A stretch of 64,000 bases of DNA, taken from contig CADBUX010000011.1 in assembly GCA_902797995.1 (NCBI GenBank), positions 1,013-65,012 of the forward strand. Reading direction: 5' to 3'. A model generated the notes under the pieces. That model was not told where the DNA came from. It ran no database searches and saw nothing but the letters and a program-made list of their open reading frames with translations. Made by a program: the position numbers and the translations under genes. Below are positions 1 to 64,000 of the stretch, in pieces. The DNA is from an uncultured Erysipelotrichaceae bacterium (lineage in GTDB: Bacteria > Bacillota_I > Bacilli_A > RF39 > UBA660). The stretch's first letter is position 1, and every line of letters starts with the position of its first letter.

Positions 1-10209: not shown

Positions 10210-10286
10210 TGGTCGGGAAGACAGGATTTGAACCTGCAACCCCTTGGTCCCAAACCAAGTGCTCTACCAAGTTGAGCCACTTCCCG
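10210..10286 (-). tRNA. tRNA-Pro (anticodon UGG)
   Basis: Manual fold: acceptor CGGGAAG/CTTCCCG, anticodon loop TTTGGGA, T-loop TTCAAAT, encoded CCA. Confidence 0.85.
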
Positions 10287-10293
10287 AAATATA

Positions 10294-10370
<77 letters not shown>

Positions 10371-10417
10371 AACTGTTACATCTCTTCCAATGCCATTTAA
10401 TTATACAATACAATTAT

Positions 10418-11332
10418 TTATTTTTCAATATTTTTTTTAGTTTTTTCTATTTTTTTTTGATTATTTACTAAAAGTTTTACTTTTTCTACATCATAATTGT
10501 TGAATATTGATGAAAAAATTAGATTTGCTTCTTCCTCAGTTATATCATTATTAATGTTAACTAATATATTATTTTTATTTATTTTATAGTTAATTATTTT
10601 TGTATTTTCTAATAAACTAATTAAATTACTATCATATGAAACCTCAGAAAGCTCGTCAAAAACTATTTCTAATACTTCCCTATCATCATTAACATATTTT
10701 GTAACAGGTACTTCACATAAATCCTCTCCACAATTTGTATAATAGGTCATAACTACTTTAGCGATATTATTTGAACTAAATATTTCATAAGTTTTATTAA
10801 TGCCAAAATCTTTTGTAAGAATTGTTGGCAATTCTTTCTTTGTATGCGGAACATATTTAAGGAGATTACCTTCTACATATATTTCAATACCTAGAACGTT
10901 TTCATCTGTTATAGTATAGACTATAGCCTCAATCATTTTTTCAGATTGTTCTTCATTAATATTATTTAATTCTTTAGAAAAATATACCTTAACAAGTGAG
11001 TCTTCTACTACTACGTCTAACACTTTTGTGTTTTCCGGAAGTATAGGTTTAAAATAGCTTGGGAGAAGTGCATTTTTGTTATTTTCTGATGTCATTATTT
11101 CTAATTTTTCCTTTATTTTATCCTCTAGTGTATAAAACTTTCCAACATAGACATCTGTTTTGGAAATATAATTATCATTATTTAACGTATACACTGTTTC
11201 TTTATTTATGTTTTTCTCTATTTTATTATTTATATCACTGTTATTAACAACTTTTAAATTATATAATGTAAAAACTAAGAAAAATGCAACTGTACTAAAA
11301 AAAATTCTATTAAAAGCCTTTCTCTTTAGCAT
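10418..11332 (-). CDS. secreted/membrane-anchored protein, possibly GerM-like
   Basis: N-terminal signal/anchor. The size and sporulation-gene neighbourhood fit GerM; no diagnostic motif was verified. Confidence 0.3.
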   Translation of the reverse strand: MLKRKAFNRIFFSTVAFFLVFTLYNLKVVNNSDINNKIEKNINKETVYTLNNDNYISKTDVYVGKFYTLEDKIKEKLEIMTSENNKNALLPSYFKPILPENTKVLDVVVEDSLVKVYFSKELNNINEEQSEKMIEAIVYTITDENVLGIEIYVEGNLLKYVPHTKKELPTILTKDFGINKTYEIFSSNNIAKVVMTYYTNCGEDLCEVPVTKYVNDDREVLEIVFDELSEVSYDSNLISLLENTKIINYKINKNNILVNINNDITEEEANLIFSSIFNNYDVEKVKLLVNNQKKIEKTKKNIEK

Positions 11333-11383
11333 AATATCTCCTCTAGTTAATAATATGAAAAGGCATGTATTTTATTACATGTC

Positions 11384-11605
11384 TTAAAGTGTTATTTCAT
11401 TTAATTTTAATAACTCTACAACTGCAGAAGCTCTACCTTTAACTCCTAACTTTTGCATTACGTTAGAAATATGATTTCTAACTGTTTTTTCGCTTATTCC
11501 TAATTTCTCTGCAATTTCTCTAGTAGATTTATTTTTTACTAAAAGTACAAACACTTCTCTTTCTCTTTTTGTAAGTACCTTATTATTAATAATTATTCCC
11601 CTCAC
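11384..11605 (-). CDS. gerE: sporulation transcription regulator GerE (LuxR-type HTH)
   Basis: 73 aa; LTKREREVF.LLV..K.T.EIA..L.ISEKTVRNHISN.MQKLGVKGR..AVVELL is near-identical in pattern to B. subtilis GerE. Confidence 0.85.
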   Translation of the reverse strand: MRGIIINNKVLTKREREVFVLLVKNKSTREIAEKLGISEKTVRNHISNVMQKLGVKGRASAVVELLKLNEITL

Positions 11606-11685
11606 TTTCTAGGTCCGGGTGGCTTTATATTATTCATATTATTTTATGAATACATCTTACACTTTGTGAGAGAAATAAACCTATT

Positions 11686-12198
11686 TTAGGAAAATTTTAC
11701 GGATATAATCATTGGATCAGTAAACTGTGACTGAACTGTTCTCATAATTTTATTAGCGAGTTTTACATCATGTTCTTTTCCTTCGACTACTACTTCTATT
11801 TTAGAGTTTTCTTGTTTTACATAAGCATCCAGTGAATACTCATCTTTGATCTTTTGTACAATTGCAGATTCACTTGCTTTAATACTATTTATTTCTTTCA
11901 TTTGTTCATAAGCCTTATTCTTTTCATCACTACTTTTACTTTTATCATTTAATACTTCCTGTAATGTGTCTAGTATTTCAGAACGTTCTGAATCAAGTTC
12001 TACCTTTAGGGTTTCTATATAACTAGTATTTTGACTACTTACTTCAGAAGTATCTTCTTTTTTTTGTTCTTTTGTTTCCTTAACTTCTGGTACCTGTTCA
12101 CTTTTAAATATTTCATTTGGCATAGTTATATAATAAACACTTAATACTAATATTAAACTAAATAATGTTAAAAACCATAGTCCTTGTTTATTTATCAT
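11686..12198 (-). CDS. SpoIIIAH-like sporulation protein
   Basis: N-terminal W(F/L)LT..SL(I/V)LVLSVYYI anchor closely resembles the SpoIIIAH N-terminus. The rest is acidic/charged as in SpoIIIAH. Confidence 0.5.
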   Translation of the reverse strand: MINKQGLWFLTLFSLILVLSVYYITMPNEIFKSEQVPEVKETKEQKKEDTSEVSSQNTSYIETLKVELDSERSEILDTLQEVLNDKSKSSDEKNKAYEQMKEINSIKASESAIVQKIKDEYSLDAYVKQENSKIEVVVEGKEHDVKLANKIMRTVQSQFTDPMIISVKFS

Positions 12199-12246
12199 AT
12201 CATTTTCCTCCTGATAAAGTATATGAAATGAGATTATAAATATGTA

Positions 12247-12945
12247 TTATATTTTAATAATTGTTTTTAGTTTTTTAATGACCTTCTTTTCTATTCTTGA
12301 TATGTAAGATTGACTAATATTTAATTTTTTAGCAACCTCTTTTTGAGTTAATTCTTCATTACCATTTAGACCATATCTTAAATACATTATTTCTTTATCG
12401 CGCTCATCTAATTTTTCTAACTCTTCTTTTAATGTTTTTTTATCATATTCATCTTCAAGGGGTTTTGTCACTATATCTCCTTCAGTACCAAGGATATCTT
12501 CAAGATGAAGTTCATTTCCATCACTATCAAAACTTAGCGATTCTTCAAAGGAGATATCTGTTTTTGTCTTTTTATTCTTTCTTAAATACATAAGTATTTC
12601 ATTATCAATACAACGAGAACAATAAGTAGCAAGTTTAATATTCTTACCTCTTTTATAAGTATTAATACCTTTTATTAATCCAATAGAGCCTATGCTAACT
12701 AAATCTTCAAGATCAACACCAGTGTTTTCATATCTTTTAGCTAAGTAAACAACAAGACGAAGGTTATGTTCTATTAGTTTATCTTTAGCATTTTCATCAC
12801 CATTTTCCTTTAGCTCTAGATAATAGTCCTCTTCTTCTTTAGAAAGTGGTGGTGGTAAGATATCTGCTGCTCCGACAAAGAAAACACCATCATTTTCTTT
12901 AAGCTGTCTTATTTTTTCTATTAGTTTTTGAATTATTTTTTTCAT
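12247..12945 (-). CDS. sigE: sporulation sigma factor SigE (pro-sigma-E)
   Basis: Sigma-70 region 2 (RLVVYLAKRY) and region 4. The ILPPPLSKEEE motif is typical of SigE/SigK. Located directly downstream of spoIIGA. Confidence 0.85.
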   Translation of the reverse strand: MKKIIQKLIEKIRQLKENDGVFFVGAADILPPPLSKEEEDYYLELKENGDENAKDKLIEHNLRLVVYLAKRYENTGVDLEDLVSIGSIGLIKGINTYKRGKNIKLATYCSRCIDNEILMYLRKNKKTKTDISFEESLSFDSDGNELHLEDILGTEGDIVTKPLEDEYDKKTLKEELEKLDERDKEIMYLRYGLNGNEELTQKEVAKKLNISQSYISRIEKKVIKKLKTIIKI

Positions 12946-13717
12946 TTTTTCCCTCCCATATATTTATATTTAAGATTATATCTGCATCTTTTAACTGAAA
13001 TTTGTCAGAAGAAAGTGCTAGGTATACATTTTTAAAAGTTTCTTTTTCTACTTTTATTCTATTTAGTTTCATACATTTCATAAGTCCTTTACTATTTAAA
13101 GTTGAAAATGGTATATAAAATGTTTTTTTATTATTTGTATCTATTTTTATATCTTTATTAAGTATTAAAACAGGTCTGTTCTTATACATAAGATTATTAC
13201 CCGTATCTAGATACCCTATTAAATTCATTGCTTTATTGTTAATAAAAAGAGTTGTTTTATATTTGCTATTTGTTATTTTTTTTGCCTTAAGTATATGTTT
13301 TGAATAAATAATTATTGTTATGAATCCTGTAATTAAAAGTAGTATTATGTATAATTTGTTATTTGTTATGGACTTTCCTAGGACTGTTTTGGAGACTTCG
13401 ATATTAAATAGATATAGAGTTCCTCCCATTAGTATTGATAATATGATTAAATATATAAAATTATTCATAGTATATTTTATATTTTTATAAGAAAAAGCAA
13501 CTACAACTATTAATAACCCTAAAAAAAGTTTTAAGATAAAAAATAAGATTGATGTTATGTTCAATAAAATAATAAAACCTGATAAACCTCCGATAGTGGA
13601 TCCTAAAAAAAGTTTCAGGTTTGAAGTGTTTCTTTTTAGTACAATAGCTATTCCTAGTAATAGTATGAAATCAAATAAAAAATTAATAATAAAAACATAG
13701 TCTAAATATATTTTCAT
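12899..13717 (-). CDS. spoIIGA: sigma-E processing peptidase SpoIIGA
   Basis: Polytopic membrane N-terminal domain plus a YLDTGN aspartic-protease motif. Located upstream of sigE. Confidence 0.75.
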   Translation of the reverse strand: MKIYLDYVFIINFLFDFILLLGIAIVLKRNTSNLKLFLGSTIGGLSGFIILLNITSILFFILKLFLGLLIVVVAFSYKNIKYTMNNFIYLIILSILMGGTLYLFNIEVSKTVLGKSITNNKLYIILLLITGFITIIIYSKHILKAKKITNSKYKTTLFINNKAMNLIGYLDTGNNLMYKNRPVLILNKDIKIDTNNKKTFYIPFSTLNSKGLMKCMKLNRIKVEKETFKNVYLALSSDKFQLKDADIILNINIWEGKNEKNNSKTNRKNKTA

Positions 13718-13814
13718 ATTATCACCATAAATAATATAAATTAAATATATTTAAAACTATGTCTTTTTTTGTTAATAAAACTTTATTTAAAAAAATGAGA
13801 TGAGCTTATTATTT

Positions 13815-15158
13815 CTACTTTAATTTTCTAGCAGTTTCTTTGAATAATGCACCACGTTCTTCACATTCTTTATATTGGTCCCATGATGCAGAACCAGGTG
13901 ATAGTAATATTACATCTCCTTCTTCTGAGACTTCATATGCTTTTTCTGTGGCATCTGTTATATAATCACAGATATATACAGGTTTATTTATGCTTTCTGC
14001 AAAGTCTTTTACTCTTTGTCTACACTCACCCATGGCTATTATTGCTTTTATATTTTTTGAATGTGGTGTTAGGTCTTCGAATTTTTGACCTCTTTCTAAA
14101 CCACCCAGAATTATTATTGTTGGTTCTGTGAAAGAATCTAATGCTATTTGAGTACATTTTATATTAGTAGCTTCTGTATCATTATAGAATAATCTACCAT
14201 TTATATTATCAACATACTCTAGTCTATGTTCTACTCCTTTAAAATCTTTTAAAACTTCTCTTATTGATTCTGTTTTACAATCAAACTCTTTTACTGCCAT
14301 AGTTGCGGCCATAATATTTTCTACGTTATGCATTCCTCTTAGTTTTATATCTTTAATGTCTACGATTTCTTCATCATAATAATATATCTTGTTGTTTTCA
14401 AAATAAGCTCCTTCGATTTTATTTTTTGATGAGAAATACTTTTTAGTACTTTGTGCATTCTTTGTTATTTCTAATACTTCATTATTTTCTTTATTTAGAA
14501 TAGCTACATTATCTTTAGTATGATTTTGTAATATTTTGCTTTTTACATATTTATAATGTTCATATGTTTTCATAAAATCAATATGAGCTTCTGTGATATT
14601 TGTAATAACCGCTACATCAGGGTTAAACATACTTAAATTTTCTAATTGTTGGCAAGATGTTTCCATTACTATAATAGTGTTTTCTTCTAGATTATCTACA
14701 AAATTTGAAAGTGGATAACCGATATTCCCTGCTAAGACCACTTTTTTGTTATCTTGTTTTAAAAATTCATATGTTAGAGTTGTTGTTGTTGTTTTACCAT
14801 TACTTCCTGTTATAGCAATCATTTTTATATTTTTATCTTTTGGAATACATAGATATGCCATTTCTACTTCATTTATTACTGGAACTCCTAGCTCTCTTGC
14901 TTTTAGAACATATTTATGATCTATTGGAACACCAGGATTCTTTATTAAATAGTCAACATCTTTGCTTATTAAATCATCTGGATGAGATCCTAGTATTACT
15001 TTAATTCCCTCTTTTTCTAAATCATCTAATATTTCTTTTTTTTCTTCTTTTTTCATATCGTTAACTGTTACATTACAATTTCTTTTTCTTAAGAACTTTG
15101 CTGCTGCAATACCACTTCTTGCTAAGCCTAAAACTACTACATTTTTATTTTCAAACAT
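13815..15158 (-). CDS. murD: UDP-N-acetylmuramoylalanine--D-glutamate ligase
   Basis: VLGLARSG N-terminus and the Mur ligase ATP site ITGSNGKTTTT. Confidence 0.9.
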   Translation of the reverse strand: MFENKNVVVLGLARSGIAAAKFLRKRNCNVTVNDMKKEEKKEILDDLEKEGIKVILGSHPDDLISKDVDYLIKNPGVPIDHKYVLKARELGVPVINEVEMAYLCIPKDKNIKMIAITGSNGKTTTTTLTYEFLKQDNKKVVLAGNIGYPLSNFVDNLEENTIIVMETSCQQLENLSMFNPDVAVITNITEAHIDFMKTYEHYKYVKSKILQNHTKDNVAILNKENNEVLEITKNAQSTKKYFSSKNKIEGAYFENNKIYYYDEEIVDIKDIKLRGMHNVENIMAATMAVKEFDCKTESIREVLKDFKGVEHRLEYVDNINGRLFYNDTEATNIKCTQIALDSFTEPTIIILGGLERGQKFEDLTPHSKNIKAIIAMGECRQRVKDFAESINKPVYICDYITDATEKAYEVSEEGDVILLSPGSASWDQYKECEERGALFKETARKLK

Positions 15159-15170
15159 TTTAACACTTCC

Positions 15171-15833
15171 CTATTTTATTTTACTATATATTTCATCATT
15201 TATTTCTTCAATAGTTCTAAAATTGTTATCCTTTACACACTCGATTATAGTCCAATTAAAGAATTTTGAACAATACATAGCACTATTATATACTTTTTTC
15301 ATAAATTCTAAATCTTTTTCGTGAATATCTCCTTTTATTTGTTCGCCTTTTTCTTGTAATCTTTTGTTTCTTAAATCTGTTATAAAATCAAATGGTGCGG
15401 TTAAAAATATTACTATGTCGGGTTTTTTTATACCTAATTTATTAAATTCAAAATCTGTTACATAGTTTAAAAAATTATTTTTTTCTTCTTCATTTTCGAT
15501 TAAAGCTGATTGATAAATTAAACTAGAACTCGTATATCTATCAAGTAGTACTATTTGATTATTGTTATACGCTTTTTTTAGTTTATTTTCCCATGTTATT
15601 TTTCTATCAACTGCGTATAAACTATTAACAAAGTAAGGAGAAATCTCACTTGGTTTACCAAATGATCCTTTTAAATATTCCATTACTGGTACTCCTTGAT
15701 ACTCTTCATATGTAGGAAAATGATGACTAACTACTTTATTGCCATCTTTTTCTAAACGTTCTTTTAAAAGATTAAACTGAGTGCTTTTTCCTATACCGTC
15801 AAGGGCTCCTTCGATTACTATTAGTTTTCCCAC
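15171..15833 (-). CDS. tmk: thymidylate kinase (chromosomal copy)
   Basis: P-loop IEGALDGIGKST and DRY...SSLIYQ motif. Adjacent to folA-thyA. Confidence 0.7.
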   Translation of the reverse strand: MGKLIVIEGALDGIGKSTQFNLLKERLEKDGNKVVSHHFPTYEEYQGVPVMEYLKGSFGKPSEISPYFVNSLYAVDRKITWENKLKKAYNNNQIVLLDRYTSSSLIYQSALIENEEEKNNFLNYVTDFEFNKLGIKKPDIVIFLTAPFDFITDLRNKRLQEKGEQIKGDIHEKDLEFMKKVYNSAMYCSKFFNWTIIECVKDNNFRTIEEINDEIYSKIK

Positions 15834-15834
15834 T

Positions 15835-16299
15835 TTACCACTTCTTTCTATACACTACAAATGAGTAATTTAAATTTTTATATCTTTCCTTTTTTATTGT
15901 TTCTTTATTATATAAATCTTTATTAAATTCTGGAAAATATGTATCTGCATCTTTTTCATCTTCAATTTCGGTTAAATAGATGTTACTTGCATATGGCAAG
16001 AACTTTTTATATATAGATTCTCCTCCGATAACAAAAACTTCTTCTTTTATATTTAGTATCTTGTTTTTATTATTAACTACTTCTACATCATTTATTTTTA
16101 TATTTTTTCTTGTTAATACTATGTTTTTTCTATTTGGAAGAGGCTTTCCTATACTTTCATAGGTTTTTCTTCCCATGACTATAGTTTTACCTGTTGTTAG
16201 TTTTTGAAAATATTTTAAATCATTTGGAATACTCCAGAGAAGATTACCATCTTTACCTATTTCTAGATTTTTACCTACTGCTGCGATAATACTTATCAT
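15835..16299 (-). CDS. folA: dihydrofolate reductase
   Basis: IIAAVGKN..IG.DG.LLW and TIVMGRKTYESIG signature. Confidence 0.85.
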   Translation of the reverse strand: MISIIAAVGKNLEIGKDGNLLWSIPNDLKYFQKLTTGKTIVMGRKTYESIGKPLPNRKNIVLTRKNIKINDVEVVNNKNKILNIKEEVFVIGGESIYKKFLPYASNIYLTEIEDEKDADTYFPEFNKDLYNKETIKKERYKNLNYSFVVYRKKW

Positions 16300-17198
16300 T
16301 GTGATATAGGAAAAGATATTTTTCCATGATGTTTATAGTTTCTAACATTGATATCTTTTAACTCTCTTGAATTGTCAAAATCATAAAAATCTGTTATTTC
16401 AGGATTAATCCAAAGTTCTGGAGCAGGCAAATCTTCAAGTTCTTCTCCACGTCTTATTTGTTCTTTTATTCCATCAACTTGATTTACATAAATATGAGCA
16501 TCTTTTATTGACCAGTCTATAGTACCTGGTTTTTTATTTGTAACTTGTGCTATTAGTGATAAAAGTGTTGCGTACTGAGTAACGTTAAATGGTAGTCCTA
16601 AGGGAACGTCACAACTTCTTTGATGCACCATTAAATTAAGAGTATCTTCTGTTACGTCCCATTCACTACTCCATACGCATGATGGAAGTACTGCGGTATC
16701 TAAAAATTCATCTTGCCATAAACTCATTACCATTCTTCTGTCTGTTGGATTGTTCTTAATTTTATCTATTAGTTTGTCTATCATATGATAATGATTAACT
16801 ATCCAGCCATAGGCTGTTCCTATAGTATGTGCCCACTCTTTTCCAAAATCTTTTACTATTTCTTTTTTTTCTAGTTTTCCTTCTTCATTTACTACATTTT
16901 GGGTAGCATGCCAAAGTCCATTTTCATCTATTTCCCATTCATCCCAGATATGATTGCCTCTTTCTTGGAGCCATCTAACATCGTTACTTTGCGCTTGATA
17001 TATCCAAAGTATTTCAGTTATTGCGTTTTTAAAAAACAATTGTTTAGTTGTTAAAACTGGAAATTCTTCCTGCAAGTCAAAATGAAAACTATAACTTGGT
17101 ATTTTGATAGTATTTGTACCTGTTCTATTTTCTACTTCTTTTCCTTCTTCGAGTATTTTTTTGCACAGTTTTAGATATTCTATATCCCATTTTGCCAT
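16296..17198 (-). CDS. thyA: thymidylate synthase ThyA
   Basis: Conserved PSC.W active-site region, overall ThyA pattern, and overlap with folA. Confidence 0.9.
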   Translation of the reverse strand: MAKWDIEYLKLCKKILEEGKEVENRTGTNTIKIPSYSFHFDLQEEFPVLTTKQLFFKNAITEILWIYQAQSNDVRWLQERGNHIWDEWEIDENGLWHATQNVVNEEGKLEKKEIVKDFGKEWAHTIGTAYGWIVNHYHMIDKLIDKIKNNPTDRRMVMSLWQDEFLDTAVLPSCVWSSEWDVTEDTLNLMVHQRSCDVPLGLPFNVTQYATLLSLIAQVTNKKPGTIDWSIKDAHIYVNQVDGIKEQIRRGEELEDLPAPELWINPEITDFYDFDNSRELKDINVRNYKHHGKISFPISQ

Positions 17199-17257
17199 AT
17201 AAAAACCTCCTTTTATATTATATCATAAGTAATGTCTTGATAATTTAATGTATTTTT

Positions 17258-17722
17258 TTAATATATTTCTTTATTTTGTTCTTTGTATTTTTTAAATAAC
17301 TCGAGGCACTCTTCTTTTGATATGTTTTTAATACTTAATATACCTTCATCATTATTTTTTATAAAATCATAGATATAATCATCTCTAAAACCAATTTCTT
17401 CAGCAGCTTTTAAATCAGTACCATAATATACTTCTTTTATATTGGCCCAGATAATTGCAGATAAGCACATAGGACAAGGATAGCCAGTTGCATAAAGAGT
17501 GCATCCAGATAGATCGTGTGTTTCTAGTTTTTCGCTTGCCTTTCTTATAGCATTTACCTCAGCATGGGCAGTTGGATCGTGACTTCCTAATACTGTGTTT
17601 GATGCTACAGCTATTACTTTGCCATTTTTTACAATAGCAGCTCCGAATGGTCCTCCGATATCTTTGGTCATTGTTTTTTCTGCTTCTTTAATTGCTAAAT
17701 TCATTACTTCTTTATTATTCAT
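17258..17722 (-). CDS. guaD: CDA-fold deaminase, guanine deaminase GuaD-like
   Basis: GGPFGA.IVK.G, PTAHAEV and PCPMCL zinc-binding motifs. Close in pattern to B. subtilis GuaD; TadA cannot be fully excluded. Confidence 0.6.
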   Translation of the reverse strand: MNNKEVMNLAIKEAEKTMTKDIGGPFGAAIVKNGKVIAVASNTVLGSHDPTAHAEVNAIRKASEKLETHDLSGCTLYATGYPCPMCLSAIIWANIKEVYYGTDLKAAEEIGFRDDYIYDFIKNNDEGILSIKNISKEECLELFKKYKEQNKEIY

Positions 17723-17723
17723 A

Positions 17724-18911
17724 CTATTTCTCCTTTTCTGCTGTTAATAAGCAAACTGTTTCTATGTGCTTGGTTGCTGGAAACATATTATATATATTTA
17801 TATCTTTTAAATCGTAATTTTTTAAGAGTTCTATGTCTCTTTTTAAAGTACTTGGATTACATGAAACATATATTATTTTGCTTGCACTACTTTTATTTAA
17901 GATATTTATTACTTTTTTACTTAATCCACTTCTTGGGGGATCTACTATGATTGTATCGTATTTTCCTTTTATATTTGATGCGTCACTATTAACTATTTTA
18001 TAGTTTTTTATATTGTTATTCTCTATATTCTTTTTGGCACATATTACAGAATCTTTATTTATTTCTATACCTGTTATAAAGTCTGCTTTTTCATGTAAAT
18101 AAATACCAATACTTCCTGTACCACAATATAAATCCAATAGATTATTAGTACTTTCTACATTGTCTTTTATATAGTTATATAACTTTTCAGCACATTTACT
18201 GTTAACTTGAAAAAAAGAATTATTATTAACATTATAAGTAAGATTGCCTAATTTTACTTTTAAGTACTTATCTCCATAAATTAATTTATCATTTTGATAG
18301 ATGCTTTTTACTTTTTTGTTTTTAATTATTGTTTCTAGATCGTTATTATTTATGCTTCCTGTTATACTTAAAAGAAGTCCTTCACCTTTCTTTATTACTA
18401 TTTCTTTTATTTTATTTAGATCTATTTTTTCTAGAATTGCTATCAACTTATTAATATCATTGTCTAGCAATAAACAATGGCTTATTTTGGTTAAATTGTT
18501 TGATTCTTTTTGATAAATTCCTAGTTTGTTATCCTTTACATGTAATGTTACTTTGTTGCGATAATTTTCTCTATCTAAAGATATTATTTTTTTCTCATAA
18601 TCTTTAAACAGTTTTTTGATATAGTTTTCTTTTAATTTTTTTTCTTTATTATATGATATATGAAGAAGATCACAGCCACCGCATTCATTGTAATAAGGGC
18701 ATAATGGCTCTTGATAGTTTTTACTTCTTTCTATTATTTTTATTACTTTAGATTCTGCAACAGTTTTCTTAACTTTTTCTATTTTTATTTGCACTATGTC
18801 TCCGGTTACTGTTTTGGGTACAAATATAGTAATATCATCTTTTTTGGCAATACCATTTCCCATATGATTATCATCAATAATTGTCACTGTTAAAATATCA
18901 TTTTCTTTCAC
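17724..18911 (-). CDS. 23S rRNA (uracil-C5)-methyltransferase RlmD/RumA family
   Basis: N-terminal TRAM domain, a Cys cluster (CPYYNECGGCDLLH), SAM motif LDLYCGTGSIG, and a catalytic DPPR.G motif. Confidence 0.8.
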   Translation of the reverse strand: MKENDILTVTIIDDNHMGNGIAKKDDITIFVPKTVTGDIVQIKIEKVKKTVAESKVIKIIERSKNYQEPLCPYYNECGGCDLLHISYNKEKKLKENYIKKLFKDYEKKIISLDRENYRNKVTLHVKDNKLGIYQKESNNLTKISHCLLLDNDINKLIAILEKIDLNKIKEIVIKKGEGLLLSITGSINNNDLETIIKNKKVKSIYQNDKLIYGDKYLKVKLGNLTYNVNNNSFFQVNSKCAEKLYNYIKDNVESTNNLLDLYCGTGSIGIYLHEKADFITGIEINKDSVICAKKNIENNNIKNYKIVNSDASNIKGKYDTIIVDPPRSGLSKKVINILNKSSASKIIYVSCNPSTLKRDIELLKNYDLKDINIYNMFPATKHIETVCLLTAEKEK

Positions 18912-18971
18912 TACTATCCCTCTTTTTTTATTGTATCATATTTTGACAAAGAAAAAAGCAACTTAATTGCT

Positions 18972-20948
18972 TTATCTTAATTTCGCATTACAATATGGAC
19001 ATATGTCTGGGTTCCCTAAAAGTTCTCTTCCACATCTAGGACATCTATACCCTTCAATATTTTGCATATTACTTACTTCATTATTTTGGATATTCTGATT
19101 TGTTATGTTTTGATTTTGATGATTTATAGATGGACTATTTTGATCTACTGGTCCTTGGAAAACTATAGTTTTGCCTTCAAGAGCTGCAGTATTATCATTT
19201 TGTAATTGTGTCATTTGACTACTTTCTAAACTCTTATTTGGAACTTGGTTTACTTGGTTATTATTCATATTGTTTGGTATATTATTAACATTTTCTTTAG
19301 TAGTTTGATTTTGAATTACTGGTCCTCCATTACTTATAATATGTCTTCTTTCATTTTCATCATCTTGTAAATTATTTATATTATAACCATTTATATCTTT
19401 GTTTTCTTTTTTATTTTTGGCATATCTTAAATACAGTATTATTGGAATCATTACTACAAGTGCTATTAATATGCCTCCGATTACATAATATATTGTATAA
19501 TTTGGTTTTGTTATTTCAATTGTATATGTTTTAGTCTTACTTCCATCTACTGATTTAGTTAATATTTTGATAATACTTCCATCTTTTAAATCATTATTAC
19601 CTTGTATTTCATAGGTTGCATTTTCATCATCCATCATAACCTTTATGTCTAACATCTTTTCTTTACCTATTACAAGTTTATAAGAATCCTTATCATAGTT
19701 AAATTGTAAGTTATATCCTTTAATAGTAATATCTTTTATATTTGCATTGTCTCCTAGAGTTTCTCCTTCATTTAATCTATTTACTTTGACTTTATATACT
19801 TGTTCACCATTTACATCATCTTTTAAGGTAATAGTAATTATGTTTTCTCCAACTTCTAAATTTTCATTACCTTCTACTGTTACTTTTGAAGTAGTATCTT
19901 GTGGCGTTGCTAATACATTTATTTTTTGAATATCATATAGTACCTTGGTTTCATATTCAAAAACGTTTGGATTAAATTCAATTGTTCCACTGCTTAATGA
20001 TAGGTTTGAAAGGAGTAGTTTTTTATCGGAATTTGATTTTTCAACAACAATATTATAAGTTTTAGTACTTGCTCCATCATCAGTTACAGATAATGTAAAA
20101 TTATTCTTTCCACTCTTTAAAAGCTGATTTGAAACTTCACCAGTTATTTTTTGACTATTTGTATTCCTTACTCCACTGATGGAAATTCTTTCAATATCTT
20201 TACCAACTTTTACTGTATAATCATACACATCGCTCTTAAATTCGGGGCTTAAACTACCGCTTGATATATTAATGCCTTTTAGATAATTATTATCACATTT
20301 TCTATTTACACTTATTTTATAATTATTTACACTACCATTTTGAGCCTTTACTGATAAAGTATAAATATTATTACCACATGATAAATTCTTTGTTCCTGTG
20401 CCCGTTACTGTTGCCTTGTTACTTGAAGGAGTTGCTCCGATTGTTATTGTTTTAGAATTGGTATTTAAATTATAATTTGCAACATTCTTATTAAAATTGT
20501 TAACTTTATTCCCATTTATAGTAATGCTCTTTAAAGTATTTACAGAGCTTTGTACATTTATACTTTGAGTTGTTTTTACATCATATTTCCATTCGGGATC
20601 TTCACTTTTAAATTTTACATCTGCTGAGATAGTAATTTGTCCAGTTCCAGTACTACTTGTAGCTCTACCTGTTATAGTACCAATTTCTACTTTTTTTCCC
20701 ATACTTATTGATGTTTGATTTATGTTGTGCTCTTCTGCTTTTATTGGTTCTTTTCCTGTTATAGTTACATATTGTATATAGTCTATGTCACTTCCAGATA
20801 TATCTGCATATACTCTACAAGTAAAAGTACTAGAAAGATCTACACTATTTGGACACGACAAACTTAAACTAATATTATTATCAGCATACACGTTAGAAAA
20901 TAAAAATGCTGATAAAAAGATTCCCATTAAATAAAATATTCTTTTCAT
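18972..20948 (-). CDS. surface protein with repeated cadherin-like beta-sandwich domains, C-terminal TM segment and cytoplasmic zinc ribbon
   Basis: Signal peptide. Several ~80-aa repeats with the pattern of the clostridial 'cadherin-like' domain. A TM helix (IYYVIGGILIALVVMIPIILYL), then a Q/N-rich tail ending in CPRCG...CPYC. Confidence 0.5.
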   Translation of the reverse strand: MKRIFYLMGIFLSAFLFSNVYADNNISLSLSCPNSVDLSSTFTCRVYADISGSDIDYIQYVTITGKEPIKAEEHNINQTSISMGKKVEIGTITGRATSSTGTGQITISADVKFKSEDPEWKYDVKTTQSINVQSSVNTLKSITINGNKVNNFNKNVANYNLNTNSKTITIGATPSSNKATVTGTGTKNLSCGNNIYTLSVKAQNGSVNNYKISVNRKCDNNYLKGINISSGSLSPEFKSDVYDYTVKVGKDIERISISGVRNTNSQKITGEVSNQLLKSGKNNFTLSVTDDGASTKTYNIVVEKSNSDKKLLLSNLSLSSGTIEFNPNVFEYETKVLYDIQKINVLATPQDTTSKVTVEGNENLEVGENIITITLKDDVNGEQVYKVKVNRLNEGETLGDNANIKDITIKGYNLQFNYDKDSYKLVIGKEKMLDIKVMMDDENATYEIQGNNDLKDGSIIKILTKSVDGSKTKTYTIEITKPNYTIYYVIGGILIALVVMIPIILYLRYAKNKKENKDINGYNINNLQDDENERRHIISNGGPVIQNQTTKENVNNIPNNMNNNQVNQVPNKSLESSQMTQLQNDNTAALEGKTIVFQGPVDQNSPSINHQNQNITNQNIQNNEVSNMQNIEGYRCPRCGRELLGNPDICPYCNAKLR

Positions 20949-21045
20949 TAATTATAGCCTCCCTATTGTAATAAGTATAACAAAAAAAAATATTCAAAAC
21001 AATAGAATTGTTTACCTTTTAAAAATTTGACAAATACAATGTATA

Positions 21046-21078
21046 ATAAAAAGTATGACTATTAATGATCGTCATACT
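21046..21078 (-). terminator. rho-independent terminator downstream of priA
   Basis: Hairpin agtatgac..gtcatact just past the priA stop, flanked by T-runs on both strands. Confidence 0.5.
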
Positions 21079-21081
21079 TTT

Positions 21082-23247
21082 TTATAATTTTATTGGATTA
21101 AAATCTATTTCTAGTCTGATAGTCTTATCGTTAAAAAATCTTTCTTGTAGCATGTATAAATACTTTCTTATATTATTAATATCTTTATATTTGATTATTA
21201 TTTGAAAACGATAATCGTTGTTTAGTTTAAATATATTCGAGGTAGAAGGTCCTAGTATTGTTTCATTTTTTACTTTATCTTTTAAATAGTCTCCGATTTT
21301 ATAACTCATTTTACTTGCATTATTATAGTCTTTAGAAATTATTCTAATTAAACATATATAACAAAATGGTGGATAGTTTAGTTTTTTTCTTATACCAAGT
21401 TCTTCGGTATAAAAACTTTTATAATCATTATCTTTACTATATTTTATAGCATAATGATTAGGATTAAATGTTTGGATTAAAACTTTGCCCTTTTTATGTC
21501 CCCTTCCACTTCTTCCAGATACTTGGTTAAGAAGTTCAAATGTTACTTCACTACTTCTGAAATCTGGAAAGTTTAAACTGATATCGGCATTTATTACTCC
21601 TACTAAAGTAACATTTTCAAAATCAAGTCCCTTGGCAATCATTTGAGTACCAAGTAAGATATTGTACTTGCCACTTGCAAAAGATTTTATTATATTCTCA
21701 TGTGCATTCTTCTTCGTAGTAGTATCTATATCCATTCTAATTATTTTAGATTCTGGTATTAGCATTTGTAGAGTTTCCTCCACTTTTTCTGTGCCTAGAC
21801 CATATTCCTTATAAAAGGCACCACAACTAGAGCATTCTTTTTCTTTTCTCTTAGCATATCCACAGTAATGACATCTAAGCATATTTGAAGTTTTGTGATA
21901 AGTCATAGTAATATCACAATTTGGACACTTTTCGGTATAACCGCAGTTAGAACATGTCACTACTGAGGAATACCCTCTTTTATTCAAAAACAGTATTACC
22001 TGTTCGCCTTTAGATATTGTTTCTTTAACATTATTTATTAAAGTTTCGGAAAAATAATCATTAGTCTTTCTGTACTCTTCATTCATATCAATAATCTCTA
22101 TATTAGGATTCATTCCATTATATCTATTATTAAGTTCTAGTAAAGTATAGGTTCCATTCTTAGCTCTTGCATAACTTTCCATCGAAGGTGTTGCGCTTCC
22201 TAAAACTAAAGGACAATTATGATATTTGCTTCTGCACTTTGCAATATCTATAGCATTATATCTAGGATTATTCTCTTGTTTATAAGTAGAACTATGTTCT
22301 TCATCTATAATAATAATTCCTATATCATCAAGTGGTGCAAAAACTGCGCTTCTTGCTCCAATAACAATATCTACTTTATTCTCGTTTATCTTACGCCATT
22401 CATCATATTTTTCAGTATCAGATAACTTGCTATGGAGAACTGCTATTCTATTAAAATATGAAGTAAATCTATTTATTATTTGAGGAGTAAGTGATATTTC
22501 AGGCACCAAAAACAATGCTTTTTTTCCTTGCTTTATCACATTTTCAATCAATTTCATATAGACATTAGTTTTACCTGATCCAGTAATTCCATGAAGTAAA
22601 TAAGTCTTGCTTTCATTAATATTATTAACAATAAAGCTATATACTTTAAGTTGTTCATCATTTAACGAAAAATCTTTTTTTTCTTTTTCTTCTATGTTAT
22701 AACGATATACTTCTTCTTCAGTTTCTTTTAATATGTTTTTCTTTAACAATGTATTTACACTGCTTACTGATATCTCGCTTAACTGTTTCTTTTTTACTCT
22801 TTTTTTCTCTTTTAAAACATCTACTATTTTTCTTTGTGAATCATTTAGTTTAATACTATTTAAATCTATTTCATTAAGTTCAATATATTTTTCCGTTTTT
22901 ACATTTATTAATACTTTTTTCTTAGCCTTTAATGCCTTAGGAAGCATTACTGCATACGATAACATTAAAGAAGATAAAGTTGTTTTTTGAACAAACTTTC
23001 CAAGATCCATAAGTTCTTTGTTTAATACTGGATAAGAGTCTACTAAAGAGATGATTGATTTAAGTTCTATATCATTAGGAATGCTTTTAAAAATTGACAT
23101 AACAAAACCTTCAAGAATCTGTTTCCCAAAAGGGACTTCGACTCTCATACCAATTTTAATACTATTTTCAAGTTCTTTAGGAACTAAATAAGTAAAAGTC
23201 TTATCTAAAAAAACATGCGTAAGTTCTACTAAACATTCACAAACCAT
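21082..23247 (-). CDS. priA: primosomal protein N' (replication restart helicase)
   Basis: Walker A HGITGSGKT, DEEH, and the PriA Cys-rich zinc-binding insertion (CSNCGY..CPNCD..CHYCGY). Confidence 0.9.
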   Translation of the reverse strand: MVCECLVELTHVFLDKTFTYLVPKELENSIKIGMRVEVPFGKQILEGFVMSIFKSIPNDIELKSIISLVDSYPVLNKELMDLGKFVQKTTLSSLMLSYAVMLPKALKAKKKVLINVKTEKYIELNEIDLNSIKLNDSQRKIVDVLKEKKRVKKKQLSEISVSSVNTLLKKNILKETEEEVYRYNIEEKEKKDFSLNDEQLKVYSFIVNNINESKTYLLHGITGSGKTNVYMKLIENVIKQGKKALFLVPEISLTPQIINRFTSYFNRIAVLHSKLSDTEKYDEWRKINENKVDIVIGARSAVFAPLDDIGIIIIDEEHSSTYKQENNPRYNAIDIAKCRSKYHNCPLVLGSATPSMESYARAKNGTYTLLELNNRYNGMNPNIEIIDMNEEYRKTNDYFSETLINNVKETISKGEQVILFLNKRGYSSVVTCSNCGYTEKCPNCDITMTYHKTSNMLRCHYCGYAKRKEKECSSCGAFYKEYGLGTEKVEETLQMLIPESKIIRMDIDTTTKKNAHENIIKSFASGKYNILLGTQMIAKGLDFENVTLVGVINADISLNFPDFRSSEVTFELLNQVSGRSGRGHKKGKVLIQTFNPNHYAIKYSKDNDYKSFYTEELGIRKKLNYPPFCYICLIRIISKDYNNASKMSYKIGDYLKDKVKNETILGPSTSNIFKLNNDYRFQIIIKYKDINNIRKYLYMLQERFFNDKTIRLEIDFNPIKL

Positions 23248-23430
23248 ATAAAACTCCTTTTAATAATTATATCAAAGAAAAATTACAAGTAAATAGTCTT
23301 GTAATTATTTTTATTACCAAAAATTACCATAAGTGTTTGCTTTTATAATTGTCGTTATTATGGTAAAATGCATATGCGGAATATTTGATTGTTGGGTGGA
23401 GCCAAACTTCTATATGAAGGGAGGCGATAT

Positions 23431-23502
23431 AATGAATAAGAAAGATTTTTTATTCTTATCTCTATTAATTATTATCTATCTTTTGTTACTTAAACAAATG
23501 TA
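23431..23502 (+). CDS. putative 23-aa hydrophobic peptide upstream of the germinant receptor operon
   Basis: A good RBS (GAAGGGAGG) lies 7 nt before ATG. The product is MNKKDFLFLSLLIIIYLLLLKQM. A hairpin follows. This call is speculative. Confidence 0.2.
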
Positions 23503-23708
23503 GTTTTAGAATAAAAGAAAATCCACCTAACTAATGCATAGTTTAGGTGGAAACCAAATTATTGGCTACACTCAACATCGCAAATCAAGTGTTCCGTTTT
23601 TATTTTATGAAGTTTCCTTCATCTGTATACATTGTATCATAAAAAACTAGTTTTAACAAGTATTTTTAAAGCAAACTGGACCACACTAATACAAAGGTGT
23701 GATTTATT

Positions 23709-25139
23709 ATGCTAGATAAAACTATTGAAATAATGAAAAGAGATTTTAAAAACTCTCCAGATATTATTTTTAGAAAAGTAAAAATTAAAAAAACTGAAAT
23801 AGTGCTTGTTTATAATGTTACTCTTACTAATAGTAGTAATATAAATGAATTTATATTAGAAAAACTTATTACCTTAGATAAACGAATTACTAGAAAAAGC
23901 GTCTATAATCATCTTGCTAATATAATACCTGAAAATGTGATACAAGACGTAAACGATAAAAATGATTTGTATACAAAAATTGGTTCAGGCTTTACAGTAT
24001 TTTTATTTAAAAAAGGAAAACCATTTGCAGTAGAAACTAGAGCTGACTTATCACGCGGTATAAATGAACCTTTAACAGAACAATCTATAAGTGGGCCAAA
24101 AGATGCTTTTACTGAGAACTATCAAACAAATACAGGATTAATAAGAAAACGTATAAAAACTAATAATCTAATTTTAGAGGAAAAAACTGTTGGTAAACAA
24201 AGCAAAACAAAAGTTGGCATTTTCTATATGGATAATATAATCGAACCTAAGCTTTTGGAAGAAGTCAAAAAAAGACTTGATGCTATAGATATAGATGCAA
24301 TACTAGATAGTACTTATATAAAAGAAATATTTGAAAAAGAGCAAAGTGCCTTTCCTACTATAATCGCTACAGAACGTCCTGACACTGCCGCGATTAATCT
24401 TCTTGAAGGTAGAATATGTATAATGGTAGAAAATTCGCCTTATGTACTTGTAATTCCTACATTTTTTAGTGATTTATTTCATGCCAGTGAGGATAATTAT
24501 CAAAATTTTATGAATGTTACTTTTACAAGAATAATAAGATATGCTGCATTTTTACTTGCCATACTTCTTCCTGCTTTTCATGTTGCTATTACAACTTATG
24601 ATCACGAAGCAATACCCGTTACATTACTTGCAAATTTTGCTGCTCAGCGTGAAGGTGTTCCTTTTCCTTTAATTGCTGAGGCTTTAGGCCTTACTTTAGT
24701 TTTCGAAATATTAAGGGAAAGTGATATTAGAATGCCTCATTTATCAGGCACTGCAATATCAATTTTGGGAGCTATAGTTCTTGGAGATGCTGCAGTAGCT
24801 GCAGGAATAGTATCTCCGATAATGGTCATAATAATTGCTTTATCTGCAATAGCATCCCTTATGTTTTCAAATATCGGAATGGTTAATGCAATAAGATTCT
24901 GGAGAATAGTTTTCATGCTATTTGCTGCTCTTTCTGGAATTGTAGGAATCTTTTTTGCCTCTATCATTTTAATTACACACTTAAGCAGTTTAAAATCATT
25001 ATCAAAGCCTTACTTATACCCTCTTATACCACTTAATAAAAAGTTTTTAAAACAAGTTCTAGTAAAAAACTCAATCTATAAAGAAAACAAAAGAATGCCC
25101 ATTCTAACAAATAATAATTATACAAGGAGCAATTTATGA
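23709..25139 (+). CDS. spore germination protein, GerA/GerKA family (A subunit)
   Basis: GerA-family architecture: soluble N-terminus followed by C-terminal TM helices. First gene of an A-C-B operon with overlapping stop/start codons. Confidence 0.85.
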   Translation: MLDKTIEIMKRDFKNSPDIIFRKVKIKKTEIVLVYNVTLTNSSNINEFILEKLITLDKRITRKSVYNHLANIIPENVIQDVNDKNDLYTKIGSGFTVFLFKKGKPFAVETRADLSRGINEPLTEQSISGPKDAFTENYQTNTGLIRKRIKTNNLILEEKTVGKQSKTKVGIFYMDNIIEPKLLEEVKKRLDAIDIDAILDSTYIKEIFEKEQSAFPTIIATERPDTAAINLLEGRICIMVENSPYVLVIPTFFSDLFHASEDNYQNFMNVTFTRIIRYAAFLLAILLPAFHVAITTYDHEAIPVTLLANFAAQREGVPFPLIAEALGLTLVFEILRESDIRMPHLSGTAISILGAIVLGDAAVAAGIVSPIMVIIIALSAIASLMFSNIGMVNAIRFWRIVFMLFAALSGIVGIFFASIILITHLSSLKSLSKPYLYPLIPLNKKFLKQVLVKNSIYKENKRMPILTNNNYTRSNL

Positions 25140-26263
25140 ATAAAATAAAAATAATTATATTATTAATTATCACTACTATTACTCTTACAGGTTGTAGTTA
25201 TACAGAGCTTAATAAACTAGCAATAGTATCGGCTTTAGGAATAGACTACAAAAATGGACAATATGAAATTACAGCACAGGTAATGGATATAAAAAAGCAA
25301 GATACAGGTACAAAGGAAAAATCAATTATATACGAAACAAAAGGAGAAACAATCGGTAAAGCTATTAGAAATCTATCAGAAAAATATCCAAAAACTGTCT
25401 ACTTAGGACATGTAGAAATAATTATTTTAGGCAAAGAAACTGCAGAAGAAAAAATAAATGATATTTTTGATTATGTAATGAGATCTCCTGAAGTTAGATC
25501 AACTGGATATGTTTTAATAAATAGAGAACAAAGTGCTAAACTAACTCTTGAGCCTGAAAACGAAAAAGAAGAAAGTTTTGCGACGGAACAAATAAAAAGT
25601 TCATTAGAAAGCACTACTAAAAGATCTGGAACAGTTTATTTAATAACATTTGAAGAGTTTCTTCAAACTTATCTAAAAAAAGGTGTAGATCCTGTAGTAC
25701 CTCTTATTAAAATAGACAAAAAAAATGGTAACGAAACAAGCGATACAGTTATTACTAACCTTGCAGTAATAAAAGATGGAAAAATAAAAAAAAGTTTAAA
25801 TGAGCAACAATCTATTGCTTATAACACAATAAATAATAATTATTATGATATAGTAATAACTCCAAAATATAAAGGAAAAACCTTTGGAGCAGTTATTTTT
25901 AATCCAAATTCAAAAATTGAAACAGAAATAAATAATAATAATATAAACGTAATAATAGATATAAAAGTGGAAGCTAAACTTAACGAGTTAAACAAAGATA
26001 TAAATCCAAATAATGATAAAACCAATAAAGAACTAGAGAGTTTAATAGAAACGGAATTAAAAGAATATGTAATAAGTCTTATTAATTATTCAAAAGAAAC
26101 AAATACTGATGTCTTAGGAATAAAAAATAATATATATAAAAACTATCCAAAAGAATATAAAAAATATAAGCATAGTAACTTATATAACATTTCAAATATA
26201 AAAATAAACATAGATGCAAATATTTATAGATCAGGTAATACAAATAAAGGAGCAATTAAATGA
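25136..26263 (+). CDS. spore germination lipoprotein, Ger(x)C family
   Basis: Lipobox LTGCS, and Ger(x)C-like sequence (LAIVSALGIDY...). Confidence 0.8.
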   Translation: MNKIKIIILLIITTITLTGCSYTELNKLAIVSALGIDYKNGQYEITAQVMDIKKQDTGTKEKSIIYETKGETIGKAIRNLSEKYPKTVYLGHVEIIILGKETAEEKINDIFDYVMRSPEVRSTGYVLINREQSAKLTLEPENEKEESFATEQIKSSLESTTKRSGTVYLITFEEFLQTYLKKGVDPVVPLIKIDKKNGNETSDTVITNLAVIKDGKIKKSLNEQQSIAYNTINNNYYDIVITPKYKGKTFGAVIFNPNSKIETEINNNNINVIIDIKVEAKLNELNKDINPNNDKTNKELESLIETELKEYVISLINYSKETNTDVLGIKNNIYKNYPKEYKKYKHSNLYNISNIKINIDANIYRSGNTNKGAIK

Positions 26264-27336
26264 ATAATAAAATAAGTAGCGGACAAGTTTTATCTATTGG
26301 AGTTGGACTAATAGTAGCCTTATTCCCAGGACTTGTTAACTTTTTAATACTAAGCAGTTCTAAAAACGCATCAATTATTTCAATAATAATTGCATCTATT
26401 ATAGGTTTTATACCATTATTCATGATAATAACAATAAGTAAAAGAATAAAAAACTTATCACTAAAAGAATATATAAAAAACAATTATCCGATATTAGGAC
26501 TTATCCTAAATATAATACTTATTACTGTAGCACTTTTTATACTATTTCTAAATTCTTGGTTAATTATAGATTTTATAATAAGCCAGTTTTTAACAAGAAC
26601 TTCCTATTATTTTATAGCAATAATTTTCTTTATTATAATTGCCTGGACTATAAATAAAGGAATAGAGACCACATCAAGAGCAATATTTATTATGTTTTTA
26701 ATAACAGTAACAATTATGATTTTATTATGGACAAGTCTTATACCATATATAAAACTTGATAACTTAAAACCTTATATAGATGTAAGCAGCACTTGTATTA
26801 TAAAAAGTTCTATTATTTATATATGTACTACTACTCTACCAATTATTTTTTTATTAGATTTAAAACATATCACTAACGATAAAAAAAACTTTGAAAGGAA
26901 AATAATAGTCTCATATATTATCTCTTGTATGATAACCACTGTATTTATATTCTTAATAATATCAGTATATACAATAGATATTGCTACGATTTTAACTTAT
27001 CCAGTTTATTCTCTTTTTAAAAAAGTTCAAATATTTGGATTCATAGAAAGAATAGAAAACTTTGCAGGTATTCAAATTTTAGTGGCTTTTTATATTCAAA
27101 CAACATTCTTAATATATTATTTAAAAGAAAACATATCAAAAACATTAAAAATGAATAGCAAAGTAAAAAAGCAGATATTAACATATATTATATCGCTAAT
27201 AATACCTTTAATAAGTATATTAATATTTAAAAAATATAACATAATAAATATAATAAACATAAGTCCATATATCATAGGTACACTTATAATAGTGATAGTA
27301 TTATTATTTATAAAGCCAAACAAAAAAAGCACTTAG
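26260..27336 (+). CDS. spore germination protein, Ger(x)B family (APC-type permease)
   Basis: Polytopic membrane protein of about 10 TM helices, third gene of the germinant receptor operon. Confidence 0.8.
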   Translation: MNNKISSGQVLSIGVGLIVALFPGLVNFLILSSSKNASIISIIIASIIGFIPLFMIITISKRIKNLSLKEYIKNNYPILGLILNIILITVALFILFLNSWLIIDFIISQFLTRTSYYFIAIIFFIIIAWTINKGIETTSRAIFIMFLITVTIMILLWTSLIPYIKLDNLKPYIDVSSTCIIKSSIIYICTTTLPIIFLLDLKHITNDKKNFERKIIVSYIISCMITTVFIFLIISVYTIDIATILTYPVYSLFKKVQIFGFIERIENFAGIQILVAFYIQTTFLIYYLKENISKTLKMNSKVKKQILTYIISLIIPLISILIFKKYNIINIINISPYIIGTLIIVIVLLFIKPNKKST

Positions 27337-27353
27337 TGCTTTTTTTTGTGTTA

Positions 27354-27722
27354 CTAAATTCCTCTTACAATATTTATAATCCAGTTAGCTATTAATATAA
27401 TTATTAATAGTTTATAATGCTTACCTATTCTTTTTAATAAGTTTGATGTTTTATTTGTTTTTTTTATTATATCTATAATCATTAATAGTCCTAATGTTAG
27501 TAAGAAAACAAATATTGGTATTGTTAAAATATTATATTTTTCAGCTCCGATAATATTTCCATGAAATAATGCTCTAAAACCTCTTGTAAGACCGCATCCA
27601 GGACATGGAATACCTGTTAAAGATTTAAATATACAGTTTACATCAAAAATAAATACTACAAGTATTCCAAATACAAGTAGTATTAAAAATGCAAATAAGA
27701 TCTTCTTATTTTCTTTATTCAC
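27354..27722 (-). CDS. DUF2752 family membrane protein
   Basis: CPGCGLTRG motif between TM helices, typical of DUF2752. Confidence 0.6.
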   Translation of the reverse strand: MNKENKKILFAFLILLVFGILVVFIFDVNCIFKSLTGIPCPGCGLTRGFRALFHGNIIGAEKYNILTIPIFVFLLTLGLLMIIDIIKKTNKTSNLLKRIGKHYKLLIIILIANWIINIVRGI

Positions 27723-28059
27723 CTAAAGGATTACCATCTGCATCAGTATTTACTGATCCAGTTAAAATAAGAATACCATCAATAAATGGCCAAATAGCTC
27801 CTATACCACAGGTTAATAATGATACAAGTAATTGAGCAACTCCAATTCCTGTATATCCTAGATAAAATCTACCAACTCCAAAACATCCTAAAAAGATTTG
27901 AAGTAATCCAGCAGCCATTTTTGATTTTGGTTGAGCATTTGTATTATTAACAGGTTGTCCTTCTACAGGTTTCTTTCCAGTGCTAGTCTTTGTTCCGCAT
28001 TTTGAGCAAAATGTAGCTCCTTCTTTTATTTCTGTTCCACAATTTGGACAATATTTCAT
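27715..28059 (-). CDS. zinc-ribbon plus TM2-domain membrane protein
   Basis: N-terminal CPNCG...CSKCG zinc ribbon, then a TM2-domain pattern (GRFYLGYTGIGVAQL...WPFIDGI). Confidence 0.65.
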   Translation of the reverse strand: MKYCPNCGTEIKEGATFCSKCGTKTSTGKKPVEGQPVNNTNAQPKSKMAAGLLQIFLGCFGVGRFYLGYTGIGVAQLLVSLLTCGIGAIWPFIDGILILTGSVNTDADGNPLGE

Positions 28060-28110
28060 ATTATCAACTCCTCTTTGCCTAATTATACCATAAATTATAT
28101 ATATTTACAA

Positions 28111-29352
28111 TTACTCTATTACTTTTATTATTATATTCTTTTTAAAAGGTTTTATTATTGAAAATTTATATGCTTCATATATTTTATTATATGGGATTTC
28201 TTTGCCGTATAGTTTACAAATAACATCTCCTGTTTTTACATAATCTCCAACATTTTTAACAAGTACGACTCCTGCATCATAATCTATTTTATCATCTTTA
28301 TTTATTCTACCTGCTCCTAAAAGCATAGATGTTTCTCCAATTATTCTACTATTAATACTTTTTACATAACCACTTTTTAATGACTTTATTTCTATAGGTT
28401 CATCTTTTGAATCTTCTATTTTACCACCTTCAAATTCTATATAAGAGATAAGTTTATTATATGCATCATTATTTTTAAGTACACGTATAACATTTTCTCT
28501 TGCTTTATCTATTGTACAGTTTTTATTAAAAGCATACATAATTGAAGCCATTTCTACTGCCAATGTTCTTAAATCATTATTTTTATGATTTTTTAATATA
28601 TCAATTGCTTCTTCAATTTCAAGTCTATTACCTATATTACTTCCTAAAGGATTATCCATTCTTGTTAACATACATATTACTTTTCTATCATATTTATTAC
28701 CTATTTTTATCATTAAGTTAGCAAGTCTTTTAGCCTGTTTTTTATTTTCTATTAAAGCACCTTTACCAACTTTAATATCTATTAGTATTTTACCTGCTCC
28801 ACTTGCTATTTTTTTACTCATAATACTTGAAGCTATTAATGGAATTGATTTAGTGGTACCAGTTACATCTCTTAAAGCATATACCTTTTTATCAAGTGGA
28901 CATAGATTATCAGTTTGACAAGAAATAACCATATTAGTTTCTCCGATAGCATTGTAAAATTCTTCTTTTGTAAGAGATGTTTTAACACCTATACTATCTA
29001 GTTTATCTATAGTTCCTCCGGTATATTCTAAAGCTTTACCACTCATTTTAGAAATTCTAACTCCTAAACTAGCAAGTATTGGAAGAACAATTAATGTAGT
29101 CTTATCACCAACACCTCCCGTGGAATGTTTATCTACAAATGAAATATTAATTGGAAGGGTTTGACCACTTTTTATAAATATATCTGTAAGATTTATAGTT
29201 TCTTCATCAGTCAAATCATTCTTACAAATAAGTTTCAAAACCTTAGTCATTTCTTCATCATCTATTTTATTATTTAAATAACCTGTAAATATATTATCAA
29301 GTTCAATATATGACAGTTTTTCTTTTCTTTCTAGTTTTTCTATTTCTTTCAT
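28111..29352 (-). CDS. pdp: pyrimidine-nucleoside (thymidine) phosphorylase
   Basis: HSTGGVGDKTTL and the glycosyltransferase family 3 pattern. Confidence 0.85.
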   Translation of the reverse strand: MKEIEKLERKEKLSYIELDNIFTGYLNNKIDDEEMTKVLKLICKNDLTDEETINLTDIFIKSGQTLPINISFVDKHSTGGVGDKTTLIVLPILASLGVRISKMSGKALEYTGGTIDKLDSIGVKTSLTKEEFYNAIGETNMVISCQTDNLCPLDKKVYALRDVTGTTKSIPLIASSIMSKKIASGAGKILIDIKVGKGALIENKKQAKRLANLMIKIGNKYDRKVICMLTRMDNPLGSNIGNRLEIEEAIDILKNHKNNDLRTLAVEMASIMYAFNKNCTIDKARENVIRVLKNNDAYNKLISYIEFEGGKIEDSKDEPIEIKSLKSGYVKSINSRIIGETSMLLGAGRINKDDKIDYDAGVVLVKNVGDYVKTGDVICKLYGKEIPYNKIYEAYKFSIIKPFKKNIIIKVIE

Positions 29353-29428
29353 GACATCACCTACTATAGCTTTATTATATTATTTTTCACTATTTTAAGC
29401 AATATAAAAACCACTTTCAATAGTGGTT

Positions 29429-30982
29429 TTATCTTAAGAAATCTTTAAGTGCTCGACTTCTTGATGGATGTCTTAATTTTCTTAGTGCTTGAGCTTCAAT
29501 TTGTCTAATACGTTCACGAGTTACCCCATACTCTTTACCAATTACTTCTAAAGTTCTAGGATCTTTTCCATCTAGACCAAATCTAAGTATCATTACATTT
29601 CGTTCTCTTTCTGATAAACTCTCCATAGCGCTCATAAGGGCATTACGTAATTCGTGTTGTTCTACATTTTCTTCAGTTACATCGCTTTCATCCGGTATAA
29701 AATCTATTAAATAACTATCTTCATCTTCTCCAATGGTAGCATATAACGACACTATATCTTGTCCATACCTTATAATATCCTCAACTTTTTCTACACTAAC
29801 ATGTAATGCTTCTGCTAACTCTTCATTATTTGGATTTCTATTTAATTTTTGACGCAAATGACTTTTTTCTCTTTTTAATTTATAAATTGATTCTACCATA
29901 TGAACAGGCACCCTAATTGTACGATCATTATCTGCCTTAGAACGAGAAATTGATTGTCTTATCCACCATATAGCATATGTTGAAAATTTAAATCCTTTTG
30001 TTATGTCAAATCTTTCCACAGCTTTCATAAGCCCAAGGTTACCTTCTTGAATCAAATCAGAAACGGATAATACTTTTTCATGTGATGATGCATACTTAAT
30101 AGCAACAGACATTACTAATCCAAGATTAGCATTTATAATATGATAATTAATTTCTTTCTCTTTTTGTTGTAAAGAATCATATTTTTTTATTAAATCTCTA
30201 CATGATTCAGGAAGACTTTCTAAATTCTGTTCTCGTTCATTAATAAGATCATTACATATCATACGAGATACTTTTTCTTCTTCTTGTTGATATTGTTTAT
30301 ATAGTTTTTGAAGCTCACCTTTAATAAATGTATATTGTGAAACTGACCTATCATTTTCATTAGTAGTTAAATCATCAGAATTTTTTATTTCTTCTAGTCT
30401 ATTTTTTAGTTTCATCATTTCCTTAACTGCTTCTTTTTCAGAAATCTTGAAATCTTTAATTCTTTTTTTACATGTCTCAGGAATGTTATCTGGATTATTT
30501 TTATTCTCTTTTATTACTTGTTTCCAAACAATTTTTCTAATACGCTCCATTTCATCCTCAATAATTTTCTTATTGGTAAATAACTCAACTTCTTCTTCCT
30601 GAGTAAGTAATTCTGTTCTGTGAACTTCCTTAGAATATTGTTTTACAACATCTAAACCACGATTATACCCCTTAACTTTTTTTTCTTGTTTATCGCTTTC
30701 TTCATCCTCTACAAATTCTTCCTCATAATCTGTAGTTGTTAATATTATATTATTAGATTCAAGGTATTTTTCTATTGAATCCCTAACCTCACTATATTTT
30801 GATAATCTGTGAATTTCTTCCATACTAACTTCACTACGATTAGAAAAACGACTATCTAAAGCTTTCTTTAAATCCGATCTTTCAATTATATCACGTTTAA
30901 TAGAATCATCGATGTTATCGTTTTCTCTATATCCATTGTTTTTTAATTCTTTTTCTATTTGCTTTATTATTTTTTCTAACAT
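29429..30982 (-). CDS. sigA: primary sigma factor RpoD/SigA with long non-conserved insertion
   Basis: Region 2.4/3 IRQSISR...RTIRVPVHMVE and region 4.2 GVTRERIRQIEAQALRKLRHPSRS are diagnostic for group-1 sigma. 517 aa because of a charged insertion of about 150 aa between regions 1.2 and 2. Confidence 0.85.
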   Translation of the reverse strand: MLEKIIKQIEKELKNNGYRENDNIDDSIKRDIIERSDLKKALDSRFSNRSEVSMEEIHRLSKYSEVRDSIEKYLESNNIILTTTDYEEEFVEDEESDKQEKKVKGYNRGLDVVKQYSKEVHRTELLTQEEEVELFTNKKIIEDEMERIRKIVWKQVIKENKNNPDNIPETCKKRIKDFKISEKEAVKEMMKLKNRLEEIKNSDDLTTNENDRSVSQYTFIKGELQKLYKQYQQEEEKVSRMICNDLINEREQNLESLPESCRDLIKKYDSLQQKEKEINYHIINANLGLVMSVAIKYASSHEKVLSVSDLIQEGNLGLMKAVERFDITKGFKFSTYAIWWIRQSISRSKADNDRTIRVPVHMVESIYKLKREKSHLRQKLNRNPNNEELAEALHVSVEKVEDIIRYGQDIVSLYATIGEDEDSYLIDFIPDESDVTEENVEQHELRNALMSAMESLSERERNVMILRFGLDGKDPRTLEVIGKEYGVTRERIRQIEAQALRKLRHPSRSRALKDFLR

Positions 30983-30994
30983 ACAATCACCTTC

Positions 30995-32104
30995 TTAATA
31001 TAAGCCTTTCTTCTCGGCTAGTGTTTTTATTTTAACTTCTCCGCTTTTTTGAATCTGACGTATTCTCTCAGCTGACAAGTTTAATTCCTCTCCCACATCT
31101 TTTAATGTGGCAGGTTCATTATCATATAAACCATAACGCTTAATTAATACTATCCTTTCATTTTTAGTTATCGATTTATTCTCTAATAATTCTCTTATAT
31201 CTTCTTGCTCTTTTTTATCCATTACTTCTTTTTCACTATCATTAGATTCATCTAATATATAGTCCTTTAACTCGTTAGGTTTAGGATTATTATACATATT
31301 AATTGGAGTTTCAAGACTAATCGTAGTAGGAAGTGCAAGTATTTTTTCTAAAGCTTCCTTCTTTATATTAAGCAGTCTTGCGAATTCTTCTTTAGTTTTA
31401 TCATCATTCATGTATAAAAATGTACCATTTTCTTTATAATAGTCTATTTTTAATTTGTTTAGCTTGTGTAATAGTTCATGAACATGCTTTGGATATTTTA
31501 TAATTCTAGATTTTTCTGCTATCGCAATACTAATTTTTTGAATTATCCATTGTGTAGCATATGTTGAAAACTTATATCCTAATGTGACATCAAATTTATC
31601 AACAGCTACCATAAGACCAACATTTCCTTCTTGGATTAAATCTTGAAGAGATAATCCATTATTTTGATAAAGTGTTGCGTATTTTATTACTAATCTAAGA
31701 TTAGCATTTATAATTCTATCTTTAATTTTTTGATATTCATCAAAATCTTTTGCAGTTTTTAATCTAATAAATAGTTGTTTTTCTTCTTCAGGCGTTAATA
31801 AAGGAATTCTATTTATATCTTTAAAATACAATGCTAATGTATCTAAATCATCTTTTCCTATTCCTGTAACATAAGAATCACTATTAATTAATGTAATACC
31901 TTTTTCATATAAATATAATGTTATTATATTTTGAAGTTTTATATCTCTAGTAAGGTTTTTTAATTCACTTTTAGTGATACTTTTCTTGTTTTTAAATAAT
32001 GTATTTAACTCTTTTTTTATGCTGTCATTATTTAGGATATCATATGGTGTCATAGTAGGATCTTTCTGCAACTGAGAAATCATATTAATAACATTATAAT
32101 TCAT
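30995..32104 (-). CDS. second sigma-70 family factor (divergent, non-primary)
   Basis: Region 2 (DLIQEGNVGLMVAVDKFD, YKFSTYATQWI) and region 4 HTH (LKDVGEELNLSAERIRQI). Lacks the RpoD box. Immediately upstream of sigA. Confidence 0.7.
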   Translation of the reverse strand: MNYNVINMISQLQKDPTMTPYDILNNDSIKKELNTLFKNKKSITKSELKNLTRDIKLQNIITLYLYEKGITLINSDSYVTGIGKDDLDTLALYFKDINRIPLLTPEEEKQLFIRLKTAKDFDEYQKIKDRIINANLRLVIKYATLYQNNGLSLQDLIQEGNVGLMVAVDKFDVTLGYKFSTYATQWIIQKISIAIAEKSRIIKYPKHVHELLHKLNKLKIDYYKENGTFLYMNDDKTKEEFARLLNIKKEALEKILALPTTISLETPINMYNNPKPNELKDYILDESNDSEKEVMDKKEQEDIRELLENKSITKNERIVLIKRYGLYDNEPATLKDVGEELNLSAERIRQIQKSGEVKIKTLAEKKGLY

Positions 32105-32308
32105 GATGTCATACCCCCTCTTTTTAATAAGTAAGATTATAGCACTTTTTGTTTAAAATGTCAAGAAAAACCGTATTAATCCATATATGTGATTTATGAA
32201 TATCTTGTATATTTTTATTATTGTAATATTACATATGATTATATTCTTTCTGACACAAGAAAAAATACCCAAAATATGGATATCAAATTATATATATTAA
32301 TTTTAATT

Positions 32309-33028
32309 TTATCTATAAAAAACAGCTTTTTTGAATAGATAAATATCAAGTTTATTATATAAAAAATTAAATACTTTTTGAGAAATTAGTTTTTTACCTA
32401 TCAATGTAAGAACAAAACTAGAAACATAAACTATTATAACAATAATGAGACCTCTTAATTCTACTAAATGATTATTAATTAAACCATTTACACCACTTGA
32501 CACTAGTATATAAATTAAAAAGAAAGTAAGAAGTACAATAATAGGATATATATAATAAAAAGTAATCATAATAATATCACTAAGTAAGAAACTAATGAAC
32601 GCTAAACCAATTATAAACCATTTTAAAATAAAACAGAAAAAGCTTTCTATGGAAACTAATATCAAGGATACTATTTTTTTTACTGTTTTTATATTTTTAC
32701 TATTTAAGTATTCTCTTAAGTATTCCCATTTAGTAACTGTCTTGTTTTCGTATTCAGAATAGTTATAAGGGCTTTTAGATTCTCTTCTTGTACCTGAATA
32801 TTTTTCATAAGTATTAGTTTCTTTATGTTTTAAGAAATCATCATATTCTTTCCTTTTTATTTCATCTAATAAAATATCTTTAGCTTCATTTATTTTCATA
32901 GACATAGAAACAGCATCTTTATCTTTATTGATATCTGGATGCCATTTTTTCATTTGAGCTTTGTAAGCTTTTTTAATTTCTTCTTTTGTAGCATTATTAC
33001 TTATTCCTAAAAGATCATAATAGTTCAT
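32309..33028 (-). CDS. J-domain (DnaJ-like) membrane protein
   Basis: N-terminal J domain (YYDLLGIS..ATKEEIKKAYK...KWHPDIN) followed by four hydrophobic helices. Confidence 0.6.
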   Translation of the reverse strand: MNYYDLLGISNNATKEEIKKAYKAQMKKWHPDINKDKDAVSMSMKINEAKDILLDEIKRKEYDDFLKHKETNTYEKYSGTRRESKSPYNYSEYENKTVTKWEYLREYLNSKNIKTVKKIVSLILVSIESFFCFILKWFIIGLAFISFLLSDIIMITFYYIYPIIVLLTFFLIYILVSSGVNGLINNHLVELRGLIIVIIVYVSSFVLTLIGKKLISQKVFNFLYNKLDIYLFKKAVFYR

Positions 33029-33179
33029 ATAATCACCAACAAGTACATTTTAGCACAAAAAAAAGAACTATAAAAGCTCCTTATTTTTCTATGGAGCAAT
33101 AGTTGAGTAATTACACAACTTTTTTCCAAATTGAAATGATATATAAATCATCCATCTAAAAAAATTATATCATATTATT

Positions 33180-33374
33180 TCAATTTTTTAAATAAGCATT
33201 TTTATCATCGTCTGTAAAATAATTATCAAACCATCTATATTCAAATATACATTCTTCATTAATATCATTATCAATGTATTGGGAACCATCATACAAGGCA
33301 TATTGTAATAATTGATATAGTTTTTCTTTATCTTTCATATTCACGCTTACTATTTCATAATTCATATTAATCAC
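33180..33374 (-). CDS. hypothetical 64-aa protein (last gene of cargo operon)
   Basis: Short acidic ORF followed by hairpin plus T-run terminator at about 33085-33110. Confidence 0.3.
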   Translation of the reverse strand: MINMNYEIVSVNMKDKEKLYQLLQYALYDGSQYIDNDINEECIFEYRWFDNYFTDDDKNAYLKN

Positions 33375-33559
33375 CAGCCTATAAATATTATATCATAGAA
33401 AAAGATTAAGTTTTCACTTAATCTCTTAGAAATTAATTTTTGCTTCCTTGCTTGATAGCAGCTTGTACTGCGGAAATAATTGGAATTGCAGTAAATTTTT
33501 ATTTATTGTCTAAAATGATTTATTTAACAATTCTTATTTTATTGAATATTAGCATTGCA

Positions 33560-33874
33560 TTATATTTCTTCATATTCTTTAATTCTTGTGTTTACACCAT
33601 CTATTATTTTATACTCACGATGCTTATTTTTATTTATCTTATTTATTAATTCCTTTTCAAGATCTATGTTTAATATTTCCGATAGTCCAAGCAAATAAAT
33701 CATTGCATCAGCTATTTCTTCACCAACATCATCTTTTTTCTTTCTCCACGCTTCATACGCTTCAGCTACTTCTCCATAAGTTAAACAAAATTCTTTATTT
33801 ATATCTGTCACATTAAAGCCTTTATCTAGTTTATTTTGATATACATCTTTTTGTAATTTTTTTAAATCTATCAT
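33560..33874 (-). CDS. MazG-like nucleoside triphosphate pyrophosphohydrolase (small all-alpha type)
   Basis: EF.LTYGEVAEAYEAWRK and EEIADAMIYLLGLSEILNIDLE match the metal-binding E-x-x-E/D pattern of single-domain MazG/YpjD-like NTP-PPases. Confidence 0.7.
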   Translation of the reverse strand: MIDLKKLQKDVYQNKLDKGFNVTDINKEFCLTYGEVAEAYEAWRKKKDDVGEEIADAMIYLLGLSEILNIDLEKELINKINKNKHREYKIIDGVNTRIKEYEEI

Positions 33875-34461
33875 TATTTTTCCTCCAAAACTTTATTAAT
33901 TATCTTTCTTATTTCAAAAATTCTTTTTTCCATAAATTCAGGATGATCTTTAAACCATTTAATATTAAGTGGTGATGGATGAGGTAATACTATTGCTAGT
34001 TTTCCATTAATATAACTATCTTTAAATATTAAATCATTAAAATTTTCACTAGGAAAAAATACTTTTGCTGATTTTGCTCCAATAATAATATATAGTTCAT
34101 TATTTATATACTCTAATTCCTTTTTAATCCATGTTTCATAGCAAATCTTTGGTGGCATTCTATCATTTCCATTTTTATCTTTTCCAGGGTAGCAATGAGA
34201 AAGAGCAGCAATATAGAAATTATCAGGATTATAAAAAATTGCATCATCAATCATATACCATTCATATTTTAATTTTTTTCCACTTAAATCAGTAAATGGT
34301 TTTAATGTTTGATGGACTGTAGCAGAAGGTGCTTGACTAATTTGAACAATTTTGGAATTTATATTTCCTAGTATTATAGGATGTGGTCGAAAGCCAAATT
34401 TTTCTTTACAAATTTCACATTTTTTTAATTGTGATATTAGTTGATCAAATTCTTTTTGCAT
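33874..34461 (-). CDS. uracil-DNA glycosylase superfamily protein (family unassigned)
   Basis: C-terminal motif LPHPSPLN equals UDG motif B (HPSPL[SN]). An N-terminal Q-A-P-S segment lies in the motif A position. 195 aa. Confidence 0.5.
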   Translation of the reverse strand: MQKEFDQLISQLKKCEICKEKFGFRPHPIILGNINSKIVQISQAPSATVHQTLKPFTDLSGKKLKYEWYMIDDAIFYNPDNFYIAALSHCYPGKDKNGNDRMPPKICYETWIKKELEYINNELYIIIGAKSAKVFFPSENFNDLIFKDSYINGKLAIVLPHPSPLNIKWFKDHPEFMEKRIFEIRKIINKVLEEK

Positions 34462-35032
34462 TATTTTTTCTAAACTCCTCTAATTTTTGTAAAACCTCGT
34501 TAAAGATTTGTTCAATTGGCTTCATACCATCAATGTATATCAAATTATTCTCATTTAAAATGGATGAGTAAGCTTTTCTAACTTTGCCTAAATGTTCCAC
34601 TGATGATTTAATATTGAACTTTGTATCTATATTTCGATTCACAGATTCTTCTGGAGTAATATCAATAAAGAAGCCAATATCTGCCTTTGGAAATACTGAA
34701 TTGATATTTAAAACAAAATCTTTATCTACACCTTCTGCCATTCTATATGCAATAGCGGATGGTACATATCTATCAAATAGTAATATTTTATTATTTAAAT
34801 CATCACTGCTAATACTTTTCATTCTTATATATCTGTCAGCTGCAAATAAATAAGCTTTTAAAATTGAATCTAAAGTGCCTTCAATTGCCATTTTCTTTAG
34901 CTCTATACCAATGTTGGTTTCAAATTCCTTTGATACTTCAGCATCTAGTCCAATATTTATATAATAATCCTTTAACATTTGAACTAACGTTGTTTTACCA
35001 CAATTGTCTAATCCTTCAAAAATAACTATCAA
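34445..35032 (-). CDS. thymidylate kinase-like dNMP kinase (element-borne paralog), TTG start
   Basis: P-loop FEGLDNCGKTT and LFDRY...SAIAYR Tmk motif. The start is TTG (complement of caa at 35030-35032), preceded by RBS AGAGGTGA. Confidence 0.7.
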   Translation of the reverse strand: MIVIFEGLDNCGKTTLVQMLKDYYINIGLDAEVSKEFETNIGIELKKMAIEGTLDSILKAYLFAADRYIRMKSISSDDLNNKILLFDRYVPSAIAYRMAEGVDKDFVLNINSVFPKADIGFFIDITPEESVNRNIDTKFNIKSSVEHLGKVRKAYSSILNENNLIYIDGMKPIEQIFNEVLQKLEEFRKNNAKRI

Positions 35033-35053
35033 ATTATATCACCTCTTATTAGC

Positions 35054-35095
35054 ATTATATCATAAGAAAAGACTAAGAAATTATAATTCGTAGTC
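35054..35095 (-). promoter_or_regulatory. putative extended -10 promoter (TGaTATAAT) for the tmk-like/UDG-like/MazG-like operon
   Basis: Minus-strand TGaTATAAT about 20 nt upstream of the RBS, immediately after an upstream hairpin terminator. Confidence 0.3.
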
Positions 35096-35106
35096 TTTTT
35101 TTTAGC
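35066..35106. terminator. bidirectional hairpin terminator between the unknown-function cargo genes and the nucleotide-enzyme operon
   Basis: Hairpin gactaag..cgtagtc with a T8 run on the plus strand and a T-rich tail on the minus strand. Confidence 0.4.
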
Positions 35107-35237
35107 TTAATTATTTATTTTTTAAATTTGCTTGCCCCGCAGTAAAGATTGGAACAATAAAGAACCAATTCGCGGACTAAGATAACTATTTATGTTATTT
35201 TATAACAATAATTTTCTTTATTTAATTGTGCAATTTT

Positions 35238-36182
35238 TTAATTTTGTATTACTTTTTCTAAAACTCTTGGTTTAACAAATTCTAATTCCCATTGTTGAGG
35301 TCTTAATTGATGCATTTGTTTACAAAATTGGATTTCTTCCCATATTCTATCTGTAGTTTCTTTATCACCATAGAACTTTAATAATGCATCATAAGAATAC
35401 TCATACAATTCGTTCCTTTCAAACAAAGGCATTGGGTTTCCTTTATAATTTGCATGATCATTAGCAATACCCCATTCCCATTGTTCTAATGTTTCATCAT
35501 AAACTTCGTCATTAGTCCAAAAATCCATTATTAATTTTTGTTTTTCCTCTAATGACCAATTTGGATTTCTAAGTATCCAATATCTTATATCAAAATCTCC
35601 TGAGCCATGTGCTTGAGTATCACTTAATGAACTAAATAAACTAGCCATATACATATTACCAGTTTTAGCACCTACAGGATTAATCGAACCTCCAAATTCA
35701 GTATACACAGTTTGTTCATTTGTAATACCTTTTTCATCTAATTCTTTAGAATATTCATTCATAGCATTTTTGTATCTAGTAGTACCTATTTTATTCATTG
35801 CTTCATCAACTGCAAATGCTTTTTGATCTTCTGTTAATTTTAAATTAGGATTCCATAAAGTCATTAGTAAATATGAATAACCACCATTACTATAACCATC
35901 TAAAACAATTCTAGCAATTTGTCTATTAGAATAAATCAAGTCTACAAGTTTTTGATACACTTCATTATCAACATTATTAAAATCAACAAGCATATCCTCA
36001 CATATTGCTAAACCATTTACTAAATCTCTTTCTCCAAATTTATCTTTAGTTGGTTTGATTGCCCATTCTAATAATTCTTTATTATTTTTAATTGAATTCC
36101 AAATTTCTTCTGGATTTCCAACTTTTTTATCACAATCTCTTGCATAATATAGTTTATCATCTATTTTTCTAAAATCTTCCAT
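35238..36182 (-). CDS. hypothetical protein (314 aa, cargo gene D)
   Basis: Long ORF with coding-like composition and no motif I can recognise. W/Y-rich C-terminal half. Confidence 0.4.
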   Translation of the reverse strand: MEDFRKIDDKLYYARDCDKKVGNPEEIWNSIKNNKELLEWAIKPTKDKFGERDLVNGLAICEDMLVDFNNVDNEVYQKLVDLIYSNRQIARIVLDGYSNGGYSYLLMTLWNPNLKLTEDQKAFAVDEAMNKIGTTRYKNAMNEYSKELDEKGITNEQTVYTEFGGSINPVGAKTGNMYMASLFSSLSDTQAHGSGDFDIRYWILRNPNWSLEEKQKLIMDFWTNDEVYDETLEQWEWGIANDHANYKGNPMPLFERNELYEYSYDALLKFYGDKETTDRIWEEIQFCKQMHQLRPQQWELEFVKPRVLEKVIQN

Positions 36183-36271
36183 ACTAAACCTCCCCGAATA
36201 TATTTTTATTTTAACATAAAAAAAACTAGATTTCTCTAGTTTTCAATTATATTTTTATTTATTTCAATTTT

Positions 36272-36868
36272 TTATATAATTAACCTTTTTGCTTGTTCCT
36301 GATCAGTTCTTATTGCTTCTCCAACAAACTCAGCTTGTACTTTATAAAATAACTCTGGATCAGAAAAGAAACTTTTTCCTTCAGGTGGATAAATTATATT
36401 ATCAGCATTTTTAATTCTAAATAATTCTCTATTTTTTCCATTTTCTTTCTTATCAGAAGGCCCAAAAGAATAACCTGGTTGTTGGAGATTCCAATATGTA
36501 TCTTCATAATCGCTTATTCTTTTTCCTGTTATACAGTTTATTATTGGTTCATGAGAACGTAAATAACAATATATTGGATAATTATCATCTTTTAATAATT
36601 CTTCAGTAAATAAGTAATTACACATCTCATGTTTCAAAAAATCATATAATAAATTATCTATTTCTAAATAATTCATTATTTTTTCTTCTTTATACTCAAT
36701 GCATTCAGCAAATTCTCTAACTTTTTCATCTTTTAATAATTCATGGATTCTTTGTATATTCTCATTCATTTTTTTTATTATTTGATTTTGATCAGAAATG
36801 TATTGTTCTTGTAATTTTCTCCAAGAAGGATATTCTTCTTTAACTATTCTTATAAAGTCTTCAGTCAT
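36272..36868 (-). CDS. hypothetical protein (198 aa, cargo gene C)
   Basis: ORF with no recognizable domain. Confidence 0.4.
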   Translation of the reverse strand: MTEDFIRIVKEEYPSWRKLQEQYISDQNQIIKKMNENIQRIHELLKDEKVREFAECIEYKEEKIMNYLEIDNLLYDFLKHEMCNYLFTEELLKDDNYPIYCYLRSHEPIINCITGKRISDYEDTYWNLQQPGYSFGPSDKKENGKNRELFRIKNADNIIYPPEGKSFFSDPELFYKVQAEFVGEAIRTDQEQAKRLII

Positions 36869-36953
36869 ATTATCAGCCCTTTACTGGTGAATTATTATAA
36901 CATATTCTTTCAACTCTTTCAATAAAAATTCAAAAGAAACTAATTTTCATAAT

Positions 36954-37340
36954 CTAGTTTCTTTTATATAAATTGTAGTTCTTATCTTTTTCCTGTCTTC
37001 GTTCTTGCACTCTTTCTTCACTATATATACCAACAGTTTGAATACAAGCATACATAAATGATTCAATTCTTTCTTTATCTTCTTGATTAAACTCAGATAA
37101 TAATTGTTCTTTCTCTAAAGCTATTTCTTCATTTGACAATTCTTCTTCAATATCTATTTTACTTATAATTTTTAATATTAAAAGCATAGCTTTTGAACAA
37201 GCATCACAAAACTTTTCATTTGGATCATTTAAACACATATCAACATAATCCATATATACTTTCTCTTCATCACTTAAATTTTCATATTCTGAAATATATT
37301 TATAATTATAAAGTTTTAATATCATTATCATTTTATCCAT
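36954..37340 (-). CDS. hypothetical protein (128 aa, cargo gene B)
   Basis: Small acidic ORF with a Cys pair (CDAC). Confidence 0.35.
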   Translation of the reverse strand: MDKMIMILKLYNYKYISEYENLSDEEKVYMDYVDMCLNDPNEKFCDACSKAMLLILKIISKIDIEEELSNEEIALEKEQLLSEFNQEDKERIESFMYACIQTVGIYSEERVQERRQEKDKNYNLYKRN

Positions 37341-37428
37341 ACTTTTAAATCTCCCTAATCAGTTATACAACTAATCATATCAAAAACTTTATTGTTTAGC
37401 ATTTTATAATTCTTTTATTGCATTGTTC

Positions 37429-38229
37429 TCATTTTTTCTTGATTTTTTGTTTATTATTATTTTGGTGTTTTGGTTTAATTGTTTCTATCAAATCATTTGT
37501 TTCTATTTTATTTATATCAACACCATTCTCTTTAATAAAAGACATAAAAGACATAACAGCATTAGCTAACTCATCATCTTGTAAGTAAAATACAATAGGA
37601 TGATGAAATCCCAAAGTTTGCTTATTAGGTAGGTTCAATTCTTCAGTTACATATTCATCGTTTCCAAACAAAACTACCGAAGAACCATATCTATATATTT
37701 CTTCTATTTTTTTTCGCATCAGATATGAATTTTTTTCATTACTGAACTTAGCTAATGCCTCTTTTTCAGCTAATATAGTAACTTCTCCGGTGTATTCATC
37801 AACTGTACGATAACCATGTTTTTCACTACTATCATATGTTGGATATTTTATTGTTTTTATTTCATATTGAATTGATTCATCGCTTGCTAATTGTCTTAAA
37901 ATCCTAAAAACTTTTTCATACTGTTCTTCATCCATAGATGAATCCTTTATATTTCTTGAAGCGTTTTCATAGTGTCCTATTTTTGTAATAATACCTCTTA
38001 GTATTAATTCATTCATTTGTTTTAGTAATTCTAATCTTTTTACTAAATCTTTAGCAATTTCTTTTCGTCCTAAAATCTTTTGTTGATAATCATTTTCAAG
38101 CGATACAAATTCAGAATAAAGGTTATAAAAATCTTTAATATCCTCTTGAGTGATTTGATATTCCATAATTTTATTATAATCTCCTGGCTTAACATTAAGT
38201 AATATTTCTTTTAAATTTTCCGCAGTCAT
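37429..38229 (-). CDS. hypothetical protein (266 aa, cargo gene A)
   Basis: ORF with no recognizable domain. Follows the relaxase gene. Confidence 0.4.
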   Translation of the reverse strand: MTAENLKEILLNVKPGDYNKIMEYQITQEDIKDFYNLYSEFVSLENDYQQKILGRKEIAKDLVKRLELLKQMNELILRGIITKIGHYENASRNIKDSSMDEEQYEKVFRILRQLASDESIQYEIKTIKYPTYDSSEKHGYRTVDEYTGEVTILAEKEALAKFSNEKNSYLMRKKIEEIYRYGSSVVLFGNDEYVTEELNLPNKQTLGFHHPIVFYLQDDELANAVMSFMSFIKENGVDINKIETNDLIETIKPKHQNNNKQKIKKK

Positions 38230-38292
38230 GACAAACCTCCCTTTGACTAAATTATTATATTATATTTAAAGATTTTAATCAATGCTATACTA

Positions 38293-39660
38293 TTATATTT
38301 CATAATCATCTTTTTCTTTGTCTTTTATATCATCCCAGCCTGTAATTCTATCAAGTGTTTTTTCACTCATAATTTGATGATTATACATATCACTAATAAC
38401 TTCTGCATAAACATCTTCTTTATCTTTTCTATGAAACATTCTTTTTAAGAAGTTAACTAGTTTTTCAAATAAGTGTTTTAATTCTTGAAGTTCATATTTT
38501 AAATTAAAGTTGTCTTTTCTATATTCATCAATTTGTTTTTCTTGTATTTCTACTTTTTCACTTAAAGTATCTACTCTTAATTGTAATGCATCATTACTTT
38601 CTTTTAAGTTTTTAATTCTTCTAGAATCCTGTCTAGCTTGTTTAGTAATGATATTTAAGTTTGCCGATAATTCTTTAACATCTCTATATTCATCAGTTGT
38701 TTTATCAACTTTATCAATATAATCTTCCAGCTTATCCTTTTGTTCTTTAGAAATGATAAATAAATCATCTCTTAAAGGAACTTTTTTAAGTTTATTTATT
38801 TCTTCTTTTATATTATTAGAATTAGTTTTTAACTCTAATGAATTATTACTTATTGAATCTATTTCTTTTTGATGTTTTTCAATTAGTTCTTTTGTTTCTT
38901 GATAGTTAGTCATATCAGCTACATTGATATCTCTATTTCTACCTTTCATTTTTTGTTTTAAAGTAGCATCTAGATTATATTCTTTGTTGTATTCTTCGAT
39001 ACATAAAGTTCTCATTTTATCTTGTAATTGCATTAAAGAAGTTCTAGTAAATACATCGGTTTTACCAACTTGTTTACTCATACCAGTTTTACAATTATAT
39101 TTTATTGGAACACCTACAATATGCATGTGAGGACTTGTTTCATCATAATGAATAATAGCACTACATACTTTAAAGTTTGGCATTAACAATTCTAAATCAT
39201 CAACTTGTTTTGAATAAACATTAGTCATTTTATGTTTATAGTCCAAATCTTTTGTATCCCAAAACTTCTTATCTCCAAGTTCAATAATAATCTCACAAGC
39301 TAAATCACTTTTAGAATTATCACTTACTTTTTTGAAGTAGTCATCGATCTTTCTATCCTGTCTTGTTTGTTTATTATTGTATTCTAATCTTGCTTCTTCA
39401 AATTCAGTTTTATAAAAATCTTCTACATCTTTGTATAGGGAAGAAGTACCTTTTACAATTACAATTTGTTCTTGTTCGTTGTCATATTTTCTATAATTAT
39501 GCTTATCACATTTTGATAATGTTTTAGCATTTTGTATTCCGTTATTAGTCATTGAAGTTGTTCCACTAATATTATTTTTAGCAGAACTTCTAACACTATT
39601 TTTTCTATTTTTATTACTTCCCAAATGTAGAGAATATGGAAGCTCACTTATATTAATCAT
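38293..39660 (-). CDS. plasmid recombination/mobilization protein, MobV (Mob/Pre) relaxase
   Basis: Motif IIHYDETSPHMHIVGVP matches the HxDE...PHxH signature of MobM (pMV158) and Pre proteins. Long coiled-coil C-terminus as in MobM/TnpZ. Confidence 0.85.
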   Translation of the reverse strand: MINISELPYSLHLGSNKNRKNSVRSSAKNNISGTTSMTNNGIQNAKTLSKCDKHNYRKYDNEQEQIVIVKGTSSLYKDVEDFYKTEFEEARLEYNNKQTRQDRKIDDYFKKVSDNSKSDLACEIIIELGDKKFWDTKDLDYKHKMTNVYSKQVDDLELLMPNFKVCSAIIHYDETSPHMHIVGVPIKYNCKTGMSKQVGKTDVFTRTSLMQLQDKMRTLCIEEYNKEYNLDATLKQKMKGRNRDINVADMTNYQETKELIEKHQKEIDSISNNSLELKTNSNNIKEEINKLKKVPLRDDLFIISKEQKDKLEDYIDKVDKTTDEYRDVKELSANLNIITKQARQDSRRIKNLKESNDALQLRVDTLSEKVEIQEKQIDEYRKDNFNLKYELQELKHLFEKLVNFLKRMFHRKDKEDVYAEVISDMYNHQIMSEKTLDRITGWDDIKDKEKDDYEI

Positions 39661-39708
39661 CTCCTTTCTTATGGCTCAATTTTGGCTTGTCAAAATGTAT
39701 AACCCCCT

Positions 39709-39760
39709 AGATATCTTGTCATGCTAACAAGATATCAGTGGGCTAAGGAATATTCCTTAG
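39709..39760. promoter_or_regulatory. candidate oriT / RS_A-like site upstream of the mob gene
   Basis: Two adjacent palindromes: agatatcttgt-N7-acaagatatca (39709-39737) and a perfect 18-bp palindrome ctaaggaatattccttag (39743-39760). Confidence 0.3.
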
Positions 39761-39916
39761 AATCCTTTATTCAATACTTTGTAATGAAACTATGTACTAC
39801 ATACTTTCAAAACTTCGTATTGTATGGATGAAAATATTTTATCTTCATAAAACATTTTCTTTTGTAAAAATGCTATCGCCACTTTCATTACTTTGTAACA
39901 AAACGTGCCACGCATT

Positions 39917-41916
<2,000 letters not shown>

Positions 41917-42046
41917 AAAATAATTGATATTAAAAATATTTATATTTTTGTTTTTGTGTTTATATTTCATAGATGTACCTCCATTTCTAGAGCATACCTC
42001 TTTCATTGGTTATATATAATATCACTTTTGAAAATAATGTCAATAG

Positions 42047-42319
42047 TTATAGATTTTTAATAAACTCTTGTAAATCACTAATTTTAATATGTTTTTGTAA
42101 ATTTTCTACATAAACATCTCTACCATGATTAAAAGCTAGAAATGTTGTACCTTTGATGATTATTTTATTTGGCTCTATATAATTAATATTTGTTTTCTCA
42201 ACCTTACGAATAGAACCATTGATAAATGTTGGAGTAGTATTACAAAAATCACAAATAAACTGGATTCTTGTTTTAAGTTCCTCATCAATAGGTATTTCCT
42301 TTGTTATAACTTTTAACAT
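42047..42319 (-). CDS. hypothetical 90-aa protein between tRNA-Gly and the recombinase
   Basis: ORF with a Cys pair (CDFC) and no recognizable domain. Confidence 0.35.
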   Translation of the reverse strand: MLKVITKEIPIDEELKTRIQFICDFCNTTPTFINGSIRKVEKTNINYIEPNKIIIKGTTFLAFNHGRDVYVENLQKHIKISDLQEFIKNL

Positions 42320-42357
42320 AATTCACCATCCTTTCTTTGGACGGATGATTTATAAAC

Positions 42358-42384
42358 ACAAAAAAATCTATCTCTCGATAGATT
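42358..42384 (-). terminator. rho-independent terminator downstream of tRNA-Gly
   Basis: Hairpin atctatc-tctcg-gatagat, followed on the minus strand by a T7 run. Confidence 0.45.
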
Positions 42385-42425
42385 TATATATCAAACTCGG
42401 TAATCGTTCCGAGCAGATTCCTCAA

Positions 42426-42500
42426 TGGAGCGGACGAGGAGAATCGAACTCCCATCCTAGCCTTGGCAAGGCCATGTTCTAACCATTAAACCACATCCGC
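42426..42500 (-). tRNA. tRNA-Gly (anticodon GCC)
   Basis: Manual fold: acceptor GCGGATG/CGTCCGC, anticodon loop TTGCCAA, T-loop TTCGATT, encoded CCA. Confidence 0.85.
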
Positions 42501-42562
42501 AAAATAAATATATTAATAATTTATCACTCTTTTTGATAAAAATCAATATATTTAATTACTTT

Positions 42563-43621
42563 TTATTTAAGTTCTTTTTTTTCTATATCTACTTGTGCTA
42601 TAGAATCAAATCTTTTTGTTATCTTTTCTGTTGTAGTGTGAATATCATTTACATCACGGCTTACTGTTTCAATGCTACGAGATAACTTATCCCATCTATC
42701 TTTATATCTGTTAAACTCTACTCCTAGTTTATTTAATTCTTCATGAATTATGCTTGTATATTTATCTCTTTCCATATTTTTTATAATCATTTGAATTATA
42801 GTAAGAGTTGATATAAGTGTTGTAGGACTAGTTAACCATACTCTTTTCTTATATGCATAATCTATTAAATCCTGATGATAAGCATTTATTTCTGCGAAAA
42901 TAGCTTCTGCTGGTAAAAACATTATTGCTTGATTAGTAGTGACTCCAGGAATAATATATTTTTCACTTATTGCATCAATATGTTTTTTTACATCAGCTTT
43001 AAATAATTTTTCATATTTTTCTCTTTCTGCGATACTTAATCTTTTATCAACCATATTCCTATAGTTTTCTAGAGGAAATTTTGAGTCAATCCCTATAGTA
43101 CCAAGTGGTGATGGTGCAAACAGGATACTATCTACAATTGTACCATTAGGCATAAGATATTGAAGTCTATAAATATTATCATTTTTTTCTCCAAATACTG
43201 AAGATAATACATGTTTTAGATTAACTTCTCCAAAAATACCCCTTGTTTTTTTATCAGTAAGTATTCCTTGTAGAGATACAATATCTGTTGATAAAGAATC
43301 TATCTTTTTTTGAGCTTCATCTATTTTTGATAATCTTTCTAGAACATTTGTAAATGTCTTATTAGTTTTTTCAAAGTTTTGATCAAGTCTTTCATTCATT
43401 TTATCGTTCATCATTAAAAGTTTTTTATCTTGTTTTTCAGATAATTCGCTAAAATCTTTTGTAAGAGAGGCCCTTAGTTCTCCAAACTCTTTAGTTAGTT
43501 CTACTTCAAGCTTACCTAATCTTTCTGTTATATTAGCTTCATTTATATTTTTTGTAATACTTATTATTACTGCGATTAAAATTATTATTAATAGTCCTAT
43601 TATTATATAATTTAATTCCAT
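42563..43621 (-). CDS. rmuC: DNA recombination protein RmuC
   Basis: N-terminal TM segment, long coiled coil, and the conserved RmuC C-terminal region (GEVNLKHVLS...). Confidence 0.85.
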   Translation of the reverse strand: MELNYIIIGLLIIILIAVIISITKNINEANITERLGKLEVELTKEFGELRASLTKDFSELSEKQDKKLLMMNDKMNERLDQNFEKTNKTFTNVLERLSKIDEAQKKIDSLSTDIVSLQGILTDKKTRGIFGEVNLKHVLSSVFGEKNDNIYRLQYLMPNGTIVDSILFAPSPLGTIGIDSKFPLENYRNMVDKRLSIAEREKYEKLFKADVKKHIDAISEKYIIPGVTTNQAIMFLPAEAIFAEINAYHQDLIDYAYKKRVWLTSPTTLISTLTIIQMIIKNMERDKYTSIIHEELNKLGVEFNRYKDRWDKLSRSIETVSRDVNDIHTTTEKITKRFDSIAQVDIEKKELK

Positions 43622-44203
43622 TTAACTTTCCACCTTTACTACCCTTTCTATTATTTTACTTATTATATACGTTATTGTTACTAAAAGCACTACTCTTATA
43701 ATATTCGCAGGATCTTTTAAACTATCTACAAGCGATACTGCAATATATCCATAAAAAAGAAGCATTGCAGGTTTTCCTACTATAAGAGCCATTAAGTACT
43801 TTTTATATGATATTTCACTTAATCCTCCGGCAATGTTAACTAAAAACGCTGGAGTAATTGGAAGCGCAAATAATACTACCAAAGTTGTAAACTTTATACT
43901 AGACAGTTTATCCATCCATTTTTTAATTCTAGCCTTATTCTTCTTACTAAACCACTTTATAAATTTATCTTTAAATAAGTATCTAAATAAGAAAAATGAA
44001 GTCATACACCCTATAATAACTGCCACATAAGAAAGAATAAAACCAAATACATTACCAAATGATAACATATTAAGACCTACGATTGCTCCAAGAGGAAGTG
44101 GTGGTAATACTGATTCTAAAAGTATTAGAACAAATCCTCCGATTGGTCCTAGTGAAACCATATAATTAACTATATTATTTATTATAAGTGTTACACTTTC
44201 CAT
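43622..44203 (-). CDS. DedA/TVP38 (SNARE-associated) family membrane protein
   Basis: About 190-aa polytopic membrane protein with the DedA pattern (G..G..L...ESVLPPLP). Confidence 0.75.
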   Translation of the reverse strand: MESVTLIINNIVNYMVSLGPIGGFVLILLESVLPPLPLGAIVGLNMLSFGNVFGFILSYVAVIIGCMTSFFLFRYLFKDKFIKWFSKKNKARIKKWMDKLSSIKFTTLVVLFALPITPAFLVNIAGGLSEISYKKYLMALIVGKPAMLLFYGYIAVSLVDSLKDPANIIRVVLLVTITYIISKIIERVVKVES

Positions 44204-44256
44204 ATAATCACCTTATCTTGTTATATATTATACCACGATTTATATAAAATAATAAA

Positions 44257-45147
44257 CTATAAACCTTCAAAGAATAAAAACATTGCGGTTTTTATATCTA
44301 TTTTACCTTTTTTTATATTTATATCTATATCACTTAATCTTTTTAGTATTGTTAAAATATCATCCTGTACTATAAGATTAAGTTGTTCTTTTAACTTAGT
44401 GAGTCTATAAGGATGCATCCTATACTCTTTAATTATTTCATCATCACTTAATGATTTTATCTTTTCACTTATTTGAAAAAGCAATCTATAGTGATTGGCT
44501 ATTGTATACATTATTTTTTCTTCTGTTTCTCCTTCTTCAAGAAGTTCATTATATATTTTAAAGATTTTGACTTTATCTTTTTCATTTATTTTATCTATTA
44601 GATTAAAGATAGTAGAATCTAAACTTTTTTTAACTAAATTTTCTATATCTTCAGTAGTTATTTCTTTCTCATTTAGTTTATAGAGTTTTAGTTTTTCAAG
44701 TTCATTTTCTATTCTGCTTAAATTGTTACCACAATAACTTATTAATAAATTAATAGCCATGGGAGACATTTTAAAGTCCTTTAAATCTTCTTTTATAACA
44801 CTTTCTATGTTGTAACTTAGAAATTCTTTATATTTTGTCTTTTCTTGTAATACTTTAGTTATTTTCTTTCTTTTATCAAGTTCTTTGAAAGATAAGAGTA
44901 TTAATGTATTAGCTCCTTCATTGTTTAAGTACTTTATTAAAGGATCAGGATTTTCTATTTTATCTATAGAATTTACTATTATTAATTTATTTCCAAATAA
45001 ACTTACTGTGTTTAAATCTTCAATTACTTTATTAATACTTGTTTCTTCAAGGTTATAACGCACTATATTTTCTATATTAAAACTTTTAGATATTTTATTT
45101 ATTTCTTTTTCTATATAGTCTTTTTCACCAATAAAAGTATATGTCAT
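44257..45147 (-). CDS. holA: DNA polymerase III delta subunit
   Basis: Size and N-terminal pattern (Y.F.GE..Y..E) of HolA/YqeN. The assignment is moderate. Confidence 0.55.
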   Translation of the reverse strand: MTYTFIGEKDYIEKEINKISKSFNIENIVRYNLEETSINKVIEDLNTVSLFGNKLIIVNSIDKIENPDPLIKYLNNEGANTLILLSFKELDKRKKITKVLQEKTKYKEFLSYNIESVIKEDLKDFKMSPMAINLLISYCGNNLSRIENELEKLKLYKLNEKEITTEDIENLVKKSLDSTIFNLIDKINEKDKVKIFKIYNELLEEGETEEKIMYTIANHYRLLFQISEKIKSLSDDEIIKEYRMHPYRLTKLKEQLNLIVQDDILTILKRLSDIDINIKKGKIDIKTAMFLFFEGL

Positions 45148-45210
45148 GTTATCACCTCGCAGTAATATTTTAACATAATTTTACCAAATAAAAAAGATAA
45201 CTATTGTTAT

Positions 45211-45570
45211 CTATTTAAGCTTTTTAACTTTTTGGTTGTTAGTATTATTTAGTTTTTCTCTTTGAACAATTCCTGCATTTAATCCTAGGTTAAATATTTC
45301 TATATCTTCTTCTTTTAAGGCACTACTACTTGCAGGGTAATCATTATATCCCACTAAGTACCCAATTTGTTTTATATATCCAATACGATTATCTTCATAC
45401 TTATTTAACTCTTCATATGCTAATCTATTTCTTTTCATTTTTCCTTCTTTGTAACCTAGTAAAAACGTTTTTCTTGTATCTAGATCTTGATCAAGAATAT
45501 TTTCTAGTCTAACGTCAAAATAGCCTTCGACAATTCCCTTATTGTAATAGTATTGCTCATTATTATTCAT
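45211..45570 (-). CDS. hypothetical protein (119 aa)
   Basis: ORF with no recognizable domain. Confidence 0.35.
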   Translation of the reverse strand: MNNNEQYYYNKGIVEGYFDVRLENILDQDLDTRKTFLLGYKEGKMKRNRLAYEELNKYEDNRIGYIKQIGYLVGYNDYPASSSALKEEDIEIFNLGLNAGIVQREKLNNTNNQKVKKLK

Positions 45571-45603
45571 TATAAAACCTCCTGATATCGTTAAAAAAAG
45601 AGC

Positions 45604-46161
45604 TTAAGCTCTTGAAACGTATTTTCCATCTTTAGTGGATACTATTATTTTTTCACCTTCATTTATAAATAAAGGAACTCTAATTTCGTAACCAGTTTCA
45701 AGCGTTGCATCTTTGGTAGCACTTTGTGAAGTGTTACCTTTTACTGCAGGTTCAGTATGAGTAATTTCAAGTTCAATTTTGTCAGGTAATTGTAGTCCTA
45801 AAACTTCACCTTCATAAAAAGTAATATCTAGGTCTTGATTTTCTTTTAAGAATTTAACATCATCCCCGATAACTTTTTTATCTAAATCAACTTGAGAATA
45901 ATCTTCCATATTCATGAAAGTATAATCATCGCCTGTATTATAAAGATATTGCATTGGTTTTCTTTCAATTCTTGCAGTTTCACACTTTACACCAGAGTTA
46001 AATGTATATTCAATTGTAGAACCAGTTCTTAAATTTTTAAGTTTTGTTCTAACAAAAGCTGCTCCCTTTCCTGGTTTTACATGTTGGAACTCAATTATAG
46101 TATATAAATTTCCATCTACTTTAATTGTCATTCCTGTTTTAAAATCATTAACATTGATCAT
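45604..46161 (-). CDS. efp: translation elongation factor P
   Basis: EF-P N-terminal KPGKGAAFVRTKLKN, with the conserved Lys in the KPGKG loop. Confidence 0.92.
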   Translation of the reverse strand: MINVNDFKTGMTIKVDGNLYTIIEFQHVKPGKGAAFVRTKLKNLRTGSTIEYTFNSGVKCETARIERKPMQYLYNTGDDYTFMNMEDYSQVDLDKKVIGDDVKFLKENQDLDITFYEGEVLGLQLPDKIELEITHTEPAVKGNTSQSATKDATLETGYEIRVPLFINEGEKIIVSTKDGKYVSRA

Positions 46162-46177
46162 TTAAACTCACCTACTT

Positions 46178-46342
46178 CTATTTTTCTTCTTTAAAACTTG
46201 TATGTTTTTTACATTTAGGACAATATTTATTTAATTCTAAACGTTCTGGAGTATTTTTAACATTCTTATCCATACGATAACTATAACCTTTACATTCAGT
46301 ACAAGTAAAAGTCTTAAATTGTCTGTTTCCTACCTTTGCCAT
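46178..46342 (-). CDS. rpmG: 50S ribosomal protein L33 (not in the supplied ORF track because it is under 60 aa)
   Basis: Translation is MAKVGNRQFKTFTCTECKGYSYRMDKNVKNTPERLELNKYCPKCKKHTSFKEEK. The C4 zinc-ribbon L33 pattern is present. The RBS is GGAGG. Confidence 0.8.
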   Translation of the reverse strand: MAKVGNRQFKTFTCTECKGYSYRMDKNVKNTPERLELNKYCPKCKKHTSFKEEK

Positions 46343-46404
46343 GATAATCCCTCCTCATTTCCATAAGTATTATATCAGATTTTTTATAAAATGCAAAAGT
46401 TTTT

Positions 46405-48471
46405 TTAACTTTTACTTATCTTTTTACCATTTTTATCATACAAACTAAAATAAATCTTAGTAGCTTTACTTACAATTATCTGATTTGCATAGCTTTTATA
46501 CTTACCAGTATTTGGGTTTTGAATGTCTGGAAATGAAGCTGCGATTGACATTGTGGGTTTTAATGAAGGAGCATAACCTACAAAGTTATTACTAATAGTT
46601 TCAGCATCTATTACTCCATCTCCATCTAAGTCAATAAATGATTCACTGGTACCTGTTTTTCCTGAAGGACTTGGGGCTTCTGTCATATAACCAGTTCCTG
46701 TACCATATGTGGTAACACCTCTGAATCCTTGTCTTACTCTACTGATGTATTTTTTCTTAACATTTAAATTATTAAGAATTGTGGGTTTAATTTCGTATAA
46801 GACTTTGCCATTATCGTCAATGACAGCTTTTAAAAATCTAGTTTTATATCTATTTCCACCATTTGCTATAGTTGAAACGTATTGTGAAAGCTGCAAAGTT
46901 GTATAGGTATCATATTGTCCAATTGCGTAGTTTATTAAAAGGTCTCCTGCCCTATTATCACTTTTATAACCATCTTCTTCTTTTGGATAGTCAATTCCTG
47001 TTTTTACACCAAGACCAAATCTATAAAACATATTACGATATGTATCAAAGGCTTCTTCCTTGATTTTAAGTCTTTTTCCGGGATAGTAATCAAACCCTCC
47101 GACTTTCATAGCAATTTTATATTGATATACGTTTGAAGAAAAAGCAAGCGCTTGCAGGTCATTAATGTATCCTAAAGTTTTCCAAGAACATTTGTTAGGA
47201 AGATTATCAAGTGATATACAAGAATCAACCATATAAGTACCTGGTTTTATAACTTTCGTATCATATCCTACCATCATACTAGCACCTTTAACTACAGAGC
47301 CTGGTGTAACAGTAGATAAAAATACTCCCTCGCTATTATCATATGCTTTATAGTAACCATTTTTTCTAACAAGTTTTTTCCCTGACATAGATAGTATTTC
47401 ACCAGTATTTGGGTTTTGGATTACAACGTAACTTCTATTAAAATACTGAGTATTGGCTTCACTTTTTGCGCGTTTTAACTCTTCTTCAAGCATTTTATCT
47501 ATTTTTCTTTGAAGATCAATATCTATAGAAAGCATTATATCAGTGCCTTTTTTGCCTTCTTTTTCTAGAATTAATTCATTATGGTCTCCGAGCGAATAAA
47601 TAGCTTTTTCTCCACTTAATATTTCTTCATATTGTTTCTCTAGTCCACTTATTCCTACTCTATCATTTAATGAATAGCCTTTGTTTAAATATTCATCTGC
47701 ATCTTCTTTGGGAATACCACTTTTACTATCTGATACACTTCCAAGAATAACCCTTAAAGTATCACCATAAGGGTATACTCTTTCCCACTTTAGTTTAGTA
47801 TTAAAACCCTTTAAAGTTTTATTTTTTTCTGAAAAGTATACATATTCACTATCGGTTACATTTTTATCTTTTATTATTTTTTCATCGTAATAATAACCTT
47901 TGTTCATTAAATAGTAGACATAAGCAGCTCTTTTATCATCTTTTGTCATCTTCTTTATATTATCTTTACTTATTCTTTTTATTTTAAGTTCATATATCTC
48001 GTTTTCATCAAGTTTTCTGTTTTCTAGTTTTTCATATTCTTCATTTGTAATTAGTTTATCAGTTTCTTCTTTGTTAATTATTACATAAAACTCTCTTAGA
48101 TTTCTATCTAAAACATCCTTATAATTAAGTTTTAATATTTTACTAATTTTATAAGCAATATTAATCTCTTCTTCTGTAGTTATTCCAGAAGGCTTTTTAT
48201 AATAAATTGTTTTGATAGCTTTGTTATCTACTAAAACATTTCCATTTCTATCTAATATCCTACCACGTGGAACACTTTCTCCATATACATGTTTAACAGT
48301 GCCTTTATTAAGCATCATATTATAATAACTGGACATAAATATATTTAAATAAAGTATTCTGATAATGATTACTATAAAAAAGATAACAGCAAAAGTGAGA
48401 ATAAATTTCATTCTATTATTCTCATGTTTTAAGTAAACAGTTTTATACTTTTTATTCTTAGTTTTTCTCAT
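46405..48471 (-). CDS. penicillin-binding protein 2 / peptidoglycan D,D-transpeptidase (FtsI/SpoVD-like)
   Basis: N-terminal TM anchor, a PBP dimerisation region, and a transpeptidase domain (STVTPGS, SSN, KTGT). Start chosen at Met22 of the longest ORF (48471) to avoid overlap with the divergent gene. Confidence 0.8.
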   Translation of the reverse strand: MRKTKNKKYKTVYLKHENNRMKFILTFAVIFFIVIIIRILYLNIFMSSYYNMMLNKGTVKHVYGESVPRGRILDRNGNVLVDNKAIKTIYYKKPSGITTEEEINIAYKISKILKLNYKDVLDRNLREFYVIINKEETDKLITNEEYEKLENRKLDENEIYELKIKRISKDNIKKMTKDDKRAAYVYYLMNKGYYYDEKIIKDKNVTDSEYVYFSEKNKTLKGFNTKLKWERVYPYGDTLRVILGSVSDSKSGIPKEDADEYLNKGYSLNDRVGISGLEKQYEEILSGEKAIYSLGDHNELILEKEGKKGTDIMLSIDIDLQRKIDKMLEEELKRAKSEANTQYFNRSYVVIQNPNTGEILSMSGKKLVRKNGYYKAYDNSEGVFLSTVTPGSVVKGASMMVGYDTKVIKPGTYMVDSCISLDNLPNKCSWKTLGYINDLQALAFSSNVYQYKIAMKVGGFDYYPGKRLKIKEEAFDTYRNMFYRFGLGVKTGIDYPKEEDGYKSDNRAGDLLINYAIGQYDTYTTLQLSQYVSTIANGGNRYKTRFLKAVIDDNGKVLYEIKPTILNNLNVKKKYISRVRQGFRGVTTYGTGTGYMTEAPSPSGKTGTSESFIDLDGDGVIDAETISNNFVGYAPSLKPTMSIAASFPDIQNPNTGKYKSYANQIIVSKATKIYFSLYDKNGKKISKS

Positions 48472-48528
48472 ATTATTATTTTGCATCAATTTTAAAAAAA
48501 ACTTACATATAATTTTGTAGGTGATTGT

Positions 48529-48777
48529 ATGCAAAGAAATCTTATAATGAATTATGCTAAAAATTTAACTAAAGAAGATATTGATTCTTTTGTAAAAACC
48601 AATAATATAGAAGTATCAAAAAAAGATATAGATACTATATATAACCATATAAAAACTTATTATCAAGTATTTTTTGATGATCCAATAAAGTATATAAAAA
48701 TGTTAAAAGGAAAAATAAGTGATGATATATATTATCAAATATTAATGGTTTATGATAAGTACAAAAGTTATTTATAG
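48529..48777 (+). CDS. small hypothetical protein (82 aa)
   Basis: Divergently transcribed from the PBP gene. No recognizable motif. Confidence 0.4.
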   Translation: MQRNLIMNYAKNLTKEDIDSFVKTNNIEVSKKDIDTIYNHIKTYYQVFFDDPIKYIKMLKGKISDDIYYQILMVYDKYKSYL

Positions 48778-48791
48778 TAAAAGGACATAGA

Positions 48792-49307
48792 TTAATTTCT
48801 ACGTCCTTTATCTTTTAATGGAAATATAACTAAGTTTGCTTTACCTGTTATTTGCTTTTTCTTAACGCATCCAATCATTCTACTGTCTTTGGAATTGTCA
48901 CGATTATCACCCATTACAAAATAACAGTCACTCGGTATTTTGTCATAACTAAGATTTCTTATATCAAAATCTTCAGTTTCTTCTTTTAAAAAAGTTTCTT
49001 TTACTTCTTGTCCATTGATATATAAAACATTATTTTCAAATTTTAATGTTTCTCCTGGAAGCCCAATTACTCTTTTAATAATTTTATCATCTTGTGTATT
49101 AATTACTACAATATCAAATCTCTTTATATTATTAAACCTATATGTTATTTTATTTAAAAGCATTATTTCCCCATTTTTTAAAGTAGGATACATACTAGTA
49201 CCATTAACTCTTACAGGAGTTACTATAAAAGTTCTAATAAAAATTACTAAAACTATTAAAAAAACATATACAAAATACTCTATAGTATTATCTTTTTTCT
49301 TATCCAT
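48792..49307 (-). CDS. lepB: signal peptidase I
   Basis: Catalytic Ser box GTSMYPTL and Lys box, with GDNRDNSKDSR. Confidence 0.85.
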   Translation of the reverse strand: MDKKKDNTIEYFVYVFLIVLVIFIRTFIVTPVRVNGTSMYPTLKNGEIMLLNKITYRFNNIKRFDIVVINTQDDKIIKRVIGLPGETLKFENNVLYINGQEVKETFLKEETEDFDIRNLSYDKIPSDCYFVMGDNRDNSKDSRMIGCVKKKQITGKANLVIFPLKDKGRRN

Positions 49308-49324
49308 AATCTAAAAAATAAGGC

Positions 49325-49678
49325 CTATTTACCTGCCTTATTTCCTCTTTCTTTAATTCTGTACCCACTAACACGATCCTTTAAGAAGTTTAACTTAGCA
49401 CGTCTTACTTTACCTTTTTTAACAACAGTAATTTTTGCTACTTTTGGAGAATGAACAGGGAAAATTCTGTTAACTCCAACTCCATAAGAGATTTTTCTAA
49501 CTGTAAATGTTTCGCTGATTCCAGCACCTTTACGTGATGTGACTACTCCTTCGAATGCTTGGATACGTTCTTTTTTACCTTCGATGATTTTTACATCTAC
49601 ACGAACTGTATCTCCCACTCTAAATTCAGGAATATCACTTTTTAGTTGTTTAGCCGATACTTTACTCGCTAAATCCAT
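49325..49678 (-). CDS. rplS: 50S ribosomal protein L19
   Basis: [11 protein letters not shown]...ERIQ.FEGVV...[19 protein letters not shown] is the L19 signature. Confidence 0.9.
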
Positions 49679-49782
49679 TTCTATTCCTCCTTATCTATCA
49701 CAATCATATATAAATACAGCGGATTGCTTTACTTAACGTTACTAATAGTAACACAAAAATATTACTTTGTCTAGTTATTTTG

Positions 49783-50691
49783 TTATTTTTTCCATAAGTT
49801 TTCCCCATAAATGCCATCTTTTATCATTTTATTAATAGCATCTACTACTATTTGTTTATCTTCTTTATAAGTTACTCCATACCAATTTTCATTAGTTTCT
49901 AATAATTCTACTTTTATTTTACTTTCTTCAAGTAATTTACCAACAACATCTGGTATTAAAAACTCTTTAGTTTCTAGATTGTCTTCATTTTCCTTTAAAA
50001 AATAAATTAGTTCTTCTTCCAAATGATTTAAAAACTCTTTTGGAAAACCAAGAAGATTCATTGATACATTAGTATCACCACTTATTTCTTCTTTTAGACC
50101 TGTTTTAATAGATTTTCTTATGTATTTACCATTAATGTGTTCAATAATGCTTTCATCTAAATCTATTAGTTTTCCACTTGCTTCAAAACATACTCCTCTT
50201 TTTACTGATCCGTTATCAGTTACAGTGTTTTTAAGTTTATATGAAACAATTGCATAAGTTTCAACATTATTCATCAATTCCTTATCTAGAAAATCTGATA
50301 TTTCTTTTAGAGCGCCATATCCATAAAAATCATCAGCATTCATTATAGCAAAATTACCTTCAATATAATCTCTTGCACAGTATACTGCTTGTCCAGTTCC
50401 TAAAGGTTTTACTCTGCCCCCTAGATCTACTTTTATTGGCAAGTCATCCATTTTTTGAAAAGCATAGGCTATTTCTATATCATCCGGCATTCTTTTACCT
50501 ATGGTCTCTTTAAATATTTCATAGTTTTCTTCTTTTATAATAAAAACTATTTTATTAAAACCACATCTTATGGCATCATGAACAGAATAATCAATTATAA
50601 ATTCACCAGATGGGCCCACAGGTTCAATTTGTTTTAAACCTTCGAAACGGGATCCTATTCCTGCCGCCATAACTACTAAAGTTTTTTTCAT
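49783..50691 (-). CDS. sugar-phosphate nucleotidyltransferase family protein
   Basis: N-terminal MAAGIGSRF nucleotidyltransferase glycine-rich loop. The specific substrate is not assignable. Confidence 0.5.
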   Translation of the reverse strand: MKKTLVVMAAGIGSRFEGLKQIEPVGPSGEFIIDYSVHDAIRCGFNKIVFIIKEENYEIFKETIGKRMPDDIEIAYAFQKMDDLPIKVDLGGRVKPLGTGQAVYCARDYIEGNFAIMNADDFYGYGALKEISDFLDKELMNNVETYAIVSYKLKNTVTDNGSVKRGVCFEASGKLIDLDESIIEHINGKYIRKSIKTGLKEEISGDTNVSMNLLGFPKEFLNHLEEELIYFLKENEDNLETKEFLIPDVVGKLLEESKIKVELLETNENWYGVTYKEDKQIVVDAINKMIKDGIYGENLWKK

Positions 50692-50692
50692 A

Positions 50693-52774
50693 TTACACCT
50701 TCCTTATACTTTTATGATTTTTAAGTATTTTTTTAATTCCAATATTTTTATTAAATGCTACTGTAAGTATAGTATTAGTTACTTCAATAACAACTCCTAG
50801 ACCATATGTATCATGTTCAACTTTATCTCCATAATTATATTCTTGATCTGTGTCATGTACTCTTTTTTCTTTTTTAACAACTTTAATTTTATCTTTTTGT
50901 GGTTCTTCAATTAAATCAGGATTAATTTCTTTAACAAATCTACTAATAACTGAGGGGCTTTCTACTCCGTAAAGCATTCTTTTTTTAGCAGCAGTTATAT
51001 AAAGTTTTTTCATAGCACGAGTAATTGCTACATACATAAGGCGTCTTTCTTCTTCAAGTTCATCCGGTCCATAACTATTTTTATGAGGAAATATTCCTTC
51101 TTCAGCTCCTGCGATAAAAACATAGGGATATTCAAGACCTTTTACAGAATGCACTGTCATAAGGGTTACACGATTATCATCATCTTTATATTCTTCGATA
51201 TCTGATACTAAACTAACTTCAAGAAGGAATTCTTCTAGAGAAATAATACCAACACGTTCTTCAAAGTTTTTAGTAACGGATTTAAATTCTTCTAAATTTT
51301 CTAAACGAATATCTGCCTCTAAACTTTTTTCTGCTTTTAGAGCCTCTTTCATGCCACTTAAGTCAAGTACTTTATCAATAAACTCTGTAAGAGAACAAGA
51401 AGATAGTTCTTCTCTTAATTTAAGAATGATGTTTTTAAACTCAAGAGCCTTTCCATCTTTAATAGCTTCAAACATACTTGTATTATAAAAACTGGCACTT
51501 TGTTCAATCTCACTTATTGTTTTTGGCCCAATCCCTCTTTTAGGAGTATTAATACATCTAAGTAAACTAATATCGTCATCAGTATTATGAATAAGTCTTA
51601 AATATGCTAATAAGTCTTTTATTTCTTTTCTAGAATAGAAGTAAAAACTTCCAATTATTCTAAAAGGTAGGTTCTGTTTTAACATTTCCTGTTCAAATAC
51701 ACGTGATTGGGCATTTGTTCTATAAAGAACTGCAATATCTTTATAGCTTGCACCACTGCTTATAAGATCTTTTATCTTACGAATTATGTAAAATACTTCG
51801 TCAACTTCATCATATGATTTATAAAAAGTAATTTTATCTCCAGTTTCATTGTCACTCCAAAGATTTTTATCTTTACGAAAATTATTATTTTTTATAACAC
51901 TATTGGCGGCTTCTAAAATAGTTTTAGTAGATCTATAGTTTTGTTCAAGCATAATAACTTCTGCATCTGGATAATCTTTTTCAAAGTTTAAAATATTCTT
52001 ATAATTTGCACCTCTAAAAGCATAGATACTTTGATCATTGTCTCCAACGCAAGCTATATTTCTATATTTTGAAGCAAGCATTTTTATCAACAAATATTGT
52101 GCTTCATTAGTGTCTTGATACTCGTCTACTAAAATGTATTTATATTTTTCTTGATAAAAATCAAGAACTTCAGGATTCTCTTTAAATAGACGAATTGGTA
52201 AAATAAGTAAATCGTCAAAATCAACAGAATTATTTTTAAATAATATTTCTTGGTATTTTTTATATACTTTATAAACGATGTCATCTTCTTCACCATGTAC
52301 ATATTTTTTATACTCTTCAGGCATAATAAATTCGCTTTTATTACTAGATATTTTATTTCTTATCATATATGGACTAAATCTTTTAGGATCATATCCTAAA
52401 TCTTTTAGAATCTTTTTAACAAGTGTTAAAGAATCATCACTATCCATAATTACAAAATTATTTTTATAACCTAGTTTTTCATAGTTTTCACGTAAGATTC
52501 TTACACCAAATGAGTGAAAAGTAGATGCCCAAATACTGGTTTTACCAACAAGTTTTTCTATTCTTTCTTTCATTTCTTTAGCAGCTTTATTAGTAAAAGT
52601 AATAGCTAATATATTAGAAGATGATACTCCTTGTTCTATTAGATACGCTATTCTTGTTGTAAGCACTCTAGTTTTTCCAGAACCTGCACCTGCGAGTATT
52701 AGAAGTGGTCCATCTTTATGTTTTACGGCTTTTAATTGCATTTCATTTAAGTTTTCTAACATATACTTCACCAT
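50693..52774 (-). CDS. pcrA: ATP-dependent DNA helicase PcrA/UvrD family
   Basis: Superfamily-1 helicase motifs: AGAGSGKT, DEYQDTN and VHS.KGLE. Confidence 0.9.
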   Translation of the reverse strand: MVKYMLENLNEMQLKAVKHKDGPLLILAGAGSGKTRVLTTRIAYLIEQGVSSSNILAITFTNKAAKEMKERIEKLVGKTSIWASTFHSFGVRILRENYEKLGYKNNFVIMDSDDSLTLVKKILKDLGYDPKRFSPYMIRNKISSNKSEFIMPEEYKKYVHGEEDDIVYKVYKKYQEILFKNNSVDFDDLLILPIRLFKENPEVLDFYQEKYKYILVDEYQDTNEAQYLLIKMLASKYRNIACVGDNDQSIYAFRGANYKNILNFEKDYPDAEVIMLEQNYRSTKTILEAANSVIKNNNFRKDKNLWSDNETGDKITFYKSYDEVDEVFYIIRKIKDLISSGASYKDIAVLYRTNAQSRVFEQEMLKQNLPFRIIGSFYFYSRKEIKDLLAYLRLIHNTDDDISLLRCINTPKRGIGPKTISEIEQSASFYNTSMFEAIKDGKALEFKNIILKLREELSSCSLTEFIDKVLDLSGMKEALKAEKSLEADIRLENLEEFKSVTKNFEERVGIISLEEFLLEVSLVSDIEEYKDDDNRVTLMTVHSVKGLEYPYVFIAGAEEGIFPHKNSYGPDELEEERRLMYVAITRAMKKLYITAAKKRMLYGVESPSVISRFVKEINPDLIEEPQKDKIKVVKKEKRVHDTDQEYNYGDKVEHDTYGLGVVIEVTNTILTVAFNKNIGIKKILKNHKSIRKV

Positions 52775-52879
52775 ATTAATTATATCATGATTTGCATTAT
52801 TTTATAGAAAAGATTTTAAGCAATATAAAATATTTACTACTCTTATAAAAAGTAATATAATTAAACAAAGTAGGAAATT

Positions 52880-54023
52880 ATGAAAAAGAAAATATTAGGT
52901 ATTGTAATGGTACTTGCACTTTTTATTATTGCACCAGTAAGTGCTAAAGAAATTAATAGTTTTCATACTACTGCCGGTGACAATGTATCTTTTAAAGATG
53001 TTGTTAAAGGCGACAGTGCCATTGCAGGTAATTTAGTTGATATTATTGGTAATATCGATGGTATTGGTTTCAATTGCTGGTAATACAGTAAATGTAAATG
53101 GTACTTTGGAATATGGCTTTGTTGCAGGAAACAATGTAAGCATTAATGGAAATATTTTAAAAAATGTTTATGCTGCTGGTAACAGTGTTATTATTTCTAG
53201 TGATGCTAAAATTGAAAGAGATGTATTTATTGCTGCTAATGAAGTTGTTTTAAGTGGACAGTTAAATAGAGACGTTTCTCTTGGAGCTTCTAAAGTTACA
53301 ATTAAAAGTGATGCTAAAATAAATGGTAACGTAACTATTGAAACTAATAATTTGGTTGTTGAGAATGGAGCCTCTATTACTGGAACACTTAAATATAATA
53401 AGGATGCCAAAACTAATTTAAGTGGTACTGCAAGTATAGGTAAGGTTGTTATGTATGATGGTCATGAAAAGGATGATAGTAGTAGTCCTGTCTTTGATAC
53501 TGTAATTAGTATTCTAAACATGCTTGTTGTATTTGCAGTTATATCCGCTTTACTTCCAAAGGTTTGTGATAAAACTACTTTAATTTATTCAGATTCTAAA
53601 AAATATTTAAAGAATTTTGGCATTGGTTTACTTATACTATTCTGCACTCCAATAATAGGATTATTACTGCTTATAAGTAATGTTGGAACAAATTTAGGAT
53701 TAATACTTCTTGTTTTATATGTTATTTGTATTTACTTATCTTTTATTGCTTCAGGATTTGTACTTGGTGATTTAATTATTACTAAACTATTCAAATTTGA
53801 CATTAATAGTTTATTCGTTGGATGTATAGGAATTGTGCTTTTGAAGTTGTTAATGCTAATACCAGGTATTGGAGGATTAGTATCAATAATTGCACTTGCT
53901 ATTGGACTTGCCACTATAGGTAGTTTAGTTATTGTTAATGACAAAGAAGAAAATAAAACTAAAGAAAAGATAGTTGAAGCAAAAATCGAAACTAAAAAAC
54001 AGAATAAAAAGACTCAAGAATAA
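52880..54023 (+). pseudogene. beta-helix (bactofilin/adhesin-like repeat) membrane protein split by a frameshift
   Basis: ORF 52880-53083 (signal peptide plus first repeats) and ORF 53037-54023 (continuation of the same IAGN.V.V.G repeats plus C-terminal TM helices) overlap out of frame. Removing one T from ggTTTc at about 53066 restores a continuous reading frame. Confidence 0.5.
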
Positions 54024-54035
54024 TCTTGAGTCTTT

Positions 54036-55280
54036 TTATTTTAATATTTCTGTTATGGCTTTCATAACTCCGATTTTACCATATTCGTATGTTAGTCCAC
54101 CTTGCTGAAAGGCTGTATATGGTTCTCTTAGAGGTCCATCACAGGATAATTCTATAGTGGACCCTTGAACAAAAGTACCTGCTGCCATAATTATTTTATC
54201 ACCATAACCTGGCATATCGTCTGGAACTGGTCTTACATAACTATCTATTGCTGAGGCCATTTGAATACCACAACAATATTTAATCATTTTATCAGGGTCA
54301 TTAAATGTTATAGACTGCACTATATCTGCCCTTTGATCGTTATATTTTGGTTCTGTATTAAAACCTAATTTTTCTAACATACAACTTGCAAAGATTGCGG
54401 TTTTTATACTAGAGTTTACTACAGATGGTGCCATGTAAATTCCTTCGAGTATCTTTTTATTCATATCTAGAGTTGGGCCAACATTTTTACCTTCACCAGG
54501 AACTCCAAGCCTTTCACTTGCTAGATAAACAAGTTCTTTTTTTCCTGCGATGTATCCTCCATTTGGAACGCGTCCTGCCCCTAAATTTTTGATTAAAGAG
54601 CCTACGATAATATCCGCTCCTACTTCTAAAGGAGAATGTTCTTCTACAAATTCGCAATAGCAATTATCAACCATAATGATTACATCTTTATCAACTTTTC
54701 TTATTTCTTTTACTACTTCTTCTATTTGCTTTATAGTAATGCTTTTTCTAGAAGAATATCCTTTTGAACGTTGAATTTCAATTAGTTTTATTTTTTTATT
54801 TTGTAAAGTTTCTTTTATTTTTTCTATATCAAATTCATTACTTTTTAAATCTATTTGTTCATAATTGATACCAAATGCTTTTAAACTACTATCATTTTCT
54901 TTTATTCCTATTACTTCATGTAATGTATCATATGGAAGTCCTGTTATACTAAGCATTGTATCATTTGGTCTTAATAGTGCAAATAATGCAACAGTAAGAG
55001 CATGTGATCCAGAGATAAACTGAGTTCTAACAAGTGAATCTTCAGCTTTTAGTATACTACTATAAATACTTTCTATTTTGTCTCTTCCTACATCATTGTA
55101 TCCATAACCGTCTGTTCCATTAAAATCATTTGTGGATACATTATTCTCTATAAAGGCGTTTAATACTTTTTCTGTGTTTTTTAAACATAATTCATCACAG
55201 CTTTTTATTTCTTCTTTTATTTCTTCTTCTACTTCATGTGATAGTTTTATTACGTCATCACTTATTTCTAAACTATTCAT
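54036..55280 (-). CDS. PLP-dependent Cys/Met-metabolism enzyme, YnbB ('aluminium resistance') family
   Basis: About 414 aa with the pattern of the methionine gamma-lyase-like YnbB family. Confidence 0.55.
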   Translation of the reverse strand: MNSLEISDDVIKLSHEVEEEIKEEIKSCDELCLKNTEKVLNAFIENNVSTNDFNGTDGYGYNDVGRDKIESIYSSILKAEDSLVRTQFISGSHALTVALFALLRPNDTMLSITGLPYDTLHEVIGIKENDSSLKAFGINYEQIDLKSNEFDIEKIKETLQNKKIKLIEIQRSKGYSSRKSITIKQIEEVVKEIRKVDKDVIIMVDNCYCEFVEEHSPLEVGADIIVGSLIKNLGAGRVPNGGYIAGKKELVYLASERLGVPGEGKNVGPTLDMNKKILEGIYMAPSVVNSSIKTAIFASCMLEKLGFNTEPKYNDQRADIVQSITFNDPDKMIKYCCGIQMASAIDSYVRPVPDDMPGYGDKIIMAAGTFVQGSTIELSCDGPLREPYTAFQQGGLTYEYGKIGVMKAITEILK

Positions 55281-56016
55281 TGTTTGTACCTCCGTTTACT
55301 GTTATTATAGAGTCATTTATATAACTTGCCTTATCGCTTGCAAGGAATAGTACTACGTTTGATATTTCTTTTTTAGTGGCAAATCTTTTTAAAAGTATTT
55401 TGTTTTCTATTTCTTTTGTTTGATCTTCTGTTAGATCTTTATTCATATCTGTATCAATCCAACCAGGACATACGCAGTTTATATTAATATCTGGTGCATA
55501 ATATTTAGCCATATTATGTGTTAAGGAAATGATCCCAGCTTTTGAGGCATCATAATCAGCGCTTTCTGGATAGCCATTGTTTAGTCCATTATCACTAGCA
55601 ATATTTATTATTTTACTTCCTTTTGGCATATAATTTGCTACATGTTTAGTTACTAAGTAAGTTCCTACTACATTTGTTTCTAGTACTTTTAAAAAATCCT
55701 CTTTTGATTTATTCTCAAAAAGTGTATCATTGCATATTCCAGCATTATTTACTAATATATCTATTTTATTATATTTTTCTATTACACTACTTACCATATT
55801 AATAATTTCTTGTTCATTTGTTATGTCACATTTTATTGTTAAGACTTCTTTATTATATTGTTGTTCTAGTTCTTTTTTTAACTTAAAAGCTTCTTCTTCA
55901 CTATTGTTATAATTTATTATTACCTTTGCTCCTTCTTTAGCAAAATCCTTTACTATTTGGGCTCCTAAAGATCTTGATGATCCTGTTACTAAAACTATCT
56001 TTTTATCAAAATTCAT
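55273..56016 (-). CDS. short-chain dehydrogenase/reductase (FabG-like)
   Basis: TGSSRSLG Rossmann motif, NNAG, and YDASKAG catalytic tetrad region. Start at internal Met (MNFDKKIVLV), which has a purine-rich RBS. Confidence 0.8.
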   Translation of the reverse strand: MNFDKKIVLVTGSSRSLGAQIVKDFAKEGAKVIINYNNSEEEAFKLKKELEQQYNKEVLTIKCDITNEQEIINMVSSVIEKYNKIDILVNNAGICNDTLFENKSKEDFLKVLETNVVGTYLVTKHVANYMPKGSKIINIASDNGLNNGYPESADYDASKAGIISLTHNMAKYYAPDININCVCPGWIDTDMNKDLTEDQTKEIENKILLKRFATKKEISNVVLFLASDKASYINDSIITVNGGTNNE

Positions 56017-56115
56017 AATATCATCCCTTTTTTCAGAATAGATTATATAGTAAAAGTAACAAAAATACAAGTTTACACTTAAATGTCAAGTAATTAAAAA
56101 ATGTTGTTTTTCTTG

Positions 56116-56144
56116 TTGATAATGGTTAATTCTTTTGTTACAAT
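56116..56144 (+). promoter_or_regulatory. sigma-A-type promoter for the mscS-like gene
   Basis: TTGATA, 17 nt, TACAAT, about 24 nt upstream of the start codon. Confidence 0.5.
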
Positions 56145-56168
56145 TTATTTTTCATGAGGAGGAATATT

Positions 56169-57077
56169 ATGCAATATTTTCAAAAGTTTAGTGAGGAATT
56201 GTCCAAGATTTCTGGAATTAGTAGTACACCAATATCACTTTTTGTTTATAGTATAATCGGAATAGTAATAATTGATTTGCTAGCGCGTGGTCTTATATTT
56301 TTAAATAAAGCGTTTAATAAAAATAGCAAAAGATTATATGGTTTTAACAAACAAGTAAAAGTGATGAGAATAGTTTTAACTTTTTTAGTTTTATTTTTAA
56401 TTTGGGAAAAACAAATACAAAGTATTTTAACTTTTATAAGTTTTGTAGGTGCCGCTGCAACACTTGCTCTTCGTGATATAATATCCAACTTTTTTGCTGG
56501 CATTTATATTCAAATGAATAAACCATTTAGACTAGAAGATAGAATTGAAGTAAACGGAAAAATTGGTGATGTCATTAATTTCAATTCTCTTAATTTTGAA
56601 ATACTTGAAGTTAGTCACAAAGATCAAGGCGAACAAAGTACAGGGATCATTATTCAAATTCCTAATTCTAAGGTATTTACTGAATCTATTAAAAACTATA
56701 CTAAGGCATTTAAATATATCTGGAGTGAACTTTCAGTTAAAATTAGACTTGATGCTGATTTAAGAAAAAATAAAAAAGTTCTTTATGATATTGTAAACGA
56801 TAATGATATAGTTAAAAGAATACCTAAAAAGATGCAAAATGCCCTTAATAGTGCTATTGGAGATTATAGAATATATTATAATAATTTAGATCCTATTATT
56901 TATACAAAGCTTACAGAAGAATATGTGCTTCTTACTATTAGATATTTAGCTCATCCTAAAAAAGCAAGACATATAGAAAGTCAAATTTGGAATAAGATTT
57001 ATGAAAATGCGAAAGAAAATAAACTGGATTTATATACTTTAAGTAGTTATTCAAATGAAAAAGATAGTTCTAAGTAA
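56169..57077 (+). CDS. small-conductance mechanosensitive channel (MscS family)
   Basis: TM helices followed by the MscS beta-domain (EDRIEVNGKIGDVINFNSLNFEILEV). The first in-frame ATG at 56154 is part of the GAGGAGG RBS, so the start is placed at 56169. Confidence 0.8.
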   Translation: MQYFQKFSEELSKISGISSTPISLFVYSIIGIVIIDLLARGLIFLNKAFNKNSKRLYGFNKQVKVMRIVLTFLVLFLIWEKQIQSILTFISFVGAAATLALRDIISNFFAGIYIQMNKPFRLEDRIEVNGKIGDVINFNSLNFEILEVSHKDQGEQSTGIIIQIPNSKVFTESIKNYTKAFKYIWSELSVKIRLDADLRKNKKVLYDIVNDNDIVKRIPKKMQNALNSAIGDYRIYYNNLDPIIYTKLTEEYVLLTIRYLAHPKKARHIESQIWNKIYENAKENKLDLYTLSSYSNEKDSSK

Positions 57078-57084
57078 CTATCTT

Positions 57085-57639
57085 TTATAATTTGTTTCTA
57101 AATACTAGCGTTAGTACGAGGTCAATAACTAGTATTGAAACTATTAGTACTGATGCATACATGTATTTATTTTTATTAACTCTTGTACTTAAATCACTTA
57201 CAAATGGTTCAATTATATAGATTAAAAGTAAACCACCTATTCCAAACGTTAAAACCGATCTTAAACAAACATAACCATTTATATTTAAAAATAAGCCTGT
57301 ATAATCCCACCATGATCTATGATAGATTGTAAACATTAAATATCCTGTTAGGTACTCTACTATACCTGTTATTAACATTGCTAGTAAAAATACTACAAGC
57401 GGATCTTTTTTGAATCTTTTTAATAAATAAGTCATTATAATGGCACCAAAACCATATACAGGTAAGTATGGTCCATATAGAAATCCTCTTTTTATTAATT
57501 CCTTATCAATTATTAAACAAAACAGTTCTTCATATATGAACCCTGCAATTGCACCAATTAAAAATATTATTATATAAGTACACAATACTATCTTTTTATC
57601 TATTTTTTTCTTTTTATTTTCCTTTAAATCTTTTCCCAT
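57085..57639 (-). CDS. polytopic membrane protein (PF06541-like 'putative ABC-transporter type IV')
   Basis: Four to five hydrophobic helices; the family assignment is tentative. Confidence 0.4.
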   Translation of the reverse strand: MGKDLKENKKKKIDKKIVLCTYIIIFLIGAIAGFIYEELFCLIIDKELIKRGFLYGPYLPVYGFGAIIMTYLLKRFKKDPLVVFLLAMLITGIVEYLTGYLMFTIYHRSWWDYTGLFLNINGYVCLRSVLTFGIGGLLLIYIIEPFVSDLSTRVNKNKYMYASVLIVSILVIDLVLTLVFRNKL

Positions 57640-57685
57640 CCTTCTACTCCTTTATTATATTGTAGCATATTACTTAGTTTTAACA

Positions 57686-57709
57686 AAGAAAAAGAGAGCC
57701 GGAGCTCTC
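57686..57709 (-). terminator. rho-independent terminator downstream of the YhcG-fragment gene
   Basis: GC-rich hairpin gagagccggagctctc, followed on the minus strand by a T-rich run. Confidence 0.5.
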
Positions 57710-57883
57710 ATCTATGTAAACGCTAGATCCTTAAGCGACTAACGTCTAATATATATTATGGTACTATGTTAAATATGTGACTTTAATTTGATATTATTTA
57801 TAAATTCATATGAACTAATTTTAATATATGCAATTTGTTAATATCATATTCATTATAGTATTGGTTCAGAGTAAATATAAGAT

Positions 57884-58372
57884 TTAAACTAATTCATATT
57901 CTCTAGCAATAATCCTATCATCACTACAATATTTTATTACATACTCATTATCTTGTTTACAAATAATAATTCCTACTGTATCATTTTCTTGGATAGTTTT
58001 TATATTTTTGTCTATATAATTCATATATGTCATAATTTGTCCTGTATGTTCTTTCTTAAGTTCAGTAACTTTCAATTCCACTACTACGTAACATTTATGT
58101 TTAATATTATAAAGTAATAAGTCAATGTAGTTATATCTTTCCTCAATTTTGATTTTATATTCGTTACCAACATAAGTAAAGCCAATACCTAACTGTCTTA
58201 AAAAGTCATCAATATTATTTAGTATGGCTTGTTTTAATGCATATTCAGTTAGCTCGTCTTTTAATAAATATGATTTAATTATTATAGGATTTGGTACTAA
58301 ATCGTTTACCATTAAATCTTTTGATTCTTTCATATGATCAAAATCTCCATGTGGTGACTTGCGTTTATGCAT
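57884..58372 (-). CDS. PD-(D/E)XK nuclease, YhcG/DUF1016 C-terminal domain only (likely truncated)
   Basis: DLLLYNIKHKCYVVVELKVTELKKEHTGQIMTYMNY matches the D...E.K core of the YhcG-family nuclease domain. The protein is only 162 aa, with no DUF1016 N-terminal domain. Confidence 0.55.
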   Translation of the reverse strand: MHKRKSPHGDFDHMKESKDLMVNDLVPNPIIIKSYLLKDELTEYALKQAILNNIDDFLRQLGIGFTYVGNEYKIKIEERYNYIDLLLYNIKHKCYVVVELKVTELKKEHTGQIMTYMNYIDKNIKTIQENDTVGIIICKQDNEYVIKYCSDDRIIAREYELV

Positions 58373-58426
58373 ACGGATACAATCTCTTTATTTACAAAGA
58401 AAAAGAACTATCATTGTGATAATTCT

Positions 58427-58768
58427 TTATCGTTCAATTATACTAATTAATTTGTTTTTTAATTCAGAATAAAGATTAGCCATTTCATTAGATGGAGTAT
58501 TACCAATTACTCTTAAAACTTCGCCATCTTCATATTGAATGGTTAACATTTGTTGACGACCACCCTTGTAATTACTAATATTCTCACTATTCAATTTAAC
58601 AATTTCATTCCTGTATTGCATAAGCACACTTTTAATTTCATCAAATTTATCTCTATCTGTTATTTTTTGCTCATTATATAGTATATAATCATCTACTGAC
58701 TGAATACAAAAAGCATTTCTTTCATCAACATTCGGAACAACATTGTATTCCATTAGTTTAAATTTCAC
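58427..58768 (-). CDS. hypothetical protein (113 aa)
   Basis: ORF with no recognizable domain. Confidence 0.35.
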   Translation of the reverse strand: MKFKLMEYNVVPNVDERNAFCIQSVDDYILYNEQKITDRDKFDEIKSVLMQYRNEIVKLNSENISNYKGGRQQMLTIQYEDGEVLRVIGNTPSNEMANLYSELKNKLISIIER

Positions 58769-58824
58769 TTAAATAATCCTCCTTCTAATATATTATATCA
58801 TAATTTTTCTTTTCTAAAAAATAT

Positions 58825-59671
58825 CTAATCTCTATTTTTTAGAATTTTATTTTCTTTTTCTAATTCTTTTAAACTCTTTTTAGGTGTAGGTAGGTCTTCT
58901 GGCATAGTACCTCCTAATCTTTTAATACTATTTCTTACTTCCTTACCTACTTCGAAGTGGACAGAATTTGCTGTATATTCGTTATCTACATTATCTCTTT
59001 TTAATTTAGCATTTGTTTGAGCAATTCTAAATATATTATCAGCTAGTTCTTCACTGCCCATATTATCTAAGATATCTTCTCTATATCTAAGTTTTTTTCT
59101 TTTAAAAATATCATCAGCTGTTGCTCCATTATAAAGTCCTTTATATCCTGCATTATGAAATCTAGCTAAGTCTTTTACACCACTACTTACTGCAGTTTTG
59201 TTTAAATTATAATTTCCTTTTCTAGCTTGATTTCTTCTATATAACCTTTTTTCATCTTCAGTAAGTTCATTATACTCTTTTTCAGAAAGTTCTTGCTTTC
59301 TAGTCTGAATCGCAAAGTAAGTTTGAGCTAATGCTATTGCGTTTTTTCTTGATTAAATAACAAGCATATCTTGAAAGTTTATACTCAATTATTTCTTTTG
59401 ACGCATTATTAGGCATTTCTAACGTTTTCCTGATGTCAGGAAAATGTTCTTTATAATTAATAGCACTGTTTTGACAAGCGTCAATTGCCTTTTTTATTAC
59501 TTTATTGAAATTTTCCCATTTGCTATATTTCAGTACTATCATTAATTCTCTAGCCAACCAATACTCATTACCATTTTCATCTATATGTTTTATATCTTCA
59601 AATACTTTTTCTGTATTTTCTTTTATTTCATTCATCTTATCATCTTCCTCTCTACGGACTACAAGTCTCAA
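58825..59671 (-). pseudogene. dinD: DNA-damage-inducible protein D (DinD)-like gene disrupted by a single-base frameshift in an A6/T6 homopolymer
   Basis: ORFs 59300-59671 and 58825-59061 plus the intervening sequence translate as one continuous DinD-like protein (...YKLSRYACYLI...AIALAQTYFAIQTRKQELSE...GGTMPEDLPTPKKS...) if one base is added or removed in the T6 run at 59342-59347. Confidence 0.6.
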
Positions 59672-61748
59672 TTTTTAATTTATTATTTCTTATTTTAAAC
59701 ATAATACTACCATCTTGATCTGTTCTATATATTTTGGAATTTCCTAAAGTATTTAACACTTCTTCATTTGGATGTCCATATCTGTTATTTTTTCCTACAC
59801 TTATAACACTATATTTTGGATTAACTTCATCTATAAACTCTTCACTACTACTTGTATTTGAACCATGATGTCCTACTTTAAGCACATCTACATTTGATAT
59901 ATTGTACTTTTCTAATATATCTTTTTCTTTATCTATTCCTGCATCTCCCATAAATAAATATTTTTTATTATTTATTTCTGTATAAATAACATTTGAATTA
60001 TCATTTTCATTATCATACTCTCTTGTTTGTAAAAACTTTAATTCAGTATCACCTATATCAAGTTTACTAATACAACTTTGATACTTTATATTTTTTCTAT
60101 CCAATACTTTAATCAAATCTTTTTCTAAATCATTGTATTCTCCGCAGTTAAAAATAACATTTTTTACCTTAAAGTTCTCCACTAAATACTTTGCTTCACC
60201 CATGTGGTCAAAGTCTCCATGAGTTAGTATTAGATTGTTTATTTTTTTGATACCTACTGATTTTAAATAAGGAATTAATTTATTTTTTGATATTTTGTAT
60301 CTATATTCTTTATTATCATGAGATACTATTCCACCAGTGTCTATCATTGTTACGTTATTGTTTATATTAATTAGACTACTGTCACCTTGTCCTACATCTA
60401 AGAATATAATGTAATTATCTTTTTTTAATGGTGACAGATAATTTATTAATAAAAATACTATTAAAAACACCAAATATTTTACTCTTTTTTTGTTTTTTGA
60501 GTTTAATAATTTACATATTATTACAAAATACAACACTATAAAAACTGTACTTATTTTACACATACTTATTTTACCTATGTTTATTGTGTTTAAAAACTGT
60601 GATAATGATTCAATTATCTTAATTAATAAGAATAAAAAATCATCTAGACCTGGAAAAACATAGCTTATCAGAGTGAATGGTAATAAAATAAATGAAACAT
60701 AAGGAACAAATACTAAGTTATATAATATAGACAAAAAGTTTACTTGATAAAAGTTATTTACTGTTATTGGATATGATACTAGGAATGCTATAGATGATAC
60801 TATTAACATTTGTTTTAATTTGTTACCTTTTATTAGGTTTGTATATTTTAATAAGCACAGTGATACTAAAAATGAATATTGCAAGCCTACATTATTTAAG
60901 TTAAGCGGATTAATAAACAGAATTATTGATAATGTAAGAAGCAGCAAGTTTATGTTATTTATTTCTAGTGCAAATAATTTATTTAATAGTAAAAAGCACG
61001 TAAATATTGCCCCTCTTAGGACTGACATAGAAAAGTTTGTTAAGAACATATAAAAAAGTAAAAAAGATATAATGATTATACTTTTTACTAATTGATGTGT
61101 TTTTAGTTTATCTAAAATTTTTGAAATTAAGTAAATGAATACTGATATATGAAGTCCTGATATAGCAAATAAATGACTTATACCATTTTCTCTATAAGAA
61201 GTCATTACTTCTTCATCTAGATAGGTGTTAACTCCAAATATTAGACTGTTTATATATGGATAAGATTTATTTAGTTTTTTTCCTCTTTGTAATAGTTTGT
61301 CTTTTGCTTTGTAAAAGATACTTGTTTTACTTTTTATTTTCTCTATTTTTGTTATTTCTATAACGTTATATATCTTGTTATTAGACAAGTATTTTTTATA
61401 ATTAAAGGTATTTGGAACTGTATTATTTGTTATATCTTTTCTTTTTCCAGTTATTAGTACTTTATTTCCTATAGAGTATGTTTTTAATAACTTGTTAGTT
61501 TCGTTTTCTTCTTTTGTATATAGGTATCCAATTACTTTTTCATTACCTTTTAAATTTAGTTTTAATCCATAATCATAAATTGTAAGATTGGTTATGATAA
61601 ACTCTTCACTGTTAAACTCATCATAGATTGTTATATACTCTAAATTATTAGATATTAAATAGAAAATTATTGCTATTAATAAAACAACATAATAAAGAAT
61701 ATTATGTTGTAATATGGTCTTTAATTTTTTCAAATAGTGATTCTCCAA
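59652..61748 (-). CDS. comEC: DNA internalization competence protein ComEC/Rec2
   Basis: Polytopic competence domain plus a C-terminal metallo-beta-lactamase motif (LILTHGDFDH...GHHGS). Confidence 0.85.
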   Translation of the reverse strand: MENHYLKKLKTILQHNILYYVVLLIAIIFYLISNNLEYITIYDEFNSEEFIITNLTIYDYGLKLNLKGNEKVIGYLYTKEENETNKLLKTYSIGNKVLITGKRKDITNNTVPNTFNYKKYLSNNKIYNVIEITKIEKIKSKTSIFYKAKDKLLQRGKKLNKSYPYINSLIFGVNTYLDEEVMTSYRENGISHLFAISGLHISVFIYLISKILDKLKTHQLVKSIIIISFLLFYMFLTNFSMSVLRGAIFTCFLLLNKLFALEINNINLLLLTLSIILFINPLNLNNVGLQYSFLVSLCLLKYTNLIKGNKLKQMLIVSSIAFLVSYPITVNNFYQVNFLSILYNLVFVPYVSFILLPFTLISYVFPGLDDFLFLLIKIIESLSQFLNTINIGKISMCKISTVFIVLYFVIICKLLNSKNKKRVKYLVFLIVFLLINYLSPLKKDNYIIFLDVGQGDSSLININNNVTMIDTGGIVSHDNKEYRYKISKNKLIPYLKSVGIKKINNLILTHGDFDHMGEAKYLVENFKVKNVIFNCGEYNDLEKDLIKVLDRKNIKYQSCISKLDIGDTELKFLQTREYDNENDNSNVIYTEINNKKYLFMGDAGIDKEKDILEKYNISNVDVLKVGHHGSNTSSSEEFIDEVNPKYSVISVGKNNRYGHPNEEVLNTLGNSKIYRTDQDGSIMFKIRNNKLKIETCSP

Positions 61749-62463
61749 TACCTGAAACTTCTTTTATTTCTTCAATAGTTTCAAACTTTTTAGTTTTACG
61801 ATACTCTATGATAGCGTCAGCTTTAGATTCTCCGATACCTGTTAAAGTTAATAGTTCTTCTTTAGTTGCAGTATTAATGGATACTAGTTTGTTTTCATCT
61901 TTTTCATTACTTTCATTTTTACTTGTTTTTGATTTTGTATTATTGCTTTCTTTATTAGCTATCTTAGTATTTGTTTCTTTTTTGTCACTATTATTTGAGG
62001 ATTCAATACAAGAGTTATTGGTAACTATATCGTTTTTACATTTTTCAAGCACTTTTTCTTCTTTCTCTTTGGTCTTTAAGTAATTTTTTATCTCATTTTT
62101 ACTATAAATAATTATTACCATTTCATCTGATAACTTCATACTTAAGTTATTTGCACTTGTATCAGCCTCTAAAGTTAGGCCTCCTGCTGTTTTTACTACA
62201 TCTATTACCCTTTTATCTTTATTCATAGTATAGACGCCTGGCTTTCTAACCTCTCCTTTAATGTCCACACTGTATTTGTCATTATTTTTTCTTTCTTCTT
62301 TTACTTCTGTTACTGGTTTATTATTTATTTCTTTTTTTAGCTTATTTATATCATTTGAAAAATAATAAAATATTCCAGCATTACCTAGTAAAAATACTAT
62401 GAGCAATAATAGACATAATATGTATTCCTTATACTCGGAATAGAGTTCTTTAATTTTTTCCAT
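61702..62463 (-). CDS. comEA: competence protein ComEA (membrane-anchored helix-hairpin-helix DNA receptor)
   Basis: N-terminal TM segment, and C-terminal tandem HhH motifs (INTATKEELLTLTGIGESKADAII and EVSGIGESLFEKI). Confidence 0.8.
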   Translation of the reverse strand: MEKIKELYSEYKEYILCLLLLIVFLLGNAGIFYYFSNDINKLKKEINNKPVTEVKEERKNNDKYSVDIKGEVRKPGVYTMNKDKRVIDVVKTAGGLTLEADTSANNLSMKLSDEMVIIIYSKNEIKNYLKTKEKEEKVLEKCKNDIVTNNSCIESSNNSDKKETNTKIANKESNNTKSKTSKNESNEKDENKLVSINTATKEELLTLTGIGESKADAIIEYRKTKKFETIEEIKEVSGIGESLFEKIKDHITT

Positions 62464-62509
62464 AAAAAAACCTCCCTACTATATAATTAGCAGTTCGGAG
62501 GTGTTTTAC

Positions 62510-63643
62510 CTAGTTTTTTTGTGATTTTTTTGAATTATTTTCATAACTTATTCTTTGAACCATAGCAAGTGCTAGTAATGTACACCAGCAGACACTACCA
62601 CCATAACTCATGAATGGAAGTGGTACTCCAGTCATCGGCATTATTCCTAAGACTCCAGTTAGGTTAACAACAATATGCATGAATAAGTAGAAACTTACAC
62701 CATAACAGATTAGTTGTTTGGCTATAGTTGGTGATTTTTTTCCTATAACAATGATTCTTACTAAGAGGACAAAGTATAATCCCATTAATACTACTGCTCC
62801 TGCTATACCCATTTCTTCTACAAATATAGCAAAGATGAAATCGGTATGAGCTTCAGGTAAATATAAATACTTTTGAGTGCTATTTCCCAAACCTTTTCCA
62901 GTAAGCCCTCCACCATTTATAGCAATATACCCATTACATAACTGGTTACCTGTTGTTATATATCTACTACATGGATCTTTATAATTAAATCTTTCTAATT
63001 TATCTTTAGGAAGTATTTTATCTCCTCCAGCCATTAAGACAATTCCTAGAAGGGCGGCAAAGATAAGTCCTAATCCTAGTATTCTTAATTTGATTCTATT
63101 TGATACTGGTGAGAAGAAAAACATAAGTAAACATAAACCTGTAAATATAATAGCAGTACCTAAATCCCCTTGAAATACTATAGTTCCTGCAACTATAGCT
63201 GCTACCACCATTGGAATCATCATTACTTTGAAATTGTGTCTATATTTATAATTACTATCATAAAAAGTTGCTATAAGAGGAATAATGGCAATTTTTACAA
63301 ATTCACTTGGTTGAATACCTAAACCATTATAATTGATCCACCCACTCATACCATTTATTACTTGTCCTAAAAGGGTTAATACTACAATTATACCTGTAAT
63401 ACCGAATGTTGCAAGCCATGATAAAACTGAATATGTTTTAGTGGAAAACATCATAAATATAAGACACGCTATTAAACCTGTAAAAAGGAAAATAGACTCT
63501 TTCATAAAATATCTACCAGGGTTTGCACCATTTAACATATAGGCAGTGACATTTGATGCAGAATAGATTGTTATTAGACCTATCGCAAATAGAATTACTG
63601 AAATAATTAAAAGTGGTTTATCTATTTTTTTTATTATTCCCAT
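62510..63643 (-). CDS. SEDS-family peptidoglycan polymerase (FtsW/RodA/SpoVE)
   Basis: About 10 TM helices and a conserved SEDS C-terminus (PLPFMSYGGS). Confidence 0.8.
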   Translation of the reverse strand: MGIIKKIDKPLLIISVILFAIGLITIYSASNVTAYMLNGANPGRYFMKESIFLFTGLIACLIFMMFSTKTYSVLSWLATFGITGIIVVLTLLGQVINGMSGWINYNGLGIQPSEFVKIAIIPLIATFYDSNYKYRHNFKVMMIPMVVAAIVAGTIVFQGDLGTAIIFTGLCLLMFFFSPVSNRIKLRILGLGLIFAALLGIVLMAGGDKILPKDKLERFNYKDPCSRYITTGNQLCNGYIAINGGGLTGKGLGNSTQKYLYLPEAHTDFIFAIFVEEMGIAGAVVLMGLYFVLLVRIIVIGKKSPTIAKQLICYGVSFYLFMHIVVNLTGVLGIMPMTGVPLPFMSYGGSVCWCTLLALAMVQRISYENNSKKSQKN

Positions 63644-63778
63644 CGTATTTTACCTCTATATAATAATAACACAAAAATGATGTAAATAAAATATTTTTCA
63701 AATAATTGGTTTTTTGTAATGTCAAAAATAGACTATGAATAATAAACTATATTAGAAAACAAAAAAAGGAGGATGTTT

Positions 63779-63940
63779 ATGTATTATTACGGAAACTCTT
63801 ATGGTTATGGCCAAGGATGTGGCTGCGGTGGTGGATCTTATTATCCATACTATGGTGGAGGATACAACAATGGTTATGCTATAATCTTAGTTTTATTTAT
63901 CCTACTAATAATCATAATTGGCGCAAGAAATTGGGCTTAA
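63779..63940 (+). CDS. YjcZ-family small sporulation protein (not in the supplied ORF track)
   Basis: Product is MYYYGNSYGYGQGCGCGGGSYYPYYGGGYNNGYAIILVLFILLIIIIGARNWA: a Gly/Tyr-rich head plus a hydrophobic tail, as in the YjcZ family. The RBS is AAAGGAGG. Confidence 0.5.
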   Translation: MYYYGNSYGYGQGCGCGGGSYYPYYGGGYNNGYAIILVLFILLIIIIGARNWA

Positions 63941-63948
63941 TATAAAAG

Positions 63949-63975
63949 AAAGGCAATAGATTTGCCTTTTTATTA
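63949..63975 (+). terminator. rho-independent terminator after the yjcZ-like ORF
   Basis: Hairpin aaaggcaa..ttgccttt followed by a T-run. Confidence 0.45.
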
Positions 63976-64000
63976 TGGGATTATTTTTAATAAATATTTT

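What the first reader, a model, noticed from the sequence alone, without database searches (positions are those of the whole stretch)
33560..35095. Compact operon: thymidylate-kinase paralog, UDG-superfamily glycosylase, MazG-like NTP pyrophosphohydrolase
Three genes overlap: the tmk-like and UDG-like genes by 17 nt, and the UDG-like and MazG-like genes share an ATGA junction. They have their own extended -10 promoter (TGaTATAAT) after a terminator. The host already has a chromosomal tmk at 15171-15833, so the element copy is a dedicated paralog. The trio makes functional sense as a 'uracil-exclusion / thymidine nucleotide sanitation' module: MazG-type enzymes can hydrolyse dUTP or non-canonical dNTPs, Tmk makes dTDP, and UDG removes uracil from DNA. 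Similar dNMP-kinase plus MazG sets build hypermodified pyrimidines in phages, or deplete nucleotides in defence systems. A UDG homolog with a divergent motif A (Q-A-P-S instead of GQDPY/GEAPG) may have an altered specificity, such as a modified-base glycosylase.
Basis: partly seen in the sequence, partly recalled or inferred. Interest (0 to 1): 0.7.

Follow-up and report, generated by a model that had tools for sequence, protein, structure and literature searches.

The report
Mobile thymidylate-kinase, glycosylase, pyrophosphatase operon
Three tightly packed genes for a thymidylate kinase, an uncharacterised iron-sulfur uracil-glycosylase relative and a small nucleotide pyrophosphatase travel together as the cargo of small self-integrating DNA elements in uncultured gut bacteria. 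They most likely keep wrong pyrimidine bases out of DNA, but no substrate has been tested.

Summary
On the minus strand, tmk-like (34445-35032), UDG-superfamily (33874-34461) and MazG-like (33560-33874) genes form one compact operon.

The operon is cargo of a 9.3-kb integrative mobilizable element (about 33098-42424). The element has a large serine recombinase and a MobV relaxase and sits at the 3' end of tRNA-Gly. An empty site exists in sister contigs.

The trio recurs in 21 of 70 species-level genomes of uncultured gut Bacilli. It is the only cargo of a 4.3-kb minimal element that is 98% identical at two sites. All three genes are under purifying selection (dN/dS 0.06-0.15).

tmk is repeatedly lost by two deletions, a frameshift and a nonsense codon. 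UDG is the persistent core.

The glycosylase belongs to a compact, uncharacterised family. It keeps the family-4 Fe-S cysteines, the motif-2 His and the stacking Phe. It has ISQAPS in motif 1 and lacks the uracil-reading Asn.

No phage relatives, defence-database hits or papers were found.

The best reading is a mobile pyrimidine-nucleotide sanitation and base-excision module. Anti-phage defence against modified-thymidine phages is not excluded. I class it as a new variant of a known kind, of moderate interest.

The parts
34445..35032 (-). tmk-like gene (195 aa, TTG start): dTMP-kinase family, first gene of the operon
   Evidence: PF02223 E 1.9e-28. TIGR00041 101.9 bits, above the 83.25 cutoff. 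Best PDB match is Aquifex Tmk 2pbr, E 3e-18. P-loop GLDNCGKTT, FDRY and the lid Arg are conserved in 21 cassette copies. dN/dS 0.15.
33874..34461 (-). UDG-superfamily glycosylase gene (195 aa) of an uncharacterised Fe-S-type family with signatures ISQAPS and LPHPSPLNIKWFKDHP
   Evidence: PF03167 E 7e-20. AF2 model pLDDT 80.5. Foldseek best hits are 3ikb (E 1e-11), then family-4 UDGa and UdgX. Four Cys align with the Fe-S ligands of 1ui0. dN/dS 0.11.
33560..33874 (-). MazG-like all-alpha NTP pyrophosphohydrolase gene (104 aa), last gene of the operon
   Evidence: PF12643 26.6 bits against a cutoff of 27. PHROG 3301 E 8e-15. PDB hits 4qgp, DCTPP1 and 2q73. The acidic E-x-x-E ... E-E-x-x-D residues are conserved. 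dN/dS 0.057.
35054..35064 (-). Extended -10 promoter-like motif TATGATATAAT, 22 nt upstream of the tmk start
   Evidence: Sequence. The 11-mer occurs 5 times in the window against 0.38 expected, also upstream of host thyA and the 64-aa ORF.
35068..35098 (-). Weak AT-rich hairpin with a short U-tract upstream of the promoter (possible terminator of the preceding 314-aa gene)
   Evidence: RNA fold (z = -2.05). It does not pass the terminator scan.
33400..33427 (-). 12-bp hairpin followed by a U-run downstream of mazG: likely operon terminator
   Evidence: RNA fold.
33180..33374 (-). 64-aa ORF with its own TATGATATAAT motif (33387-33397). It is the last gene of the 9.3-kb element. No known domain.
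   Evidence: Present after mazG in all copies of this element type. No Pfam, PADLOC or PHROG hit.
33098..42424 (-). 9.3-kb integrative mobilizable element carrying the operon at its distal end
   Evidence: The empty site RmuC-tRNA-Gly-DnaJ is contiguous in L094 and L096. Both junctions share GCTCCAT. The same element is >99% identical at other chromosomal sites.
39917..41845 (-). Large serine recombinase (642 aa), the element's integrase
   Evidence: Resolvase, Recombinase and Zn_ribbon_recom domains. CcrB and XisF models hit well below their cutoffs.
38293..39660 (-). MobV / Mob_Pre relaxase (455 aa)
   Evidence: PF01076 E 3.4e-13. NF041497 MobV 33 bits, below cutoff.
42047..42319 (-). 90-aa ORF that always precedes the recombinase in this element family. 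Function unknown.
   Evidence: Homologs (37-70% identity) lie next to the recombinase in L039, L042, L044, L046, L047 and L087-L092. No Pfam or NCBIfam hit.
42426..42500 (-). tRNA-Gly(GCC); its 3' end is the integration site
   Evidence: ARAGORN. Junction analysis. Related elements sit beside tRNA-Gly genes.
15171..15833 (-). Host tmk-like gene, last gene of the thyA (16296-17198) - dfr (15835-16299) - tmk operon. It is not part of the element.
   Evidence: NCBIfam hits to dTMP kinase are below cutoff (75.9 against 83.25); thyA and dfr hits. 31% identity to the element Tmk.

Best explanation
The locus is a horizontally mobile accessory operon for pyrimidine-nucleotide sanitation and base excision. 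It is carried as cargo at the distal end of tRNA-Gly-targeting serine-recombinase elements in uncultured gut Bacilli.

Shown:
- Three overlapping, co-transcribed genes lie behind one host-type extended -10 promoter.
- All three are under purifying selection.
- The cassette recurs across many species and many insertion sites.
- In a 4.3-kb minimal element it is the only cargo.

Inferred mechanism:
- The MazG-type pyrophosphatase hydrolyses a non-canonical pyrimidine dNTP to the monophosphate. dUTP is the most likely substrate; a 5-substituted dUTP or dCTP is possible.
- The Fe-S UDG-family glycosylase removes the corresponding base (uracil or a 5-substituted uracil) from DNA.
- The Tmk pushes dTMP to dTDP, which raises the dTTP:dUTP ratio.
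- In one sub-lineage a fourth gene of the nucleoside 2-deoxyribosyltransferase / dNMP N-hydrolase family would destroy the unwanted dNMP.

The glycosylase is the core of the module. MazG is its usual partner. Tmk is an optional booster that is often lost. The benefit may go to the host (these lineages resemble Tenericutes, which often lack dut), to newly arrived element DNA, or to both.
For: - Family assignments and intact catalytic motifs.
- UDG fold.
- Tight spacing, from a 17-nt overlap to +5 nt, is kept in 21 of 70 species-representative loci. Identities there are Tmk 71-89%, UDG 82-87%, MazG 81-91%.
- dN/dS is 0.15, 0.11 and 0.057.
- MazG and UDG are also adjacent, in the other order, in Enterococcus sp. 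HY326, where the UDG is only 48% identical.
- A Nuc_deoxyrib_tr gene follows mazG in L017, L018, L020, L039 and L077.
- The element is delimited by an empty site.
- The minimal element (recombinase plus trio only) is 98% identical at two different sites. Its MazG protein is seen on at least 1000 contigs.
- UDG-only orthologs sit in a semi-conserved chromosomal position beside an amidase gene in about 15 species. That is typical of a repair gene and not of a defence gene.
- Literature: 74% of Tenericutes genomes lack dut; mobile elements commonly carry dUTPase or a UDG inhibitor; MazG-type enzymes can cleave dUTP (PMC5122711).
- From established knowledge: poxviruses encode the same triad of UDG, dUTPase and thymidylate kinase.
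Against: - No substrate is known for any of the three proteins.
- The Asn that reads the uracil face in family-4 UDGs (Tth N89) is Ala here, and motif 1 is ISQAPS. Uracil may therefore not be the target.
- MazG and Tmk act in opposite directions on nucleotides. They only make sense together if their specificities differ.
- tmk is inactivated independently many times. There are two different deletions in the window's element type, and the deleted form makes up about 19 of 23 contigs read. There is also a frameshift and a nonsense codon in 3 of 6 minimal-element copies, and pseudogenes in L017 and L077.
- Many genomes keep UDG alone. The three functions are therefore not obligately coupled.
- Whether hosts lack dut or ung could not be checked.
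Confidence: 0.5

Rival explanations
1. The cassette is an anti-phage defence module against phages whose DNA carries a thymidine substitute (dU, 5-hmdU or hypermodified dU). The UDG-fold glycosylase would excise the foreign base from phage DNA, as Brig1 and Brig2 do. MazG would drain the modified dNTP. The deoxyribosyltransferase-like protein, where present, would destroy the dNMP. Tmk would keep host dTTP supplied.
For: - UDG-fold glycosylases are proven defence effectors and are often on mobile elements (PMC11078745; bioRxiv 10.1101/2025.10.29.685425).
- The cassette is cargo of mobile elements that pile up at a tRNA-Gly hotspot beside Abi, restriction-modification and RhuM genes.
- The uracil-reading Asn is missing, which hints at another substrate.
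- Recurrent recent loss of tmk alongside long-term purifying selection fits episodic selection on a costly accessory trait.
Against: - PADLOC gives nothing for UDG or MazG, although that database predates Brig1.
- UDG-only orthologs occupy a conserved chromosomal position across about 15 species, which is unusual for defence genes.
- Some trio copies sit next to uvrB, a repair context.
- No modified-base phage is known for these uncultured hosts.
- Brig1 was not among the top 50 Foldseek PDB hits.
Confidence: 0.2
2. The module serves the element and not the host. After transfer or excision it would protect newly synthesised element DNA from uracil incorporation and destructive host repair in hosts with a high dUTP/dTTP ratio. 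This is the role proposed for phage dUTPases and the SCCmec UDG inhibitor.
For: - It is the only cargo of a minimal serine-recombinase element. In the window it sits on an element with a relaxase, which transfers as single-stranded DNA.
- The literature argues that mobile elements need dUTPase or a UDG inhibitor (PMC5122711).
Against: - The trio also occurs with no recombinase detected nearby, for example next to uvrB in L022 and L077.
- A glycosylase would harm uracil-containing incoming single-stranded DNA.
- The operon has a constitutive-looking host-type promoter and no transfer-linked signal.
Confidence: 0.15
3. There is no joint function. Three individually useful housekeeping-type genes happen to be linked and hitch-hike on mobile elements. 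The glycosylase is an ordinary repair enzyme, and tmk and mazG are decaying passengers.
For: - UDG occurs alone in more than half of the loci.
- tmk, and sometimes mazG (frameshift in L009), are lost repeatedly.
- The family sizes differ: 267 Tmk, 1012 UDG and 2212 MazG relatives.
Against: - Gene order and overlapping junctions are kept across lineages with up to about 30% protein divergence.
- All three genes show dN/dS of 0.15 or less.
- The trio is more conserved (71-91%) than the recombinases that carry it (40-61%).
- MazG-UDG adjacency recurs in a distant Enterococcus.
- A fourth nucleotide-metabolism gene joins the cassette in one sub-lineage.
Confidence: 0.15

Closest known systems
Family 4 uracil-DNA glycosylases (UDGa; Thermus 1UI0, Thermotoga 1L9G/1VK2, Sulfolobus 4ZBX), UdgX, and the uncharacterised S. 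mutans protein 3IKB
   Same: - UDG alpha/beta fold.
- Four cysteines at the positions of the family-4 [4Fe-4S] ligands.
- Stacking Phe after motif 1 and His in motif 2 (HPSP).
   Different: - Motif 1 is ISQAPS, not GE(A/G)PG. It starts with Ser and has Gln as in family 1.
- The motif-3 Asn (Tth N89) is Ala.
- It scores far below the TIGR00758 and NF040953 cutoffs.
- There is no UdgX KRRIH loop.
- 3IKB (25% identity) lacks the cysteines and has no known activity.
- The family is compact, with 26 clusters at 50% identity at E<=1e-30. As far as the searched literature shows, it is biochemically uncharacterised.
The uracil/thymidylate gene set of large eukaryotic DNA viruses: vaccinia D4 UDG, F2 dUTPase and A48 thymidylate kinase; herpesvirus UNG plus dUTPase (established knowledge; PMC6212821 for gammaherpesvirus)
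   Same: The same three activities are predicted, carried by a mobile replicon, to keep uracil out of DNA whatever the state of the host.
   Different: - Here the carrier is a non-replicating integrative element, not a virus.
- The genes form one overlapping operon.
- The pyrophosphatase is MazG-type, not a trimeric dUTPase.
- The glycosylase is not family 1.
- The activities are untested.
Uracil-metabolism genes on Firmicute mobile elements: phage and SaPI-linked dUTPases, and the UDG inhibitor SaUGI on SCCmec (PMC5122711)
   Same: - Mobile elements, including serine-recombinase (ccr) cassettes, carry genes that alter dUTP levels or uracil excision.
- The hosts often lack dut.
   Different: - SCCmec carries an inhibitor of UDG, whereas this element carries a UDG.
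- The recombinase here hits the Ccr models only far below cutoff.
House-cleaning MazG-type enzymes: DCTPP1/RS21-C6, and integron-cassette iMazG (PDB 2Q73/2Q5Z, identity recalled from memory). MazG-type enzymes that cleave dUTP are noted in PMC5122711.
   Same: A small all-alpha MazG domain with conserved acidic metal ligands. These are the best PDB sequence hits. There is precedent for such an enzyme on a mobile gene cassette.
   Different: The similarity is only weak (E 2e-4 to 0.5). The substrate is unknown. Here it is translationally linked to a glycosylase.
Brig1 and Brig2 defence glycosylases (PMC11078745; bioRxiv 10.1101/2025.10.29.685425)
   Same: UDG-superfamily fold closest to family 4, location on mobile or variable DNA, and a possibly non-uracil substrate.
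   Different: - No sequence or profile link could be shown.
- Brig proteins act alone, whereas this one is linked to nucleotide-pool enzymes.
- Many orthologs sit in a conserved chromosomal position.

Membership tests
UDG superfamily (Pfam PF03167) | Significant profile match above the curated cutoff | tested here: met
   71.9 bits against a cutoff of 24.3, E 7.3e-20.
UDG superfamily (Pfam PF03167) | UDG alpha/beta fold | tested here: met
   AF2 model pLDDT 80.5, pTM 0.81. Foldseek probability 1.00 to 3ikb, 1ui0, 1l9g, 4zbx and UdgX.
Family 4 UDG (UDGa) | Motif 1 GE(A/G)PG | tested here: not met
   ISQAPS, nearly invariant across 63 family members.
Family 4 UDG (UDGa) | Curated family models TIGR00758 / NF040953 reached | tested here: not met
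   32.4 bits against 125.3, and 33.8 bits against 250.
Family 4 UDG (UDGa) | Four Cys ligands of the [4Fe-4S] cluster | tested here: met
   C15, C18, C90 and C107 align with the Cys of Tth UDGa. They are invariant in close relatives and kept in most distant ones. Cluster binding itself was not tested.
Family 4 UDG (UDGa) | Motif-3 Asn (Tth N89) that reads uracil and positions water (PMC5387724) | tested here: not met
   It aligns with Ala86. The position is Ala, Ser or Asp across the family.
Family 4 / family 1 UDG | Motif-2 His that stabilises the leaving base | tested here: met
   H161 in LPHPSPLN is invariant.
Family 1 UNG | Motif 1 GQDPY with the water-activating Asp | tested here: not met
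   SQAPS has Ala in place of Asp. SMUG1, MUG and UNG-type structures match only marginally.
Family 6 hypoxanthine-DNA glycosylase | Absence of the motif-2 His (as stated in PMC5387724) | tested here: not met
   The His is present and invariant. The founding paper was not held, so motif 1 of family 6 could not be compared.
UdgX | Extra loop with KRRIH carrying the cross-linking His | tested here: not met
   No such motif in the 195-aa sequence. UdgX structures match only at fold level, 14-17% identity.
Brig1/Brig2 defence glycosylases | Excision of a phage-specific modified base and protection against phage | not testable with these tools
   No Brig sequence was available; the stored supplement is truncated. 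PADLOC 2023 has no hit.
dTMP kinase (TIGR00041 equivalog) | Score above the trusted cutoff | tested here: met
   101.9 bits against 83.25.
dTMP kinase (TIGR00041 equivalog) | P-loop GxxxxGKT, DR(Y/F) motif and lid Arg | tested here: met
   GLDNCGKTT, FDRY and NRN are conserved in 21 cassette copies. Nucleotide specificity was not tested.
MazG / all-alpha NTP pyrophosphohydrolase | Profile match above the curated cutoff | tested here: inconclusive
   PF12643 26.6 bits against 27, and PF03819 19.6 against 22. PHROG 3301 E 8e-15. Close homologs carry precomputed PF12643.
MazG / all-alpha NTP pyrophosphohydrolase | Acidic metal-binding residues E-x-x-E ... E-x-x-D | tested here: met
   EVAEAYE and GEEIAD are conserved in 32 copies and align to 4qgp and DCTPP1.
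Integrative mobilizable element | Site-specific recombinase plus relaxase, no conjugation machinery, defined ends with an empty site | tested here: met
   Serine recombinase and Mob_Pre. Empty site and GCTCCAT core. The remaining five ORFs have no domain hit, so absence of transfer genes is inferred.
SCC-type cassette (ccr recombinases) | CcrA, CcrB or CcrC equivalog score | tested here: not met
   CcrB 124.7 bits against a cutoff of 900.

The most novel reading that the evidence does not exclude
The Tmk-UDG-MazG cassette, with a deoxyribosyltransferase-like fourth gene in some lineages, is a new multi-enzyme anti-phage system. It would be spread by minimal serine-recombinase elements in gut Bacilli and would attack phages with non-canonical thymidine at three levels: dNTP pool, dNMP pool and DNA. 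Its effector would be a new Fe-S UDG family with a non-uracil specificity.
Probability: 0.17. Interest if true: 0.8.

Novelty: new variant of a known kind. Interest (0 to 1): 0.5.

Why it matters
If the module is a sanitation unit, a complete 'keep uracil out of DNA' toolkit circulates as a plug-in among reduced-genome gut bacteria. Until now that toolkit was known as a gene set of poxviruses and herpesviruses. This would help explain how lineages without dut or ung cope.

The locus also flags a compact, conserved UDG family with an Fe-S cluster, ISQAPS in motif 1 and no uracil-reading Asn. No activity has been reported for it. The family is abundant in human gut metagenomes and worth biochemical study.

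The 4.3-kb minimal element consists of a recombinase plus this operon alone. It is a clean natural experiment on what a small integrative element gains from such cargo.

Tried and rejected
- Megablast of the 21-kb region against phage and plasmid collections gave no match.
- tblastn of the UDG against phages, and viral-contig scans with all three proteins, found no relatives. A phage origin or a phage hypermodification pathway was therefore rejected.
- PADLOC gave no hit for UDG or MazG. Tmk gave only weak P-loop-type hits to PDC-M51B, VakA and AriA. It is not a known defence system.
- The idea of a recent duplication of host tmk was rejected. Identity is 31% over 109 aa.
- I first thought the UDG was a standalone chromosomal gene captured by the element, because its closest non-identical homologs (91% and 78%) are alone. 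This was revised. L001 keeps 46 nt of the tmk 3' end and 63 nt of the mazG 5' end, so at least that copy is a decayed trio.
- The Listeria seeligeri plasmid pLIS4 has a 60.6% identical homolog with an overlapping upstream 109-aa ORF. That ORF is not MazG-like.
- HMM searches for diverged Tmk or MazG next to distant UDG homologs found only two marginal MazG-like ORFs, in L063 and L064.
- Literature searches for the SQAPS motif and for the three-gene combination found nothing.
- The family-6 founding paper is not held. The Brig2 sequence is not in the stored supplement. The afdb50 fold library is unavailable.
- The BFVD fold search returned only generic phage UDG and PolA-fused UDG-like domains.
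Full report
**1. What is in the sequence**

The three ORFs are on the minus strand.
- A 195-aa Tmk-like protein at 34445-35032. It has a TTG start seven bases after AAGAGGTG.
- A 195-aa UDG-superfamily protein at 33874-34461.
- A 104-aa MazG-like protein at 33560-33874.

tmk and UDG overlap by 17 nt. UDG and mazG overlap by one base in TAATG.

The family assignments hold.
- Thymidylate_kin, E 1.9e-28; TIGR00041 101.9 bits against a cutoff of 83.25.
- UDG PF03167, 71.9 bits against 24.3.
- MazG-like PF12643, 26.6 bits against 27; PHROG 'pyrophosphatase', E 8e-15.

TATGATATAAT lies 22 nt upstream of the tmk start. It occurs five times in the window against 0.38 expected, including upstream of the host thyA operon. 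It is therefore a host-type extended -10 promoter.

The hairpin before it is weak. A clearer hairpin plus U-run follows mazG.

**2. Context: a mobile element**

The genes upstream on the same strand are, in order:
- a tRNA-Gly(GCC);
- a 90-aa ORF;
- a 642-aa large serine recombinase;
- a Mob_Pre/MobV relaxase;
- four ORFs with no known domain.

On both sides lie ordinary chromosomal genes of a spore-forming, 27% G+C member of the Bacilli. They include ftsAZ, spoIVA, ftsY, priA, gerA, sigma factors, efp, holA, rmuC and pcrA.

Contigs from the same species have RmuC, tRNA-Gly and DnaJ contiguous (L094, L096). The insert is therefore window ~33098-42424 (9.3 kb), with GCTCCAT at both junctions at the 3' end of the tRNA.

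Proteins identical to those of the window occur in the same element at three or more other chromosomal sites. This is an integrative mobilizable element, and the trio is at its far end.

**3. The host tmk**

15171-15833 is the last gene of a thyA-dfr-tmk operon. It is 31% identical to the element Tmk over 109 aa. It scores lower on the dTMP-kinase equivalog than the element copy does. The element genes are not duplicates of host genes.

**4. The trio is a widespread cassette**

A scan of one genome per species found 70 loci with a relative of the glycosylase. The hosts are uncultured gut Bacilli, labelled Bacilli bacterium, Mycoplasma sp. CAG, Clostridium sp. CAG:609/628/762 or Erysipelotrichaceae.

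The 70 loci break down as follows.
- 21 carry Tmk-UDG-MazG in the same order with the same tight spacing. Identities are Tmk 71-89%, UDG 82-87%, MazG 81-91%. In two of these the tmk is broken.
- Two or three have UDG plus MazG only.
- Three have tmk remnants.
- The rest have UDG alone.

L001 has the closest non-identical UDG (91%). It still keeps 46 nt of the tmk 3' end and 63 nt of the mazG 5' end, so it is a decayed trio.

In Enterococcus sp. HY326 a MazG (61%) sits directly upstream of a UDG that is 48% identical.

In L017, L018, L020, L039 and L077 a 313-aa protein with a Nuc_deoxyrib_tr domain follows mazG.

dN/dS (NG86) is 0.15 for tmk, 0.11 for UDG and 0.057 for mazG.

In an unsupported neighbour-joining tree, trio-linked and solitary UDGs are interleaved.

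**5. A minimal element**

In Clostridium sp. CAG:628-like genomes a 4.27-kb unit holds only a 91-aa ORF, a 604-aa serine recombinase and the trio. It lies beside tRNA-Gly(TCC). It is 98% identical at two different sites. Its MazG protein is recorded on at least 1000 contigs.

The recombinases of the different elements are only 40-61% identical, whereas the trio is 71-91% identical.

**6. tmk is the dispensable member**

- In the window's element type, two different deletions remove tmk: 36105-34655 in L008/L010 and 35027-34548 in L009.
- The first deleted form accounts for about 19 of the 23 contigs read that carry the exact UDG protein.
- Among six minimal-element copies, two have a 1-nt frameshift and one has a nonsense codon in tmk. 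UDG and mazG stay intact in all six.
- mazG carries a frameshift in L009, which may be a homopolymer assembly error.

**7. The glycosylase family**

The AF2 model (pLDDT 80.5) matches these structures best:
- the uncharacterised S. mutans protein 3IKB (E 1e-11);
- then family-4 UDGs and UdgX;
- family 5, SMUG1, MUG and TDG only marginally.

An alignment of 63 family members shows near-invariant ISQAPS, PF(T/N)DxSG, HC(Y/F)PGK, GDxxPPxxC and LPHPSPLNIKWFKDHP. The members come from Bacilli, Paenibacillus, Enterococcus, Saccharibacteria, Cesiribacter, Methanosarcinales and Pacearchaeota.

Compared with Thermus UDGa (PMC5387724):
- the four Fe-S cysteines, the stacking Phe and the motif-2 His are kept;
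- motif 1 differs;
- the motif-3 Asn is Ala.

It fails the family-4 models. It differs from family 6, which lacks the motif-2 His, and it has no UdgX loop.

The family is compact: 26 clusters at 50% identity at E<=1e-30. I found no paper on it.

Solitary orthologs sit beside an amidase gene in about 15 species. Some trio copies sit next to uvrB.

**8. What it is not**

- No relatives exist in the phage or viral collections.
- PADLOC has no match for UDG or MazG.
- Among plasmids, only Listeria seeligeri pLIS4 has a close homolog (60.6%), and it has no MazG partner.

**9. Interpretation**

Shown:
- a conserved, selected, co-transcribed operon of three enzyme families;
- its mobility as cargo of tRNA-Gly-targeting serine-recombinase elements.

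Inferred:
- MazG hydrolyses a non-canonical pyrimidine dNTP;
- the glycosylase removes the matching base from DNA;
- Tmk raises dTDP/dTTP;
- the deoxyribosyltransferase-like protein, where present, destroys the dNMP.

This is the triad that poxviruses carry (established knowledge). It also parallels the dUTPase or UDG-inhibitor cargo of Firmicute mobile elements in hosts that often lack dut (PMC5122711).

The missing uracil-reading Asn and the mobile context leave room for a Brig-like defence role against phages with modified thymidine (PMC11078745).

The recurrent loss of tmk shows that the three functions are not obligately coupled.

**10. Verdict**

The finding is a new variant of a known kind, of moderate interest. 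The most useful leads are the uncharacterised glycosylase family and the minimal element whose only cargo is this operon.

Noticed in passing
window 29429-32104 (-): Two sigma-70 family genes lie back to back. One is a full-length 517-aa RpoD-like protein. The other is a 369-aa protein lacking region 3. The shorter one gives a strong but probably domain-level PADLOC hit to MzaA (4.4e-31) and to a phage sigma-factor PHROG.
   Followed up: no
window 32309-33028 (-): A host gene directly flanks the element. It encodes a J-domain (DnaJ) fused to a multi-pass membrane region. A third TATGATATAAT motif at 33164-33174, inside the element end, points towards it across the attachment site.
   Followed up: partly
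window 15171-17227 (-): The host thyA-dfr-tmk operon has the same TATGATATAAT promoter motif (17217-17227) as the element operon. The host Tmk scores below both NCBIfam dTMP-kinase cutoffs and best matches the actinobacterial-type model PRK07933.
   Followed up: partly
window 9371-10114 (+), next to tRNA-Pro and tRNA-Arg at 10210-10370: An MvaI/BcnI-family restriction endonuclease gene sits on the opposite strand to its neighbours, beside two tRNA genes. The partner methylase was not looked for.
   Followed up: no
L088 1-20315; L091 2568-10500: Different integrative elements form tandem arrays at tRNA-Gly. They include a tyrosine-integrase/Rep element, a second serine-recombinase element and then the trio element. 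In L088, TnpV, NUDIX, a 5-hmdU DNA kinase helical-domain protein (PF18723), a radical SAM/SPASM protein and Abi_alpha lie downstream.
   Followed up: no
L017, L018, L020, L039, L077 (gene after mazG); remnant in L024: A 313-aa protein with an N-terminal nucleoside 2-deoxyribosyltransferase domain (PF05014, E 1.5e-14) and an unassigned C-terminal half extends the cassette to four genes in one sub-lineage.
   Followed up: partly
L095 4820-5913: In another strain of the same host, an IS3-type insertion sequence (HTH_28 plus rve) occupies the same RmuC-DnaJ intergenic region where the element sits in the window.
   Followed up: no
L001 6425-9963; L050; L042: Solitary or trio UDG copies recur next to small ASCH, NUDIX and aminoglycoside-phosphotransferase-like kinase genes. 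In L001 they also lie next to a DNA methylase plus an Eco47II-type endonuclease. This may be a variable region of nucleotide-related accessory genes.
   Followed up: no
window 35238-38229 (-): Four element ORFs (314, 198, 128 and 266 aa) have no hit in Pfam, PADLOC or PHROGs; the 314- and 198-aa ORFs also have none in NCBIfam. The 314-aa, 198-aa and 128-aa genes are missing from the commonest variant of the element (L008 type).
   Followed up: partly

Follow-up and report, generated by a model that had tools for sequence, protein, structure and literature searches.

Mobilizable elements of the Tn4451/Tn4453 type are small, carry one large serine recombinase (TnpX) and one Mob_Pre/MobV relaxase (TnpZ) in the same orientation, and are bounded by very short flanking repeats, integrate with low site specificity and have, ahead of mob, an oriT-like inverted repeat; the Tn4451 serine integrase performs both integration and excision without a directionality factor (reviewed in PMC5704250). 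A relaxase of the same Mob_Pre family, MobM, is encoded by the rolling-circle plasmid pMV158, the MOBV1 prototype, in which the MobM site AAGtaTAGTGTG lies next to the nick, upstream of mobM and on the coding strand (PMC5863519). The four genes considered here, designated A to D, were found in an integrative mobilizable element (IME) within a window of 64,000 nucleotides (the whole stretch of DNA that was analysed), and this IME shares the Tn4451/Tn4453 features of size, gene pair, inverted repeat, flanking repeats and site specificity given above. However, as it has no homologues of TnpV, TnpW or TnpY, it shares the architecture of Tn4451 but is not a close relative. It also lacks catP, has a conserved small gene (orf90) upstream of the recombinase, carries as cargo four orphan proteins together with Tmk-UDG-MazG, and has as hosts, known here from sequence, uncultured gut Bacilli and a 50%-GC organism.

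The element measures 9.3 kb, occupies positions 33092-42431 (approximately) and has a GCTCCA repeat on both flanks. Its gene order is orf90, large serine recombinase, oriT-like site, MobV relaxase, A, B, C, D, Tmk-UDG-MazG and orf64. The ends were mapped by comparison with a second insertion site, locus L002. The left repeat (attL core, 42426..42431) is the 3' end, including the CCA, of a minus-strand tRNA-Gly(GCC) gene (42426..42500; ARAGORN; Rfam tRNA, 63.9 bits), which forms the integration site, and homology to L002 begins at this point; at the right repeat (attR core, 33092..33097), homology to both L002 and L003 stops at 33094. In L002, an element copy of 99.8% identity splits a gene of a 50%-GC genome, and joining the L002 flanks without the element yields an uninterrupted ORF again. 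The sequence GCTC is all that the two target sites have in common. With the element itself at 26% GC, the 99.8%-identical copy in a 50%-GC genome implies that it moves between unrelated hosts, and the presence of nearly identical copies in genomes of 26% and 50% GC argues indirectly for a recent transfer in which at least two unrelated genomes were entered. All four genes are intact in the 50%-GC host, at 99-100% identity. The two mapped ends and the second insertion site thus bore out the mobilizable transposon setting proposed in the original prediction, and identified it as a Tn4451-type IME. Apart from the tRNA, no RNA family was detected in the element with Rfam, and plasmid and phage collections searched at the DNA and protein level contained no match to the region.

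All backbone genes lie on the minus strand. The recombinase, the integrase of the element (39917..41845), matched Pfam Resolvase (5.7e-33), Recombinase (5.8e-17) and Zn_ribbon_recom, as well as a PHROG integrase (1e-101). The relaxase (38293..39660) matched Pfam Mob_Pre (3.4e-13) and, below the 100-bit cut-off of the model, NCBIfam MobV (5.2e-08, 33 bits); by tblastn it found matches in 367 plasmids, 337 of them typed as mobilizable, with 21-41% identity to the plasmid Mob proteins over partial length only. None of the 11 element ORFs contained a T4SS or coupling-protein domain (Pfam, NCBIfam). A candidate oriT (39697..39736, minus strand), present once in the element, upstream of mob, and identical in L002, L012 and L013, combines an inverted repeat with perfect 10-bp arms (39736-39727 / 39719-39710) and, behind it on the mob-coding strand, TAGGGGG/TTATAC. 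This layout, with a putative nick 3' of the inverted repeat, resembles that of AAGtaTAGTGTG and the G/T nick of pMV158 (PMC5863519), and the position of the nick is deduced only from this resemblance; the element here is an integrated one. The small basic protein encoded by orf90 (42047..42319) travels with the serine recombinase as part of the backbone, its gene adjoining the recombinase or Mob in L002, L012, L021/L023, L024 and L036, and is possibly a regulator or directionality factor; it had no match in Pfam or NCBIfam. The last gene of the element, the small acidic orf64 (33180..33374, minus strand), is kept in L002, L003 and L033 and had no Pfam match.

Genes A (37429..38229, 266 aa), B (36954..37340, 128 aa), C (36272..36868, 198 aa) and D (35238..36182, 314 aa) all lie on the minus strand, co-directional with the relaxase and the recombinase, in agreement with the original prediction. 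Homologues numbered 25 for A, 9 for C and at least 529 for D, with 5 related loci for B, and pairwise dN/dS was about 0.2-0.5 throughout (about 0.29-0.30 in the informative comparisons for A, 0.25-0.5 in three comparisons for B and 0.18-0.5 for D), the exception being one comparison of B (with L105) at 1.19. The existence of homologues elsewhere and these ratios argue that A-D are genes and not chance frames, and the pairwise values indicate purifying selection on all four. Each is preceded by a ribosome-binding site. The gaps along Mob-A-B-C-D are 63, 88, 85 and 89 bp, so that an earlier description of the genes as tightly spaced was only roughly right, these gaps containing promoter-like sites and hairpins. 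Sigma-70-like promoter matches were found ahead of A, in the Mob-A spacer (TTGATT-17-TATAAT, 38254..38282, a consensus match only), and ahead of C (TTGAAA-17-TATAAT with an upstream TG, 36894..36922, 11/12 matches), and terminator-like hairpins were found 3' of B, where an AT-rich one overlaps the stop codon (36932..36964), and 3' of C, where AACTAGAgaaaTCTAGTT is followed by a T run (36218..36241), all on the minus strand. The last pattern occurs once in the window, and the idea that an ACTAG...CTAGT linker hairpin was a repeated cassette boundary was rejected on account of its single occurrence. The 205-bp spacer between D and Tmk contains, again on the minus strand, a terminator-like hairpin with a T-rich tail (35063..35100) and then an extended -10, TGATATAAT (35054..35062), ahead of Tmk-UDG-MazG. 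The same layout of hairpin plus TGATATAAT is conserved 3' of D in L034 and L106, with a stronger hairpin. The predicted terminator and promoter between D and the nucleotide-enzyme genes were therefore both present, but the further claim of two transcriptional modules was not supported, since the signals within A-D suggest more than two transcription units; the promoter-like sites and hairpins of the spacers suggest that A-D are separately transcribed.

The nucleotide-enzyme genes form a second cargo block inside the element boundaries (33560..35032, minus strand), comprising a thymidylate-kinase-like gene (Tmk, 34445-35032; Pfam 1.9e-28), a UDG-superfamily gene (33874-34461; 7.3e-20) and a MazG-like gene (33560-33874; 7.4e-06). 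That A-D are cargo and not backbone, as had been proposed, was supported by related elements with an orf90-recombinase-Mob backbone, which hold quite different genes in the same slot: an erm-like methyltransferase, an ABC transporter and a KilA-N protein in L036, and an ABC1 kinase and a DUF3419 protein in L021/L045. Genes A-C are missing altogether from L036, L038 and L021/L045. Treating A-D as a single module proved untenable, as A, C and D were each found alone in other contexts. Gene C stands without A, B and D in L025; A occurs without Mob or recombinase in ordinary chromosomal surroundings in L108 and L110; and the complete set was not found outside this element. Clustering of D neighbourhoods across 69 species gave no recurrent partner and no synteny, even among copies of 60-70% identity, which marks D as accessory and not core, and a Pfam census of 148 neighbouring proteins (the first half of the D neighbours) also showed no recurrent partner. 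Very probably, then, A-D are genuine, selected and separately inherited accessory genes in the cargo slot of a Tn4451-like IME that recently entered at least two unrelated genomes, and are neither backbone or housekeeping genes nor one operon-like module. Their original reading as a selectable or adaptive payload is conjectural.

No family match was obtained for A-D in Pfam, NCBIfam, PHROGs or PADLOC (Pfam and PHROGs being checked at E <= 0.1), in line with the original view of them as proteins of unknown function. In particular, they gave no Pfam or PHROG match at E <= 0.1 to the known anti-restriction families (ArdA, Ocr, ArdB/KlcA and others), no match to the defence-system components of PADLOC-DB 2.0 and none to the Pfam immunity families; that they resemble no known family of anti-defence, defence or immunity proteins speaks against an anti-defence or immunity role. 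Neither a transposon, replication, HTH or relaxosome family (Pfam, NCBIfam) nor an effector domain (nuclease, NADase, pore-former or protease; Pfam, with D relatives included) was recognised. Pfam-A contains TnpV and TnpW models, and no element ORF matched TnpV, TnpW, TnpY or any other transposon family in Pfam or NCBIfam; the suggestion that homology might reveal A-D as housekeeping genes of this type was thus checked, and no such family was found. Profiles of all four families retrieved nothing meaningful from PDB sequences. The structure-based searches that had been recommended, with Foldseek and the models of A (against PDB) and D (against PDB and BFVD), returned no neighbour, the best TM-score being about 0.2.

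Protein A is predicted to begin with a long helical hairpin, which leads into a C-terminal alpha/beta domain and then a basic tail (AF2; pLDDT 85, pTM 0.69). A weak Foldseek match of the C-terminal domain to the T-fold (probability 0.89, TM 0.32, about 110 columns) was rejected as not meaningful because the A family lacks the QueD/PTPS metal ligands. Among the 61 window proteins, B (pI 4.6) is the most acidic, D ranks second and C fifth. Net charges of no more than -5 to -9 per 100 residues amount to a moderate acidity, well below that of classic DNA mimics, which weighs against the conflict role proposed below. The family alignment of B showed invariant C36, C48 and C99 and an invariant MYACIQTxGIYS stretch. 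In C, the PGYSFGP segment noticed earlier is indeed present and is the part of the family conserved best, with a G-x-SFGPSD motif whose residues G132 and S134-F-G-P-S-D139 do not vary among 8 sequences. Every metagenomic copy of C is 204 aa long, against 198 aa in the window, where a 32-bp deletion has removed a conserved basic C-terminal tail (KYGRR); a first reading of positions 36251-36279 as a tandem duplication was rejected in favour of this deletion.

The D family comprises 269 clusters at 50% identity. Its homologues are spread over 69 GTDB species, of which only a few carry a label other than uncultured Bacilli, 'Tenericutes' or Erysipelotrichaceae; D is a common gene in uncultured Bacilli of herbivore and human guts and keeps 60% or more identity across many species. 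The protein is rich in W and Y, as had been noted (10 W and 18 Y; Trp 3.2% against a window median of 0.3%), is acidic, contains the conserved motif HGxGxFDIRYxILxNxNW, and is predicted to be mostly alpha-helical with one beta hairpin (AF2; pLDDT 89.8, pTM 0.85). An alignment of 83 diverse relatives showed that the near-invariant positions are mostly hydrophobic or aromatic, only N111, K121, D198 and N206 being polar. An insert of 54 residues (136-189) is absent from many relatives. Nothing consistent was found in the 83 sequences with Pfam, PADLOC or PHROGs, PADLOC giving only scattered single matches at E 0.002 or weaker. Among closer relatives H192, C287 and H291 are invariant, an observation that would be compatible with an enzymatic or metal site and tells against a non-enzymatic binder, and a Cys2His2 metal site (C61, H192, C287, H291) was rejected as a feature of the family because it is not conserved in the wider alignment. 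D was not found in the IMG/VR viral contigs, GenBank phages or plasmid collections searched, which would be unusual for a broadly useful anti-defence gene. Split copies of D occur in a few genomes (L059, L089, L093 and L098). A link to thymidine hypermodification had been prompted by Tmk-UDG-MazG here and by 5-hmdU-kinase helical-domain and radical SAM genes in L034, where the second gene upstream of D encodes a protein of the PF18723 type (5-hmdU DNA kinase helical domain). It was rejected, as a comparison of the D alignment with the L034 protein by hhalign yielded a probability of 0.5%, indicating that D is not homologous to this domain, and such genes do not recur near D. A literature search on the WDGH domain gave nothing relevant.

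The explanation favoured for the locus as a whole, to which a probability of about 0.4 was assigned, is that A-D are separately inherited IME cargo genes with a stand-alone binder or inhibitor role. Taken by itself, the proposal that each protein is a soluble, cytoplasmic, non-enzymatic binding or inhibitor protein acting in genetic conflict is tentative and rather doubtful. A binder is preferred to an enzyme because no family or catalytic signature appeared even across the 83 D relatives, because the near-invariant D positions are mostly hydrophobic or aromatic, and because of the acidity ranks of B, D and C and the D insert that many relatives lack. A setting of conflict is suggested because D turns up repeatedly next to a serine recombinase or MobV in the company of genes that are defence-like or concerned with DNA modification, for example those for an ATPase/Toprim-like protein in L106 and radical SAM, 5-hmdU-kinase helical-domain and SLOG proteins in L034. 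Under this explanation, a helper conjugative element would supply the mating pore, MobV would nick the oriT-like site on the coding strand, and the strand would enter the recipient with mob first and A-D next; after synthesis of the complementary strand, A-D would be expressed from their own promoters, the acidic B, C and D would bind their targets, and the serine recombinase would integrate the element with low site specificity. That A-D lie on the DNA entering the recipient first is likewise proposed by analogy with pMV158, in which the site is also upstream of mob on the coding strand (PMC5863519), and would fit the enrichment of anti-defence genes in plasmid leading regions (Samuel et al. 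2024, PMC11541004). Two roles could be served, either blunting recipient defences on arrival, which would aid establishment, or neutralising toxins as orphan immunity proteins.

Like the leading-region anti-defence islands (ArdA, anti-CRISPR, SSB, PsiB), A-D are a series of small, acidic accessory genes, putatively with promoters of their own, on DNA predicted to enter first, and gene content varies among related elements. Unlike those islands, A-D have no homology to any known anti-defence protein, and D lies mostly away from mobile-element markers; in contrast to F-type leading genes, A-D are sense on the predicted transferred strand and so would not be transcribed from the incoming ssDNA. 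In gut Bacteroidales, the recombinase-associated interbacterial defence clusters are orphan immunity-gene arrays on mobile elements. They too consist of unrelated, small, soluble, fast-evolving proteins beside a recombinase in gut bacteria, each gene with its own distribution. However, no toxin genes were found near A-D or D by Pfam annotation of the neighbours, A-D lack a Pfam immunity match, and D, at 314 aa and with its level of identity across species, exceeds typical immunity proteins in both size and conservation. The more ambitious idea that D, and perhaps B and C, found new families of stand-alone anti-defence or immunity proteins that aid establishment in distant gut bacteria (26%-GC Bacilli and the 50%-GC host), the hundreds of D copies being remnants of past element invasions, appears improbable at present.

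A different account, also unlikely, is that the element acquired A-D by recombination from uncultured gut Bacilli, in which they would be accessory genes specific to the lineage, with ordinary cellular roles unrelated to transfer; on this view D could be an enzyme or a structural protein not yet recognised as such. For about 60 of 70 D loci, the DNA retrieved contained neither a recombinase nor Mob nor orf90, and these loci, together with the chromosomal surroundings of A, are the reason that A-D may be host genes. Several A and C loci were likewise without a mobile-element marker nearby, the neighbours of D include housekeeping genes (TGT, exonuclease VII, ribosomal L13 and TrmD), and D with about 50-100 bp of flank shows 87-97% DNA identity across different contexts, which points to transfer as a small recombination patch. 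The three residues kept in closer D relatives would also suit this account, but as putative metal ligands they are not conserved in the wider family. Nor does it sit easily with the missing synteny around D, with the repeated position of D beside a serine recombinase or MobV (the window, L034, L036, L038, L045, L059 and L106), or with the survival of all four genes, nearly unchanged, in a foreign 50%-GC host.

Since defence genes are common on mobile elements, A-D, alone or with Tmk-UDG-MazG, could instead be an anti-phage or anti-plasmid system benefiting the host. Weak PADLOC matches of the Tmk-like protein (PDC-M51B, 3.8e-07; VakA, 2.4e-05) and the ATPase/Toprim-like, SLOG and KilA-N/PDC-S22 proteins of other D-bearing islands lend this some weight, but it is distinctly improbable given that A-D had neither a PADLOC match nor a recognisable effector domain, that their set is confined to this element, and that Tmk, UDG or MazG was near D in 0 of 70 genome loci. 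Still less probable is a role of one or more of A-D in excision control, circle replication, regulation or the assembly of the relaxosome, as functional counterparts of TnpV, TnpW or TnpY. The position of A directly after Mob (in the window and L102) or the recombinase (L024), and its basic tail and long helical hairpin, would be compatible with such a role, yet no corresponding family was matched, elements sharing the backbone do without A-C, copies of A, C and D also stand at sites remote from a recombinase or Mob, and the Tn4451 integrase needs no directionality factor (PMC5704250). The truncated tail of the window C, the split copies of D and the single high dN/dS of B might be read as signs of decaying or spurious frames in AT-rich DNA. 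This reading is largely refuted, and now hardly credible, in view of the low dN/dS in many comparisons, full-length homologues down to 40-60% identity, confident AF2 models (A, D) and a ribosome-binding site at each gene.

The element is a compact and apparently active vehicle across very different gut bacteria, and its cargo slot holds four protein families without known relatives, among them D, with a confident predicted fold and no PDB or BFVD neighbour. Should A-D turn out to act in anti-defence or immunity, the known repertoire of such factors would gain new families and the host range of the element would be easier to explain; if they are ordinary lineage-specific genes, the locus amounts to no more than a new, clearly bounded IME carrying orphan cargo. 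The erm-like rRNA methyltransferase in the related L036 implies that the same backbone can also move resistance genes.

The four consecutive, co-directional genes that the original prediction placed after the relaxase were all present in the ORF listing, on the minus strand: A (37429-38229, 266 aa), B (36954-37340, 128 aa), C (36272-36868, 198 aa) and D (35238-36182, 314 aa). Upstream of them on the same strand lie a 90-aa ORF (orf90, 42047-42319), a large serine recombinase (39917-41845; Resolvase 5.7e-33, Recombinase 5.8e-17) and a Mob_Pre/MobV relaxase (Mob, 38293-39660; Pfam 3.4e-13), and genes for a thymidylate-kinase-like (Tmk), a UDG-superfamily and a MazG-like protein follow downstream of D, with a 64-aa ORF. 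The Mob-A, A-B, B-C and C-D spacers measure 63, 88, 85 and 89 bp, respectively, and that between D and Tmk 205 bp.

The same gene string was recovered on metagenome contigs by exact-protein look-ups, and these contigs were then compared with the window by BLAST. Positions 33094-42431 proved common to two contigs, L002 and L003, at 97.7-99.9% identity over most of this length and with complete divergence beyond; the leftmost 0.4 kb of the element, around orf90, showed only 90-95% identity. When the junctions were read, GCTCCA was found at both element ends (42431-42426 and 33097-33092), and the window copy adjoins the 3' end of tRNA-Gly(GCC). At the L002 insertion only GCTC is in common, the flanks are 50% GC as against 26% for the element, and a single unbroken reading frame is regained when the two flanks are joined. 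The two independent assemblies, L002 and L003, agreed on the right junction (99.9% over 3.8 kb). Given the mapped junctions, the restored L002 frame and the two agreeing assemblies, the 9.3-kb element is therefore a genuine integrative mobilizable element (IME) of low target specificity, and it entered two unrelated genomes recently. Its predicted circular junction reads ...CAACTATTGCTCCATTGAGGAATC.... Tn4451-type serine-recombinase IMEs are described as crossing over within 2 bp, with low specificity and very short repeats (review PMC5704250), and this element is like them in its very short repeats and low target specificity. The serine-recombinase/MobV architecture is also that of the Tn4451 class; unlike Tn4451, the element lacks tnpV, tnpW, tnpY and catP and has a conserved orf90. 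Mobilization with RP4 or pAMbeta1 has been done for Tn4451 and IMESag-rpsI. Just beyond the right element end, positions 28111-33028 encode two adjacent paralogues of the sigma-70 family (369 and 517 aa), a thymidine/pyrimidine-nucleoside phosphorylase and a DnaJ-domain protein whose C-terminal half is hydrophobic; the mapped boundary assigns all of these genes to the host chromosome, not the element.

Upstream of mob lies a perfect 10-bp inverted repeat (39736-39727 / 39719-39710), followed on the coding strand by TAGGGGG/TTATAC, a motif that occurs once in the element and is kept in its copies. The nick-region sequence of pMV158 presumably continues as TTATAC. The MobM site of pMV158, AAGtaTAGTGTG, lies on the coding strand ahead of mobM and stands beside a G/T nick (PMC5863519). 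The candidate nick motif of the element resembles this site and is likewise upstream of mob on the coding strand; if the analogy holds, mob and then A to D would be the first DNA to enter a recipient.

A to D are selected, real genes, as judged from homologues, dN/dS and AlphaFold2 models. At least 529 homologues of D were found, and an exhaustive profile search gave 269 clusters at 50% identity; for A there are 25 homologues, for C 9, and for B 5 related loci. Pairwise Nei-Gojobori dN/dS was about 0.3 for A, 0.25-0.5 for B (apart from one outlier of 1.19), 0.2-0.3 for C and 0.18-0.5 for D, compared with 0.08-0.47 for Mob and 0.04-0.21 for the recombinase, a constraint similar to that on Mob and looser than that on the recombinase. 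AlphaFold2 models built from family alignments were confident, with pLDDT 89.8 and pTM 0.85 for D, predicted to be mostly helical with one beta hairpin, and pLDDT 85.3 and pTM 0.69 for A, in which a long helical hairpin is predicted at the N-terminus and an alpha/beta domain at the C-terminus. The window copy of C carries a 32-bp deletion near its 3' end (36251-36279) relative to every metagenomic copy, which changes the conserved C-terminal ...LILQKYRKR to ...LII (198 vs 204 aa).

No family match for A to D was obtained in Pfam, NCBIfam, PHROGs or PADLOC, and 83 diverse D relatives scanned singly against Pfam, PADLOC and PHROG gave no consistent family. Profile searches against PDB sequences were empty or insignificant for all four families, and Foldseek found no neighbour for the D model in PDB and BFVD or for the A model in PDB (best TM about 0.2). 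The family and structure searches thus show no TnpV, TnpY or TnpW analogues, whose discovery would have refuted the original prediction, and the cargo proteins are members of no described family. In the plasmid and phage collections searched, the A-D region had no near DNA match; D was not found there or among the viral contigs searched.

The compositional remarks made on first reading were borne out: D is rich in aromatic residues (10 Trp and 18 Tyr; Trp 3.2% vs a window median of 0.3%), and C contains PGYSFGP, within a family in which G-x-SFGPSD is invariant. All four proteins are hydrophilic, without transmembrane or signal features, and among 61 predicted window proteins B ranks first, D second and C fifth in acidity. 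In a broad alignment, the near-invariant positions of D are mainly hydrophobic or aromatic, plus N111, K121, D198 and N206; H192, C287 and H291, invariant in closer relatives, are not kept. This pattern speaks more for a scaffold or binding protein than for an enzyme. Residues 136-189 are missing from many relatives. Rare fusions, none of them functionally informative, comprise a tandem double D (P0232) and D joined to NlpC/P60 (P0094) or to a WDGH domain (P0162; PF25311). Other unusual relatives (P0249, P0269) are 600-660 aa long, with a central D and a common C-terminal region of no known family.

Homologues of D occur in 69 GTDB species. All but a few carry labels of uncultured gut Bacilli, 'Tenericutes' or Erysipelotrichaceae, and these are MAGs from guts that include rumen, rabbit and Hadza. 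Within the DNA retrieved, orf90, a serine recombinase or Mob lay near D at only about 10 of 70 loci, an A-like gene at one, and B, C, Tmk, UDG or MazG at none. When all ORFs within 6 kb of D were clustered, none of the neighbour families recurred at more than 5 loci, and in a Pfam census of 148 non-redundant neighbours no family exceeded 4. A immediately follows orf99 and a recombinase at L024, where Mob is lacking, and it also stands in plain chromosomal surroundings (L108, L110); at L025, C is flanked by ppdK and a P-type ATPase gene. With these separate distributions of A, C and D and no recurrent partner of D, the proposal that A to D form one module fails. D plus some 50-100 bp of flank retains 87-97% DNA identity in several otherwise unrelated contexts, which indicates that D travels by recombination, in a patch of some 1.1 kb. 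The sole site outside the element with A-like and D genes as neighbours is L043:5608-8791, in which a distant A-like gene (27% identity) is convergent to D without a recombinase or Mob nearby. L102:1-4113 is a rearranged variant with Mob, A and the first ~26 D codons fused to the 3' part of Tmk; UDG and MazG come next, then ~860 bp of unmatched DNA and lastly B together with the 3' end of A. Either the DNA was truly deleted or rearranged, or the assembly is chimeric.

On the minus strand, promoter-like sites stand ahead of A (38282-38254) and of C (36922-36894), and a hairpin comes after each of B (36964-36932), C (36241-36218, clearly of the intrinsic-terminator type) and D (~35100-35063, with a T-rich tail). 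The separation of D from the Tmk operon by a terminator and promoter was upheld, as the T-tailed hairpin is followed by an extended -10, TGATATAAT (35062-35054), an arrangement also kept downstream of D at other loci. The internal sites suggest that the A-D region probably comprises several transcription units and not, as proposed, part of a two-module arrangement. The 3' UTR of D (35131-35237), ~110 nt kept with the gene in L031, L033, L034 and L106, holds a relatively GC-rich hairpin (CCGCG...AATTGG...CCAAT...GCGGGG, 35175-35133) with an RNA fold z-score of -2.0 and no Rfam match.

Related elements showed D in varied company. One with the same backbone (L036) carries an erm-type RrnaAD methyltransferase, GntR, an ABC transporter, KilA-N and then an inverted D; given this rRNA adenine dimethylase, such a backbone probably also moves a macrolide-resistance gene. 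The backbone of this element (L036:9688-17903) comprises orf90, a serine recombinase 63% identical and a Mob 55% identical, and the KilA-N protein matches PADLOC PDC-S22. In others that have this backbone, Mob is convergent with D (L038), or a decayed Mob, ABC1 kinase and DUF3419 precede D (L021/L045). Conflict-type genes are present in two other D-bearing serine-recombinase islands. In L106:2801-8945, a serine recombinase (535 aa), a 651-aa AAA_21 ATPase whose C-terminus is Toprim-like (PADLOC RT-Toprim_I-C region, 3e-20) and a 412-aa protein precede a D 96% identical to that of the window. L034:1903-11834 encodes GNAT, radical SAM/SPASM, SLOG cluster 4, an M20 peptidase and a stand-alone 5-hmdU DNA kinase helical-domain protein (PF18723, 7.6e-106), and may be a DNA-modification or nucleotide-signalling system. 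Homology of D to the 5-hmdU-kinase domain was considered and rejected on comparison.

A to D are accessory genes that are under selection and inherited independently; they occupy the cargo slot of a Tn4451-like, host-crossing IME. As to function, it is proposed with low confidence that each would be a soluble binding or inhibitor protein acting by itself in genetic conflict, in anti-defence or establishment after entry, or in orphan immunity. This reading fits the acidity, absent catalytic signatures, own promoter-like sites, cargo turnover, probable first-entry position and the company of D. Against it, the proteins share no homology with any known inhibitor, their acidity is only moderate, D was not found among known plasmids and phages, and the putative transferred strand would carry A to D in the sense orientation. 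Mobile-element markers are also distant from most copies of D and several of A and C. The main rival is that A to D are lineage-specific host genes merely hitch-hiking on the element. A defence system is less likely, given the lack of PADLOC matches for A to D or, consistently, for the D relatives, and the absence of the other cargo genes B, C, Tmk, UDG and MazG from the retrieved D loci. Element housekeeping is also less likely, since related elements with the same backbone carry other cargo and A occurs in plain chromosomal surroundings too.

Unknown genes are abundant on mobile elements generally; what stands out here is the abundance of D, its confidently predicted yet, in the libraries searched, neighbourless fold, and the jump of the element between 26%-GC and 50%-GC genomes. 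The copy in the 50%-GC genome (L002:1-13513, L003:1-11310; equivalent to window 33094-42431) is 99.8% identical and adjoins a ribosomal-protein operon (S8, S14, L5, L24). In L002, an additional 104-aa ORF is inserted upstream of orf90, and mob is called in two pieces of 149 and 298 aa.
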